Positions 1-31,759 of a DNA stretch of 31,759 nt are shown piece by piece. Location: positions 1 to 31,759 of the forward strand of contig VBFM01000094.1 in assembly GCA_005882595.1 (NCBI GenBank), written 5' to 3'. The position numbers and the translations under genes were made by a program. Source of the DNA: Chloroflexota bacterium (GTDB lineage Bacteria; Chloroflexota; Ktedonobacteria; Ktedonobacterales; Ktedonobacteraceae). Numbering within the stretch: the stretch's first letter is position 1; each line of letters starts with the position of its first letter. The notes beneath the pieces are model-generated. The model was not told the origin of the DNA. It did no database searches and saw only the letters and a list, made by a program, of their open reading frames with translations.

Positions 1-90
1 GGCTGCCTTGATAATACGCAGGGTGGCCTCCATGATCTCCGGCCCGATGCCATCCCCGTATGCAACTGTAATTGGTACGTTATTTGCCAT
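1..90 (-). CDS. icd: Isocitrate dehydrogenase, 5' end only (runs off window)
   Basis: Hand translation from ATG at 90: MANNVPITVAYGDGIGPEIMEATLRIIKAA. GDGIGPEI is the N-terminal signature of the isocitrate/isopropylmalate dehydrogenase family; the ITVAYGDGIGPEIMEA form resembles NADP-IDH. Confidence 0.75.
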   Translation of the reverse strand, partial: MANNVPITVAYGDGIGPEIMEATLRIIKAA

Positions 91-136
91 AATAAGAGCC
101 TTCTTCTTTCAGTGATTGCTGCGATTTTGCTGTTTC

Positions 137-165
137 AGTGTAGCATAGCACCAGGGTGATCGCAA
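137..165 (-). promoter_or_regulatory. Putative sigma70 promoter for icd
   Basis: Minus strand TTGCGA (160-165), 17-bp spacer, TACACT (137-142) preceded by TGn (extended -10). Confidence 0.5.
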
Positions 166-244
166 GGGTAGGCCCTGGAAGTTGTTATCTTTTGAATAGC
201 CCTGATTTTCATACCTTTTTTCTCTGTACGTTTGTCTCAAAATC

Positions 245-253
245 TGCTATAGT
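245..253 (+). promoter_or_regulatory. Putative extended -10 promoter for the RNase D-like gene
   Basis: TGcTATAGT about 110 nt upstream of the start codon; no good -35. Confidence 0.4.
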
Positions 254-265
254 TGCTGCAAATAA

Positions 266-323
266 ACTACTTATCCGACTGCCTGACACGCAGTGTAGCA
301 CGTAGTGCGTTGGCAGTCGGAAT
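266..323 (+). repeat. Hairpin element, family H, copy A
   Basis: ccgactgcc (275-283) / ggcagtcgg (312-320) 9-bp inverted repeat; the 46-bp core is 43/46 identical to 14040-14085. Confidence 0.85.
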
Positions 324-364
324 ACGGACCATTAGGCATTATTCAGTCTCGATAAGGTATATGC

Positions 365-1618
365 TTGAGCGAAAACGAACGTAGACAAGAACCTGAATCA
401 GCAGAAGAGTGGGATAAGGTATTACCGGGTTACCTGGGTGAAAGTCCACCGTATGGCTCGCCTCCAGTGAGAGGTGAGCGCGTCTGGGTTGACCGTCCAG
501 AACAATTACAACATGCTGCTAACGTATTGGGGCACGCTCCTGTTATCGCTATCGACGCCGAGTTTACCCAGGTGCGCGCGCTTATACGCGCTCAAGGGGA
601 GATGCCGACCTCAACGCATCGTCTCGCGCTGCTGCAACTGGCCATTGATGGGCGGTGCTTTGTCGTCGATGCGCTGCGCCTGCGTGATCTATCGCCTCTG
701 GCTGCTGTGGTAGGCAATCCTGAGATCAGTATTCTCTTGCATGGGGCCGGGGCGGACTTGCGCGTGATGGCCGAACGCGAGCTTTTTGTGGCGCATTATT
801 TTGATCTGGAGGCCGCCAGCCGCTCAATTTTTGGTCAGCACGAGTCGTCATTGGCGGCTATGCTGCTGCGCGCCTTTCAAGTTCGCCTGGATAAAAGTTT
901 ACAGCGCACGGATTGGACGCGCCGCCCCTTACCTCCGGCCATGGTAGCGTATGCTGCTCGCGATGCAGAAATGACCCTGGCGCTGTACTACTGGCTCTTC
1001 GAATACTTCCCCTGGGCGCTGAACCTGCATGACAGCGCCAATTTGCAGACGCCAGTCGCCTCCTGGATTGAGCCATTCCTGCGGGGCATCTCGCCTGTAC
1101 CGCCCGATGTGGCGATTGCTGAGGCTATAGAGCAGGGAGTTATTCTCAGCAGGCAACAGGTGGTGAACGATTGCCGGAACGCGCTGACTACCCTTATCTA
1201 TCCTATGCAGCGTAGTCGCCTGTTGCGCCTGATTGCTGATCTTGCATTGACGCAGTTGACGCCCGATATTGAGCCGCTGTTGCAGGCGCGTACTTCGGAT
1301 GAGCGCGCCGCCGCTATCCGCGCGCTTATTCGCCTGGATGCTGAACACAGCAAAGAGAAGATATATCCCTTGCTGCAAGACCCGGTACACGATGTGCGAA
1401 AAGCTGCTTCGACTGCGCTCCGCTCCAATGTCCAGAAGGATATTACAGGGCCGGGGCTACTCGCTCCGGCGAAAAGCGCTGATGGCTCGCGGAGTTGGAC
1501 TGTTGGCGAAACAGGCGATGCTGGCAGCGCGGACGACAATGATTGGAAAGCGCGCCTGCGTTCAATGATGGGGGAAGAGCCTTCGCGGCAGCCTCGTACC
1601 GATCCAGACCAGCAGTAG
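365..1618 (+). CDS. RNase D-like DEDDy 3'-5' exonuclease with C-terminal HEAT-like repeats
   Basis: Motifs IAIDAEF, LHGAGADL, FDLEAA, DWTRRPL, YAARDA; C-terminal LLQARTSDERAAAIRAL and LLQDPVHDVRKAASTAL HEAT-like repeats; TTG start. Confidence 0.85.
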   Translation: MSENERRQEPESAEEWDKVLPGYLGESPPYGSPPVRGERVWVDRPEQLQHAANVLGHAPVIAIDAEFTQVRALIRAQGEMPTSTHRLALLQLAIDGRCFVVDALRLRDLSPLAAVVGNPEISILLHGAGADLRVMAERELFVAHYFDLEAASRSIFGQHESSLAAMLLRAFQVRLDKSLQRTDWTRRPLPPAMVAYAARDAEMTLALYYWLFEYFPWALNLHDSANLQTPVASWIEPFLRGISPVPPDVAIAEAIEQGVILSRQQVVNDCRNALTTLIYPMQRSRLLRLIADLALTQLTPDIEPLLQARTSDERAAAIRALIRLDAEHSKEKIYPLLQDPVHDVRKAASTALRSNVQKDITGPGLLAPAKSADGSRSWTVGETGDAGSADDNDWKARLRSMMGEEPSRQPRTDPDQQ

Positions 1619-2266
1619 GAGCGCCGAAAAAGCCCCGACACGTTTCAGACGCGCGACCCACTGCTCCTCCTGCAGGGGATCATTATCTCCCAGACCCAGC
1701 TGGTGCACCAGGGTATGTAGTCGTGTTGGAGCTGAGGAGTAGGATTCAATGGGAACACGCCCATTTGAGAATGCTGGGGACATCGATACTCCATCTTGCT
1801 CTTCTGCTGGTATGTCATGCTCGTAAGAGGTGGCGCGTAACTGTTCGGCCAGCGAGGTGAAAAACTGTTGAATCAGTATCTTGACCGTCCCCTTAACCAG
1901 GGCTGGGGGAAGAAATGCCCCAGGTTTCCCAGGGTTCAACGTCCCCGAATAAGCTACTACCGTATTGTCATTGTGTGTACCGAGATGAATTTCCCATATT
2001 CCCTGGAGGTGGCTCTGTTGCCCTTCGCCCTCAAGCGTCATGCGATACGAGGTGGGATAGCGCAGTTCGTCGACAACGACATGTCCTGAATAGACGCCAC
2101 GCAGTGGGGCATGCTTGATGTGCAGGGTGAAAGCGTAAGTCTGTTTGCCGACCGTCTCCAGGCGTTCCAGGCCTGGGACATTATGCCGCAGCGTCTGCTG
2201 ATCCATCAAACATTGCCAGACCTCTTCCGGCGCGGCCTGTAGTGTATATGTTCCCTCAATATCCAT
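1562..2266 (-). CDS. CoxG/SRPBCC-family protein with C-terminal transmembrane anchor
   Basis: MDIEGTYTLQAAPEEVWQCLMD...PGLERLE matches the CoxG N-terminus; hydrophobic C-terminal segment; ATG 2266 has an AAAGGA RBS. Confidence 0.75.
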   Translation of the reverse strand: MDIEGTYTLQAAPEEVWQCLMDQQTLRHNVPGLERLETVGKQTYAFTLHIKHAPLRGVYSGHVVVDELRYPTSYRMTLEGEGQQSHLQGIWEIHLGTHNDNTVVAYSGTLNPGKPGAFLPPALVKGTVKILIQQFFTSLAEQLRATSYEHDIPAEEQDGVSMSPAFSNGRVPIESYSSAPTRLHTLVHQLGLGDNDPLQEEQWVARLKRVGAFSALLLLVWIGTRLPRRLFPHH

Positions 2267-2354
2267 ACAAAAATCCTTTATCAAAGCAGCATTCTATTAC
2301 CTTAATTATAGGGGAGGACTCCCAGGGGCGCAATGGGTATGTTCCGAAAAAACC

Positions 2355-2383
2355 TTGCGTTCATTTCACACAAGGTGTATACT
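2355..2383 (+). promoter_or_regulatory. Putative sigma70 promoter for rplI
   Basis: TTGCGT (2355-2360), 17 bp, TATACT (2378-2383). Confidence 0.55.
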
Positions 2384-2415
2384 AGCTTTCGCATTAACGA
2401 GACCAGGTGGAAGTT

Positions 2416-2439
2416 GTAGGGGCGCAATTCATTGCGCCC
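2416..2439 (+). repeat. REP element (GTAG family)
   Basis: GTAG followed by palindrome gggcgcaat-tc-attgcgccc. Confidence 0.8.
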
Positions 2440-2480
2440 GCCTAAGTAAATCTGCTTCCCCTCATAGCGAAGAGGTTTGA

Positions 2481-2969
2481 ATGAAAGTAATACTCTTACA
2501 AGATGTTGATAATCTTGGCAAGGCTGGTGATCTGAAGGAGGTAGCGAATGGCTACGCTCGCAATTATCTGTTGCCGCGCCGACTCGCTGCCGGCGCAACT
2601 CCCGGCCTTTTAGCAAATCACCAGCAGCGTATCACCGCCGAAAAGCGCAAGCTGGAGAAGCAAGTAGACAGTAATCGACAACAGGCCGAGCGGCTGAGCA
2701 ACGTTACCTTGACCTTTAAGGCGCGCGTTGGTAAACAGGGCCGACTCTATGGCTCCATCACCAGCCAGGATATCGCGGAAGGTCTGCGCAATATCGAGGG
2801 GATCACTATTGACAGGCGTTTGATTGAACTACCCAATCCCATTCGATCGGTTGGCACGTTCATGGTTCCTGTCAAAGTCGCGTCCAGGCTTGAGCCAAAA
2901 ATCACCGTCAACGTTATTGACGAAGCCGCAAATGAGGCTGCTGTAGAAGAGAGCGTTACAGGCGTGTAG
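2481..2969 (+). CDS. rplI: 50S ribosomal protein L9
   Basis: MKVILLQDVDNLGKAGD..V..GYARNYLLP and GRLYGSITSQDIAE signatures. Confidence 0.97.
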   Translation: MKVILLQDVDNLGKAGDLKEVANGYARNYLLPRRLAAGATPGLLANHQQRITAEKRKLEKQVDSNRQQAERLSNVTLTFKARVGKQGRLYGSITSQDIAEGLRNIEGITIDRRLIELPNPIRSVGTFMVPVKVASRLEPKITVNVIDEAANEAAVEESVTGV

Positions 2970-2989
2970 GGGCCCGATTTATCGCGCCC
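2966..2989 (+). repeat. REP element overlapping the rplI stop codon
   Basis: gtaggggcccgatttatcgcgccc; its GTAG contains the TAG stop at 2967-2969. Confidence 0.7.
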
Positions 2990-2997
2990 GCGCCGGA

Positions 2998-3096
2998 GCC
3001 AGGGCGACCGCAAGGGTGCGCCCCTACAATATACGAATGCGTCTGCTGCCTGATTTGTCCGTATATTGTAGGGGCGTACCCTTGCGGTCGCCCTGG
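2998..3096. repeat. REPIN (inverted REP doublet)
   Basis: gggcgaccgcaagggtgcgcccctac-aatatacg (3002-3035) is inverted against cgtatatt-gtaggggcgtacccttgcggtcgccc (3060-3093) with one mismatch. Confidence 0.85.
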
Positions 3097-3230
3097 AAAA
3101 GGATGCTATACCGCTTGCTATCCATGACAGGCAAATGACCCTTGCGGTCGGATGCTATGCTCCGGCAGGGGCTGATCTGGCACGGCGTGATCTTAGGCGC
3201 GCCCTTGCGGTTCCCCTGGAAAGGGATGCT

Positions 3231-4358
3231 ATGCCTCGTTGGCTGTACTATCTACTTATACTGGCCGTCATTGCTCCCATCATCCAACTGGTGTGGGGAC
3301 AACAGCAAGAGATGGCCATTTTTATTTGTTCAGCTATCGCCCTGATTCCCCTGGCAGGACTAATCGGGCGTGCCACCGAAGACCTGGAATATTACGTTGG
3401 TCCCATTGCCGGTGGGCTGCTGAACGCCACCTTTGGCAATGCTCCCGAAATTATCATCGGCATCTTTGCCCTGCAACAGGGACTGATCTCAGTGGTCAAG
3501 GCCTCGATTACCGGTTCGATCATCAGCAACGCACTGCTTGTATTGGGCAGTTCGCTGGCGCTTGGAGGATGGCGCTGGGGCAAACAATACTTCAATGCGC
3601 GCGATGCCGGGCAATATTCGGCCATGATGGTGCTGGCGGTAGCTGGCCTGCTCATTCCCGCAACCGGTTCCCTGATCATCCGTGACTCTGGACGTGTGCA
3701 GTCGATCAGCATAGCGGTCTCGGTGATCCTGCTGCTGGTCTATGGCATGTACCTTGCCCTGCATGTCTTTCACGTGCGCGCTGAACGCCGCAGCCCTAAA
3801 CGTCACCAGGCTGCTCTTGCCGAGGAGCAGGGGGAAGTAGAGGTGGAAGCGGTGACCGGCGGTGTTGATCCCCATAGGCTGGATGAGAGGAATCCACCTA
3901 AACCCTGGCTGGCGGCTGTATTATTGCTGGTCGCGACCATCGGCACTGCCTTGAATAGCGAATTGTTAGTAGGCGCGATTGTGCCCGTCACCAGGCTGCT
4001 GGGCTGGTCTCCCATCTTCATTGGCCTGGTTATCATCCCTATTGTGGGCAATGCTGCCGAACATTCAAGCGCCGTATATATCGCGCTCAGGGATCGCATT
4101 GACCTCAGTATGGCCATTGCAGCCGGTTCATCGATTCAAGTCGCCACCTTCGTCGCGCCGCTCCTGGTGCTGGTGAGCCTGTTCTATGCCACGCCGCTCA
4201 ACCTGGTCTTTCAACCCCTGGAATTGGTTGTGTTAGGACTGGCGACCATCCTCTTCGCCCTCCTCAGCCTGGATGGAGAGACTACATGGTTGGCCGGAAT
4301 ACAACTCGTTGCGGTGTATATAATGGCGTGCGTGGTGTTTTTCTTCATTCCTGGATAA
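3231..4358 (+). CDS. Ca2+/H+ antiporter (CaCA family, Cax/ChaA-like)
   Basis: Alpha-repeat motifs GLLNATFGNAPE and PIVGNAAEH, GSIISNALLVLG, about 11 hydrophobic segments; start moved to ATG 3231 because the upstream frame is REP-derived. Confidence 0.92.
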   Translation: MPRWLYYLLILAVIAPIIQLVWGQQQEMAIFICSAIALIPLAGLIGRATEDLEYYVGPIAGGLLNATFGNAPEIIIGIFALQQGLISVVKASITGSIISNALLVLGSSLALGGWRWGKQYFNARDAGQYSAMMVLAVAGLLIPATGSLIIRDSGRVQSISIAVSVILLLVYGMYLALHVFHVRAERRSPKRHQAALAEEQGEVEVEAVTGGVDPHRLDERNPPKPWLAAVLLLVATIGTALNSELLVGAIVPVTRLLGWSPIFIGLVIIPIVGNAAEHSSAVYIALRDRIDLSMAIAAGSSIQVATFVAPLLVLVSLFYATPLNLVFQPLELVVLGLATILFALLSLDGETTWLAGIQLVAVYIMACVVFFFIPG

Positions 4359-4413
4359 ATCTCGGATTTCGTTTGCGTGGTGTTCTTTTTCATTCCCGCT
4401 CCACCCCTTGTCC

Positions 4414-5955
4414 CTACGAATTACATTTGAGGATGGCGCGGGGAATCTTTGGCAATAAATCGGGGGCGAGCAGACCCGCGTGACCAATTTCGGCGCTCAC
4501 TAACTCGGCGGCTGCAGTGTGAAGGTAGACGGCTGCGCTGGCGGCATCAAAGGGTGGGACTTTTTGCGCGAGCAGGCCCGCGACCATACCGGCCAGAACA
4601 TCTCCGGTGCCTGCTGTCGCCAGTGCGGGGTTAGCCAGCCAGTTGATGCGAGTGCGCCCGGCTGGCTCGGTGATAATTGTGCAGGCGCCTTTGAGTACAA
4701 GTATGACCTGCCATTCGCTGGCCTTGCGCTGCGCCAGTTCCAGGCGGTCCAGGTTGCCACCGGATACCTTTAAACCGCCGCAGAGACGCCCCATTTCGCC
4801 GGGGTGCGGCGTAATTACTGTGCCCGTGGGAAGCAATGTCCACCAGCGTTCTAAGGCTGAGAGATTGTTGAGTCCATCCGCGTCAATCACGAGATGCGGT
4901 CGTTCTTCCTCTGGTAAGGAACGTAGATGCTCCAATACCTGGAGGATGACTTCGAGTGTTTGGGGAGATTGACCGAGGCCGGGTCCCATGAGCAGGGCCC
5001 GGTACCCTTCCAGGTGGTCGATCAGCGCGGACGATTGTTGGAAGCTCTCTACCTGTTCATCGGGGAGCAGTACAAATGTCACCTCGTGCATCGCACTGGC
5101 ATAGATGGGATGCATGCGCTCTGTGACGGCCAGTGTGACGAGTCCCGCGCCTATGCGTCCGGCAGCGCTTCCGGCCAGGAATGCCGAACCTGGATAGGGC
5201 GGGGAGCCGCAAAACAACATGACTTTCCCAAAAGTCCCCTTATTGCTATCCAGTGGACGCGGCGGCAGGATATGCTGCACCATTTTGGCTGTCAGCATTT
5301 CCTTCTGCAGGTGCTGTTCCAGTTCGGCTGGGAGGCCGATGTCACCTACATACAGTTCCCCTATGTAACTACGCCCAGGAAAGAAGAAAACCCCCTGTTT
5401 CGGGCAGGCCAGCGTGATCGTGATATCGGCGGGAATCGTGCCTGGATCAACTTCTCCGGTGTCCGCGTTTAAGCCCGTTGGCAGGTCAACCGCGACGATG
5501 CGCAGCGTGTCGCGTTTCTCCCGCTCCTGCCGCGTCCTTGCAAGCAGGCTGCGCATGCTATCGGGCAGTGGACGCGAACGCCCGGTACCTAACAGGGCGT
5601 CAAGCACATATCCGGTGCGCTGAAAGACCTCTTCGAGCTGTGCTGCCGTTTCCTGCTCAGGAACATCCTGCCCCGCAATCGTCAGCCGTTGCTCTTTCCA
5701 GCGATAGAGATTGACCAGCCCTCCCCATTTTTGCAGGTAACGTCCCATGACCAGCCCATCCCCACCATTGTTGCCGGGACCGACCAGTATCAAGAACTCG
5801 GTATCATTGACGGAACGCTGGCGGCGGATATGTTGTACCAGTAGTTCCGCCGCGCTCTTCCCCGCGTTCTCCATGAGGATTTGCGAAGTCAAACCATATT
5901 CCCGGTCTGCCCTGGCTTCTAGCTCGCGCATTTCATCAATTGTCACAATGTGCAT
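4414..5955 (-). CDS. nnr: Bifunctional NAD(P)H-hydrate epimerase/dehydratase (NnrE-NnrD, YjeF)
   Basis: LMENAG, GPGNNGGDG, DALLGTG, AVDLPTG; dehydratase half SNKGTFG, GPGLG, DADGLN, ITPHPGEM, LATAGTGDVLAG. Confidence 0.95.
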   Translation of the reverse strand: MHIVTIDEMRELEARADREYGLTSQILMENAGKSAAELLVQHIRRQRSVNDTEFLILVGPGNNGGDGLVMGRYLQKWGGLVNLYRWKEQRLTIAGQDVPEQETAAQLEEVFQRTGYVLDALLGTGRSRPLPDSMRSLLARTRQEREKRDTLRIVAVDLPTGLNADTGEVDPGTIPADITITLACPKQGVFFFPGRSYIGELYVGDIGLPAELEQHLQKEMLTAKMVQHILPPRPLDSNKGTFGKVMLFCGSPPYPGSAFLAGSAAGRIGAGLVTLAVTERMHPIYASAMHEVTFVLLPDEQVESFQQSSALIDHLEGYRALLMGPGLGQSPQTLEVILQVLEHLRSLPEEERPHLVIDADGLNNLSALERWWTLLPTGTVITPHPGEMGRLCGGLKVSGGNLDRLELAQRKASEWQVILVLKGACTIITEPAGRTRINWLANPALATAGTGDVLAGMVAGLLAQKVPPFDAASAAVYLHTAAAELVSAEIGHAGLLAPDLLPKIPRAILKCNS

Positions 5956-6150
5956 GTTTTTATTCTCTCCTGTAGTGCCTGGCCTGCTTTTCTATGATCC
6001 TATATCATTGTAGTGCGCAAGAGGATAAGTGGGAAGGGGTGTAGCCACGATTGTTGACTAGCTGTATCACATGCAGTATCCTGTGATGCAATATTCAACA
6101 TCGCAGCTTGATGTTGCGATAGAGCCTTATTTAGTGGATACTCGTATTCT

Positions 6151-7152
6151 ATGAAACTCGCGCTAAAAATCACGCCGCAACGCAGCACGCAATACGCCAA
6201 TATGACTGAACGGTTGGCCAGGCCTGAACTGCTTGCCAGCCCTTTAGCTCCCGCGATCCAGCGCGTTGAGCCTATAGCGCTTGCTGGGCAAAGCTATCTC
6301 CTGGTCATGCTCGAAGATGCTGGCTGCCCCAACCTGCTCGATGTGTTGGGGCGCCTGGGAGCGACCAGCGAGGCATATGAATATTTTGAGCAAATTGGGG
6401 ACTTGCAAGGTCCTTTCTTGCGGCCCCTTGATGCAACCTTTCAGCCATTTGTGCCTGTAGAGATGGCAGAGATTCGGCGTTATAAGGGCAAAACCAACGA
6501 AATCTTCACACGTGTTCTGCTCAATGTTGCTGTCTTCGCGGGCGCGTTTCGTGAGCAAGCGACCGGAAGGCTGCGTATCCTTGATCCTCTTGCGGGTGGG
6601 GGAACGACACTCTTTCTCGCGCTCGCGGCTGGTTATGACGCTTTTGGCATTGAACACGAACGACAGGATGTGGAGACGACGGCGCTCTTTGTCCGGCAAT
6701 ACCTGGAGAGCGAACATATTCACTTTAAGGAGCGGGATGAACGCGGACGACGGGCGGGACGGCGCTATCAGTTCGAAATTGGGCGCAAAGGCGCGACTCG
6801 CCACCTCGTGCTGGCGCATGGTGATACGGCACAGGCTGAATTGCATTTGCAAGAGGTGCCGGGTGGCCCGCGTATGCATGCGATTGTGGCCGATTTGCCC
6901 TATGGCATTCAACATTTCGGCGAGATATCCGGCATGCTCTCTCAGGCGCTTCCGGTGTGGGAGAGGCTTTTATTGCCGGGCGGCACGATGGTTCTGGCCT
7001 GGAATGCCACGCGCGTCGAGCGCGAAGCCCTGGCGGCATGCGTCGCACAATGTACCCACCTGCGTGTATGCAACGATCCACCGTATACAGAGTTTGCGCA
7101 TACAGTGGATCGGGTTATTAAGAAACGCGATATTCTGGTAGCGGTGAAATGA
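6151..7152 (+). CDS. SAM-dependent methyltransferase, Trm11/UPF0020-like (probable RNA amino-methyltransferase)
   Basis: Motif I ILDPLAGGGTT...GIE and motif IV-like IVADLPYG. Confidence 0.7.
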   Translation: MKLALKITPQRSTQYANMTERLARPELLASPLAPAIQRVEPIALAGQSYLLVMLEDAGCPNLLDVLGRLGATSEAYEYFEQIGDLQGPFLRPLDATFQPFVPVEMAEIRRYKGKTNEIFTRVLLNVAVFAGAFREQATGRLRILDPLAGGGTTLFLALAAGYDAFGIEHERQDVETTALFVRQYLESEHIHFKERDERGRRAGRRYQFEIGRKGATRHLVLAHGDTAQAELHLQEVPGGPRMHAIVADLPYGIQHFGEISGMLSQALPVWERLLLPGGTMVLAWNATRVEREALAACVAQCTHLRVCNDPPYTEFAHTVDRVIKKRDILVAVK

Positions 7153-7153
7153 T

Positions 7154-8350
7154 TTACAGCAACTCCTTGACCATTATGGCGGCGGTGAATGTACTGCCCG
7201 CGTTATTCGTTTGGTATAACACCACGATTCCCTCTTGCATGCCTGTTTTGAAGGTGGAGGTGTAGGGTACGCTGACGGAAAAGGTGGTGTTTCCGTTTCC
7301 GGTGGCTCCGGTTGCACCGGCGTGGCCGATATCGGTGTAGGTGTGATCGAGCACCTTCACGGTGCCTATTTTGCCCTCAAAGGCATTGCCTGTGCCACTG
7401 ACCGTCACCGGGCTGGTCAGGATATCGCGATTCTTGGGCGCGGTAATCGACAGGCCACTGGCTGCTACTGTGATTATTTCCCAAATGCCGCCGTTGGTAT
7501 TGCCCTCCAGTCGCTGCATTGTCAGCATGAGGGTGCCGCCGCCCGTGTCGGTGTTTTTCACGCTGACTACCGCCTCGGCATCGCCGGAGCCGCCGCCGCT
7601 CATAACGGTGGCAATGACGTTCGGCCAATTGAGGAGCGCTGGCTCGCTGGCGAAGTGCGTAGCTACCATCGTCGGGGAAAGCTTCCAGCCATCTTGTCCC
7701 ATGTTGACCTGCACCTGGTCTCGTTCGGCCTGAAAACGTGTCAAGTCGGGATAAATGCCAGGAAATGAGGTGGGAGTGAAGCTCGCGGTAGTGAACTCGC
7801 GGAACAGGTCTAGCGTCAGGTTGGCACTAGCCTTGCCCTTGTTGATGCTGGAATTTTGATCGACTTCGGCGGTCATGACGGTATTGCGTAAACTAATCGC
7901 GGCATCGCCTTTATAGAGGTTTTGTAATTTGAAAAGCTGCGTCGGATTGGGGCTGGTAATATTGTTGTAGACGTACACATCCAGGGCCGCGCCTGTAGCG
8001 GAATAGCGCACGGTGACCAGGGCTTGTACCGTTGGAGTACCAATCAAGTTGCCACAGGCGACAGCCTCGACCTTCGAGACACCGGATTGCGTGGGGATGA
8101 TCGCATCCCAGTGTGCCGGGTCTTTTACCGCAGCAGGGCAAGGTTGCGAACCAAGCCCTATTACCGGTGTTGTGGCGGGTGTAGCGGTGCCGCTCGGCCC
8201 CCCGTTGGTAGATGTGCCATGGGGAGTCGGAGTCGTGCCATTCGCCCCGTTACTGCTTCCACCGCATGCCGCGAGCAGCAGAGCGAGAAGCACCGGTAAG
8301 CTGATACTTGTAAAGAGACGTTGGGGAGACCAGGGTGCCATTGTTTTCAT
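7154..8350 (-). CDS. Putative lipoprotein with C-terminal Gmad2-like immunoglobulin domain
   Basis: Lipobox LLLAAC, G/T/P-rich linker, C-terminal ITAPKNRDILTSPVTVSGTGNAFEG resembling the Gmad2 Ig-like domain; ATG 8350 has an RBS. Confidence 0.7.
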   Translation of the reverse strand: MKTMAPWSPQRLFTSISLPVLLALLLAACGGSSNGANGTTPTPHGTSTNGGPSGTATPATTPVIGLGSQPCPAAVKDPAHWDAIIPTQSGVSKVEAVACGNLIGTPTVQALVTVRYSATGAALDVYVYNNITSPNPTQLFKLQNLYKGDAAISLRNTVMTAEVDQNSSINKGKASANLTLDLFREFTTASFTPTSFPGIYPDLTRFQAERDQVQVNMGQDGWKLSPTMVATHFASEPALLNWPNVIATVMSGGGSGDAEAVVSVKNTDTGGGTLMLTMQRLEGNTNGGIWEIITVAASGLSITAPKNRDILTSPVTVSGTGNAFEGKIGTVKVLDHTYTDIGHAGATGATGNGNTTFSVSVPYTSTFKTGMQEGIVVLYQTNNAGSTFTAAIMVKELL

Positions 8351-8366
8351 GAGAGGTGCTCTCCTT

Positions 8367-10442
8367 TTATTCCCCCTGCCAGATTTGTACGGTTGTATCC
8401 TGTGAGCCAGAAACAACCAGCGTCCCTGGGATAGATATCCATGCTACCGCGTCTACCACTGCCCCGTGACCCTTGTAGCTGTAAGGGTTGCTACCGTCGG
8501 TCGCTCCCCACACCTGTACCGTCCCATCTTTACTTGCGGAGGCAATGCGCGTCCCGTCGAGTGACCAGGCCAGACCATAGATGGCGTCGGTATGTCCTCC
8601 ATAGGTATAGACGGGAGTGCCACCAGCTACATCAGGCTTCCATACTCGCACCGTTTTATCCATGCCGCCAGAAGCGATATACGTTCCATCCGGCGACCAT
8701 GCGACCGCGTACACCACGTCGGAATGGCGTGAAAACGTGATGGGGTTGCTGCCGTCAGCGGCGTTCCATACCTGCACCGTTTTATCGGCGCTTCCTGATG
8801 CAATGCGCATACTATCGGGTGACCAGGCTACCGCCCATACCACGTCCATATGACCTGGATAGCCGAAAGGGCTGCTGCCATCGGCTGCCGTCCATACCTG
8901 CACCGTTTTGTCCGCGCTGCCAGAGGCAATGCGTGTCCCAGCGCGCGACCACGCGACCGCGTTGACCGCGGCAGTATGGCTCATGTAGGTGAATGCATTG
9001 CTGGCGTCGGCGGTCTTCCAGACCCTGACGGTTTTATCGTTGCTGCCTGAGACCACGTATTGTTCATCTGGCGACCAGGATACGGTGGTAACTGCATCCG
9101 TATGACCCACATAAGCAACCGCGTGTACGCCGCCTGTCGCCGTATCCCACACCTGTACGGTGGTATCTTTGGAGGCAGAAGCGATGTATTGCCCATTCAG
9201 AGAACTTGCGACACTTAAGACAATATCGTGATGCCCACGATAGGTATGGAAGGTTGTACCTATCGGAATAGGGGTAGGAGTAATCGTCGGAATTATCGTG
9301 GGTGTAGGCGCTGACTTCTGGATAGTGCGGTATTTGCTAACAAGCCAGGTGGCCGTTCCGCCCGCCGCTCCCAGCGCGGCCAGTCCTGCCAGCACAACGG
9401 TCCGCCTCGAAATGGCCGCTTTGCGCTCTTTATAGCGGGGAATCACCGGAAGCGCGTTGACGGCTGGCTGCTTTGCCAGCATGGTTGGCGCGTAGGGATT
9501 ATTCTCCCCTGTGGGCGTCAAGAGGTTTGTGCCGGATGAGTTCAAATGCAGTGGTTGGGAATGCATAGCGGCTTCAAAAGCGTAGGCGAAGTCCAGCGCG
9601 GACGGGAAACGCTGCGCCGGATCTTTGGCCAGAGCGCGCATCACCACGGCTTCAAGCGCGGGAGAAAGTTGAGGAATGCGCGCGCAGAGCGATGGAGGGG
9701 GCATATTGACATGCTGCGCCGCCACTTCGCCAAGTGATCCCTTGTAAGGGCATTCACCGCTCAGCCACTCATAGACCACGATGGCAAGCGAGTATTGATC
9801 GCTTGCCATGACGGGTTTCCCCTGCAATTGCTCTGGAGCCATGTAGGTGATCGTGCCAACGATCTCGCGGTCCGATTGCGAGTGGGTGCTAATCACAACG
9901 GCAATGCCAAAATCACTCAACAGGATCATGCCTTGTTCATCAATCAGCATGTTTTCCGGCTTGATATCACGATGGATAAAGCGTCGATCGTGGGCATACT
10001 GGAGAGCGTCGGCGACTTGTTTGATATAGGGAAGGATGACTGTAGGAGGAAGGGCTAGCCCTTTTGGGTGACGCTGGCGCAGAGTGCCGTTAGGCGCGTA
10101 ATCCATAACCAGAAAAGGCGTCCCGTCCTTGACATCAAAATCGTGGATGCTCACAATATGTGGATGCCGCAGGCGCGCCACAATACGGGCTTCTTTACGA
10201 AACTCTTCCAGGTCGTTGCTGTCCAACTGCGCGTGTAAGACCTTGATAGCGGCCAGGGTATTGAGGTGGATATGCACGCCGAGATAGACCTCGGCGAAGC
10301 CGCCTTCAGCAATCAGTTGAAGCAGGCGATAATTTCCCAGTAGCCTGGACCCCCCCTCAGGCATGAAGAGATGACCTTTGGCAAGCGACCCCGATATGCG
10401 TATTGTTGGGAAGTCTGGAGGCTGGGAGGATGCCTGGTCCAT
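8367..10442 (-). CDS. Ser/Thr protein kinase with transmembrane helix and WD40 beta-propeller
   Basis: Hanks motifs GGFAEVY, AAIK, HRDIKPEN, DFG, YMAPEQ, SDQYSLA; hydrophobic helix after SRR; seven GH...W..D...SGS.DKTVQVW repeats. Confidence 0.95.
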   Translation of the reverse strand: MDQASSQPPDFPTIRISGSLAKGHLFMPEGGSRLLGNYRLLQLIAEGGFAEVYLGVHIHLNTLAAIKVLHAQLDSNDLEEFRKEARIVARLRHPHIVSIHDFDVKDGTPFLVMDYAPNGTLRQRHPKGLALPPTVILPYIKQVADALQYAHDRRFIHRDIKPENMLIDEQGMILLSDFGIAVVISTHSQSDREIVGTITYMAPEQLQGKPVMASDQYSLAIVVYEWLSGECPYKGSLGEVAAQHVNMPPPSLCARIPQLSPALEAVVMRALAKDPAQRFPSALDFAYAFEAAMHSQPLHLNSSGTNLLTPTGENNPYAPTMLAKQPAVNALPVIPRYKERKAAISRRTVVLAGLAALGAAGGTATWLVSKYRTIQKSAPTPTIIPTITPTPIPIGTTFHTYRGHHDIVLSVASSLNGQYIASASKDTTVQVWDTATGGVHAVAYVGHTDAVTTVSWSPDEQYVVSGSNDKTVRVWKTADASNAFTYMSHTAAVNAVAWSRAGTRIASGSADKTVQVWTAADGSSPFGYPGHMDVVWAVAWSPDSMRIASGSADKTVQVWNAADGSNPITFSRHSDVVYAVAWSPDGTYIASGGMDKTVRVWKPDVAGGTPVYTYGGHTDAIYGLAWSLDGTRIASASKDGTVQVWGATDGSNPYSYKGHGAVVDAVAWISIPGTLVVSGSQDTTVQIWQGE

Positions 10443-10483
10443 AACATCACCTCAACGCCTACTCTTCTGATATGGAATCACCT

Positions 10484-10720
10484 CTATTGAGGAATCAATG
10501 TGCCGAGCAGAGCAACTGCTGCAAAAATGATCACAAAGACGATGGTGATATTAAAAACCAGGCGCTCAACGCCGCGCCGTGTCTTGAACACTGAACCAGA
10601 GCTGCTGCCGAAGGCGCTCCCCAGGCCTGCTCCACGCACCTGGAGAAGGATAAAGAAGATAACAGCTATGCTCAGAATAATTTCAATGATGCGGATTGCT
10701 GGAAGCCATTGTGAAGCCAA
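10484..10720 (-). CDS. secG: Preprotein translocase subunit SecG
   Basis: 78 aa, two TM helices, ILLQVRGAGLGSAFGSS...FKTRRGVER motif; TTG start with RBS. Confidence 0.9.
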   Translation of the reverse strand: MASQWLPAIRIIEIILSIAVIFFILLQVRGAGLGSAFGSSSGSVFKTRRGVERLVFNITIVFVIIFAAVALLGTLIPQ

Positions 10721-10839
10721 ATTCTTCCTCCATGATTCTATAATTCACCTGGCATGCAGGGAATATACAGTAACATCTACCTTGTACAGTCAGGGATTAT
10801 ATCATACCGACAGGGCGGAGACAAGCCCAGCCCTGTTCG

Positions 10840-11382
10840 TCATATGGCTGTTTTGGTAGCGGCGCTATGCGCCTGTTCGTGACAGGAAGGACACAACACC
10901 ACATAATGGCGCGGCGCGTAGCGTTCAAGCAGGTTGCTGGCAACGCGTACTGTATGCAGTTGCAATGCCCGCTCCTCTTTCCCGCAAGCGGAACATTTAC
11001 CCTGTGCCCGTTCACTTAGCGACTGCTTCAAAGTGCGCATCTGTGTGACGTGGATGAAATCCAGGCTGACATGAAAGAGCAGGCCCGCCAGGATGAGTAG
11101 AAGTAACCGCGAGCGGAGACGCAGGGCTACGAAGAGCAGCGCTCCCAACACGATAGGATGATGAAGAAACTTGGCTGCTGGCCTCTGTGGTGGATCAGCC
11201 TGTCCAAAATAGCGCATGGCTGCGCGCAAACTCAGTGTGCGGTGTGTTACCGCGAACCATAGATAATGATCGACATCTATCCCAATACTGGCAACCAGAG
11301 GAATCAAGACATCTTGTTTCAACCAGGGCCAGGCGGCCGCCGCTCCTATTGCCGATAATTTCACATGTTCCTGTATTCGCAT
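10840..11382 (-). CDS. Membrane-bound metal-dependent hydrolase-like (YdjM-type) protein with C-terminal HNH-like zinc domain
   Basis: H, DVDH, HH and HVSLD motifs in hydrophobic context; C-terminal CSAC...LHT...VLCPSCHEQAH; ATG 11382 has an AAAGGA RBS. Confidence 0.6.
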   Translation of the reverse strand: MRIQEHVKLSAIGAAAAWPWLKQDVLIPLVASIGIDVDHYLWFAVTHRTLSLRAAMRYFGQADPPQRPAAKFLHHPIVLGALLFVALRLRSRLLLLILAGLLFHVSLDFIHVTQMRTLKQSLSERAQGKCSACGKEERALQLHTVRVASNLLERYAPRHYVVLCPSCHEQAHSAATKTAI

Positions 11383-11689
11383 ACACATCCTTTCCGGGGA
11401 AATTGTTGTCATCTCTCGTTCTTTTCAGATATCAGGGGTACATGCAAACATGGGCATCCACCCGTACCTGGCAAGGAGAGTATAAAACGTGGCAGGAGTA
11501 TGGTCAATAAACCAGGCTAGACAAATTCATAACTGCATTCTTGTATTTATAACCATTTCTTAACCAAATATCTATCCAGGCCATACTATTTCAATGGTAC
11601 TCTGATCTCTATCTCATTGAGATTGATGCGCATACTGAGCATCTGCAAAAGTATCAATTCTATCTATCCCTATACATCTCACAAAGGAG

Positions 11690-13096
11690 ATGCCCTACAT
11701 GGCGGCGAATACTATCAGCGACCCACATACGGAATTGGTGAAGGACCCTGTCGTGGAAGAGGAAAATGAAGAGGTTATCAGGTGTAGTATTGGAATTATG
11801 GCATATAACGAGGAAGCCAATATTGAGCGTACTCTGCAATCGGTACTCGAACAGACTGGCCCGTCCATCCATATCGACGAGGTGATCGTTGTCGCCAGTG
11901 GTTGTACTGATCGCACGGTTCCCATCGTCGCCGAGATGGCTTTACAAGAGCCTCGTATACACCTGTGTGTGCAAGAAAAGCGCGAAGGAAAAGCCTCTGC
12001 CATTAATCTTTTTCTGAAACAGGCTATCAGCCCGGTGGTTGTGCTGATCGGTGCGGATATCATTCCAGAGATCTCTGCAATCGAACACCTGTGTTCGCCG
12101 TTCAAAGGCCTTTCCATTGGCATGGTTGGTGGGCGTCCGGTGCCGATCAATGACCCGGACACCATGATGGGTCACGCGGTGCATTTGCTCTGGCGTTTGC
12201 ACGACCGCGTAGCCCGCGTGCATCCGAAACTGGGTGAAGTGATCGCTTTCCGCAATGTCATTTCCGGTATTCCCACCGATAGCGCGGTTGATGAAATTTC
12301 CATTCAGGCTTTGATCACACAGCTTGGCTACAAGTTGATTTACGAGCCAGCATGCGTCGTTTATAACAAAGGCCCCGTCACGGTGCGCGATTTTCTCAAG
12401 CAGCGCCGCCGTATCTATGCCGGTCACCTCAAGGTTTTGAAGCAGCAGAATTACGAAGCTTCGACTATGAAGGTCAGCCCCATTTTCCGCCAGTTGATTT
12501 CATGTCGCCATTTCGCGCTCAGTACGCCCAAACAGGTCATCTGGACGCTGATTGCGATGACGCTCGAGTGCTACGCGCGCGTGCAGGGCCACTACGACTA
12601 CTGGCGCAAACGCGAGCACCACATCTGGCAGGCCGTCTCTTCTACCAAAGATTTAGAGGAAGGCGAGTTTAAAATGCGCCGTATCTGTAACGCGCAAAGT
12701 GTCATTGTGTTCCGCCTGTTACTTGAAGGGGCAAAGCACAATGATGTTCAGCGGGAACGCGAGGATCGCGAGGCGAATGAGGCGGCGCGCAAACTCTTGC
12801 CCATCTTGCGCAACGAAATTCGCAAAGAGGACAAACTCTCGATCAATGGCCCTGGCATCATGACCGCCGTCATTCGTGCCGAGCAGCAAGGCGCGGAATT
12901 GCTGGCCCAGCGTATTAAAAAGGCGGTCGAAGCCGCTCCTGTGCGTGTAGGTTCGCGTGGTCGCGAGGTAAAGGTCACGGTGGCTTATAGCTCACTCACC
13001 TTCGCTTCACAGGCCTCCAATGGGGAAATGACAGTCAGCGGTCCACATATCAATGAGGCGGTGATGGCGGCAATTGTTACTAATGCTGGGGAGTAA
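11690..13096 (+). CDS. Glycosyltransferase family 2 with C-terminal degenerate GGDEF-like domain
   Basis: SIGIMAYNEE, VVASGCTDRT, GKASAIN, VDE, LKQRRR (QxxRW-like); C-terminal IRKEDKL...AELLAQRIKKAV...VTVAYS pattern. Confidence 0.8.
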   Translation: MPYMAANTISDPHTELVKDPVVEEENEEVIRCSIGIMAYNEEANIERTLQSVLEQTGPSIHIDEVIVVASGCTDRTVPIVAEMALQEPRIHLCVQEKREGKASAINLFLKQAISPVVVLIGADIIPEISAIEHLCSPFKGLSIGMVGGRPVPINDPDTMMGHAVHLLWRLHDRVARVHPKLGEVIAFRNVISGIPTDSAVDEISIQALITQLGYKLIYEPACVVYNKGPVTVRDFLKQRRRIYAGHLKVLKQQNYEASTMKVSPIFRQLISCRHFALSTPKQVIWTLIAMTLECYARVQGHYDYWRKREHHIWQAVSSTKDLEEGEFKMRRICNAQSVIVFRLLLEGAKHNDVQREREDREANEAARKLLPILRNEIRKEDKLSINGPGIMTAVIRAEQQGAELLAQRIKKAVEAAPVRVGSRGREVKVTVAYSSLTFASQASNGEMTVSGPHINEAVMAAIVTNAGE

Positions 13097-13152
13097 GTAA
13101 TCCAGGCGGTCGCGAGAGGTGCGCCTGGAGCTCAAAATCATTGCCTATCCTC

Positions 13153-13181
13153 TTGTAGAACACCTATCCCTATGGTATAAT
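13153..13181 (+). promoter_or_regulatory. Putative sigma70 promoter for the MBL hydrolase gene (possibly also pyrG)
   Basis: TTGTAG (13153-13158), 17 bp, TATAAT (13176-13181) with a TGn extension. Confidence 0.6.
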
Positions 13182-13244
13182 AAGTGTCGGGCGAGGACGT
13201 TGGTCCCCGCCCGACTTTATTGAGAAAAGCGAATCTACAACTAC

Positions 13245-13898
13245 ATGGAAATTTCCTGGCTTGGCCACTCGTGCTTTATGCTGCGTGGCAAGAACGTTAC
13301 CCTGATCGCCGATCCCTTTTCTCCTCAGCTAGGACACCCGCAAGGGGAACCTCTCAAGCTGGGCAAGGTCAATGCCCCCATCGTTACCATCAGCCATAAT
13401 CATCCTGGACACAATTTTGCCGAAGGCGTTGGTGGTAATCCTCGTGTGGTGCGTGGCCCTGGCGAATATGAGATCAGTGATGTTTTGATAACAGGCGTCG
13501 CTTCCTATCATGATAACAAACGCGGCGCCGAACGCGGACGCAATACCATTTATGTCATTCATATGGATGACCTTGTGATCTGTCACCTGGGAGACCTCGG
13601 CCATACACTGCAAGAAGAGCAGCTTGAAGAAGTTGCCGATGCTGATGTTTTGTTAGTTCCTATCAGTGGACAACATGTCCTCAATGCAGCGCAGGCCGCC
13701 GAGGTTATCAGCCAGGTTGAACCCCGCATCGTCATTCCTATGCATTATCCATCAGGTGAAACGCCGAATCCACTGGATAAGTTTTGCCGTGAGATGGGTA
13801 TCGAGGCGATTAATTCACAGTCAAAGTTGGTTATTACACATAGTACTTTGCCCGCGGAAACGCAGGTCGTCGTCCTTTCGAAGCGCGGCGCAAGCTGA
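13245..13898 (+). CDS. Metallo-beta-lactamase-fold Zn-dependent hydrolase
   Basis: WLGHSCF, TISHNHPGHN, CHLGDLGH, IPMHY motifs. Confidence 0.9.
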   Translation: MEISWLGHSCFMLRGKNVTLIADPFSPQLGHPQGEPLKLGKVNAPIVTISHNHPGHNFAEGVGGNPRVVRGPGEYEISDVLITGVASYHDNKRGAERGRNTIYVIHMDDLVICHLGDLGHTLQEEQLEEVADADVLLVPISGQHVLNAAQAAEVISQVEPRIVIPMHYPSGETPNPLDKFCREMGIEAINSQSKLVITHSTLPAETQVVVLSKRGAS

Positions 13899-13960
13899 TT
13901 CGACCGGATGACCCGAGGCGCTGTCACGTAGTGCTGACGCGCAGTGTCGTTTCCGATCAG

Positions 13961-14094
13961 AATACTACCTTGCCGACTGCCTAAGCCGCAGGCTAGCACG
14001 CAGTGCGTTGGCAGTCGGAAGAAGAGGAATACTACCTTGCCGACTGCCTGACACGCAGTGTAGAACACAGTGCGTTGGCAGTCGGAAGAAGAGG
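13961..14094 (+). repeat. Hairpin element family H, two tandem 67-bp copies (B1 13961-14027, B2 14028-14094)
   Basis: Units are 60/67 identical; each carries a ccgactgcc/ggcagtcgg stem. Confidence 0.9.
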
Positions 14095-14116
14095 AAAAAG
14101 AGACCAGGAGGACAGC

Positions 14117-15817
14117 ATGTCCAAATTCATTTTTGTTACGGGTGGTGTGGCATCTTCGGTAGGAAAGGGTATCACGGTCGCCTCTCTGGGCCGCTTGCTC
14201 AAGAATCGCGGAGTCTCGGTCGCCCTTATGAAGTTAGACCCTTACATCAATGTTGATCCAGGTACGATGTCGCCTTATCAGCATGGTGAGGTCTTTGTCA
14301 CCGATGATGGAGCGGAAACCGATCTTGATCTTGGCCACTACGAGCGTTTTACCGACGAGCCAGCATACCAGGCAAATAATGTAACAACGGGACAGGTCTA
14401 CGCTGCCGTTATTGGCAAGGAGCGCCGTGGCGAATATCTGGGAGGCACCATCCAGGTGATCCCCCATATCACCAATGAGATCAAGGAGCGCATCCATAAC
14501 GTTGCGCGTCAATCCGACGCGGATGTCGTGATTGTCGAAGTAGGCGGCACTGTCGGCGATATCGAGGGCGAGCCGTTTCTGGAGGCTATTCGCCAGATGC
14601 GTAAAGATGTAGGGCGTCGAGATGTACTGTATATGCACGTCACTCTATTGCCCTATCTGATGGCAACCAAAGAACTGAAAACCAAGCCAACCCAGCACAT
14701 TCAACCCGATGTGATCCTATGCCGTTCTGACTATCCCTTGAGCGACGACTTGCGCGAGAAAATTGCGCTCTTCTGCAATATCGAAGAACGCGCCGTTGTT
14801 CCCTTGCTCACTACCGAAACGATCTATGAGGTTCCACTCATCCTGGAAGAGGCGGGTCTGGGTGAATACCTTGTGCAGGAACTCAGTTTGCCCAAACACG
14901 AGCCTCAGATGCAGGAATGGCGCGAACTGGTTGCCAGGATCAAGCATCCTCGCCCGGAGCTGGTTATCGGGCTGATAGGCAAATACGTCGAACTGCATGA
15001 TGCATACCTCTCCGTGGCGGAGAGCTTGCGCCATGCCGGTTGGCATCATGGTGTCGATGTGCGTATCAAATGGATTAACTCCGAGGCCCTGGAAAAGATG
15101 GGCGAGGGCTATACGGAATTGCTGGAGGATGTTGCAGGCATTGTCGTACCCGGTGGTTTCGGTCATCGTGGTATCGAGGGCAAGATTAAAGCCGCCAACT
15201 TCGCTCGCCGCACGGGTACGCCCTATCTCGGACTCTGTCTGGGCCTGCAGGTCGCGGTGATCGAGTTTGCCCGCAATGTGCTGGGATTGACCGGTGCAAA
15301 TAGCACCGAATTTGATCCTCAGACTCCCTATCCCGTCATCGATTTAATGCCTACCCAGCGGCAAGTGGCGGATAAAGGTGGTACAATGCGTCTGGGGAAC
15401 TGGGTGTGTTGCCTGACCCCTGGCACTCGGGCCTATGAAGCCTACGGTGAGGCCATCGTGTTTGAGCGCCACCGTCATCGTTATGAATTCAACAACGAAT
15501 ATCGTAAACGTATGGAGGCGCATGGTGTGAAGGTTAGCGGTCGCTCGGCTGATAATAGCCTGGTGGAGATCATCGAACTGGCGCATCATCCCTGGTTCGT
15601 CGCTTCGCAATTCCATCCGGAGTTTAAGAGCCGTCCTACTCGTCCTCATCCGCTCTTCCGAGATTTTGTGGGCGCGTGCCTGCAGGGGGAAGAAGAGAAA
15701 CAGCGCGCAGCGTACGAGGCATTTGAACGCCAGGTAGTAGGAGCTTCGGCGGAGCTTGCTGAACATGCTTCCATGCACCATACATCCGATATGCCGGATT
15801 CTCGCATCGAGAAGTAG
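14117..15817 (+). CDS. pyrG: CTP synthase, with an apparent in-frame ~9-codon deletion after KTKPTQH
   Basis: [45 protein letters not shown] nucleophile, RHRHRYE, QFHPEF; ATG 14117 has a GGAGG RBS. Confidence 0.97.
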
Positions 15818-15819
15818 CA

Positions 15820-17172
15820 ATGATGTACCTGAGCCAACTACTCGGCACCCCTGTCGAGGACCCGCAGGGAGTGCGAGTAGGTAAAATCATCGATATCGTC
15901 ACCCCGGTAGGGACGCGATCTAGCACGCCCACTACCTCATCCACTCCTGCAATTTCTTCACTCTCTACTCCTTCATCCATCCCCACGTTAGTAGTTGAAG
16001 GCCAGGCCGGTCAATCGTGGTATGTGCCTATAGAGGATGTGGAATGGAATGGCAACATCTTACGTCTGCACGTACCGGTCGATCAACTTCCAACGCGACC
16101 AACCGAACCGCATGAAGTGAGCCTGGCGCAGGAAGTGCTTGATAAACAGGTCATCGATGTTGAGCATAAAAAGGCCGTGCGTGTGAACGATGTCTGCTTG
16201 AGCGACGACTGGCGTATTTTGGGTATTGATAACAGCACGCTAGGGTTAGTGCGCCGTCTCGCACCATCCTGGTTACTCGGCGCGAGGAGCAAGCGTGCCT
16301 CCACCACGCTCATTCCCTGGGAACATATTGAACTGATTAGCGCGCAACCGGTTGAGGAAGAGGCTCGCGCCGACACGGGCGCGATAAACCAGGCCTCTAC
16401 ATCGTCAACCTCGCGCGTTGGACGCCCACAGAGTGGTCAGCTAGCCGAGCTGCATCCGGCAGATATCGCTGATATCGTGCATCAACTCACCCCTGGACAA
16501 GGGGCGCGCCTGCTGGAGGGACTGGACGACGAAACCGCCGCCGACACCCTGGAAGAAATCGACACGGAGCGCCAGAGCCATATCCTTGAAAATATTGACC
16601 CGGAACGCGCCGCCGATATCCTGGAAGAGATGGAACCCGACGAAGCCGCCGACTTACTCGCTCGCTTGCCGGAGGAACGTGCGCAGCAACTCCTGCGCTT
16701 GATGAATCCAGAAGAGTCTGAGGATGTGCAGGAATTGCTCGAATACGAAGAAGATACAGCAGGTGGCCTCATGACCACGGACTTCGTGGTGATCGATGCT
16801 ACAAAGAGCGCAGGAGATGCATTAGAAGCAGCGCGCTTCAATATTCGCGAGAAGGATGTACGTGTCGCCTATGTGTACTGCATCGCGGATGAGGAAAAAG
16901 AAGATTATACACTGCTGGGCGTCGTTTCCCTGTGGGATTTACTGATAGCCGACCCGGCCCAGCCCTTGCAAGAACTCATGGAGACCGATCTTATCACCGT
17001 ACAGCCCGATACTGACCCACGCACCGTTGCCGAAATCATGGCGAAATACAATCTCCTCGCCGTCCCCGTCGTGAACGAGGAGCGCGTTATCGAAGGCGTC
17101 GTGATGGTGGATGATGCTCTGGATGTGCTGCTACCTGACGAGAGGCGCCGGAAGCCTACCAGGATGTATTAG
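15820..17172 (+). CDS. MgtE-like cytoplasmic protein (PRC-barrel + MgtE N-terminal + CBS pair), no membrane domain
   Basis: PRC-like YLSQLLGTPVEDPQGVRVGKI, LHPADIADI, YEEDTAGGLMTT, KYNLLAVPVV...DDALDVL; no hydrophobic C-terminal region. Confidence 0.85.
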   Translation: MMYLSQLLGTPVEDPQGVRVGKIIDIVTPVGTRSSTPTTSSTPAISSLSTPSSIPTLVVEGQAGQSWYVPIEDVEWNGNILRLHVPVDQLPTRPTEPHEVSLAQEVLDKQVIDVEHKKAVRVNDVCLSDDWRILGIDNSTLGLVRRLAPSWLLGARSKRASTTLIPWEHIELISAQPVEEEARADTGAINQASTSSTSRVGRPQSGQLAELHPADIADIVHQLTPGQGARLLEGLDDETAADTLEEIDTERQSHILENIDPERAADILEEMEPDEAADLLARLPEERAQQLLRLMNPEESEDVQELLEYEEDTAGGLMTTDFVVIDATKSAGDALEAARFNIREKDVRVAYVYCIADEEKEDYTLLGVVSLWDLLIADPAQPLQELMETDLITVQPDTDPRTVAEIMAKYNLLAVPVVNEERVIEGVVMVDDALDVLLPDERRRKPTRMY

Positions 17173-17265
17173 TATTGCTCTCCCCTCCATTTTTTCTGCC
17201 TCTTTCGATTTCTTACTTTCCGCTTTTCTCTGGAATGGATGTATCTATTCATTAAGAGGAAAGGC

Positions 17266-17332
17266 AGCAGTGTAGCAGCATGAAACGCAACGCTACTCCT
17301 CGACAACAGCATGAATGCTATGCTACACTGCT
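17266..17332. promoter_or_regulatory. 12-bp inverted repeat whose arms are extended -10 motifs, upstream of the Rpn gene
   Basis: agcagtgtagca (17266-17277) / tgctacactgct (17321-17332); the right arm reads TGcTACACT, 25 nt before ATG 17355. Confidence 0.5.
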
Positions 17333-17354
17333 TAGTAGAAACGTAGGAATTTGT

Positions 17355-18269
17355 ATGCCAGAAGAGTGGGATACCGGTCTCAAACTATTGATCGGTGAGA
17401 AACCACAGGATTTTATTAGCTGGCTTGTCCCTGGGGCGAAGTACAGAAAGGTTGTATCCCCACATTTGCCAGGGAGAAAGATTGACGCTGATAGCCTGTT
17501 CGAGATTATCTTGAATGGGAAAGCTATGTTGTTTCACATTGAATTTCAGAGCTACCGGGATCTAAGCATCGTGAAACGGCTCTGGGAGTACAATGTGCGG
17601 GCAACACTCAAGTACAAACTACCGGTTTTGTCGTTCGTATTCTATCTCAAAAGGGAGAAGAAGCCTGCCGAATCTCCCTATATCTGGGAACTCCCAAATG
17701 GAGAGGTTATTCATCGTTTTCAATTTGCTGTCGTCAAATTGTGGGAAGAACGTGCTGAGGTGCTGAAGCAAACTGGGCTGGTGGGCCTGCTTCCACTTAT
17801 ACCATTGACACAAGATGGAAGCCGATTAGAAGTAGTTGATGAAGTCATTACACGCCTGGAGGCAAATGGCGATGAGTCTACTTCAGAGTTATTAGCATTG
17901 ACATATTTACTATCAACATTGGTGTTTAAGGCAAAAAACGAGCGTGAATGGCTCGATAGGAGGTTTGCTATGCTAGATGACCTCATCCGGAGTTCATGGG
18001 GCTATAAAAAGATAAAGCGTGAAGGGTTAGAAGAAGGGCGACAAGAAGGGTTGCAACAAGGGTTGCAAAAAGCGTTGGAAGACCTTCGCTTGACTCTGTT
18101 AGAGGTTGTTCGAGGCCGCTTTCCTGCCCTTGAACCGGTAGCAAAGAAGACAGCAAAAGCTATCAACGAGCCTGCAATCTTGCGCCATATGATTGTCCAA
18201 CTGAGTATGGCCGAGTCTGAAGAAATGGCGAAGCAAGCGCTGCTTTTGCAGGAGAAGAGCAAGAACTAA
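17355..18269 (+). CDS. Rpn/YhgA-like PD-(D/E)xK nuclease (recombination-promoting nuclease / putative transposase family)
   Basis: IDADSLF...LFHIEFQS nuclease motif, RLWEYNV, C-terminal EGLEEGRQEGLQQG repeats; visibly more AT-rich than neighbours. Confidence 0.8.
   Translation: MPEEWDTGLKLLIGEKPQDFISWLVPGAKYRKVVSPHLPGRKIDADSLFEIILNGKAMLFHIEFQSYRDLSIVKRLWEYNVRATLKYKLPVLSFVFYLKREKKPAESPYIWELPNGEVIHRFQFAVVKLWEERAEVLKQTGLVGLLPLIPLTQDGSRLEVVDEVITRLEANGDESTSELLALTYLLSTLVFKAKNEREWLDRRFAMLDDLIRSSWGYKKIKREGLEEGRQEGLQQGLQKALEDLRLTLLEVVRGRFPALEPVAKKTAKAINEPAILRHMIVQLSMAESEEMAKQALLLQEKSKN
17970..18269 (+). CDS. Putative internally initiated 99-aa C-terminal product (RpnS-like antitoxin)
   Basis: AGGAGGT at 17958-17964, 5 nt before an in-frame ATG at 17970. 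Confidence 0.55.
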   Translation: MLDDLIRSSWGYKKIKREGLEEGRQEGLQQGLQKALEDLRLTLLEVVRGRFPALEPVAKKTAKAINEPAILRHMIVQLSMAESEEMAKQALLLQEKSKN

Positions 18270-18278
18270 CTGTTGTGC

Positions 18279-18313
18279 AAATATGTAGAGGTTCTCACGA
18301 GCCCTACATATTT
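18279..18313. repeat. Hairpin between convergent genes (degenerate REP or bidirectional terminator)
   Basis: aaatatgtag / ctacatattt perfect 10-bp arms with GTAG/CTAC. Confidence 0.6.
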
Positions 18314-19038
18314 TTATATGTGCGCACCGCATCCAGCGCCTCTAGCACTTGCAGGATGTCCTGGCAGACATCAACCATTACCTGCGGTAGCCATTCTTCG
18401 GGGCGCGGGTTATCGGCTACCACCTCGGTTTCCTCTTCTTCCTCATCTGAGCTGGGGCGGTGACGCTGCACGAAACGGCTTGAGCGTGAATGCGGCTCGT
18501 CGTGCAGGCCGCGCATCCCATTAGGATGCCAAATCGGGATTTCTACCCGTTGTTGCAGGGTAAGCGATTCTGGCTGCAAGCGGTTCTCAAGCAGTACCAT
18601 GTTGACTCCTGGGCGTGTCTCGAAGGTGCGACTGCTGAGTTCACTGGCACGCAACTTGAGCATCTGCACCAGCGAAAGCAGCACTGCTTCCGAAATGGTT
18701 GCTCCTGAACCATTCAGAGGCGAGGTGTACGAGAGATCGAGCACCAATGGCGGGATATCGCTCGTGTGCAGGTGCGGGCAATGCTCCTCCGGTTCATGAA
18801 AAAAATCGCAAATGCCAATAGGCCCCTCTAGCGAGAGGGCAGTATCCAGCGTATTCCAGGTAAAGGAGAGCGTACAAGAGCTGCGGGTTTCCGATTCATC
18901 ACAACTGCCGGTATGACAGACACAGGCAAATTCACGTTCGAGCGTGCGCCCATTGGTCCAGTATTCAGGATGTGTTACAAGCCCCGGCGGAACCGCCGCC
19001 TTGAGGAAATAGGCAGTCACATCTTCGTATGTTAACAT
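18304..19038 (-). CDS. Hypothetical protein with Cys/His clusters
   Basis: 244-aa ORF with ATG and GGAG RBS; CVCHTGSC and CDFFH...HCPHLH clusters; no family recognised. Confidence 0.7.
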   Translation of the reverse strand: MLTYEDVTAYFLKAAVPPGLVTHPEYWTNGRTLEREFACVCHTGSCDESETRSSCTLSFTWNTLDTALSLEGPIGICDFFHEPEEHCPHLHTSDIPPLVLDLSYTSPLNGSGATISEAVLLSLVQMLKLRASELSSRTFETRPGVNMVLLENRLQPESLTLQQRVEIPIWHPNGMRGLHDEPHSRSSRFVQRHRPSSDEEEEETEVVADNPRPEEWLPQVMVDVCQDILQVLEALDAVRTYKNM

Positions 19039-19198
19039 TGAAATTCTCCGCGCCGCCCATCTCGCTACAACCTGCGAATGGTTTTTCTGTTACGGCGTGC
19101 TTTAATATTAACGACGTGAAGAGGATGTGTCAATAGAAAGCGCGCGTTCCGCCTGATATTGCTTGTGCTCGAACCTAAGCGTCCCCGTAACAGGCGGC

Positions 19199-19228
19199 TT
19201 GACAGGGCAGCGTTTTCATTGCTACAAT
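19199..19228 (+). promoter_or_regulatory. sigma70 promoter for the MarR gene
   Basis: TTGACA (19199-19204), 18 bp, TACAAT (19223-19228) with a TGn extension. Confidence 0.7.
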
Positions 19229-19259
19229 CACGTCGTAATGCGATGTAATGGAGTAGACA

Positions 19260-19739
19260 ATGAGCAGCGATTCTGAAATAACCCATCAAGAGTACCAGGC
19301 CCTGGCCGAGTTTCGTTATCAATTGCGCCGCTTCCTACGTTTTAGCGAACAGGCGGCACGTGAGGTTGGGCTTGAACCACAACAACATCAACTCTTGCTC
19401 ACCATCAAAGGCTTACCGGCAGACAGAACGGCAAGCGTCGGTGAGCTGGCTGAGCGGCTGCAGATTCAACATCATAGCACGGTAGAACTCATCAATCGTA
19501 TGGTCGAACGGAGATTGCTTGAACGCAACCGCGATGAGAACGACCAACGGCGTGTGCTGGTCAGTCTGACAGCTTACGGGGAGGAGGTACTTCGAAAGCT
19601 CTCTCTGCTCCATCGTATGGAACTGCGCACCACCGGACCGGCGCTTGCTCAGGCGTTACACGCGCTGACAAATGGTCAAGATGATAATAGTACAAACGAA
19701 GCGAAAGCAGTAGACACCACGTCGGATACAACAAATTAG
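19260..19739 (+). CDS. MarR-family transcriptional regulator
   Basis: YQALAEFRYQLRRFL, ELAERLQIQHHSTVELINRM, DQRRVLVSLT winged helix. Confidence 0.92.
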   Translation: MSSDSEITHQEYQALAEFRYQLRRFLRFSEQAAREVGLEPQQHQLLLTIKGLPADRTASVGELAERLQIQHHSTVELINRMVERRLLERNRDENDQRRVLVSLTAYGEEVLRKLSLLHRMELRTTGPALAQALHALTNGQDDNSTNEAKAVDTTSDTTN

Positions 19740-19790
19740 CCTCTTGTTATTCATGCTTCTGCAAGACGGCAAGTTCGTATCTCAAGCAAC

Positions 19791-19874
19791 AGGGCGACCG
19801 CAAGGGTGCGCCCGTACAATACACGGTTGGAATCGTGATCGTGTATTGTACGGGCGCACCCTTGCGGTCGCCCT
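19791..19874. repeat. REPIN with perfect 35-bp inverted arms
   Basis: agggcgaccgcaagggtgcgcccgtacaatacacg (19791-19825) is the exact reverse complement of 19840-19874; same REP family as 2998-3096 with a GTAC variant. Confidence 0.9.
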
Positions 19875-20016
19875 GGCTTAAATCATCGAGCGAAATGGCC
19901 CTGGCTGAGATCATAGAGCGAAGTCGCCCTGGCTTAAATCATCGAGCGAAGTGGTGTTGCTGTCGAATGCAATCAATCGCCCCTTGCGGTCGCCCTGGCT
20001 TAAATCATCGAGCGAA
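19870..20016. repeat. Four direct copies of a 25-bp unit (greA 3' end + REP foot)
   Basis: gccctggcttaaatcatcgagcgaa at 19870, 19926 and 19992 (exact) and 19898 (3 mismatches). Confidence 0.85.
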
Positions 20017-20530
20017 TTGAGCGAATGGTGTAGTTAGTAACACCACCAGGCGTGGAGACCGTTACATGGTCGCCTTCCTGGTGTCCCATCAACGCTTTGC
20101 CAACCGGGGATTGATCTGAAATCAAGCCTGCTTTAGGATCGGCTTCAAAGGTCTCGACTATTTTGAAGGTGCGTGACGCGCCTGTATCGCTCTGCACCTC
20201 AACTTGCATGCCGATGCGCACCGCAGGCGGCCCTGTGAAATCATCATGCATATCGCCGGTCATAATCTCGGCTACAGCAAGCAAGCGCTCCAGTTGAAGA
20301 ATCTCACCCTCTACCTTCGCCTGTTCATTTTTAGCATCTTCGTAGGCGCTGCTTTCGCTGATGTCACCCGCTTCTTTCGCTTCATGGATATAATCAGCAA
20401 TCTCTTTGCGTTTTATTGTACGTAAGTAGTCCAGGCGTTCTTGCTTTTTCGCAAAGCCCTCGGGAGTTAAACGATAGACCTTTTGCTCTGACTTCGCCTG
20501 GGTGGTATCACTCTGTCCACCAATATTCAT
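20000..20530 (-). CDS. greA: Transcription elongation factor GreA/GreB family
   Basis: LTPEG...AGDISESSAYEDAK, ISDQSPVGKALMG, VTVSTPGG; ATG 20530 has a GGAG RBS. Confidence 0.9.
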   Translation of the reverse strand: MNIGGQSDTTQAKSEQKVYRLTPEGFAKKQERLDYLRTIKRKEIADYIHEAKEAGDISESSAYEDAKNEQAKVEGEILQLERLLAVAEIMTGDMHDDFTGPPAVRIGMQVEVQSDTGASRTFKIVETFEADPKAGLISDQSPVGKALMGHQEGDHVTVSTPGGVTNYTIRSIRSMI

Positions 20531-20602
20531 ACTTATCTCCTCCCTTTCAGCAAGGGAAATGGGGGCACTGCCCCGAAAAAACCTGTTAAAAACATGAAGC
20601 AG

Positions 20603-20631
20603 ATTATACGTTCTACGATACCGCACGTCAA
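20603..20631 (-). promoter_or_regulatory. sigma70 promoter for greA
   Basis: Minus strand TTGACG (20626-20631), 17 bp, TATAAT (20603-20608). Confidence 0.75.
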
Positions 20632-20691
20632 GTGATTACGGCCACTTTTTTTTGCAAACGAAAAAATTGCGCATATGTTGATGGCTCTATG

Positions 20692-21996
20692 TTATACTGG
20701 CGTTTGTGGGTATCCCGGAACCAGCCGTCCCATGCGCATCAGGGATGCGCCGCACTCCGCGCATACGCCCTGTACGGCAGTGCGTCCATTCTTCATCGTG
20801 ATCTCGTGAGCGTTCAGCATGACCGTTTTCTTTTTACATTTCATACAATACGCCTCGATATGGGGCGCACTATGCGCCGTTTCTATGCTGGCAGGTGGCT
20901 CCTTTGCACGGTGAGGGGCGCCATTCACACCACTTGCATCAGCGCTTTCGCTCACACTCGCAGCCTGTAGCACCTGGCTAATGCCCCCTTCGCTCCATTG
21001 TAGCAGCGTCTTCACAACGATTTCTGGGAGATCCTCGTGAACGGCTCGCCCGGCCCCCTGTAGCAACGCCATCTGTGTTTGCTGCGCGCCCCAGAAGGTG
21101 CCGTGCTGGTCGGCGATATGCCGGGTGCGTTCTAAATCTCCGGCCCCCCAGATAATCAACGTCGGCTGTTGCACTTTTTCGATCTCGCGCGAGACATCAC
21201 GCACCAGCTTACCCGCGAGCAGGGCCATCGATGCATGTTCTGCACCAAATTGATGAGTAGTGGCATAGATATAATCGAAAGGCGCATCGTTGGAGCTCGC
21301 GGTTGCAGATGTCAATTGTGGCTTCTCCTGGCCTATTCCCAGGCGCGCCATCACCCGCGGGATCTCAACCAGCGAGGGATAGAGAAGCGATTTGACGGGG
21401 CCGGCTTCTAGTAACCCTGCTGTTAATACGCGTGCAAGACGTGTTTCTTCCGGCTGATCTCCGAACAAAGCTACTGGCGAAATGAGCGCCAGCCGCTCGC
21501 AAAGGCCGGGCGAAGTTGCCGCCACTGCCGCCGCATAATTACAGCTTAGCCTGCTTGCTACAATGGTGGCTGGTTGTCTCACCACCTGCGAAAGAAAATC
21601 CCGACACAACTGCGTATATACATCAGCCGAGTAATCGATATCTGGGCGGTCCGAGAGTCCAAACCCAAGCAGATCGGGGGCATAAACGCGAAAGTCTGCT
21701 GCAAGCAGGGTCATGATGCCACGCATTTCATAGGCTGACGCGGCCAATTCTGGTGTATGAAGGAGCAACAGCGGCGGTGCGTCCGGCTTCCCCGCTAGCT
21801 TGTAGAAAATATGTCCGTGCTGCCACCTGTATAAATGTGCCTCTCCAGGCAGGAGGCTTTCCAGGGGCTGCGGCGTCTCTAGCATATGCCGCAAGGCGAC
21901 AACTCCAGCGACTATAAACGCGGCCATCGCGCTCAGACCTAATAACCGTACAATTGATCGCAGTGTTCCTACAAAAGCATTTACCACGTATTTCAT
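20692..21996 (-). CDS. Alpha/beta-fold hydrolase-like protein with N-terminal TM segment and C-terminal DUF5679-like zinc ribbon
   Basis: VYAPDLLGFGLSDRP, PTLIIWG, HEDLPE; C-terminal EAYCMKCK...MKNGR..VQGVCAECG; ATG 21996 has a GAGGAGG RBS and TGcTATACT at 22023-22031. Confidence 0.8.
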   Translation of the reverse strand: MKYVVNAFVGTLRSIVRLLGLSAMAAFIVAGVVALRHMLETPQPLESLLPGEAHLYRWQHGHIFYKLAGKPDAPPLLLLHTPELAASAYEMRGIMTLLAADFRVYAPDLLGFGLSDRPDIDYSADVYTQLCRDFLSQVVRQPATIVASRLSCNYAAAVAATSPGLCERLALISPVALFGDQPEETRLARVLTAGLLEAGPVKSLLYPSLVEIPRVMARLGIGQEKPQLTSATASSNDAPFDYIYATTHQFGAEHASMALLAGKLVRDVSREIEKVQQPTLIIWGAGDLERTRHIADQHGTFWGAQQTQMALLQGAGRAVHEDLPEIVVKTLLQWSEGGISQVLQAASVSESADASGVNGAPHRAKEPPASIETAHSAPHIEAYCMKCKKKTVMLNAHEITMKNGRTAVQGVCAECGASLMRMGRLVPGYPQTPV

Positions 21997-22079
21997 ACTT
22001 GTAGTTCCTCCTCGTATACAGTAGTATAGCACAGGAGGGTTACTGATGATGTTTCCAATCGTTATGTACACTACATGCT

Positions 22080-22191
22080 CCTTGCGTCCTGCCTGAGCGA
22101 AGCGCACACCTTGCATCTTGCCTGAGCGTAGCTAGCACGCAGTGCGTTGGCAAGATGCCTTACAAGAAGCACGCAGTGCGTTGGCAGGATG
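22080..22191 (+). repeat. Hairpin element family H, two nested copies
   Basis: Inner stem gcatcttgcc (22113-22122) / ggcaagatgc (22149-22158); outer stem gtcctgcc / ggcaggat; both end in agcacgcagtgcgttggca. Confidence 0.85.
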
Positions 22192-22248
22192 TCTTTCAAG
22201 GTGCCGACATCCCGCGTAACGAGGAATGCAAAAGTTCAAGGAAGTAAT

Positions 22249-23121
22249 ATGCGAATTATACATGACCTGGATGAAATGACCGAAACGGCGCGAGGCTGGC
22301 TTTCTGGTGGAATTATTGGATTCATCCCGACGGTTGGCTATCTTCATGCCGGTCATGCATCATTGATACAGGCGGCGCGCCAGGAATGTGAATACAGCAT
22401 CGTCAGTATTTTTGTGAACCCGCTCGAGTTCGATCAAGACGAGGCCCCTATTCTCTATCCAAATAATTTGACCGGTGATATACAGTTTCTGGATAAAGAA
22501 CAGGTGGATGTGGTGTTTATTCCTCGTTTCGAAGAGATGTACCCGCCAGATTTTTCTACCTATGTGGTGGTCTTTGGCCCGGTAGCCGAACGACTGGAAG
22601 CAGCATTCCGCCCTGAACATGTGCGTGGCTATGCTACCAACATCGTCAAATTATTGCAACTTGTGCGGCCCGATATGGCCTATTTTGGGCAAAACAATGC
22701 CCAGCATGTGGCATTGATCCGTCGGCTCGTGCGTGATTTGAGTATAGATGTGAAGTTACAGGTGTTGCCGACCGTGCGCGATACGGATGGGCTTGCGCTA
22801 AGTATTCGCAATCAGGCCCTCAGTCCTGAAGAGCGGCAAGCAGCACCCCTACTGTATCAAGCGCTGCTGGCAGGGAAAGCGCTGATCGAACAAGGTGAGC
22901 GCAACCTGGCCCTCATTGAAAAAACGATGGTTGACGTAATAACGGCCTCACCTTTCATCAAGTTGGACTACGCCACTGCTTGTGACCCTCAAAGCTTCGA
23001 ACAGCCAGGTGACATGCTGCCAGAAACGCTTACTGATTTGCTGCTGGTAGTTGCGGCACACTTCGGTACTACGCGCCTCAATGACAATCTGCTCCTACGT
23101 GATGGTCACTGGCTAATCTGA
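22249..23121 (+). CDS. panC: Pantoate--beta-alanine ligase (PanC)-like protein with divergent active site
   Basis: GFIPTVGYLHAGHASL (HxGH), SIFVNP, RPDMAYFG, VRDTDGLALSIRN, RLNDN; full length. Confidence 0.8.
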   Translation: MRIIHDLDEMTETARGWLSGGIIGFIPTVGYLHAGHASLIQAARQECEYSIVSIFVNPLEFDQDEAPILYPNNLTGDIQFLDKEQVDVVFIPRFEEMYPPDFSTYVVVFGPVAERLEAAFRPEHVRGYATNIVKLLQLVRPDMAYFGQNNAQHVALIRRLVRDLSIDVKLQVLPTVRDTDGLALSIRNQALSPEERQAAPLLYQALLAGKALIEQGERNLALIEKTMVDVITASPFIKLDYATACDPQSFEQPGDMLPETLTDLLLVVAAHFGTTRLNDNLLLRDGHWLI

Positions 23122-23943
23122 CACGCCGCGTGCGGCCTGCCTTTGTCTCCAGGAGCGAGCCGCCTGGCTGACGACGTACAGGGCGGTCTCGCTACCCGAG
23201 GCTTCCCCCTTTTCAAAATCCCCCTCGCTCTGTCCCATCTGGTTCGTCACGTGGGCAAAACAGATGATCTGGTATTGCCTGGCCTGCGCCAGCGCATAGA
23301 GGGCGGCGGCCTCCATTTCCACCGCCAGGATGCCGTTTGCGCGGCACTGCGCGATCATCGCTTCCGTCTCCCTAAACGGCGCATCTGTCGTCCAACTGGC
23401 GCCCATGTGTAAGGGGAGCTGCCCCTGGTTCCAAGTTGCGCAGACCATCTCCCGCAGGGCGGGATGCAAGTGGCTGTACGGTGTGGGCGGCACATAATGG
23501 TAGCTCGTCCCCTCGTCGCGTAGGGCTTTCTCAATGAGAATCACGTAGGGAGGCGGGCCCAACGGGAGGATCTGCCCCGCAGAGGTAATGCTGATCAGCA
23601 GTTGGCATCCTGAAGCGAACAGTTCCTCGGCCACCAGCACCGCAAAAGGAGCGCCCACCACCCGGCCAATAATGCCGTAGGACATGTCCTCATGCGTGAA
23701 CGTATCCAGGCGCGTATGGTAACAGGCCCAGGTGTGGTGCGGCATGAGACGGTCGGAGGCCCGCAGGTGATCGACGAGGTCGCTGTCGGGATCAAGCACG
23801 CAGACGTCCGGAACTGTCCCAGGAGGCAGTCCTTTCTGCCGCCTGGCCTCGCGCAACAGGTTCTGCGGGGTGAATATTGAGGGGGCTTCATAGTCCCTGG
23901 GCGCGAAGAGAGGCACAACTTCGAGACCATCTTCATGATCCAT
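23113..23943 (-). CDS. Nucleoside phosphorylase-family protein (PNP/UDP superfamily)
   Basis: GAPFAVLVAEEL, SITSAGQI, ALRDEGTSYHY, WTTDAPFRET, VEMEAAAL; ATG 23943 has an AAGGAG RBS. Confidence 0.85.
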   Translation of the reverse strand: MDHEDGLEVVPLFAPRDYEAPSIFTPQNLLREARRQKGLPPGTVPDVCVLDPDSDLVDHLRASDRLMPHHTWACYHTRLDTFTHEDMSYGIIGRVVGAPFAVLVAEELFASGCQLLISITSAGQILPLGPPPYVILIEKALRDEGTSYHYVPPTPYSHLHPALREMVCATWNQGQLPLHMGASWTTDAPFRETEAMIAQCRANGILAVEMEAAALYALAQARQYQIICFAHVTNQMGQSEGDFEKGEASGSETALYVVSQAARSWRQRQAARGVSD

Positions 23944-24106
23944 ATTGTATCTCCTTTTCCTGCCGTCTAATGTACTCAAGAGTATCCACAAAGTGCCAAG
24001 AGACACTCGTGCGTCTCAATGCCGTCGTTTGCGGCTGGTGACAGCTTGGGTCATCATAGCATACACTACCGAGTGAGCTAAAGCAGGCCTCTCCCTTGCT
24101 TGCGTC

Positions 24107-24934
24107 TCACGACGACGCGTTTTTTTGCAGGACGTAGAGTGTAGGGCTGAGTTTTCCCAGGAGAATGTAGAGCGCCCAGGGGTAGTTCGCCAGAGCCACT
24201 TCATATCTCCTGGTGCCCAGCAGCTCCTGGTAGTACTCTGGCTTGCGCAGCATTCGGGCGAGTCGCATGAGTTCGCGCGATGCCCTCCCCTCGTGCTCTT
24301 CCACCCACTCCATCAACTCGCTGCCCAGCTGCTCTTTGGAATGCATCTGGAGTCCTGCCGCCTGGAATGCCGCTTCGACGACCCCTTCCTCCATGCTCTC
24401 TAAGACCAGGCCAAACGACGCATACAGCCATGCCGCTTCTTTCGGCTCCATCCGTCCTGTCGCGACAGTCGTATAGGCCAGCATGGCTCCCGCTGGTTTG
24501 AGCACGCGTGCGCACTCGGCTAGCGCCTGTGGGAGGGCAAGGACATGCATCAGCATATCGCGAGACCACAGGAAGTCAAACCGCTCGTCCTCAAAAGGAA
24601 GCGCTTCGATGTCTCCCTGCACAAAGGACACCCGGTCGCTCACACCTTCTTGCACGGCTCTGGCACGTCCTTGCTCGACGTGGAACTGGGCAACGTCCAG
24701 GCCGACAACGGCACAGCCAAAGCGCTGGGCCAGCGCACAGCTATGATTGCCTCTGCCGCTGCCGATATCGAGAACGAGCGAGGAAGAGCTGACTCCACAA
24801 GTGGAGACGACCTCGTAGAGCATACTGTGTGGGCGTGGGTGCAGGCTCTCATCCAGCGGCGCAAAGGGACCGCCCTCGTGGCTGGCCCACATATGCCTAT
24901 AGATCGCCTCCATCTGTGATTTCTTCTCTGGCAT
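24107..24934 (-). CDS. Class I SAM-dependent methyltransferase
   Basis: VLDIGSGRG, VGLD, GDIEALPFEDERFD, ECARVLKPAG. Confidence 0.9.
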   Translation of the reverse strand: MPEKKSQMEAIYRHMWASHEGGPFAPLDESLHPRPHSMLYEVVSTCGVSSSSLVLDIGSGRGNHSCALAQRFGCAVVGLDVAQFHVEQGRARAVQEGVSDRVSFVQGDIEALPFEDERFDFLWSRDMLMHVLALPQALAECARVLKPAGAMLAYTTVATGRMEPKEAAWLYASFGLVLESMEEGVVEAAFQAAGLQMHSKEQLGSELMEWVEEHEGRASRELMRLARMLRKPEYYQELLGTRRYEVALANYPWALYILLGKLSPTLYVLQKNASS

Positions 24935-24979
24935 AAGTGCATGGCCCTTCCTCTCCTCTTCCCTTTCCGGGTGTTCTCC

Positions 24980-26338
24980 TCAGGAGACGTCATGAAGCGG
25001 AGCGCCGGGGGCCTTCCGGTGCGAGGGGAGGGTTTCTCGCATCACCACGGAGACGACAACCCCAGAGAGGAAGGTCACTCCACCGATAACGCCGATGGCC
25101 CAGAAGATCCCGAACAGGTCGGCCAGGACCCCGGCCAGCAGCGCCCCGATGGCGTATCCACTGTCGCGCCAGAGCCGGTAGACGCCCACCGCCGAGGCAC
25201 GCCAGTTCGGGTGGGCGACATCAGCGACCGCCGCGAGCAGCGTCGGATAGACCAGGGCTGTCCCCAGCCCAAGCAGGACCATCGTGAGTGCCCACCACTC
25301 AAACCCGTGGAGCAGCGGCAACAGCCCTATTGTGACGCCCTGCAGGAGCATTCCTCCCACTATCATGCCCTTGCGTCCAATGCGGTCTGAGAGCGCTCCT
25401 GTCAGCAGCTGCGTCGCTCCCCACACACCCGGATAGATGCCCGCCAGCAGACCGATCTGCGCGATACTCAGACCTCCCGCGGCAAAAAAGAGCGGGAACA
25501 CCCCCCAGGCCAGGCCGTCATTCAAGTTGTTGACCAGCCCGGCCTGACTGACCCCGAAGAGCGTCCGGTTCTTCCAGGAGGTCAGCAAGAAGATGTCCTT
25601 GAATGATGGTGCTTGAAGGCGATTACCGGTGGCATCCGTCAGCGGTGGTGCTGAACCTGCCGTTGGCCCGGAGGGATATGCCAGCAGTGCTGCTTCGTGA
25701 TGGGCATGCCCATGGGACTCGCGCACAAACAGCAGCGACAGCAGCAGACCTGTCAGGGCAAATCCGATGCCGAGCAGGAATGGCTGGGGCCGCAGTGCAT
25801 ACGTTGCGGCAAGATAGCCAGCAGCAATAGCCGCGAGCGAGACCGCGCCGTAGCCTGCCGCTTCGTTGAGTCCCATCGCCAGTCCCCGGCGGGCCGGACC
25901 CACCAGATCGATCTTCATGATGACGGTGGTGGACCAGCAGAGGCCCTGGTTGATGCCGAGCAGCACATTGGCAAAGACCACCCATCCCCAGGATGGAGCG
26001 TAGATGATCAACAACGGCACGGGCAGCCCGACGAGCCAGCCAGCTACTAGCACGCCCTTGCGCCCGATACGATCGCTGAGCCGACCCGCAAAGAGATTCG
26101 CGAGCGCTTTCACCACACCGAAGCTCACAATGAAGGAGAGCACTGCCGTGGTCGAAGCCAGGCCGAAGGTGCGTTGCCCCAGCAGCGGCACGATGCTGCG
26201 CTCCAGGCCCACCATGCCGCCGACAAACGCGTTGACGATCACGAGCAGCGTGAACTGTCGCCAGTTGGCGCGCAGGCCAAGTTGCACAGCCGATGGTGCC
26301 CCTGAAGAGGAAACTATCTTCACGTCAGGAGATGGCAC
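24980..26338 (-). CDS. MFS transporter
   Basis: About 12 hydrophobic segments; GRLSDRIGRK and GALSDRIGRK loop motifs; GTG start overlaps the upstream gene stop. Confidence 0.92.
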   Translation of the reverse strand: MPSPDVKIVSSSGAPSAVQLGLRANWRQFTLLVIVNAFVGGMVGLERSIVPLLGQRTFGLASTTAVLSFIVSFGVVKALANLFAGRLSDRIGRKGVLVAGWLVGLPVPLLIIYAPSWGWVVFANVLLGINQGLCWSTTVIMKIDLVGPARRGLAMGLNEAAGYGAVSLAAIAAGYLAATYALRPQPFLLGIGFALTGLLLSLLFVRESHGHAHHEAALLAYPSGPTAGSAPPLTDATGNRLQAPSFKDIFLLTSWKNRTLFGVSQAGLVNNLNDGLAWGVFPLFFAAGGLSIAQIGLLAGIYPGVWGATQLLTGALSDRIGRKGMIVGGMLLQGVTIGLLPLLHGFEWWALTMVLLGLGTALVYPTLLAAVADVAHPNWRASAVGVYRLWRDSGYAIGALLAGVLADLFGIFWAIGVIGGVTFLSGVVVSVVMRETLPSHRKAPGAPLHDVS

Positions 26339-27428
26339 AGCGGTTCGCTCCTGCTTCTAGCTCGATCACGTCGTGATCAGGCATCAGGCCTGCTTCGTTG
26401 AGCCTCGTGATGCGTTCGTAGTTGGGCGGGGTCGGGGGAAGCAGCCTCAAAATGGTCTCGACAAACGTCGTCCGCGTCTCATGAAGAATACCGACGTGCT
26501 CATCGATCTCGGAAAGCCGCGCGCCAATCGGCTCGCCATCAAATGGCACGGGCTGGCTCGTGTGTCCTGGTAGGACGAGCGTCTCCGATGGGAGCGCGAG
26601 GAGCTTGTGCAGACTGTGGTAGAGAGAGGAAGAACGTCCTCGCGTTTCCTGCTCATCGGCGTGCAGGTCAGGACGCCCGATACCGGTGAGAAAGAGAGTA
26701 TCACCCGTAAAGAGGATGGTGTTGTTGAGCAGGTAACAGGTGCTCTCCGGCGTGTGTCCCGGCGTATGCAGCGCGGTCAACCTCAGGTGCGGGCTGGCGA
26801 GCGTGTCACCGTCGCGTATGGCCGTAAAGGGAAATGACACGCGCTGCTGATCCGGCAGAAAGAGCATGGCGCTACTGCATTCGGCAAGCTGGCGCGAGCG
26901 CGAGAGATGATCAGCGTGAATATGCGTGTCAAAGACGCTGGTGATCTGCCAACTGTACTTTGCTGCCAGGTCAAGATACACCTGCGGATCAAGCGCAGCG
27001 TCAATCACCATAGCCTCCTCACCCCAGCCGAAGAGGTACGAGAGGCAGCCTTTGCCGGTGCGCCGCACCTGGATGATGCGGACGTCGTTCGCGTGTACAG
27101 GCACTTCAGCAACATTCCAGGCCAGGCTCCACGCCTTCATCCCCCCATCGAGAGAACACGCCTCTACCCCCCGTGCAGTCAGCCGCTCGGCGGCAATGAG
27201 GCTGGTTTTGCCAGCCGCACACACGGTCACAATCGGGACATCGCTCGGAACGTCCACATCGGCAAGAGCTGCTGGATCGTGCGCTTTCAGGGCATCATAC
27301 GCATCAACATGTATACTGCCAGGAATAGCCCATTCCGCTCGTTCTGCCGTCGGACGCACATCCAGGATTGTGACGGGGTGTCCTTCTTCCAGCCAGGCTC
27401 GCAGGGTCTCAACAGAAATCGTCTGCAT
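26325..27428 (-). CDS. Rhodanese-MBL fusion (persulfide dioxygenase/ETHE1-like)
   Basis: N-terminal rhodanese LDVRP...VCAAGKTS...SLDGGMKAW; MBL motifs THIHADH, HTPGHTPES, FTGDTLF, LPGH; C-terminal GANRC. Confidence 0.88.
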   Translation of the reverse strand: MQTISVETLRAWLEEGHPVTILDVRPTAERAEWAIPGSIHVDAYDALKAHDPAALADVDVPSDVPIVTVCAAGKTSLIAAERLTARGVEACSLDGGMKAWSLAWNVAEVPVHANDVRIIQVRRTGKGCLSYLFGWGEEAMVIDAALDPQVYLDLAAKYSWQITSVFDTHIHADHLSRSRQLAECSSAMLFLPDQQRVSFPFTAIRDGDTLASPHLRLTALHTPGHTPESTCYLLNNTILFTGDTLFLTGIGRPDLHADEQETRGRSSSLYHSLHKLLALPSETLVLPGHTSQPVPFDGEPIGARLSEIDEHVGILHETRTTFVETILRLLPPTPPNYERITRLNEAGLMPDHDVIELEAGANRCAIS

Positions 27429-27442
27429 ACGTCAGACTCCTT

Positions 27443-28111
27443 TCAGACTTCGACCGGCAGCCCGAGCGCACGCCACTCAGGGACGCCCTGTTCGAGCCGA
27501 CGGGCACGATACCCACGCGCATGCAAAAGTGCCACAGCCTCATCCGCAAATATACAGTAGGGGCCGCGACAGTAAGCTACAATCTCCTTGTCCGCAGAAA
27601 GCTCTGCCAGGCGTACTTCCAACTCCGTCACCGGAATGGAGCGGGCCTGGGGGAGGTGTCCAGCAGTGTATTCCTCCGCGGGACGCACATCGAGAAGGAT
27701 GACCTGGTCGTCGCTCAGTCGGTGGAGCAGCTCCTGCGCGTCCATCGGTTGCAATTGAGTGCGGTCCTGCAAGAATGTATGCACTACCCGATCAATCTCG
27801 GCAAGCTGTGCCTCGCCCACGGTTCGCAAGGCTTGCCACATCCTGAAGACGCTTTCGTCAGCCAGGCGGTAGTGCATCGAGACGCCGTCGCGGCGGACCT
27901 CGACCAGGTGGGCCGCACGCAGCACCTGCAAGTGCTGTGAGGCATTGGCGACTGACATGCCCGTCTCCAGCGCCAGCGCTTCGACGGTGCGTTCACATTG
28001 GGCCAACACATCGAGGAGTTCAAGGCGATGGGGACTGGCCAATGCCTTGCCAATGCGAGCAAACTGCTCATAGAGCTGATTCTTAAAGGTGCGTTTCTCA
28101 CGGGTCTGCAT
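27443..28111 (-). CDS. ArsR/SmtB-family regulator fused to a rhodanese domain
   Basis: IGKALASPHRLELLDVL...NASQHLQVLR HTH; LLDVRP...GHLP...YCRGPYC rhodanese; ATG 28111 has an AAGGA RBS. Confidence 0.92.
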   Translation of the reverse strand: MQTREKRTFKNQLYEQFARIGKALASPHRLELLDVLAQCERTVEALALETGMSVANASQHLQVLRAAHLVEVRRDGVSMHYRLADESVFRMWQALRTVGEAQLAEIDRVVHTFLQDRTQLQPMDAQELLHRLSDDQVILLDVRPAEEYTAGHLPQARSIPVTELEVRLAELSADKEIVAYCRGPYCIFADEAVALLHARGYRARRLEQGVPEWRALGLPVEV

Positions 28112-28168
28112 AAAGTCCTTCCTTGTGGTCAGGAGTACGAGGAGCAATTGACTCTCTCATTTTTCTAC

Positions 28169-28205
28169 TATTCAATAGAATACTTGAATAAACATGAGAC
28201 GTCAA
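28169..28205 (-). promoter_or_regulatory. Promoter with overlapping palindromic operator for the ArsR-rhodanese operon
   Basis: Minus strand TTGACG (28200-28205), 17 bp, TATTCT (28177-28182); TATTCAA-N8-TTGAATA palindrome at 28169-28190 straddles the -10. Confidence 0.65.
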
Positions 28206-28257
28206 GAGCAAAGGAGTTCCACTTCATCTCGCCATCGCTTGATACTTTCACTCTGGC

Positions 28258-29294
28258 CTACGGGATCACACTCGTGTCTTTATCAAGCGATAGCACGAAA
28301 CGTGCCATCAATTCAGCGGTAGCGTCAATATCTTTGAGTAACGGCAGGGGATGTTGAGCAGACCGGTAGCTACGCCTTCACGTGTGATCTGAATCTCATC
28401 ATTATCTGTGCCGGTATAGGCTCCCTGTACATCAAACTGGAATGCAATACCGGCCTCTTTTGCTACCGCCATGAGCTTTTGAGAGATGCGCGGGCTTACA
28501 AATCCGCCTATAGTGATGCCAGGGCCACCACCCAGCTTTACATCACCCAGGCGCTGTTTGGAGGTCTGCGGGTGATCGGATGGGAAGGTTACATCTACCG
28601 CGATGGCAATATCCGGTTCGACACTATAGGCGCTGGTATGCGCTCCGCGCGTGCCTACTTCTTCCTGTACAGCAGAAACGAAGGAGACGCTGGCATGGAG
28701 TAGCTCGCGTTGCGCGTGTAGCCGCCGCATTGCTTCAATAACCGAAAACAGGCCAGCCTTGTCATCCAGGGCGCGTGAGACGACCAGGTCGCCACGCAGC
28801 GATTCGAGTTGTGCGGCCCGCGTGGCTGCGGTGCCGAGAGGAACAAGTTGGTGCGCCTCCTCGCGACTTGTGACGCCGATGTCAATCCACATATCCTGTA
28901 GCTTTGGCGCTTTGCCGCGTTCATCGGCATCCATCAAATGTACTGCCTGGCAGCCGATGACTCCCAGCAGAGGACCACCGGGTGCATGGACGAGTACGCG
29001 ATTTCCAGGGAGTGTGGAGGGATCGAAGCTGCCTATCGGAGCAAAATAGAGGAAGCCCTGGTCATCGATGTAGCGAATAATAAAGCCCAGTTCATCGCAG
29101 TGCCCCGTAAGCATAACCCGGGGATGACCGCCAGGGTTAAGGGTCGCGATGACATTTCCATGTCTATCGATGCGTGTCTCGTCGGTATGCTGCCGTATCT
29201 CCTCACGCACCACCTGTTGGACGGCCTGTTCATAGCCAGAGGGACTGGGGCTGGCGATCAATCGTTTTAAAAGCGAGATGCGCGATTCTTCCAT
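28258..29294 (-). pseudogene. M42-family aminopeptidase, frameshifted near the 3' end (about 28339)
   Basis: GHCDE, SRALDDKAG, VQEEVG and AVDVT metal-ligand motifs; after IPCRY the frame ends at 28308, while another frame reads LKDIDATAELMARFVLSLDKDTSVIP* to 28258. Confidence 0.8.
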
Positions 29295-29329
29295 GAAATA
29301 TAACTCCTTTGTATTTGATACAAATAGAA

Positions 29330-29368
29330 AAGGTGAAAGGGCGACCGCCAGAGTCGCTCTTTCACCTT
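29330..29368 (-). terminator. Probable Rho-independent terminator of the NYN gene
   Basis: 16-bp stem aaggtgaaagggcgac / gtcgctctttcacctt (one position non-Watson-Crick), followed on the minus strand by TTCTATTT. Confidence 0.6.
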
Positions 29369-29393
29369 CACGTGTCGCCTTTCGGCGGAAAGA

Positions 29394-30779
29394 TTATCGG
29401 ACAAATTGTTTCAATACTTCGTCAACCCCAGGATGCAGACGGTTCAGCCGTAAATCTTCGGAACCGCTTGGATCGGTTTGCAGGAGCAGAATCCCCTGTT
29501 GAACGCAGGTATTGAGCAGCTCCCGCGCTGATTCGCGTGTCAGGCGCCCCCGAAAACGATTTTTCGGGTTGACGGGATCACCAATAAAATTGGATACGCC
29601 AATAATCGTGCGCCAGGACCAGTTGCGATCAATGTAGTCGAGGAATTGTAAAAATTGGGGGTCTAGCACATCCATGGGATAAGCTGAAGACGCGTTATAG
29701 GGCGAAGGTGACATGCCCTGACCTCCTGCGGAGATGGCAGGCATGCTGCCTGTATTGCCGGGCATGGACATCTGCCCATAGCCGGTATCAGCCATTTGCC
29801 CGGTGCCACCGAAGGCAGGATTTCCCCCCGGAATGAGCGGCACAAACTGGTTCGCGCTGCTAATAAGGTCTCGGCTGACGGTTCCCGGTATACCAACAAC
29901 AATCACAGTTTTGTTTAGACGTAACTTAAGACGAGCGCTAATGCGGGTGAAATCCTTATCGCCGGTCATCAAAACGAATGTAGAGATAGTAGGACGATCA
30001 AAGACAGTTTCAATTATATCCATCAGCATATTGAGGTCAACGGTACTTTGCACCACCGTACTCTGTACAATGGTATTGGACCCACTGGCATTGATGGCAG
30101 GCATATGACCAGTATTGCCTGTATGCACTACAGGCGTACCATTTGGATAACCCAGGGGACCGGTGCTACTACCCTGGCCCAATGAGCCTGTGGGAGTAGT
30201 TTGACCATAAGGGGTTGGATAGGTAGGATGGCTCAGGAATTGGCGGGATGGCTCTCGCTGTGGATAATCCTCCGACAGGTAGCCTTCGTCGGCCAATGAC
30301 TCGTGCTCTTCCAGCATATCCTCGTCGGCCTCGGATGGCCTGGACTCCGAAGAGTCCTGGTAGCCGGGCCATTCATTCCCTACCCCCTGCGGGGTGATCG
30401 CAGGTAATGGACCAGAATTGCCAAGGGGACCGCTAGGCCATTGACGCTGAAAGGCGCCCGTTCCCTGCTCTGTTACCAGCCCAGGTGAACCAAGGGAACC
30501 TGTTGGCGAATTAGCCGATGGGTAATGCATCGTTCCCATTCTAATACGGTCTCGCTGTTTGGCCGGACAATCTACCCGGTCAATCATCGCCGCCGTCAGG
30601 CTTCCTTTGAATGGCTCTGGTTGTCGAGACCAATCCGCATAAGCGCGGGCAACCATCACTGTCCCATATCGACGCGCTACCGCGATCAATTCCTGGGGGT
30701 CAGGTTCCCGTCGCTGGATATTCAGCATACTATATCGGATGTTCTCAAAATCGATGAATAAAGCTATTTCTTCAGGCAC
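29394..30779 (-). CDS. NYN (LabA/DUF88) domain protein with a large low-complexity insertion
   Basis: ALFIDFEN, RAYADW, TVDLNMLMD, MTGDKDF, VIVVG...SRDLISSANQF motifs; GTG start. Confidence 0.85.
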   Translation of the reverse strand: MPEEIALFIDFENIRYSMLNIQRREPDPQELIAVARRYGTVMVARAYADWSRQPEPFKGSLTAAMIDRVDCPAKQRDRIRMGTMHYPSANSPTGSLGSPGLVTEQGTGAFQRQWPSGPLGNSGPLPAITPQGVGNEWPGYQDSSESRPSEADEDMLEEHESLADEGYLSEDYPQREPSRQFLSHPTYPTPYGQTTPTGSLGQGSSTGPLGYPNGTPVVHTGNTGHMPAINASGSNTIVQSTVVQSTVDLNMLMDIIETVFDRPTISTFVLMTGDKDFTRISARLKLRLNKTVIVVGIPGTVSRDLISSANQFVPLIPGGNPAFGGTGQMADTGYGQMSMPGNTGSMPAISAGGQGMSPSPYNASSAYPMDVLDPQFLQFLDYIDRNWSWRTIIGVSNFIGDPVNPKNRFRGRLTRESARELLNTCVQQGILLLQTDPSGSEDLRLNRLHPGVDEVLKQFVR

Positions 30780-31012
30780 ATTTTTCTCCTTTCATAGGGA
30801 GAAACCGCGCAGCCAGAATGTATGATTGTTCAAGTGCATGAAATCAATCGAAGCAATGGCTTCTCCTGCTTTCCAAAGATGCTTGCCCACATTCAAAACG
30901 CTACTGCGTAGCTAGTGCTTCGCACTCATCTGAATGTAAGGAAGTATTAGCTATGAGCATATCATACTTTCCTACTAAAGTCGAGTGGTCAAAAATAAAA
31001 AATGGCTGGCGC

Positions 31013-31041
31013 TTTACTTTACATACTTGCTGTGATATAGT
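31013..31041 (+). promoter_or_regulatory. Putative promoter for the HxlR-family gene
   Basis: TTTACT (31013-31018), 17 bp, TATAGT (31036-31041) with a TGn extension. Confidence 0.5.
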
Positions 31042-31111
31042 CTTGGTAGATGGTAACATATAGGGCATCGTACATTTTTGCAACATATGCCCTACCAACG
31101 AGTACGGTACT

Positions 31112-31468
31112 ATGGAGTTAGCAACATCGCGTTCCCTCAATGACACAGCTAATAACACACGTTGTCCAGTTGCTCTCACTGCTAAAATCATTAGCGGAAA
31201 GTGGACGCTGCTTATTATCCGTGATTTAGCCTCCGGTGTCAAACGCTTTAACCAGCTGGAACGTTCCCTTCACGGCATCAGCCCTAAAACCCTTTCCGAG
31301 CGGCTGCGTTCCCTTGAAGAAGAGGGGATCGTTTACCGGCAGACCTTTGCCGAAGTCCCCCCACGCGTGGAATACTCCCTCACTGAAAAAGGCCATGACC
31401 TCATTGAAGTCGTTGAGTGTATGCGCTGCTACGGCAAACAGTGGTTGTGTGATGCCAACAACTCGTAG
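31112..31468 (+). CDS. HxlR-family winged-helix transcriptional regulator
   Basis: CPVALTAKIISGKWTLLII, RFNQL, ISPKTLSERLRSLE, EVPPRVEYSLTEKG. Confidence 0.93.
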   Translation: MELATSRSLNDTANNTRCPVALTAKIISGKWTLLIIRDLASGVKRFNQLERSLHGISPKTLSERLRSLEEEGIVYRQTFAEVPPRVEYSLTEKGHDLIEVVECMRCYGKQWLCDANNS

Positions 31469-31508
31469 GGGCTCACTGTACCACGCCCTCGATGTATTGC
31501 GCCCTTAC
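31465..31508. repeat. Degenerate REP pair overlapping the HxlR gene stop
   Basis: gtaggggctcactgtaccacgccc (31465-31488; GTAG contains the TAG stop) and a minus-strand half-REP gtaagggcgcaatac ending at 31508. Confidence 0.5.
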
Positions 31509-31584
31509 CAAAGTGTGGCAAACAATAGTTATATGACGTGTCAGGACCAGATCTAGCGCTTCGTTGCTGAACAAAAACTCAAAT

Positions 31585-31613
31585 AAAAACCGGGGCTATA
31601 CCCCGGTCCTTTT
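31585..31613. terminator. Probable bidirectional intrinsic terminator
   Basis: AAAA-accgggg-ctata-ccccggt-CCTTTT between convergent genes. Confidence 0.65.
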
Positions 31614-31633
31614 GTGTGCGTGGGATGGCCAGA

Positions 31634-31759
31634 TTAGCGCATTGCGCCAACTAGTTCACGCTTGTGGTCAGCCAGGAAGCGATGAAGCGTTCCCTCATCT
31701 GCTGGAATGAGTTCTTCGTCTTCTACCTGACCTGTTGAACGACATACCAGGTCATAAAG
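31634..31759 (-). CDS. 3' end of an unidentified protein (partial)
   Basis: Open frame LYDLVCRSTGQVEDEELIPADEGTLHRFLADHKRELVGAMR* ending just before the terminator. Confidence 0.6.
   Translation of the reverse strand, partial: LYDLVCRSTGQVEDEELIPADEGTLHRFLADHKRELVGAMR

Follow-up and report, generated by a model that had tools for sequence, protein, structure and literature searches.

The window, by which we mean the whole 31,759-nt stretch of DNA that was analysed, is contig C85 of a 4.43-Mb, 520-contig, 74%-complete genome. Upstream of three plus-strand genes (an RNase D-like ORF, pyrG, and a panC-like gene) it carries copies of a small structured repeat. Scanning the window with the 17-nt core CACGCAGTGCGTTGGCA (≤3 mismatches) gave five matches, all on the plus strand (at 299, 13997, 14064, 22136, and 22170), against a chance expectation of 0.13, and none of 100 shuffles reached five. 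The five copies of the original prediction are therefore confirmed at their loci, whereas the bounds of the units had to be corrected to 266–332, 13964–14030, 14031–14097, and 22071–22203, the last of these being a nested pair.

From 5′ to 3′, each unit is organized as leader, P1a, TGA, P2, TAG, P3, CGTT, P1b, and tail. The leader reads (T)ACT(A/T)CCTT(G), and the tail comprises ∼12 nt. P1 is a 9-bp outer stem of nearly unconstrained sequence, prolonged by a CCTT/AAGG-type foot, and encloses the two small hairpins P2 and P3. P2 has a variable stem of 3–5 bp, and P3 follows the pattern G-N-A-C GCA G-T-N′-C; both are closed by GNA triloops. The unpaired junction letters TGA, TAG, and CGTT are invariant at the branch point. 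The repeat measures 59–67 nt across the whole family, which places it in the 60–70-base size class. A three-way junction is predicted for either strand, as RNA and as DNA, with a predicted RNA stem stability of about −26 kcal/mol. The pairing that had been proposed for a hairpin element stands, but the units fold into a three-way junction and not into a simple hairpin. The paired blocks on which that proposal was built (cgac/gtcg, atct/agat, and gtcc/ggat with one G-U) were recovered and represent the variable part of P1.

Copy A (266–332, plus strand) comprises the leader (266–274), P1a (275–283), TGA, P2 (287–295), TAG, P3 (299–307), CGTT, P1b (312–320), and the tail (321–332). It matches our covariance model R1 at C85:259-335 with 72.7 bits, and the three-way fold is predicted for its DNA. 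The copy ends ∼32 nt upstream of the TTG codon at 365 that opens the RNase D-like ORF. A promoter had been predicted upstream of copy A; a consensus scan of positions 1–600 returned a single call, at 8–36, and none directly upstream of the copy, and the call rate was no higher than in shuffles.

Copies B1 and B2 form a flush 67-nt head-to-tail tandem on the plus strand, between a gene with the Pfam labels of an MBL-fold hydrolase (13245–13898, plus strand) and pyrG, which encodes CTP synthase (14117–15817, plus strand). B1, the 5′ unit (13964–14030; R1 match of 77 bits), consists of P1a (13973–13981), P2 (13985–13993), P3 (13997–14005), P1b (14010–14018), and the tail (14019–14030), and the three-way junction is its minimum-energy fold both as RNA and as DNA. 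B2, the second unit (14031–14097), is built in the same way from P1a (14040–14048), P2 (14052–14060), P3 (14064–14072), P1b (14077–14085), and the tail (14086–14097). Its P3 contains one A·G mismatch; in strain L110 these positions pair, as AAC/GTT. The end of B2 lies 19 nt from the pyrG ATG at 14117. Together with the distances of copy A and of the panC-like locus (∼45 nt, see below), this replaces the previously given range of 32–58 nt between copies and start codons. Upstream of the tandem, reading the sequence alone revealed GTAG at the head of a short, imperfect hairpin that looks like an isolated P3 (13928–13955, plus strand); it is found in all strains compared and is possibly a decayed fragment. 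The pyrG product of the window has 566 amino acids, whereas a strain contig of 98% identity (L102) encodes 575, with an extra SVKELLRVG (27 nt) after KTKPTQH, corresponding to window position 14698/14699. As judged by this comparison, either 27 nt have been deleted in frame from the window gene or the assembly is in error there.

At the third locus, one copy is inserted into another. The 5′ part of the outer copy (22071–22108, plus strand) contains the leader, P1a (22085–22093), TGA, and P2 (22097–22103), and its 3′ part (22170–22203, plus strand) contains P3 (22170–22178), CGTT, P1b (22183–22191), and the tail; positions 22085–22093 and 22183–22191 pair to form the outer P1. Between these parts lies a complete inner copy (22109–22169, plus strand) with its own P1a (22114–22122) and P1b (22149–22157), which gives an R1 match at C85:22098-22172 with 77.5 bits. 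The inner copy occupies the place of the outer copy's TAG between P2 and P3. The outer copy ends ∼45 nt upstream of the panC-like ATG at 22249.

The proposed covariation held up in a larger alignment. When 40 copies from this genome were compared with the three-helix structure, which was supplied by hand, 97% of the cells were paired, and 10 of the 16 pairs showed compensatory changes, a result equaled by none of 500 shuffles. Control structures that were slid along the same alignment dropped to 16–55% paired. Thirty distinct copies from other genomes, aligned by fitting to R1, were 98.5% paired, with compensatory changes in 12 of 16 pairs. RNAalifold on a MAFFT alignment recovered P1 alone, because the length of P2 varies. 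G·T mismatches outnumber A·C mismatches by 14 to 1 in P3 and by 17 to 10 in P1, an excess that hints that the written strand is the folding strand.

In flank profiles, conservation stops ∼10 nt 5′ of P1a and ∼12 nt 3′ of P1b. At the last flanking base (position −10), 38 of 58 copies have T, and GA(N)T is frequent, although no fixed motif emerges; the dinucleotide TA is frequent at both borders of the unit. At the oppC–oppD junction (locus L135), one strain carries a unit from which P3 is exactly absent, with TAG fused to CGTT, and some genomic copies are missing P2. The small hairpins therefore act as separable modules.

The element had not been recognized as a named family, and the Rfam search bears this out: no family matched the window at the gathering threshold, and the E-value mode returned only chance microRNA matches with E above 1. 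Two further readings were dropped, namely a hammerhead or twister ribozyme (the core letters CUGAUGA/GAAA are absent) and an integron attC site (GTTRRRY with its complement is absent). Our literature search found no paper on repeats of Ktedonobacteraceae.

Beyond the window, the core with ≤2 mismatches occurs 31 times in the genome, an nhmmer profile finds 82 copies, and R1, which was built from 40 copies of this genome, finds 91. R1 has matches in 21 of the 36 Ktedonobacteraceae genomes that were scanned, each from another genus, with counts in these 36 sister genera ranging from 0 to more than 70 per genome, the upper figure being a lower bound. No match was obtained in 24 genomes from other families of the order or in 142 Chloroflexota genomes outside Ktedonobacteraceae. 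Exact-pattern matches in public genomes all fall in metagenome-assembled genomes labeled Ktedonobacteraceae or uncultured Chloroflexia.

We compared alleles on contigs of other metagenomes that encode identical neighboring proteins. Copies are gained, lost, tandemly duplicated, and nested between near-identical strains. Two sites are cleanly empty in some strains. On contig C50, one strain lacks the copy and reads TTTTACTA|ATCTGAGG, whereas the filled allele has 65 nt between TTTTACTA and ATCTGAGG with nothing duplicated. Between minD and minE, ten contigs of 97.7–99% identity have an intact REP, GTAGGGGCTCGATT|TATCGCGCCC, into the loop of which 59 nt are inserted in this genome, again with no duplication. 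At these two sites the element has therefore entered with no target duplication. Short-read assemblies can miscount tandem units, which leaves these two clean empty sites unaffected and bears on the arrays that follow. Upstream of pyrG, strains have one, two, three, or more units, including one chimeric unit; P3 occurs there as CAC/GTG and as AAC/GTT, and copy B2 of the window represents the mismatched intermediate AAC/GTG. Four forms occur between oppC and oppD: a simple copy, a copy with a second one in its P3 loop, a simple copy next to a composite, and the P3-less unit. The nested pair upstream of panC is present in all strains compared; a 5′ half-unit of 29 nt is duplicated in L113, and L119 has a recombinant form. 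Upstream of tatA, strains have zero, one, or two copies; the insert is flanked by an 8-nt direct repeat, one copy of which is native, and the junction is ambiguous. In the same region, a LytR_cpsA_psr gene in L208 and L212 replaces the sigma-70 gene and the 98-aa ORF of L207, a break in synteny at the element that suggests recombination between copies.

The sites that received copies point to a structural preference. In this genome, GTAG-headed REPs number more than 1000, and REPIN doublets occur in several sequence families. It is very REP-rich for a Chloroflexota, and the window itself has REPs headed GTAGGG(G/A)(C/T) at ∼2416–2439 and 15907–15930. Twelve copies border the arm of a GTAG-type REP, and most can be seen to lie within the REP loop; in 11 of these 12 GTAG lies on the element's own strand. 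The targeted REPs belong to several sequence variants, indicating independent insertion events. At ∼10 loci the target is another copy, with the inner copy in the P2–P3 junction or in the P3 loop of the outer one. Tandem and nested copies are always on the same strand, and neighboring copies share the strand in 17 cases and oppose each other in none; at the scale of contigs, taken as a proxy for replichore bias, orientation agreed in 12 cases and disagreed in 6, which is not significant. Copies land preferentially in the single-stranded parts of hairpins, namely in the apical loops of REPs and, where the target is another copy, in its junction or its P3 loop. By inserting into REP loops, the element behaves as a parasite of REPs.

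Copies also occur inside genes. Thirteen lie in long ORFs, 10 antisense and 3 sense, an excess that is to be expected, since two of the three sense frames are closed by TGA and TAG; the frame left open reads L-S-E-A-R-T-Q-S-V. Pfam domains are found on both sides of the copy in uvrA, cydA, and the genes for a glycogen-debranching enzyme (GDE), an aldose epimerase, an adenylate-cyclase/STAND protein, and an MTS methyltransferase. The gene-internal copies are in frame and stop-free. In UvrA (C147:1374-4520, locus L144), an insert of 77 residues relative to solved structures consists of REP, element, and REP, and follows directly after the UvrB-interaction domain, before the next conserved segment. 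CydA has an insert of ∼20 residues relative to solved structures; the alignments of most of 28 relatives break at residues 212–229, and in the 13 relatives read in detail a GKRDEY(R/H)RKG-type stretch is uninterrupted at the insert site. The 63-nt insert in cydA is flanked by a 9-nt direct repeat, the native copy of which encodes D-E-Y. Copies in genes survive only in frame and without stops, adding ∼20 residues, as in CydA.

Relative to genes, the family is multi-copy, dispersed, and without preferred orientation. By rough ORF calls made in this analysis, 20 copies between co-directional genes point with them and 23 against them; 13 lie between divergent and 5 between convergent genes. Copies are found inside operons in either orientation (rplK–rplA, rplJ–rplL, atpH–atpA, pdhA–pdhB, minD–minE, and oppC–oppD), and downstream of genes. 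We found no T-run 3′ of the copies, which are therefore not terminators. At pyrG, the three closest relatives (90% identical in the PyrG protein) have no element, and only ∼15–20 nt separate the hydrolase stop codon, the ribosome-binding site, and the ATG. The stop codon abuts the ribosome-binding site in these relatives, and the tandem accordingly sits in what is their operon junction. Only 1 of 29 relatives has a copy upstream of pyrG, and the P1 of that copy is unrelated.

These positions bear on two readings at the RNA level. According to the original prediction, the copies could be a cis-regulatory leader RNA. A riboswitch-like or attenuator 5′ leader of housekeeping genes would be in keeping with the stable, covarying fold and with the five window copies, all co-oriented with the downstream gene and ending 19–45 nt from its start. 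The common orientation, however, holds for the window and disappears genome-wide. In addition, pyrG has no upstream copy in 28 of 29 relatives, the closest three included; copy number at a single site differs between strains; copies lie in coding sequences, downstream of genes, and antisense in operons; and Rfam provides no match. A conserved position in sense orientation upstream of orthologous genes was looked for and not found. The element is not a dedicated gene-leader RNA, and a leader role for it is hardly credible; if pyrG, panC, or the RNase D-like gene is affected at all, this would be a side effect of the stable stem carried in the transcript. Alternatively, a mobile repeat could have been partly co-opted by the host at the RNA level, for instance in processing or stability inside operons. 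The operon-internal copies and their strong stems without T-runs are compatible with this idea, which we consider unlikely given that these copies occur in both orientations and that sister strains have empty versions of the same sites. The other alternative of the original prediction, a self-propagating, non-autonomous element of ∼65 nt, agrees well with the ∼91 copies, their patchy occurrence among genera, and the polymorphism between near-identical strains. The hairpins very probably belong to a non-autonomous mobile DNA repeat that is specific to the family Ktedonobacteraceae.

Two other modes of spread were weighed against the same data. A classical MITE that depends on a DDE transposase, such as an IS630/Tc1-like enzyme with a TA target, would be in line with the inverted-repeat-like leader and tail, the TA often seen at both borders, and the 8–9-nt direct repeats that flank the insertions at tatA and cydA. 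Yet nothing is duplicated at the two clean sites, and a duplicated TA would require a 1-nt deletion at each of them; the TA model also demands an atypical one-T loop for all REP-loop insertions examined in detail. Moreover, the "terminal repeats" show free covariation rather than conservation, and a search of the assembly retrieved no partner insertion sequence bearing such ends, which makes this origin very improbable. Somewhat less improbable, though still unlikely, is a spread without any transposition, in which copies would arise at hairpins during replication, through template switching or through recombination guided by microhomology. Such events would explain the flush tandem arrays, the chimeric units and half-unit duplications, the insertions in hairpin loops, and the 8–9-nt identities between target and element end at tatA and cydA. 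They would not explain single copies dispersed over many contigs or the two insertions without microhomology (C50 and minD–minE), and the invariance of the junction letters across genera suggests recognition by a protein. The tatA and cydA sites may reflect either a target duplication or a homology-guided event.

For a mobile repeat of this kind, we propose that the mobilizing enzyme would read the fold and not the sequence, and that compensatory changes would be kept for this reason. The element would move as folded single-stranded DNA, on which a strand-specific enzyme would act in trans. The likeliest candidate, still a tentative one, is an HUH enzyme of the Y1 type, of the RAYT or IS200/IS605 kind, which would be compatible with insertion without duplication, with strand-specific behavior, with unpaired letters being conserved at the feet of the hairpins, and with the head-to-tail tandems. 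More speculatively, the element could be the minimal substrate of a new structure-guided transposition of single-stranded DNA that is aimed at hairpin loops and leaves no target duplication, driven by a RAYT-type or by a new three-way-junction-reading enzyme.

The genome encodes two RAYT-like Y1 proteins, at C434:757-1122 (minus strand, locus L001) and C152:1692-2054 (plus strand, locus L002). Both genes are bracketed by inverted long REPs headed GTAGGGGCG(G/A)GGGCGG, the classic RAYT–REP arrangement; these REPs are of the GTAG type and distinct from the three-way-junction element. Among 20 Y1 transposase loci in eight genomes, no copy lies within ∼1 kb, and the presence of Y1 genes does not track copy number (12 copies and no Y1 in genome G020, six Y1 and no copies in G027). 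A long autonomous partner with the same arms was searched for in the assembly, and only nested copies and chance pairs were retrieved. Domain searches gave no match to IS110 and none to IS91, the latter likewise without a match in the control genomes, and no IS200-type TnpA was found in the assembly. The genome has ten TnpB-like ORFs; R1, applied to six of these loci, gave a single match, in a neighboring ORF. One of the ten lies in a TnpB-only IS605-like element (C24:1560-2867) with GC-rich end hairpins of its own, which on detailed reading are unlike the element. The adjacent ORF (C24:2910-4352) contains an in-frame copy at 2986–3071.

The spread of REP-like repeats has so far been largely inferred, not observed. 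Here, a small structured repeat is caught moving in natural soil populations, as seen from filled and empty alleles, nesting, and strand-specific targeting of REP loops. If the RAYT version of the mechanism were true, this would be the first natural, population-level record of RAYT-driven insertion. Oligonucleotides of 65 nt, together with the known targets, provide defined substrates for enzyme biochemistry. The gene-internal copies demonstrate that selfish DNA in protein-coding genes is not limited to reduced intracellular genomes. For annotation, copies should be masked, as they are otherwise mistaken for leader RNAs, extend ORFs, and break Ktedonobacteraceae assemblies built from short reads; the tandem arrays of 67-nt units can serve as strain markers.

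Several known systems share part of these features. The Correia, RUP, and Nezha MITEs are alike in size class, in their dispersed intergenic copies, and in putative co-transcription with neighboring genes, whereas their conserved terminal inverted repeats and fixed target duplication have no equivalent in the element. With the ends of IS200/IS605 and with PATEs, the element has in common the absence of target duplication (at the clean sites), strand specificity, head-to-tail tandems, and a pair of small hairpins whose 5′ feet carry conserved letters, as well as a weak left-flank preference for a short motif ending in T. In contrast to IS200/IS605, a long outer stem that covaries surrounds its two hairpins, a conserved 4–5-nt target could not be defined, and the TnpB-carrying element of this genome on contig C24 ends in different hairpins.

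Insertion in frame into genes has been described for the Rickettsia palindromic elements (RPEs) and the Coxiella MITEs (PMC2229807, PMC10969869, PMC5896051). The likeness to these is one of behavior, in that a small palindromic repeat is tolerated in frame and adds a peptide between domains; kinship at the sequence level is not expected. The present element is shorter than the RPEs (∼65 versus 100–150 nt), branched, and polymorphic in natural populations, and it resides in a Chloroflexota that lives freely in soil and has a large genome. A mobilizing enzyme is likewise not known for the RPEs.

REP, BIME, and REPIN sequences mobilized by RAYT (TnpA-REP, a Y1 HUH enzyme) in Proteobacteria resemble the element in being short, GC-rich, and structure-conserving, with tens to hundreds of copies, compensatory changes, and clustering. 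The P3 hairpin of the element is directly preceded by (N)TAG, and the element shares its genome with true GTAG-type REPs and RAYT-like genes. The original prediction had set it apart from the co-occurring REPs by the lack of a 5′ GTAG foot, and this distinction is borne out, with the internal (N)TAG before P3 as the only echo of it: the 5′ end reads (T)ACT(A/T)CCTT. The element flanks no Y1 gene examined, and its clusters are exclusively direct (17 to 0), never the inverted doublet of a REPIN. Whereas a REP is a single hairpin, the element is a branched three-way junction that inserts into REP loops and often lies in frame within genes.

Follow-up and report, generated by a model that had tools for sequence, protein, structure and literature searches.

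A previously undescribed family of small repeats, present in about 100 copies in one genome of the Ktedonobacteraceae (Chloroflexota), is selfish or at least interspersed DNA, and it is defined by shape more than by sequence. Five of its copies lie in the window, by which we mean the whole stretch of 31,759 nt that was analysed (contig C85 of the assembly G000; 4.43 Mb, 520 contigs, 74% complete, 54% G+C). The original prediction, made from this stretch, had described a covarying hairpin element upstream of housekeeping genes, and had left two readings side by side: a cis-regulatory leader RNA, or a self-propagating, non-autonomous element of about 65 nt. The latter is supported by the roughly 100 dispersed copies, a patchy copy number, nesting and tandem arrangement, and lineage-specific insertions in genes. 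With a probability of roughly 0.6, we consider the element to be a lineage-restricted selfish or interspersed small non-coding repeat, which multiplied within the Ktedonobacteraceae and spreads as a folded single strand of DNA.

Alignment of 31 copies from G000, together with single-strand folding, revealed a three-way junction of 60-70 nt. An imperfect outer stem (CCTTG...CAAGG or a variant) is followed by a 9-bp main stem and then by a junction with two mini-hairpins, the first of the form A-N(2-4)-C GNA G-N'-T and the second of the form G-N(2-3)-C GNA G-N'-C. The stretch given as "11-13 nt" in the originally proposed consensus corresponds to the first mini-hairpin (A-N2-4-C GNA G-N'-T), and GCACGCAGTGC is the second. 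The junction bases are near-invariant (C/TG/A...T/A/G...C/GTT/G, that is CTGA, TAG and CGTT), and the sequence of the main stem varies with compensation. In the 31 copies, 97% of the paired cells are complementary and changes on both sides were seen in 11 of the 16 pairs; with slid partner structures, pairing falls to 23-44%. None of 500 shuffles reached the observed values of pairing and covariation, a significance that is overstated because the rows are paralogous copies and not independent. An alignment of 33 copies from other genomes (A2, one row of which comes from the unpublished genome G020) had an equal outcome, A2 having been fitted to the model beforehand. The covariation is real, and taken alone it is no proof of selection on an RNA. 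The N4/N4' blocks of the window copies were correctly described as varying in pairs: CCGACTGCC/GGCAGTCGG, CATCTTGCC/GGCAAGATG and CGTCCTGCC/GGCAGGATG are true pairings, the last with one G.T. The interior hairpin loops are GNA triloops in 113 of 155 cases and are closed by a C:G pair in 135 of 155. d(GNA) triloops closed by C:G are known as exceptionally stable DNA mini-hairpins, the most stable of their type (PMC3201870). Complementarity is perfect for mini-hairpin 1 in 40, and for mini-hairpin 2 in 39, of the 41 strictly parsed copies. An internal (G/C)TAG precedes mini-hairpin 2, and in half of the cases it reads CTAG.

The stem modules are assorted combinatorially. The main stem CGACTGCC is found with four different mini-hairpin 2 stems, and the mini-hairpin 2 stem GCAC is combined with at least six main stems. 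A 25-nt hairpin, CACCCTCTCCGGGGGAGAGGTAATC, takes the place of the mini-hairpin 2 triloop in seven copies, among which six different main stems are represented, and it was not found elsewhere in G000. The module assortment and the distribution of CACCCTCTCCGGGGGAGAGGTAATC therefore indicate frequent gene conversion or recombination among copies, or else a process that rewrites stems. The idea of a mobile core entering pre-existing host hairpins, which would account for the variability of the main stems, was abandoned, only one "empty" main-stem hairpin having been found (C274:2474). Two known folded elements were also considered and rejected on motif inspection: the core of a hammerhead ribozyme, CUGANGA...GAAA, is not present, in agreement with Rfam, and neither are R''/R' boxes pairing with each other as in an integron attC site.

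An 18-mer from the conserved core occurs exactly 13 times in the genome and 55 times if up to three mismatches are allowed, and a related 14-mer occurs 15 times compared to an expectation of 0.03. A covariance model of the element (R1) recovered at least 95 copies in G000 among the best 150 of 1238 candidates scored. An independent scan for the junction plus stems added about 11 copies with further main stems; on reversed sequence, the same scan returned 18 hits, equal to the number of its non-family hits. A few copies have identical flanks on separate contigs, so that redundancy in the assembly may have raised the count a little.

Beyond G000, R1-positive genomes (MAGs) were found in 14 of 24 other genera of the Ktedonobacteraceae (13 of 23 if G020 is left out), with 1 to at least 113 copies per genome. 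R1 detected no copy in the remaining 10 of the 24 genera, nor in 16 genomes of three sister families. In a scan of 185,579 GTDB species genomes with the exact pattern, the matches fell in Ktedonobacteraceae or in MAGs labelled "uncultured Chloroflexia", apart from two chance-level hits in the candidate phyla radiation, one of which has no R1 match while the other is a 30-nt partial match without stems. Rfam gave no match at gathering score in the window and none at E<=10 on the two loci scanned at that level, in line with the original impression that this is not a named family. A full-text search of the literature found no description of such a repeat in Ktedonobacteria.

Re-inspection of the sequence placed all five window copies where they had been predicted, with one of them (E) inserted into another (D), and added a possible fragment of a sixth. 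Pfam likewise confirmed the downstream genes as a 3'-5' exonuclease (RNase D-like), CTP synthase and pantoate ligase (Pantoate_ligase). The composite of D and E recurs at G000:C237:1530-1660 with about 90% identity, judged by eye, between unrelated flanks. Positions and properties are collected in Table 1.

Table 1. Copies of the element in the window, and RAYT genes of the same genome. Mini-hairpins (mh) are written as stem-loop-stem.
Feature	Position	Strand	Stems and tail	R1 match; DNA fold	Context
Copy A	263..331	+	main stem CCGACTGCC/GGCAGTCGG; mh 1 ACAC-GCA-GTGT; mh 2 GCAC-GTA-GTGC; tail type GGAATACGGACC	76.2 bits, E 1.2e-18; three-way junction, -15.7 kcal/mol, z -4.1	34 nt upstream of the first possible start (365) of the 3'-5' exonuclease ORF; has CTTATCCGACTGCC where the originally proposed consensus reads CCTTGC-N4-TGCC
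Possible decayed fragment of a further copy (CGTAGTGCTGACGCGCAGTGTCGTTTCC)	13927..13954	+	CTGA junction, mh-1-like stretch and CGTT kept; main stem and mh 2 missing	no detection by R1	seen by sequence inspection only; low confidence
Copy B	13961..14029	+	main stem CCGACTGCC/GGCAGTCGG; mh 1 AGCC-GCA-GGCT; mh 2 GCAC-GCA-GTGC; tail GGAAGAAGAGGAA	78.5 bits, E 2.3e-19; -16.2 kcal/mol, z -3.2	first unit of a head-to-tail tandem with copy C, period 67 nt (repeat family D2)
Copy C	14030..14096	+	arms and tail identical to copy B; mh 1 differs from B with compensation (ACAC-GCA-GTGT); mh 2 damaged (GAAC-ACA-GTGC)	65.4 bits	second tandem unit; 20 nt upstream of the pyrG ATG at 14117
Copy D (outer), 5' half	22080..22108	+	CCTTGCGTCCTGCC-TGA-GCGAAGC-GCACA		
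Copy E (inner)	22109..22166	+	main stem CATCTTGCC/GGCAAGATG	67.2 bits at 22102-22168	between mh 1 and mh 2 of copy D, same sense
Copy D (outer), 3' half	22167..22208	+	AA-GCACGCAGTGC-GT-TGGCAGGATG-TCTTTCAAGGTGCCGAC		repeat pair D6; end of copy D 40 nt upstream of the panC ATG at 22249
RAYT gene of G000	C434:694..1266	-			
RAYT gene of G000	locus L002 (C152)				

Copies of the element also reside inside protein genes. Among 19 loci in long ORFs, nine host genes were checked and found to be real, with Pfam domains flanking or spanning the copy: UvrA, RelA/SpoT, a glycogen debranching enzyme, cytochrome bd subunit I, an NRPS C-A module, an adenylate cyclase-ATPase-TPR protein, an ABC transporter, a methyltransferase and an A2M-like protein. 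Intragenic copies occur in both senses and are read in stop-free frames, the antisense ones encoding peptides such as PxDSQPANxL...RQ...RN. In UvrA the insert lies within a variable linker, which is shorter and unrelated in 15 relatives. In the glycogen debranching enzyme it consists of the element plus an enclosing REP (GTAG...CTAC) and adds about 35 codons at a domain boundary; in the three closest relatives (G009, G002 and G001), 3-7 codons are found there. Members of this family can thus reside in frame within the variable linkers of real proteins. REPs within genes, repair genes included, have already been reported (PMC3733652).

The way in which copies are inserted into one another is strand-specific. 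In all 10 nested cases the inner copy has the same sense as the flanking halves of the outer copy, with none in the opposite sense, and the inner copy enters either between the two mini-hairpins, at their one-base linker, or in the loop of mini-hairpin 2; at one locus the nesting reaches three levels. Tandem arrays are always co-oriented, their units may differ by compensated changes, as copies B and C do, and their last unit is incomplete, comprising the first 9-11 nt of the element. The 5' leader of the element differs by subfamily. The flanks that were compared contain no regular or consistent target-site duplication, and no conserved target tetranucleotide could be defined. A duplication of TA or TACT was considered as a general rule and rejected, as these letters flank both sides of some copies and many copies lack them; the direct repeats seen at copies belong to the element's own 5' end.

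A second class of targets is formed by the hairpins of GTAG REPs, of which G000 has several classes (about 1000 GTAGGGRY sites compared to 540 expected). REPs of the type GTAGGGRCGCGAT...ATCGCGYCC hold 15 copies in their loops, 12 of them on the GTAG strand and 3 on the opposite one, far more than such a small target would be expected to receive. The original prediction that the element lacks the GTAG foot of co-occurring REPs is correct for the window copies and, across the genome, for 82 of 95 copies. It does not extend to the 13 that have GTAGGG within 50 nt upstream, 12 of them within the loop of a GTAG REP; 3 further copies lie in REPs with the GTAG on the opposite strand. In all 13 the GTAGGG belongs to the enclosing or adjacent GTAG REP.

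The two strands of the element also differ in their mismatches. Read on the sense strand, main-stem mismatches are G.T in 21 cases and A.C in 5, and where the host mRNA corresponds to the other strand the counts are 12 and 2. This asymmetry, which does not depend on host transcription, points to the sense strand as the one that is folded or exposed. Around 86 loci, neither GC skew nor AT skew nor gene-strand bias bears any relation to the orientation of the element, a result that is uninformative on a single-strand model because the assembly is too fragmented to define replichores.

Several known systems resemble the element in part. Like the repeats of the REP/REPIN-RAYT system, it is a small, high-copy, mostly extragenic palindromic repeat that evolves within a lineage, and compensatory stem evolution, tandem or clustered arrangement and occasional intragenic copies are described for REPs as well (PMC3733652, PMC3116915). 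RAYT genes and hundreds of GTAG REPs coexist with the element, and about 15 copies sit inside GTAG REP hairpins. A REP, however, is one hairpin of 20-40 nt with a GTAG or CGTC foot, whereas the element has 60-70 nt, a three-way junction, two GNA mini-hairpins and, in most copies, no foot of its own. In a REPtron the RAYT is flanked by its own repeat, which the element is not, and the element is not arranged as the inverted REP doublet that makes up a REPIN. The Rickettsia palindromic elements (RPEs) are also palindromic and lie both between genes and in frame inside functional genes, adding a peptide (summarised in PMC3733652 and PMC2229807). They belong to an unrelated phylum, are longer, and differ in sequence and fold, the comparison being one of descriptions; nesting in each other's loops, as seen here, is not described for RPEs. 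The element thus behaves like REPs and RPEs yet falls outside the REPs on three counts: the GTAG foot is missing, the fold is more than one short hairpin, and the RAYT genes are flanked by a different repeat.

Correia/NEMIS, RUP, ERIC and pneumococcal BOX elements share with it a non-autonomous nature, stable stem-loops and proximity to genes. Such bacterial MITEs and modular repeats are sometimes co-transcribed, and BOX is modular in a way that recalls the shuffled stems of the element (PMC3049150, PMC10969869). The element differs from them in that no parent IS was found in a search of G000 for the IS630 type, target duplication is not regular and nesting is strand-specific. Its strand asymmetry and same-sense nesting fit the behaviour of IS200/IS605 ends and PATEs, which are one-strand hairpins read by a Y1 HUH transposase and inserted into single-stranded DNA without duplication (PMC6006769). 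Here the differences are that the sequences examined beside TnpA and RAYT genes gave no element match, and that the element has no definable target tetranucleotide.

Y1 HUH transposases are encoded in these genomes. G000 has two RAYT genes above the NCBIfam cut-off (NF047646; 87.0 and 85.6 bits compared to 80), both flanked by long inverted GTAGGGGCG(R)GGGCGG... REPs that are distinct from the element, and a weaker third RAYT-like locus. No R1 copy adjoins the RAYT gene at 10 RAYT loci in 8 genomes, the nearest being one copy about 1 kb away in G013. With the filters of R1 switched off, nothing better than E 1.6 was obtained at the third RAYT-like locus of G000 or at three IS200-type TnpA loci (in G019 and G022). 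A RAYT or an IS200-type TnpA is present in each of the nine genomes that have 12 or more copies, the RAYT match of G020 being weak (40.7 bits compared to the cut-off of 80), and two element-rich genomes have an IS200-type TnpA and not a RAYT. Element-free genomes with RAYT exist (e.g. G009, G003 and G007), and across 24 genera RAYT presence is weakly associated with element presence. Given the single-strand signature and the analogy with REP-RAYT and IS200/IS605 (PMC6006769), Y1 HUH transposases of the RAYT type are possibly the movers of the element.

A mode of spread can be proposed along these lines. The unit that matters would be the folded sense strand of the DNA, and a copy would be excised or copied as single-stranded DNA. 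It would then enter single-stranded DNA wherever other hairpins expose loops or linkers, as well as permissive spacers. Both steps would be carried out by a structure-specific enzyme acting in trans, for which the Y1 HUH transposases of these genomes are the most plausible candidates, and gene conversion between copies would shuffle the stem modules. A bolder version of this proposal, which we put forward tentatively and regard as doubtful, is that the element represents a new, structure-defined type of mobile DNA, in which a three-way-junction module of single-stranded DNA, topped by two C-GNA-G mini-hairpins, integrates strand-specifically into hairpin loops and linkers through an enzyme outside the canonical REP-RAYT and IS200 pairing. 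Its targets would be its own relatives, GTAG REPs and other palindromes. If so, "Russian-doll" repeats of several levels would be built up as such modules integrate, proteins would gain peptide segments, and stems would be re-assorted continually.

What speaks for a cis-regulatory leader RNA, a hairpin in the 5' UTR of housekeeping genes that controls transcription or translation, comes mainly from the window. All five copies there are, as originally noted, in the sense orientation on the + strand upstream of + strand genes, the distance being 20-40 nt; to this can be added the covarying structure and the preference for G.T pairs on the sense strand. The uniform orientation does not hold across the genome. 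When 87 loci were classed against a gene set of longest ORFs covering 89% of the genome, 19 lay inside ORFs of at least 120 aa, 17 in tandem spacers in sense and 21 in antisense, 16 in divergent spacers, 7 in convergent spacers and 7 at contig edges. Loci pointing at a gene start, and in this respect leader-like, numbered 33 compared to 28 others, and the slight excess of divergent spacers (16 of 61 compared to a background of 18%) is non-significant. Neighbouring loci on the same contig agree in orientation in 14 cases and differ in 6 (p 0.12), and the one-orientation pattern of the window is no genome-wide rule because this agreement is non-significant. Random orientation relative to genes is what the original prediction had itself named as evidence against a leader RNA. 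Copies also lie within genes in both senses, in convergent spacers, in other repeats and in REP loops, and the G.T bias persists where the host mRNA is the opposite strand. The pyrG spacer lacks the element in 12 of 15 relatives within the family. In the closest relative, G009, the spacer is 16 nt long and without element; with the repeats, this MBL-fold/pyrG spacer grows from 16 to 218 nt. Where it is occupied elsewhere, it holds unrelated copies, one of a different subfamily with a GTAG REP nested in mini-hairpin 2 (G013) and one in antisense within another palindrome (G011). An exact-protein record of the CTP synthase, sought for sister strains with an empty site, was not found. The promoter predicted upstream of copy A was not borne out, a consensus scan having detected no sigma-70-like promoter there or upstream of B/C; no T tract of the terminator type was seen, and Rfam has no match. 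The proposed link to the leaders of housekeeping genes also falls away with the dispersal of the copies over the genome, which shows no such specificity. The leader reading is therefore refuted on the computational tests named with the original prediction, and very improbable; the copies that precede the RNase D-like gene, pyrG and panC in the window are best read as insertions into tolerated spacers, not as regulation. The element may have some role as an RNA.

Three other explanations accept a dispersed repeat and account for it differently. A classical MITE, that is a deletion derivative of a DDE-type IS which is cut and pasted in double-stranded form and duplicates a short target such as TA, would match in size, copy number and in-frame insertions (reviewed in PMC10969869). 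The palindromic element has, by its nature, terminal inverted repeats, and many copies of two subfamilies are preceded by TA (TACTA/TACTT), with TA or TACT following some. The 3' flank, however, is not consistently TA, the last units of arrays are without it, and the 5' leader depends on the subfamily. No longer element with the same ends was seen, and G000, at 74% completeness, yielded no IS630-type DDE_3 transposase, the only DDE type sought. Same-sense nesting in 10 of 10 cases and strand-asymmetric mismatches would not be expected from cut-and-paste of double-stranded DNA, and we judge this explanation unlikely. A comparably low likelihood attaches to a structural element domesticated by the host, for example one that is bound by a nucleoid or topology protein, or a hairpin that stabilises mRNA or takes part in its processing, with transposition ancient or incidental. 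Across genera the stems vary and the shape and junction nucleotides are retained, one pyrG spacer is occupied in three genera, and roles of this kind have been assigned to REPs (REP/BIME; PMC3733652). Against this stand a copy number that ranges from 0 to more than 100, with no detectable copy in 10 of 24 genera, the presence of copies in protein linkers and in each other, which does not suggest a positional function, and the missing terminator-like T tract. It is less probable still that the family arose with no dedicated mobility, solely by slippage, template switching in quasi-palindromes and ectopic recombination among hairpins. Tandem arrays with partial end units, combinatorial modules, nesting that is always same-sense and the lack of a transposase linked to the element are all in keeping with such a process, and template switching in quasi-palindromes could, without any transposase, yield compensatory changes and same-sense nesting. 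Yet some 96 dispersed loci, including the interiors of unrelated genes, go beyond slippage, which also leaves unexplained how copies entered REP loops and the pyrG spacer independently and in either orientation. A selfish or interspersed repeat spreading as a folded single strand remains the reading we prefer.

The family is distinctive in combining a junction of twin GNA mini-hairpins, conservation of shape only, same-sense nesting in loops and in-frame insertions in genes. If our reading is true, a repeat population conserved in shape and free in sequence would be a clean data set on what a hairpin-recognising enzyme reads, and such an enzyme would read the junction bases and the GNA triloops, not the stems. 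The findings also bear on how single-stranded DNA elements choose their targets, since the loops of other hairpins are apparently preferred and nesting goes in one sense. In practical terms, repeats of this kind break MAG assemblies, inflate intergenic regions and can pass for riboswitch-like leaders. Selfish DNA within genes, known from Rickettsia and some REPs (PMC3733652), extends with this family to a free-living, large-genome lineage of the Chloroflexota, where the host proteins include repair and stringent-response proteins.

The GTAG-tagged REPs, with the sequence GTAGGGGCG[TC]ACCCTTGCGGTCGCCCTG, occur in the window as inverted pairs, an arrangement that is REPIN-like. Across the whole genome, about 1000 GTAGGGRY sites were observed against about 540 expected, and the GTAG REPs fall into several classes of 20-170 copies each. 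Inverted long REPs were also found on both sides of each of two genes for the REP-associated Y1 HUH transposase (RAYT). The direct repeats with a 28-nt period immediately adjoin a GTAG REP. Elsewhere in the window, the units of the 126-nt tandem repeat, hosted by a 691-aa ORF, share 71-72% identity.

In the same genome, a 25-nt hairpin module (CACCCTCTCCGGGGGAGAGGTAATC) was confined to mini-hairpin 2 of the 60-70-nt hairpin element family, and it occurs in seven element copies, among which six different main stems are represented. Only one clear "empty" main-stem hairpin was found in this genome; there, the arms of the CGTCCTGCC subfamily are separated by a 9-nt loop and the three-way junction core is absent. 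This hairpin is a precursor or else arose by deletion. Some element copies were identical or nearly identical on separate contigs, namely those at C452:3388 and C336:65, whose flanks are identical as well, and those at C9:3728 and C328:30216. These duplicates suggest that the MAG is to some extent redundant or heterogeneous in strain content, and therefore the copy counts of the family may be slightly inflated.

Coordinates of repeats and related features (G000, genome of the window; other G numbers, relatives of the same family; C, contigs of G000; L, extracted loci)
Feature	Location	Remarks
Inverted GTAG REP pair	window 3000-3035 / 3060-3096	
Inverted GTAG REP pair	window 19790-19825 / 19840-19876	
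Further GTAG REP sites	window 153-169, 3196-3235, 29338-29354	
Direct repeats	window 19859-20019	28-nt period, 3-4 units (GCCCTGGCTTAAATCATCGAGCGAA...)
Tandem repeat	window 8639-9050	126-nt unit (42 codons), 3 units; within ORF 8367-10442 (-)
Element copies with 25-nt module	G000 C47:2392, C172:3389, C290:6072, C336:3861, C394:2400, C445:191, C475:4317	
"Empty" main-stem hairpin	G000 C274:2474	(-)
Copy in pyrG spacer, G013	L102:3145-3232	GTAG REP nested in mini-hairpin 2
Copy in pyrG spacer, G011	L109:658-731	antisense; enclosed by another palindrome
UvrA matches with in-frame stop	L076-L080	G005, G006, G011, G012, G015

In five relatives, each six-frame match to UvrA contains one in-frame stop (TAG or TGA), which may reflect inserted sequence, a frameshift or the edge of the alignment.

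Copies of the hairpin family were also present at the orthologous position, the spacer that separates pyrG from the MBL-fold gene, in G013 and G011, which represent two other genera. The copies in these two genomes are unrelated members of the family. The MBL-fold/pyrG spacer is an insertion site that has been used repeatedly.

Follow-up and report, generated by a model that had tools for sequence, protein, structure and literature searches.

A probable non-autonomous mobile repeat with a three-way-junction DNA fold, upstream of housekeeping genes in a Ktedonobacteria genome

Introduction

The REP and BIME palindromes of Escherichia coli, Pseudomonas and Stenotrophomonas are short, structured, high-copy and mostly extragenic, and they are restricted to particular lineages. 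A REP is a single hairpin of 20-40 nt with GTAG (GTRG) at its 5' foot, BIMEs arrange such hairpins as inverted doublets and mosaic arrays, and the hairpin is the presumed single-stranded DNA substrate in the RAYT system; TnpAREP cleaves at a CT dinucleotide (PMC8266576). In Pseudomonas fluorescens, REPINs join two inverted REPs into one long hairpin and form non-autonomous replicating populations that persist in a lineage, with compensatory changes in the hairpin (PMC3116915). Bacterial MITEs such as Correia/NEMIS, RUP, ERIC and Nezha have inverted ends and nested copies, lie beside or within transcription units and are co-transcribed with neighboring genes, and the PATEs derived from IS200/IS605 have hairpin-defined ends and insert in a specific orientation beside a short motif. 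RPEs, which are about 100-150 bp long, and the intragenic REPs of Opitutus terrae insert in frame and leave genes open (PMC3733652). Di Nocera et al. also described GTAG repeats in Chloroflexi and REPs nested in larger palindromes (PMC3733652). Our full-text literature searches returned no description of REP-like repeats in Ktedonobacteria.

Here we describe a ~65-nt repeat found in front of three housekeeping genes of one such soil bacterium. The evidence leads us to favor a model in which it is a structured, non-autonomous mobile repeat akin to REPs and MITEs, patchily distributed in one bacterial family, and we consider this model likely to be correct.

Results

The window, by which we mean the whole stretch of DNA analyzed (31,759 nt), is the first 31.8 kb of contig C85 in a draft genome of 4.43 Mb and 520 contigs that is 74% complete. 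An initial annotation, made from the letters of this stretch, had described five copies of a covarying hairpin at three loci. We built a covariance model, R1, from 39 genomic copies of the ~65-nt repeat. It gives four strong matches in the window, all on the + strand at 73-76 bits, and together with the sequence itself it confirms five copies at three loci, the inner copy upstream of the panC-like gene being nested in a split outer copy. The count of five holds for these loci but missed a sixth, diverged copy on the - strand. The copies and their context are as follows, with H1 and H2 denoting two internal mini-hairpins.

227..253, + strand: promoter-like motif TACGTTT-N-AAAATCTGCTATAGT preceding the RNase D-like gene (context only, outside the element)
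266..330, + strand: copy A (R1, 76 bits); outer stem CCGACTGCC/GGCAGTCGG, H1 CAC-GCA-GTG, TAG, H2 GCAC-GTA-GTGC, tail GGAATACGGACC
13928..13955, + strand: possible degenerate fragment just upstream of B1, GTAG-TGC-TGA-CGCGCAG-TGT-CGTT; tentative (by eye, R1 silent)
13964..14028, + strand: copy B1 (R1, 75.2 bits), first unit of a 67-nt head-to-tail tandem (unit 13961-14027)
14031..14095, + strand: copy B2, second tandem unit (R1, 73.3 bits; sequence; fold), with a degraded H2 (GAACACAGTGC)
22080..22108, + strand: 5' half of the outer (host) copy, CCTTGCGTCC-TGCC-TGA-GCGAAGC, then GCAC-A (sequence, by eye)
22109..22168, + strand: inner copy, outer stem CATCTTGCC/GGCAAGATG, tail CCTTACAAGAA (R1 22105-22167, 74.7 bits)
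22169..22201, + strand: 3' half of the outer copy, H2 GCAC-GCA-GTGC, GTT, GGCAGGATG, tail TCTTTCAAGG; supported by a partial nhmmer match at 22168-22200
30880..30945, - strand: sixth, diverged copy (R1, 26.3 bits, E 4e-5; sequence), CCTT-ACATTCA..TGA-GTGC-GAA-GCAC-TAG-CTAC-GCA-GTAG-CGTT..TGAATGT

Copy A begins 13 nt after the TATAGT of the 227-253 motif and lies between that motif and the RNase D-like gene, about 34 nt from its start (TTG 365). Copy B2 ends 21 nt before the pyrG ATG at 14117, and the outer copy ends 47 nt before the panC-like ATG at 22249; these values replace the 32-58 nt given originally. The sixth copy is about 100 nt upstream of a - strand gene starting at 30779. At the panC locus, 22080-22108 pairs with 22169-22201, and the inner copy is placed in the H1-H2 junction/H2 region of the outer one in the same orientation, an interrupted architecture that recurs on contigs C237 and C285. 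The window copies probably lie in 5' untranslated regions. Copy A had been placed downstream of a promoter; a simple sigma-70 consensus scan does not detect the 227-253 motif, but the motif is kept in the window and in the orthologous upstream regions of five relatives. Sigma-70 and terminator consensus scans around the three window loci returned nothing useful, and we ruled out an intrinsic terminator because no T-run follows the stem on either strand. A separate motif, CAGTAGTATA(A/G)CA..GTTAC..TACAT at ~22010-22076, precedes the panC-like gene in its divergent spacer and recurs in the orthologous spacers of several relatives (L084, L086, L087, L088, L091); it is a possible operator or promoter, and the nested elements separate it from panC.

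Aligned copies share one order of parts. On the 5' side, CCTT(G/T)C is followed by five variable bases and TGCC, which make up the 5' arm, and then by TGA and H1; on the 3' side come TA, H2, GTT, GGCA with the five-base complement as the 3' arm, and a subfamily-specific tail. The outer stem, read originally as 4 bp (N4/N4'), is 9-10 bp long (N5 + TGCC/GGCA), and its sequence defines subfamilies. What had been taken for an interior of 11-13 nt plus a conserved core is in fact two mini-hairpins of DNA type, H1 with a stem of 2-4 bp and H2 with a stem of 4-5 bp (GCAC/GTGC, GGAC/GTCC, GAAC/GTTC or GAGAC/GTCTC), each closing a three-base loop, so that the ~65-nt DNA fold is a three-way junction in which the outer stem surrounds H1 and H2. 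DNA folding yields this Y shape for copy A (-15.7 kcal/mol, z -3.75) and copy B1 (-16.2 kcal/mol, z -3.2), with z-scores spanning -3.2 to -3.8. The joints TGA, (G/C)TAG and CGTTG are unpaired and invariant. GNA triloops cap 48 of 58 H1 and 49 of 58 H2 hairpins, always with a C-G closing pair, and many H1 sequences (GCGAAGC, GCGCAGC or GCGTAGC) match GCGNAGC, the motif of mini-hairpin DNA with extraordinary stability (PMC13037366). The element had been said to lack a 5' GTAG foot. The tetranucleotide does exist, but it is internal: TAG is near-invariant directly 5' of H2 and is preceded by G or C in about equal shares. Hammerhead and other small ribozymes, candidates in view of the three-way junction and CUGA joint, were rejected; the core does not fit and Rfam is silent.

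The paired-block covariation first noticed in the window is real. Among the 39 copies, 97.8% of cells pair compared with 79.2% in shuffles, double-change cells number 102 versus 34, and the covariation score is 0.436 versus 0.139, with none of 500 shuffles reaching 0.436; sliding the partners by one to three columns drops pairing to 16-61%. In 16 copies from other genera, CCTT, TGA, C-GNA-G, (G/C)TAG and CGTTG are kept and the outer stem and H2 vary with compensation. Across genera 98% of cells pair and covariation is 0.63 versus 0.14, on an alignment that was fitted to the model and so favors pairing. Compensatory changes preserve the structure within and between genomes, and conservation peaks internally, in the joints and triloops, and is lower at the termini.

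An iterated nhmmer search returned 95 matches on 65 contigs, 50 on the + and 45 on the - strand, and a whole-genome R1 search likewise gave 95; in this 74%-complete draft, the ~95 copies make up 82 loci. Insertion targets are intergenic spacers, the loops of other copies and of GTAG REPs (in the same orientation), and genes, in frame. Gene calls were our own, based on ORFs and codon usage; they are crude, with starts taken as the longest ORF. By these calls, divergent spacers hold 13-15 loci and convergent spacers are depleted, with 2-3 loci versus ~10 expected from spacer length on the crude calls, which could reflect expression-related selection. Adjacent loci on one contig agree in orientation in 12 cases and disagree in 5 (p = 0.14), and agreement with the local gene-strand majority stands at 13 versus 20; neither figure is significant. 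Mixed copy orientation on single contigs is common, here and in G013, so that a strong bias towards one replication strand, as in IS608, is not seen.

The initial annotation offered two explanations for the copies, one of which was a cis-regulatory 5' leader RNA, comparable to a riboswitch or attenuator, controlling housekeeping genes. Several features of the window fit this idea: all six copies are sense and upstream of a gene start, copy A is just downstream of a conserved promoter-like motif, and structural covariation is strong. In addition, a contig from an RNA library (metatranscriptome) spans 13991-14500 and bridges copy B into pyrG, which is weak evidence for co-transcription of the B copies with this gene. 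Across the genome, however, 16 loci in co-directional spacers are sense and 26 antisense by all gene calls, and 15 versus 24 when only high-scoring genes are counted (p = 0.20); there is therefore no sense preference upstream of genes, an outcome that the initial annotation itself had named as refuting a leader RNA. Loci facing a gene start are antisense in 41 cases and sense in 31. The element's neighbors share no gene function, Rfam has no match, and copies also occur within coding sequences, within each other and within REP loops.

Orthologous sites in relatives further argue against a leader RNA. Synteny of the gene upstream of pyrG is kept in 24 relatives, and the spacer between is hypervariable. 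In the closest relative, whose PyrG is 90% identical, it measures ~16 nt and contains no element; in others it holds nothing, classical GTAG REPs or other palindromes. The element is missing from 22 of the 24 pyrG leaders and the remaining two hold a different, diverged family member, while by the element profile neither the panC-like gene in 12 relatives nor the RNase D-like gene in 5 has a copy upstream. The copies in the window are therefore insertions specific to this lineage, placed in 5' leaders. We regard control by a cis-regulatory leader RNA as extremely unlikely, although copy B may have RNA-level effects on pyrG. Two further observations concern the pyrG spacer. Most relatives (L059-L079) have GGCAAGGCTCCGG..AAGGAGG just before the pyrG start, and the GGCAAGGCTCC part of this motif is missing in the window genome and its closest relative. 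In a single short DNA contig from a metagenome, 13912 is linked to 14089 through 17 other letters; given its brevity and ambiguity, we did not count this contig as an empty or variant allele.

The distribution of the element is patchy. R1 finds it in 13 of 24 further genera within the family, with 1-109 matches each; it has no match in 16 genomes of sister families or in 142 genomes sampled across the remainder of the phylum. An unpublished genome, G020, supplies one of the 13 positive genera, one row (L048) of alignment A2 and one of the 24 pyrG comparisons (L060), and no conclusion depends on it. Rfam yields no match at the gathering score and only chance miRNA matches (E > 1) at a relaxed E-value, and a degenerate pattern of the element with 15 fixed bases, run against a genome contig collection, gave only single chance matches in unrelated phyla. 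The family was originally not recognized as a named one, and with no Rfam or published match it still has no name; it is, however, entangled with the genome's classical GTAG REPs. In soil metagenome runs X1 and X7, the summed contig depth over positions 13941-14095 reaches 10-30x the flanking depth, and contigs are broken at the element. Short-read assemblies are fragmented by the repeat, which is abundant in the sampled soil communities.

Thirteen loci carry at least two copies, in tandem or nested, and the copies are co-oriented at all 13. Nested inserts occupy a few fixed sites that the fold leaves unpaired: at or beside the TA that separates H1 from H2, in the H2 loop, and just after H2. 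One subfamily, CTTCCTTTC...AAGGAMCCT, occurs six times and only inside other copies, at the H1-H2 junction; a 24-nt mini-insert is confined to the H2 loop, in 7 copies that differ in their outer stems. Modules have been exchanged among subfamilies. Classical REPs of at least three subfamilies are also present, including long REPs starting GTAGGGGCGRGGG that stand as inverted pairs around the RAYT genes on C434 and C152. The genome has 537 REP heads of the form GTAGGGRYG, 173 of which belong to simple hairpins made of GTAG, GGRCGCRAT, a short loop and the complementary arm, and about 8 simple GTAG REP hairpins hold a Y-shaped element in the loop. Five such heads lie in the window, versus 0.6 expected.

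2416-2424, + strand: GTAGGGRYG REP head
3019-3027, - strand: GTAGGGRYG REP head
3068-3076, + strand: GTAGGGRYG REP head
15907-15915, + strand: GTAGGGRYG REP head
22844-22852, - strand: GTAGGGRYG REP head

Elsewhere, an NRPS gene with condensation, adenylation, PCP and thioesterase domains (C437:1341-5601, L260) is broken in its adenylation domain. The break lies where a GTAG REP is combined with two nested elements, and the two ORFs on either side leave Pfam AMP-binding positions ~103-258 uncovered.

Four copies lie in frame within genes that stay open (loci L236-L239). Pfam domains are found on both sides of each, and alignment shows the inserts to be missing from relatives' orthologs.

C296:1690-1757: copy in cydA
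C147:2069-2139: copy in uvrA
C224:10510-10577: copy in the glycogen debranching enzyme gene
C285:966-1027: copy in an A2M-like gene

Two of the four are wrapped in a GTAG REP. The cydA insert adds 66 nt and is bounded by a 9-nt direct repeat, GATGAGTAC; the A2M-like insert adds 63 nt with a junction repeat of at most 1 nt, and the host sequence ATACTC immediately precedes the element. The debranching-enzyme insert of ~111-120 nt is a REP plus the element, and the uvrA linker gains ~28 residues. Precisely mapped inserts start with CT. The five bases 5' of CCTT tend towards TACT(A/T), and since they are host sequence in the two best-mapped cases they may represent a target motif or microhomology. 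Altogether, ~95 copies on both strands, tandem and nested arrangements, patchiness and inserts missing from orthologs support the other explanation in the initial annotation, a self-propagating, non-autonomous element of ~65 nt.

An element of this description could also be a conventional MITE, that is, a deletion derivative of an IS with a DDE transposase, in which the outer arms are terminal inverted repeats and movement is by cut-and-paste or copy-paste with a target-site duplication. The 9-10 bp inverted arms, the ~65-nt size, the tandem and nested copies, the insertion polymorphism and the direct repeat around the cydA insert are all consistent with this model. The near-absence of a repeat at the A2M-like junction is not, and conservation that peaks internally is unusual for terminal-inverted-repeat recognition. 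Co-oriented nesting at 13 of 13 loci would be unexpected with symmetric ends. Furthermore, the assembled 74% of the genome holds no longer element with the same arms: matching arms bound only nested or tandem pairs, no arm pair 200-5000 nt apart surrounds a transposase, and one 2-kb arm pair encloses an NRPS gene, not a transposase. The junctions themselves are inconsistent (a 9-nt repeat at cydA, at most 1 nt at the A2M-like gene) and so do not separate Y1-type from DDE-type insertion. On balance, we think a conventional MITE quite unlikely.

If the element is instead mobilized by an HUH/Y1 transposase, candidate enzymes are encoded in the genome. RAYT-like genes are present on C434, C152 and C271; two ORFs are above the cut-off of NCBIfam NF047646 (REP-associated tyrosine transposase) and a third Y1 homolog is below it (55 bits). 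The third RAYT-like ORF (C271:14845-15477; L261 846-1478) has the peptides EGAMNCAPT and EGAINCAPT upstream and internally, which resemble translated REPs of the GTAGGGGCGCAAT type, and a REP may lie inside this reading frame. In favor of a Y1 route we count the DNA-type mini-hairpins, the invariant unpaired joints, the orientation-specific nesting, the xTAG directly 5' of H2 that resembles a minimal REP, the insert-initial CT, the one duplication-free insertion and the three RAYT-like genes themselves. Against it, the cydA junction resembles a 9-bp duplication and copies on one contig often differ in orientation. Inverted REPs starting GTAGGGGCG, and not the element, flank the RAYT genes on C434 and C152, and an R1 copy is nearby at only 1 of 14 RAYT loci. 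Strong RAYT matches accompany high copy number in 6 of 9 genomes versus 5 of 16, a co-occurrence that is unconvincing and not phylogenetically independent, and RAYT presence tracks copy number weakly across the family.

Y1 transposase homologs are accompanied in this genome by ten TnpB-like genes (Cas12f1-like_TNB). A diverged Y-shaped element lies 126 nt after the stop codon of the TnpB gene at C24:1560-2867; the whole-genome R1 match list has no copy near the other nine, and when four TnpB loci (L262-L265) were searched again directly with R1, three had no match. We treated this link, with a nearby copy at 1 of 10 genes, as coincidence.

Discussion

The element most closely resembles the REP/BIME-RAYT system. 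It is high-copy (95 copies, 82 loci), mainly extragenic and lineage-restricted, its copies cluster in mosaic arrays, and it resides in a RAYT-encoding genome. A hairpin, here H2, has xTAG directly at its 5' side, folded single-stranded DNA is the presumed substrate, and mapped inserts start with CT, as in TnpAREP cleavage sites. Unlike a REP, however, the element is a three-way junction, its tetranucleotide is internal and in about half of the copies reads CTAG, other GTAG REPs adjoin the RAYT genes here, and its arrays are direct (tandem or nested) instead of inverted doublets. With REPINs it shares the habit of a non-autonomous structured population persisting in a lineage with compensatory hairpin changes; it differs in having two internal mini-hairpins within a variable outer stem and no inverted REP pair, all 13 multi-copy loci being direct and co-oriented. 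The size range, inverted ends, nested copies, position beside or within transcription units and possible co-transcription with adjacent genes recall MITEs, but there is no consistent target-site duplication, no parent IS was found and internal conservation is strongest. As with RPEs and the intragenic REPs of O. terrae, in which uvrA is a REP target too (PMC3733652), insertion in frame leaves genes open, although the sequence is unrelated, RPEs are longer and most copies here are intergenic. PATEs offer a parallel in their hairpin-defined ends, orientation-specific insertion beside a short motif, at least one insertion without duplication, and the presence of TnpB genes and Y1 homologs, but no IS200/IS605 unit carries the element's structure at its ends. 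It lacks the single hairpin, flanking RAYT gene and inverted doublets that define REPs and REPINs and, in the assembled part of the genome, the parent IS of a MITE, while its internal (G/C)TAG and its unequal junction repeats give an equivocal picture for the GTAG foot and the fixed duplication. We therefore place it among small mobile palindromic repeats but in no named family.

How the element moves can be framed as a scenario. The conserved fold and joints would form the recognition surface for a mobilizing machinery that acts on one folded DNA strand, mini-hairpins of the GCGNAGC type being a hallmark of single-stranded DNA with unusual stability, and an HUH/Y1 transposase of the RAYT-like type would work on the element in trans. 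Copies in the pyrG, panC and RNase D-like leaders would be there by chance and may alter the expression of those genes as a side effect. We tentatively propose that the enzyme is of the HUH/Y1 kind, for example one of the genome's three RAYT-like proteins acting in trans, and we hold this part of the scenario with less than even confidence.

Alternatively, the copies could be host-exapted structural elements, such as sites for a nucleoid or repair protein or mRNA stabilizers, that are kept by selection and spread mainly by recombination or gene conversion, not by transposition. In favor of this are joints (TGA, TAG and CGTTG) that do not vary from genus to genus, the exchange of modules among subfamilies and the depletion of convergent spacers, and classical REPs have host roles of this kind (PMC3733652). 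Yet precise inserts of 63-66 nt in unrelated genes need an insertion mechanism, copy number ranges from 0 to >100 between sister genera, and some copies, such as B2 and 30880-30945, are degraded. We consider host exaptation very unlikely as the main explanation.

A more speculative extension of the mobile-repeat model is that these repeats represent a distinct class of mobile DNA, one that is recognized as a folded single-stranded three-way junction and inserts into the unpaired loops of folded repeats, moved by a RAYT or by another enzyme. The recognition unit would comprise the two GNA-triloop mini-hairpins and the fixed joints, and orientation-specific insertion into its own family and into GTAG REPs would build onion-like nested palindromes. 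A RAYT could use the internal xTAG-hairpin as a mimic of its usual target, or the enzyme could be one not yet linked to such repeats. We think it unlikely that a separate class will prove necessary.

If the element is, as we favor, a non-autonomous mobile repeat, several consequences follow. For annotation, our analysis eliminates an appealing but mistaken call, that of a covarying "leader RNA" in front of housekeeping genes. It also brings to light an undescribed structured repeat family outside the Proteobacteria, which have been the main ground of REP/RAYT study so far, and one with an unusual architecture, in which a three-way junction and mini-hairpins of DNA type go together with the nesting of copies in one another at fixed sites in the loops. 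Such repeats break up metagenome assemblies, with contig breaks and depth spikes, and the in-frame inserts in cydA and uvrA show that they can remodel proteins too. Finally, about 100 compensatorily varying copies provide a natural test set for how enzymes of the Y1/RAYT type, or others, read folded DNA.

What the first reader, a model, noticed from the sequence alone, without database searches (positions are those of the whole stretch)
17958..18269. Perfect internal Shine-Dalgarno and ATG in the Rpn gene: candidate gene-within-gene toxin/antitoxin defence module
Seen in sequence: AGGAGGT (17958-17964) lies 5 nt before an in-frame ATG (17970). It is a stronger RBS than that of the full-length start, and gives a 99-aa product covering the EGLEEG-repeat C-terminus without the nuclease domain. 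Established knowledge: enterobacterial Rpn/YhgA-like proteins are translated as a toxic long form (RpnL) and an internally initiated short C-terminal antitoxin (RpnS), and act in phage defence. Inference: this AT-rich stand-alone gene in a distant phylum uses the same design.
Basis: partly seen in the sequence, partly recalled or inferred. Interest (0 to 1): 0.72.

Follow-up and report, generated by a model that had tools for sequence, protein, structure and literature searches.

The report
Nuclease gene with nested antitoxin start
A DNA-cutting "toxin" gene of a soil Ktedonobacteraceae bacterium carries a second, strongly conserved ribosome start site inside it that should make a small tail-only protein. 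This is the gene-within-gene toxin/antitoxin design already shown for Rpn proteins in E. coli, so it is a well-supported new example and not a new kind of system.

Summary
AGGAGGT lies at 17958-17964, and the in-frame ATG at 17970 opens a 99-aa (11.3 kDa) product inside a 304-aa Rpn-like nuclease gene whose likely true start is ATG 17355.

Comparative evidence shows the site is selected at the nucleotide level.
- In 51 distinct Ktedonobacteraceae homologs (about 35-50% protein identity), the two Arg codons are AGG in 40/43 and 39/45 cases. AGG makes up 9.9% of Arg codons elsewhere in the same genes.
- All 51 have ATG, GTG or TTG at the aligned codon or the next one.
- Twenty free-standing copies of the C-terminal domain start at the same position.
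- A natural allele, seen in three assemblies and one further soil DNA run, has lost 17372-17958 (the nuclease domain). It keeps GGAGG, the ATG and the intact 99-aa frame.

The folds match E. coli Rpn proteins (N-terminal part) and DUF4351 (C-terminal part). Close relatives differ by 4-residue repeat units. A complex model pairs the short form in register with the tail of the long form (0.63, best control 0.00).

Production of the short protein, toxicity, neutralisation and phage defence are all untested. The gene is a single-gene insertion among housekeeping genes. This scan has reported the same design in many other genomes. Verdict: new member of a known kind, with moderate interest.

The parts
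17173..18303 (.). About 1.13-kb single-gene insertion (low GC) between the convergent MgtE-like gene (15820-17172) and a conserved 244-aa gene (18304-19038, minus strand)
   Evidence: In 10 of 13 other genera sampled, the two flanking genes are directly adjacent with no rpn-like gene between them. GC is 45-46% here against about 54% in the flanks and the genome. No terminal repeats were found.
17266..17332 (+). 5' leader hairpin (12-bp perfect outer stem) just upstream of the long-form start; it contains the alternative ATG at 17280
   Evidence: Inverted repeat I2. Folds at -23.5 kcal/mol and is unique in the genome, so it is not a copy of the mobile hairpin repeat noted elsewhere in this window. 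Function unknown.
17355..18269 (+). Long form (RpnL-like): 304 aa, 35.1 kDa, with an N-terminal PD-(D/E)xK nuclease domain and a C-terminal helical domain. The open frame extends up to ATG 17280, but homologs start at this Met.
   Evidence: Homologs are about 290-320 aa and align from Met26. Residues 1-27 have pLDDT below 50. Weak SD, -5.8 kcal/mol. Fold hits to RpnD/E/A/C/B.
17490..17549 (+). Nuclease active-site motif: Asp71 ... His86-x-Glu88-x-Gln90 (HIEFQ)
   Evidence: D71, H86, E88 and Q90 are invariant in 45 homologs. hhalign aligns them with SDVLW...IEHQ of E. coli RpnA.
17372..17958 (+). Segment missing (587 nt, 3-nt GGA microhomology) in a natural allele that keeps only the short gene
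   Evidence: Three metagenome contigs from the same syntenic locus, 97-99.6% identical, share one junction. The joint 17368->17959 is also seen in a DNA run that holds the full allele too.
17958..17963 (+). Internal Shine-Dalgarno AGGAGG (codons Arg227-Arg228)
   Evidence: AGG in 40/43 and 39/45 homologs against 9.9% background. Top two codon-bias columns, 57 and 55 bits against a median of 5.4. Duplex -13.7 kcal/mol.
17970..18269 (+). Short form (RpnS-like): 99 aa, 11.3 kDa, from internal ATG (Met231) to the shared stop
   Evidence: Start codon at the aligned position or +1 in 51/51 homologs. Stand-alone genes begin at this position. Model pLDDT 86.7, with one long helix plus three short helices. 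DUF4351-like fold.
18021..18068 (+). Four tandem 12-nt units encoding EGLE-EGRQ-EGLQ-QGLQ (a GxxxG-type repeat), starting at residue 18 of the short form
   Evidence: Direct repeat family D1. Homologs 65-99% identical over this region differ by 4-aa units. A soil DNA contig carries a +12-nt insertion behind 18045. The Gly positions form the in-register contacts in the complex model.
18279..18319 (+). Terminator-like hairpin followed by a T run, between the convergent genes
   Evidence: Inverted repeat I7. Fold -22.4 kcal/mol, z -4.2. The pattern scan did not list it.

Best explanation
This is an Rpn-type gene-within-gene.

One gene (17355-18269) encodes a 304-aa PD-(D/E)xK nuclease, the long form. 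It is translated from a weak ribosome-binding site.

From a much stronger internal Shine-Dalgarno (AGGAGG, 17958) and ATG (17970), the same gene also encodes a 99-aa protein identical to the long form's C-terminal helical domain.

By analogy with E. coli RpnL/RpnS, the short form pairs in register with the tail of the long form, through the helix that carries the (E/Q)Gxx repeats. This keeps the nuclease inactive. The number of repeats sets which short form fits which long form.

Shown here:
- the site exists;
- it is under nucleotide-level selection across the family;
- stand-alone and deletion derivatives use it as their only start;
- both domains have Rpn and DUF4351 folds;
- the repeats vary by 4-residue units;
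- the gene is present in soil RNA libraries.

Inferred:
- the short protein is made in vivo;
- the long form is toxic;
- the short form neutralises it;
- the module defends against phage.
For: (1) Nucleotide-level constraint.
- AGG is 40/43 and 39/45 at Arg227/Arg228, against 9.9% of 990 other Arg codons in the same 51 genes.
- The equally conserved Arg100 uses all six Arg codons, and the neighbouring Leu225 uses all six Leu codons.
- These two columns are the extreme outliers in a codon-bias scan: 57 and 55 bits, next highest 31.8, median 5.4.

(2) Start codon.
- The aligned codon is ATG in 38, GTG in 4 and TTG in 1. At +1 it is ATG in 7 and TTG in 1. That is 51/51.
- It is the only alignment column that combines an SD (27/31) with a start codon (28/31).

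(3) Strength of the sites.
- Median SD duplex energy is -13.15 kcal/mol for the internal start and -10.2 for the full-length start. Background in-frame positions average -4.5.
- The 16S tail carries CCUCCU.
- The 15-mer AGGAGGTTY-NNN-DTG occurs five times in the genome: here, at a stand-alone copy of the C-terminal domain, and at three ordinary gene starts.

(4) Natural derivatives.
- A 98-aa stand-alone gene on contig C6 has the same AAGGAGGTTTnnnATG and a stop 10 codons upstream.
- In 20/20 sampled stand-alone copies from 13 genomes, a start codon lies within 3 residues of this position, often behind remnants of the W-L-x-R-R-F coding sequence.
- About a third of the 150 listed C-terminal-domain matches lie in open frames shorter than 200 aa (counted by eye).
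- A deletion allele removes 17372-17958 and leaves GGGAGGTTTGCTATG plus the intact 99-aa frame. It is found in three assemblies and in one further DNA run that also holds the full allele.
- A 24%-identical paralog on C448 has GGAGG-5 nt-ATG encoded by other residues (Val-Glu-Asp) 92 aa from its end.

(5) Family.
- The top seven Swiss-Prot fold hits are RpnD/E/A/D/C/B and pSLT051.
- TIGR01784 matches 39/45 relatives, best E 1.8e-12. PF04754 matches 10/45.
- The D...ExQ motif is invariant and aligns with that of RpnA.
- The C-terminal model matches DUF4351 proteins and the C-termini of annotated Rpn proteins, with TM up to 0.83.

(6) Published Rpn hallmarks are met (PMC10400941).
- The 4-aa repeats start 18 residues after the internal Met.
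- Their number varies among near-identical strains and among paralogs.
- E. coli rpnA has AAGGAG-6 nt-ATG, the same spacing as here.

(7) Complex model of long plus short form.
- ipSAE 0.63 against a best control of 0.00. That mark was reached by 58 of 80 solved complexes and 2 of 110 mismatched pairs.
- The runs agree on at least 93% of contacts, and partner pLDDT is at least 85.
- Contacts are 245:245, 249:249, 253:253 and 257:257, which after 245 are the repeat glycines.
- The pass may partly reflect likeness to solved coiled-coil dimers, and my own alignment was used.

(8) RNA. Soil metatranscriptome contigs from two studies cover 17451-18279, including one 211-nt contig across the internal start. 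None covers the flanking genes.
Against: - There is no direct evidence that the short protein is made.
- RNA contigs show neither transcript ends nor strand, and they could be DNA carry-over.
- No internal promoter stands out: 2 promoter-like sites against 1.6 expected.
- This protein is below the curated cut-offs of PF04754 (13.9 against 21 bits) and TIGR01784 (22.9 against 52.1).
- PF14261 (DUF4351) and PDB 7TH0 are not hit by sequence, and Foldseek on the PDB gave nothing significant.
- The neighbours are housekeeping genes, not a defence island.
- Homologs are related to each other, so the binomial P values overstate independence. The adjacent control columns show that synonymous sites are saturated.
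- The deletion allele is a single event in one lineage, and its ORF differs from this one by only 5 codons (3 synonymous, 2 not). This has no power to show selection.
Confidence: 0.8

Rival explanations
1. The short protein is made from the internal start, but it is not an antitoxin. It could be an obligate subunit, an assembly or specificity factor, or a regulator of the long form, as Cas11d made from inside cas10d is needed for Cascade function.
For: The same evidence for an internal start applies. The complex model shows binding but not inhibition. The gene sits among housekeeping genes. The source paper itself cites Cas10d/Cas11d as a complementary case.
Against: In every Rpn tested, the short form blocked growth inhibition, SOS induction or DNA cleavage by its long form. 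Orphan short genes and a nuclease-domain deletion that keeps the short gene fit an antidote better than a subunit that is useless alone.
Confidence: 0.12
2. The gene is a transposase-like mobility enzyme, as such genes were long annotated. The internal start would then make a truncated inhibitor of mobility, like the Inh protein of Tn5.
For: The gene is a single-gene insertion with low GC. The family has many copies per genome: about 750 matches in 101 genomes, and up to 23 or 24 in one. JGI names some members 'predicted transposase YdaD'.
Against: There are no terminal inverted repeats or target duplications at the insertion. Paralogs within one genome are at most 87% identical at the DNA level, so there is no sign of recent copy bursts. 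The published analysis found no evidence of autonomous transposition by rpn genes.
Confidence: 0.05
3. The AGGAGG and the Met are kept for another reason, and no separate protein is made. Examples would be a translational pause at the domain boundary caused by an SD-like sequence or tandem rare AGG codons, or an RNA or DNA signal.
For: The site lies at a domain boundary between helices. AGG is a rare Arg codon in these genes, at 9.9%.
Against: A pause signal would not require a start codon 6 nt downstream, nor its replacement specifically by GTG or TTG, nor its shift by one codon. Stand-alone genes and the deletion allele have only this SD and start to be translated from. A distant paralog and E. 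coli rpnA build the SD from other amino acids.
Confidence: 0.03

Closest known systems
E. coli RpnA-E and plasmid RpnP2 (RpnL/RpnS intragenic toxin-antitoxin; Zhong et al. 2023, PMC10400941; RpnA-S structure PDB 7TH0)
   Same: Both have a PD-(D/E)xK nuclease with a D...ExQ motif and an in-frame internal SD plus ATG, with 6 nt between the SD core and the ATG. The short product equals the C-terminal helical domain. The first helix carries 4-residue repeats that start 8-20 residues after the internal Met, and their number varies between strains. Both are single-gene mobile units without IS ends. Whole-protein fold hits go to RpnD/E/A/C/B.
   Different: Identity is only about 15% in the fold alignments, and the curated family cut-offs are not reached. 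The SD is built from Arg-Arg (AGG AGG) rather than Lys-Glu (AAG GAG). The short form is 99 aa (long helix plus three helices) against 49 aa for RpnA-S. No internal promoter is evident. The gene is not in a defence island. No functional data exist.
Stand-alone RpnSs / DUF4351 (PF14261) proteins such as E. coli YpaA
   Same: Free-standing copies of the C-terminal domain occur in the same genome and across the family, some directly downstream of a full-length gene. The best fold matches of the C-terminal model are DUF4351 proteins.
   Different: None of 45 family C-terminal domains matches PF14261 by sequence. The likeness is by fold and by language-model features only.
Clostridioides difficile Rpn (short form shown when expressed in E. 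coli; same paper)
   Same: It is a non-proteobacterial Rpn with a predicted RBS and internal start that were confirmed by mutation.
   Different: It comes from a different phylum. The present case rests on comparative evidence only.
Tn5 transposase/Inh and Cas10d/Cas11d (other proteins made from internal in-frame starts)
   Same: In each, a shorter C-terminal product from an internal start binds or modulates the full-length protein's complex.
   Different: The folds and functions are unrelated.

Membership tests
Rpn (RpnL/RpnS; COG5464, TIGR01784, PF04754 YhgA-like) | N-terminal YhgA-like PD-(D/E)xK domain recognised by the curated sequence models | tested here: inconclusive
   This protein scores PF04754 E 0.041, 13.9 bits (cut-off 21), and TIGR01784 E 6.3e-5, 22.9 bits (cut-off 52.1). 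Among 45 relatives, 39 hit TIGR01784 at E<=0.01 (best 1.8e-12) and 10 hit PF04754. hhalign against a single RpnA sequence gives E 0.009. A genome-wide PF04754 scan found nothing at E<=0.01.
Rpn (RpnL/RpnS) | Overall fold like known Rpn proteins | tested here: met
   For the AF2 model (pLDDT 84.4), the top seven Swiss-Prot AFDB hits are all Rpn proteins over residues about 20-320, with probability 0.98-1.00 and E 7.5e-5 to 2e-3. Global TM is only about 0.26 because of the domain arrangement. The PDB gives only weak hits to other PD-(D/E)xK nucleases.
Rpn (RpnL/RpnS) | Catalytic Asp ... Glu-x-Gln motif intact | tested here: met
   D71, E88 and Q90 (HIEFQ) are invariant in 45 homologs and align to SDVLW...IEHQ of RpnA.
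Rpn (RpnL/RpnS) | In-frame internal ribosome-binding site and start codon ahead of the C-terminal domain | tested here: met
   Present at 17958/17970. Conserved at the nucleotide level in 51 homologs. Used by stand-alone and deletion derivatives.
Rpn (RpnL/RpnS) | Four-residue repeats in the first helix of the short form, starting 8-20 residues after its Met, with number varying between close strains | tested here: met
   The repeats start at residue 18. Relatives 65-99% identical over this region differ by 4-aa units. A soil DNA contig carries a +12-nt variant. Paralogs differ by multiples of 4 aa.
Rpn (RpnL/RpnS) | The short protein is actually translated | not testable with these tools
   Only RNA-library contigs cover the gene. 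No ribosome profiling or proteomics is available.
Rpn (RpnL/RpnS) | The short form binds the long form and blocks its toxicity and nuclease activity | not testable with these tools
   The only evidence is a structure-prediction pass: 0.63 against a best control of 0.00, a mark reached by 58/80 solved complexes and 2/110 mismatched pairs. This supports binding but does not show binding or inhibition.
Rpn (RpnL/RpnS) | Antiphage defence, or location in defence islands | tested here: not met
   For location: the neighbours are an MgtE-like gene, a conserved 244-aa protein, MarR, pyrG and panC, and PADLOC gives no hit. The defence function itself was not testable.
DUF4351 (PF14261; stand-alone RpnSs) | C-terminal domain matches the family | tested here: inconclusive
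   By sequence, 0 of 45 match PF14261 at E<=0.1. By fold, the top AFDB-cluster hits are DUF4351 proteins and the C-termini of Rpn proteins, with E down to 1.7e-7 and TM 0.6-0.83. Language-model neighbours include DUF4351 clusters at 0.94.

The most novel reading that the evidence does not exclude
In Ktedonobacteraceae the Rpn design may have grown into a many-membered network. This would comprise up to about two dozen long genes plus many orphan short genes per genome. Within it, the number and sequence of GxxxG-type repeats would act as an address code that matches each antidote to its nuclease. Strains of one species in the same soil would coexist with and without the toxin half: a precise deletion keeps the antidote and its ribosome site. 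Toxin loss with antidote retention would then be a recurrent, selected route that creates 'anti-addiction' or cross-protecting orphan antitoxins.
Probability: 0.25. Interest if true: 0.6.

Novelty: new member of a known kind. Interest (0 to 1): 0.4.

Why it matters
- It extends the RpnL/RpnS gene-within-gene design to Chloroflexota (Ktedonobacteraceae). The evidence is unusually clean comparative data: codon choice, start-codon substitution, and natural derivatives that use the same start.
- Annotation pipelines miss the nested gene in hundreds of copies. Matches were found in 92 of 101 genomes searched.
- The natural allele that has shed the nuclease half but kept the short gene, together with the frequent orphan short genes, gives a population-level handle on how antidotes outlive their toxins.
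- The in-register glycine contacts in the model suggest a simple reason why the repeat number must match between the long and short forms.

Tried and rejected
- The search for related loci with the alignment failed because no stretch was conserved enough. With the single protein it found only two loci. The genome search was used instead.
- Profile searches of PDB sequences with the whole family and with the C-terminal domain gave only chance-level hits, and 7TH0 was not found. Foldseek on the PDB gave nothing at E<=0.001 for either model.
- The short database proteins P0124 and P0126 start at the same Met and looked like further stand-alone genes. Their contigs simply begin 55-58 nt upstream, inside a full-length gene, so they are contig-edge artefacts and are not counted. 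P0125 had no DNA available.
- 'Stops inside' some genome matches turned out to be terminal stops, not broken nuclease domains.
- The promoter scan found no more sites than chance inside the gene. A mild rise in codon bias at residues 202-213 was not convincing, so no internal promoter is claimed.
- The leader hairpin at 17266-17332 is not a copy of the mobile hairpin repeat reported elsewhere in this window.
- No repeats mark the ends of the insertion.
- A PF04754 scan of the own genome found nothing at E<=0.01.
- In the metatranscriptome contigs, uncovered parts of the gene and its flanks prove nothing.
Full report
**1. The observation**

The window carries an ORF at 17280..18269 (+), 329 aa.
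- AGGAGGT is at 17958-17964, and the in-frame ATG at 17970 (Met231) opens a 99-aa, 11.3-kDa product.
- AGGAGG is read as Arg227-Arg228.
- Homologs are about 290-320 aa and align from Met26 (ATG 17355). Residues 1-27 are disordered in the model. The long form is therefore most likely 304 aa, 35.1 kDa.
- The genome's 16S rRNA ends in the canonical CCUCCU tail.
- The predicted SD duplex is -13.7 kcal/mol for the internal start and -5.8 for the start at 17355.

On its own the site is not rare. There are 485 AGGAGG-N4-9-ATG sites in the genome. Of these, 250 sit at ORF starts and 21 lie deep inside long frames. The window holds 6, against 1.66 expected.

**2. Conservation at the nucleotide level**

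The protein belongs to a large family in Ktedonobacteraceae (Chloroflexota; source names). Matches were found in 92 of 101 genomes searched, about 750 in all, with up to 23 or 24 per genome.

I mapped the codon aligned with Met231 in 51 distinct homologs at about 35-50% protein identity.
- Arg227 is AGG in 40 of 43 Arg codons, and Arg228 in 39 of 45 (plus 5 AGA). AGG makes up 9.9% of the other 990 Arg codons in the same genes.
- The equally conserved Arg100 uses all six Arg codons, and the adjacent Leu225 uses all six Leu codons. Synonymous sites are therefore saturated.
- A codon-bias statistic over 298 columns puts 227 and 228 far above all others: 57 and 55 bits, against a next highest of 31.8 and a median of 5.4.
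- The aligned codon is ATG in 38, GTG in 4 and TTG in 1. In the remaining 8, an ATG (7) or a TTG (1) lies one codon downstream.
- Median SD duplex energy is -13.15 kcal/mol at the internal start, -10.2 at the full-length starts and -4.5 at background in-frame positions. Only 0.8% of background positions reach the internal median.

The homologs are related to each other, so the binomial P values (about 1e-33 to 1e-37) overstate independence. The control columns argue that the effect is real. One of the 51 loci (L017, genome G046) is from an unpublished genome, and leaving it out changes each count by one. G020, also unpublished, enters only the genome tallies.

**3. Natural derivatives that use the same start**

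(a) Contig C6 of the same genome has a 98-aa stand-alone gene, 33% identical to the C-terminal domain. It starts at the same Met behind AAGGAGGTTTCGTATG, with a stop 10 codons upstream. A second, more decayed copy lies on C299.

(b) The 15-mer AGGAGGTTY-NNN-DTG occurs five times in the genome: at these two sites and at three ordinary gene starts.

(c) Across 41 family genomes, about a third of the 150 listed C-terminal-domain matches lie in open frames under 200 aa (counted by eye).
- Twenty of these were fetched from 13 genomes. All have a start codon within 3 residues of the aligned position.
- Many of them still carry the remnant of the W-L-x-R-R-F coding sequence as their ribosome site.
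- Some sit directly downstream of a full-length gene, as E. coli ypaA does next to rpnE.

(d) Three metagenome contigs from the same syntenic locus (MgtE-like gene, then this gene, then the 244-aa gene, then MarR) are 97-99.6% identical to the window but lack 17372-17958.
- This is a 587-nt deletion with 3-nt microhomology. It leaves GGGAGGTTTGCTATG and an intact 99-aa frame.
- A soil DNA run holds both the full allele and this joint. It also holds a +12-nt repeat variant.
- The deletion is one event in one lineage, and its ORF differs by 3 synonymous and 2 non-synonymous codons. It therefore shows that the arrangement exists and persists, not that it is selected.

(e) A 24%-identical paralog on C448 has GGAGG-5 nt-ATG encoded by Val-Glu-Asp, 92 aa from its end. 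E. coli rpnA has AAGGAG-6 nt-ATG encoded by Lys-Glu.

Two database 'short proteins' that start at the same Met proved to be contig-edge artefacts and are not counted.

**4. What the protein is**

By sequence:
- This protein is below the curated cut-offs of PF04754 and TIGR01784.
- 39 of 45 relatives match TIGR01784 (best E 1.8e-12), and 10 match PF04754.
- JGI calls several members 'predicted transposase YdaD' or TIGR01784 family.
- D71, H86, E88 and Q90 are invariant. hhalign lays them on SDVLW...IEHQ of E. coli RpnA (E 0.009).

By fold:
- For the AF2 model (pLDDT 84.4), the top seven Swiss-Prot hits are RpnD, RpnE, RpnA, RpnD, RpnC, RpnB and Salmonella pSLT051 over nearly the whole length.
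- A separate model of the short form (pLDDT 86.7) has one long helix and three short ones. It best matches DUF4351 proteins of about 90-124 aa and the C-termini of annotated Rpn proteins, with TM up to 0.83.
- PF14261 and PDB 7TH0 are not found by sequence, and Foldseek on the PDB is uninformative.

**5. The repeats**

Positions 18021-18068 hold four 12-nt units encoding EGLE-EGRQ-EGLQ-QGLQ, beginning at residue 18 of the short form.
- Relatives 65-99% identical over this region differ from this protein by whole 4-residue units.
- Paralogs within one genome differ by multiples of four residues, for example 117 against 97 aa and 125, 113 and 117 aa.
- These are the hallmarks described for RpnS: repeats that start 8-20 residues after the Met, a number that varies between strains, and a mismatch in number that abolishes neutralisation (PMC10400941).

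**6. Binding model**

Folding the long form (26-329) with the short form (231-329) gave a score of 0.63, against 0.00 for the best of three controls.
- That mark was reached by 58 of 80 solved complexes and 2 of 110 mismatched pairs.
- The runs agree on at least 93% of contacts, and partner pLDDT is at least 85.
- The closest contacts are same-residue pairs 245:245, 249:249, 253:253 and 257:257. After Ile245 these are the glycines of the repeat. This suggests a parallel, in-register GxxxG-type helix pairing, which would explain the need for equal repeat numbers.
- The first residues of the short chain also touch the nuclease domain near residues 89-91 and 123-124.

This is a model's confidence with my own alignment. 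It may owe something to likeness to solved helical dimers. It supports binding but does not show it.

**7. Context and expression**

- The gene is about 46% GC, against 54% in its flanks. Family members are lower in GC than their flanks in 28 of 31 loci.
- In 10 of 13 other genera, the MgtE-like gene and the 244-aa gene are directly adjacent. The roughly 1.13-kb segment 17173-18303 is therefore a single-gene insertion, and it has no terminal repeats.
- Paralogs within a genome are at most 87% identical at the DNA level, and the similarity ends close to the gene. This fits the published picture of rpn genes as non-autonomous mobile units, not insertion sequences.
- The neighbours are housekeeping genes, and PADLOC is silent.
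- A unique leader hairpin (17266-17332) precedes the long-form start, and a terminator-like hairpin follows the stop.
- Soil metatranscriptome contigs from two studies cover parts of 17451-18279, one of them spanning the internal start, but not the flanking genes. Contigs show neither transcript ends nor strand.
- No internal promoter is evident.

**8. Verdict**

The internal start is very probably real (about 0.85-0.9), and the gene is a diverged Rpn-type long/short module. The antitoxin role (about 0.65) and the defence role (about 0.5) are inferred from E. coli.

The design was published in 2023, with the statement that it is probably broadly conserved. This scan has already reported it in many other genomes: 137 notes in at least 84 genomes. 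None of them is on this protein.

It is a new member of a known kind. The points worth keeping are the strength of the codon-level signal, the size of the Ktedonobacteraceae expansion with its many orphan short genes, and the natural toxin-half deletion allele.

Noticed in passing
window 29712-29727 (-), inside ORF 29394..30779 (-): This is another AGGAGG-N7-ATG lying deep in frame (355 open codons upstream, 106 aa downstream) in a 461-aa ORF. By eye, without a domain search, its N-terminus looks like a NYN/LabA-type domain. It could be a second gene-within-gene candidate, or simply chance.
   Followed up: no
window 17266-17332 (+): A perfect 12-bp stem closes a 67-nt leader hairpin (-23.5 kcal/mol) just upstream of the long-form start. 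It is unique in the genome and retained in the deletion allele. It may regulate long-form translation.
   Followed up: partly
G000 contig C6 (L002 1474-1770, -) and C299 (L004 about 1471-1800, -): Two orphan short (RpnS-like) genes lie in a genome where only one full-length copy and one distant paralog were found. The genome is 74% complete. The C299 copy has a decayed SD (AGAAAGAGA).
   Followed up: partly
G000 contig C448 (L003 1462-2508, -): A distant Rpn-like paralog (24% identity, no EG repeats) has its own internal GGAGG-5 nt-ATG, encoded by Val-Glu-Asp, 92 aa before the stop.
   Followed up: partly
relatives, e.g. G023:C41:25948-26620, G072:C14:284014-284617, G010:C1:9090636-9091786: In each of these, a full-length gene is followed directly by a stand-alone copy of the C-terminal domain, like rpnE-ypaA in E. 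coli. Genomes such as G072 hold 23-24 family matches.
   Followed up: partly
window 18304-19038 (-): A 244-aa protein with no Pfam family on record is conserved across Ktedonobacterales families (46-78% identity) and usually lies convergent to, and touching, the MgtE-like gene. Its function is unknown.
   Followed up: no
sequencing runs X13-X17: Five soil DNA runs from five studies hold 0.47-0.60 of the sampled words of 17173-18330. The deletion allele alone would give about 0.49.
   Followed up: no

Follow-up and report, generated by a model that had tools for sequence, protein, structure and literature searches.

A Ktedonobacteraceae paralog of pantothenate synthetase with a drifting active site, purifying selection and a new invariant signature

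The HxGH motif is the catalytic hallmark of the nucleotidyltransferase superfamily that includes pantothenate synthetase (PanC). HisZ, a catalytically inactive paralog of HisRS, has a class II aminoacyl-tRNA synthetase fold and regulates ATP phosphoribosyltransferase; its partner is HisG and it is genetically tied to the pathway that it serves. GluQRS (YadB), a shortened paralog of GluRS that carries a HIGH motif, has its catalytic residues intact and still activates glutamate. HisZ shows that adenylate-forming synthetases can give rise to pseudoenzyme paralogs; one derived from PanC would be a further variety of this kind, and no relevant paper on PanC paralogs, PanC-like proteins or PanC-derived pseudoenzymes was found in the literature that we searched. 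In M. tuberculosis PanC, Gln72, Lys160 and Gln164 are reported to be needed for substrate binding and formation of the pantoyl-adenylate; Asp161, Ser197 and Met40 are among the ATP contacts (PMC5772511).

The window described here, i.e. the whole stretch of 31,759 nucleotides that was analysed, corresponds to contig C85 of a MAG of 4.4 Mb with 74% completeness. It encodes, from an ATG start codon, a PanC paralog that we call PanC2 (Table 1). The Pfam profile PF02569 (Pantoate_ligase) matched PanC2 with 268 bits over profile positions 2-267 of 268, and the NCBIfam equivalog model TIGR00018 (panC) with 254 bits, above its cut-off of 212.75. An AlphaFold2 model built from 122 sequences had a mean pLDDT of 91 and aligned to T. 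maritima PanC (2ejc) with a TM score of 0.92 (Foldseek) and 43% identity in the structural alignment. PanC2 therefore belongs to the PanC family by sequence and fold homology across both domains, and shares fold, two-domain architecture, length and HxGH motif with PanC as defined by PF02569 and TIGR00018 and by the structures 2ejc, 1mop and 1iho. An earlier reading of this DNA from its letters (the sequence-only reading) had described the ATP-binding HxGH, the overall length and the domain order as intact and had proposed modelling the structure. The model agrees with it on all three points: HAGH occupies residues 33-36, with H33 and H36 in place of His44 and His47, and the protein of 290 aa has the full two-domain PanC fold.

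PanC2 nonetheless differs from these enzymes at the residues that bind pantoate and the adenylate. We compared its motifs residue by residue with 2ejc and with 27 canonical PanC of the same class, across which five motifs are essentially invariant. The equivalents of Gln72, Lys160 and Gln164 are all replaced in PanC2, as are those of Met40, Asp161 and Ser197 (the last being I186) and the RPGHFRGV motif (Table 1), and every substitution listed in the sequence-only reading was recovered in the alignment. The equivalents of Asn69, Ser196 and Arg198 are still present. Since none of these positions varies among the canonical PanC of the class, the changes in PanC2 go far beyond chance.

Table 1. 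Features of the PanC2 locus, in window coordinates
Feature	Coordinates	Strand	Basis
greA, downstream of the hydrolase gene, in the conserved block	20000..20626	-	
Divergent neighbour: membrane-anchored alpha/beta-hydrolase-fold protein with C-terminal DUF5679 zinc ribbon; conserved syntenic partner	20692..22116	-	
Repeats of the PanC2/hydrolase intergenic region, including a direct repeat at 22113-22190	22080..22191	.	read from sequence
Shine-Dalgarno-like AAGGAAG, 4 nt 5' of the PanC2 ATG	22238..22244	+	read from sequence
PanC paralog (PanC2) ORF, 290 aa, two-domain PanC fold	22249..23121	+	profile match, alignment, model
Residues 9-21, EMTETARGWLSGG, near-invariant paralog-specific signature; helix alpha1 and loop before strand beta1	22273..22311	+	step counts
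PTVGYLHAGH: canonical PTMG to PTVG (V29 = Met40-equivalent); HxGH kept	22327..22356	+	alignment
VNPLEF: canonical VNPxQF; E60 = equivalent of pantoate-binding Gln72	22414..22431	+	alignment, site changes
RPEHVRGY for invariant RPGHFRGV; three positions changed	22609..22632	+	alignment, site changes
RPD at residues 140-142, an invariant triplet specific to the paralogs, preceding strand beta4	22666..22674	+	site conservation
FGQNNAQH for FGQKDAQQ: N149, N150, H153 = Lys160, Asp161, Gln164 equivalents	22684..22707	+	alignment; PMC5772511
LALSIRN for LAMSSRN (ATP-phosphate loop); two positions changed	22792..22812	+	alignment, site changes

PanC2 is not an isolated oddity. More than 100 database proteins are 55-96% identical to it, those with a named source all coming from Ktedonobacteraceae, and more than 100 of its database relatives are full length. 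Among 61 genomes of the class, many of family f1 gave two PanC hits, one of 326-349 bits and one of 163-298 bits. We examined 20 of the low-scoring copies, from 13 genera, at the level of the locus. Most lie divergent to a gene for an alpha/beta-hydrolase-DUF5679 protein followed by greA, while the downstream side varies; the reading frame is intact at all 20 loci. These 20 syntenic paralogs form a single clade (ultrafast bootstrap 100, SH-aLRT 99), on branches several-fold longer than those of the canonical PanC from the same genomes. The window gene is thus an ortholog conserved throughout the Ktedonobacteraceae, a family of soil bacteria, in fixed synteny. In four genomes (G008, G025, G026 and G060) no copy was found at this locus, and the paralogs of genus g11 consist of the N-terminal Rossmann domain only, their 182 aa aligning to residues 1-174 without the SSRN loop and the C-domain. 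These short g11 copies lie at L017:7995-8543 and L018:7513-8061, and database representatives of 182 and 230 aa are of the same short kind.

Within the clade, the old active site has drifted. The paralog motifs vary by genus, pocket residues being stable within genera. Genus g3 has ADPLQF, YPQRLRAI, VLRNEVYT and LAYSESY, the last of these placing a Glu and a Ser where the ATP-phosphate residues of the loop should be; genus g6 has GEKGKS where canonical proteins have VNPxQF, and the G040 paralog has TISSHLHEGH and DKTMLL. Even a relative 81% identical to PanC2 reads LDAGH, with the first His lost, and LALSSHN. The basal paralogs of G038 and G053 have near-canonical motifs and may, judging from these, still be active. 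We counted parsimony steps on the tree at 19 former catalytic or pocket positions and found 2-34 changes across 140 paralogs, or 10-34 apart from the HxGH histidines and Gly158; in the 27 canonical PanC, 17 of the 19 had no change and two had 3 changes. The equivalents of Lys160, Asp161, Ser197 and Arg198 changed 10-23 times and Gly158 6 times, compared with 2 changes for each of the HxGH histidines, H33 and H36 being 98% conserved. Of the 19 positions, 16 fall at the 36th-92nd percentile of paralog site rates, with only H44, H47 and G158 lower. The relaxation extends to a wider active-site shell: it was not significantly greater at catalytic sites than at other sites invariant in the canonical enzyme (Mann-Whitney p = 0.09). 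The check on phylogeny and conservation suggested by the sequence-only reading thus yields one paralog clade in which the substitutions differ between genera. Catalytic residues are not conserved among the orthologs as they are in PanC, and the paralogs descend from an enzyme having lost residues that its catalysis requires, as pseudoenzymes do.

This drift is not accompanied by a loss of selection on the protein. Pairwise dN/dS values (Nei-Gojobori, NG86) were 0.07-0.18 for paralog pairs vs. 0.08-0.17 for canonical PanC pairs from the same genomes. PanC2 itself gave 0.18 and 0.16 against relatives 96% and 89% identical, respectively, and the two g11 copies with an N-domain only gave 0.095. 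With such values and intact reading frames, the paralogs are under purifying selection and are not pseudogenes.

The strongest constraint has, moreover, moved from the old pocket to a new signature outside the active site. Residues 9-21, EMTETARGWLxGG, show 0-2 parsimony steps across the 140 paralogs vs. 3-15 across only 27 canonical PanC, and are alike in every genus, the most divergent and truncated copies included. RPD (140-142) and NIDV (165-168) are likewise the same in every paralog genus and variable in canonical PanC, and the near-invariant set also takes in GER of the C-domain. Seven individual positions illustrate the shift: R15, G16, W17, L18, G21, R140 and D142 changed 0-1 times across the 140 paralogs, compared to 3 steps for W17 and 7-15 steps for the six others in the canonical set. 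TARGW is found in 117 of 120 near hits of PanC2, and in 11 of the top 150 representatives of 50%-identity clusters; the other 139, taken as canonical PanC, all lack it. According to the secondary structure of the model, most signature residues come just before strands beta1, beta2, beta4 and beta5. From this strand topology, the signature would be located on the far side of the Rossmann sheet from the nucleotide site, at the N-terminal edge; this face might be the PanC dimer interface. We saw no hint of nucleic-acid binding, pI and net charge being alike in paralogs and canonical PanC (medians 5.5 and 5.6).

The genomic distribution of the pan genes indicates that the paralog and the pantothenate pathway are not coupled. 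No panB or panD occurs within the window, as the sequence-only reading had remarked; in the same genome, panD is on contig C216, and contig C362 carries the second, canonical panC that this reading had proposed to look for (334 bits, with every motif canonical); panB and ilvC come after it. This panB (L001:321-1421) is interrupted by a run of N (X in the translation) and changes frame after it; a gap or a masked stretch of the assembly lies within the gene. For each of the two PanC copies of this genome, within its own clade, the nearest relatives in the tree are G032 and G057, so that C85 and C362 most likely stem from one organism and contamination is unlikely. The best explanation is that pantothenate synthesis in the window organism depends on the separate canonical panC-panB pair plus panD.

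In family f1, panB is present in 22 of 22 genomes with a canonical panC. The paralog, on the other hand, does not follow panB: in nine published f1 genomes that have it (G015, G024, G022, G027, G037, G046, G038, G049 and G053; 77-96% complete), neither panB nor canonical panC was found. Unpublished G056, with a paralog hit that was not inspected, is a tenth such genome. These absences were counted in incomplete MAGs and one assembly gap could remove both genes, since the two adjoin. The paralog would have a role independent of CoA precursor synthesis, and the claim of the sequence-only reading that PanC2 is no true pantothenate synthetase is supported, the canonical panC-panB pair lying elsewhere and the paralog persisting in genomes that yielded neither panB nor a canonical panC. 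The panD gene was kept in all five paralog-only genomes tested. It was also kept in two f1 genomes without any PanC-family gene, and we rejected it for this reason as a sign of a beta-alanine ligase role. The panD-bearing genomes in which panB and canonical panC were not found are G039, G043, G024, G015, G022, G038 and G049, two of them without any PanC-family gene.

Taken together, a retained fold, a drifting catalytic shell, parent-like selection and a new invariant signature lead us to favour, with some confidence, the view that PanC2 is a PanC-derived pseudoenzyme or repurposed non-PanC protein, probably with a non-catalytic binding role exerted through a new surface. We infer from its residues that PanC2 would lack catalysis, while the retained HxGH could mean that some ATP-dependent chemistry survives. 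The residues that contact pantoate, ATP phosphates or ribose, as well as those that stabilise the adenylate, are no longer held by selection; the copy, at its fixed locus beside hydrolase-DUF5679 and greA, has kept the fold of PanC together with the HxGH helix cap; and selection has shifted to EMTETARGWLxGG, RPD, NIDV and GER. The resulting surface would bind a partner protein or ligand, with PanC2 serving as a regulatory or scaffolding protein. PanC2 differs from PanC, in short, not only in a pocket that varies among orthologs, but also in having no panB linkage, in persisting without panB and in an invariant N-terminal signature that canonical PanC lacks.

The parallel with HisZ would lie in a copy of an adenylate-forming synthetase that no longer carries out the original catalysis and that selection maintains for a non-catalytic role, the PanC2 side of this comparison being a proposal. 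The two differ in fold, PanC2 having a HIGH-type Rossmann fold, and in that PanC2 is uncoupled from the pathway of its parent. Like PanC2, GluQRS is a paralog with a HIGH-motif nucleotidyltransferase fold, in some lineages reduced to the catalytic-type domain, whose task has changed; in PanC2, however, the residues that bind substrate and ATP phosphate drift, whereas GluQRS remains an activating enzyme.

Of the two options put forward in the sequence-only reading, a catalytically dead paralog fits our data best. The other, an active adenylate-forming ligase with a pocket rewired for a different acid (or amine), possibly with lineage-specific substrates, fits poorly with a pocket that varies between orthologs, and we regard it as unlikely, although it is the most serious of the alternatives. 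An HxGH conserved at about 98%, an intact fold with both domains (pLDDT 91) and purifying selection as strong as on the canonical enzyme are all what such a ligase would show, but they coexist with 10-23 changes among orthologs at the equivalents of Lys160, Asp161, Ser197 and Arg198, with the Glu and Ser of the g3 phosphate loop (LAYSESY) and with g11 proteins that are under selection despite having neither phosphate loop nor C-domain. Stability of the pocket within genera is compatible with lineage-specific substrates, but drift, including loss of the first His, persists at 81% identity, and the strongest constraint is found outside the pocket. Similarly, the panD kept in paralog-only genomes could be seen as a sign of such a ligase, but panD is also present without any PanC-family gene and so does not track the paralog. 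The neighbouring genes suggest no small-molecule pathway.

Slow neutral decay, in which the paralog is a redundant and functionless duplicate not broken as yet, appears very improbable. Eroded catalytic motifs, the four genomes in which the gene was not found at its conserved locus and the truncated g11 copies are in keeping with it; frames intact at 20 of 20 loci in 13 genera, dN/dS of 0.07-0.18 with the truncated pair included, more than 100 full-length database relatives and a 13-residue motif invariant over 140 sequences but variable in the canonical enzyme are not. The sequence-only reading had taken non-conserved substitutions to indicate decay; here the dN/dS values and the new invariant motif show that a function is maintained. 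That PanC2 is a working pantothenate synthetase isozyme, as automatic annotation has it, is scarcely credible: it scores above the TIGR00018 equivalog cut-off, public records call close relatives pantoate--beta-alanine ligase, a canonical panC of family f3 adjoins the same hydrolase gene and the basal G038 and G053 copies have near-canonical motifs, but Gln72, Lys160, Asp161, Gln164, Ser197, Met40 and RPGHFRGV, invariant in the canonical PanC examined, are all changed in PanC2, a canonical panC is present in the same genome, and the paralog persists where panB was not found.

The conserved divergent neighbour of PanC2 has an N-terminal membrane helix and a DUF5679 CxxC...CxxC ribbon, with orthologs in L004-L018 and L049-L058; its real start is probably about 40 codons inside the listed ORF. 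At the nucleophile elbow, ASRLSCN or ASGLSCN (in family f3, AHGLAGN) stands in place of GxSxG, so the protein may, on this evidence, lack the catalytic Ser. The f3 orthologs are without the DUF5679 ribbon. A complex prediction for PanC2 with the soluble part of the hydrolase-DUF5679 protein scored 0.01, a value that speaks neither for nor against an interaction. The greA ORF as listed begins with GTG and has 208 aa, some 32 more at its N-terminus than the orthologs, which have 173-176 aa; its real start is probably an internal ATG. On the other side of PanC2, a GC-rich block of about 5 kb (23113-28147, 59-64% GC) separates it from an M42 peptidase gene that, in relatives (one 89% identical included), directly follows the paralog; for this reason the block looks like an insertion. 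Its five genes encode a PNP/UDP phosphorylase, a SAM methyltransferase, an MFS transporter, a rhodanese-MBL protein and an ArsR-rhodanese protein.

Signals as to where the paralog came from differ. In the tree, canonical PanC of family f4 is the sister group of the paralog clade (98/92), and the two have the QEC, GER and CxP features in common. Synteny points instead to family f3, where canonical panC of genera g25 and g28 is divergent to an ortholog of the same hydrolase gene (L051:1324-4114, L052:6206-8920 and L053:1722-4608); since a canonical panC sits beside this ortholog, the hydrolase-panC neighbourhood may predate the paralog. The paralog may be the ancestral copy at this locus, set free by the presence of a second panC, or may have been acquired by transfer. 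In f3 genome G029 (L043 and L044), we also observed two canonical panC genes encoding proteins 94% identical (dN/dS 0.17, motifs all intact), a pair that is a recent duplication.

We are evenly divided on the broadest form of our proposal, namely that these proteins would be the first pseudoenzyme family to arise from pantothenate synthetase and that the new surface would have a regulatory or adaptor function, possibly tied to the Ser-less hydrolase-DUF5679 protein and greA. The public label of pantoate--beta-alanine ligase is probably wrong as to the function of the paralogs. Because both equivalog models and public annotation give them this name, pantothenate synthesis may be credited, when the metabolism of Ktedonobacteria is reconstructed, to genomes that yielded neither panB nor a canonical panC. 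The new motif, being sharply defined, offers a concrete handle on what the paralog does. More generally, the data show that a core enzyme of vitamin B5 synthesis can give rise, throughout a bacterial family, to a protein that is under selection and apparently non-catalytic.
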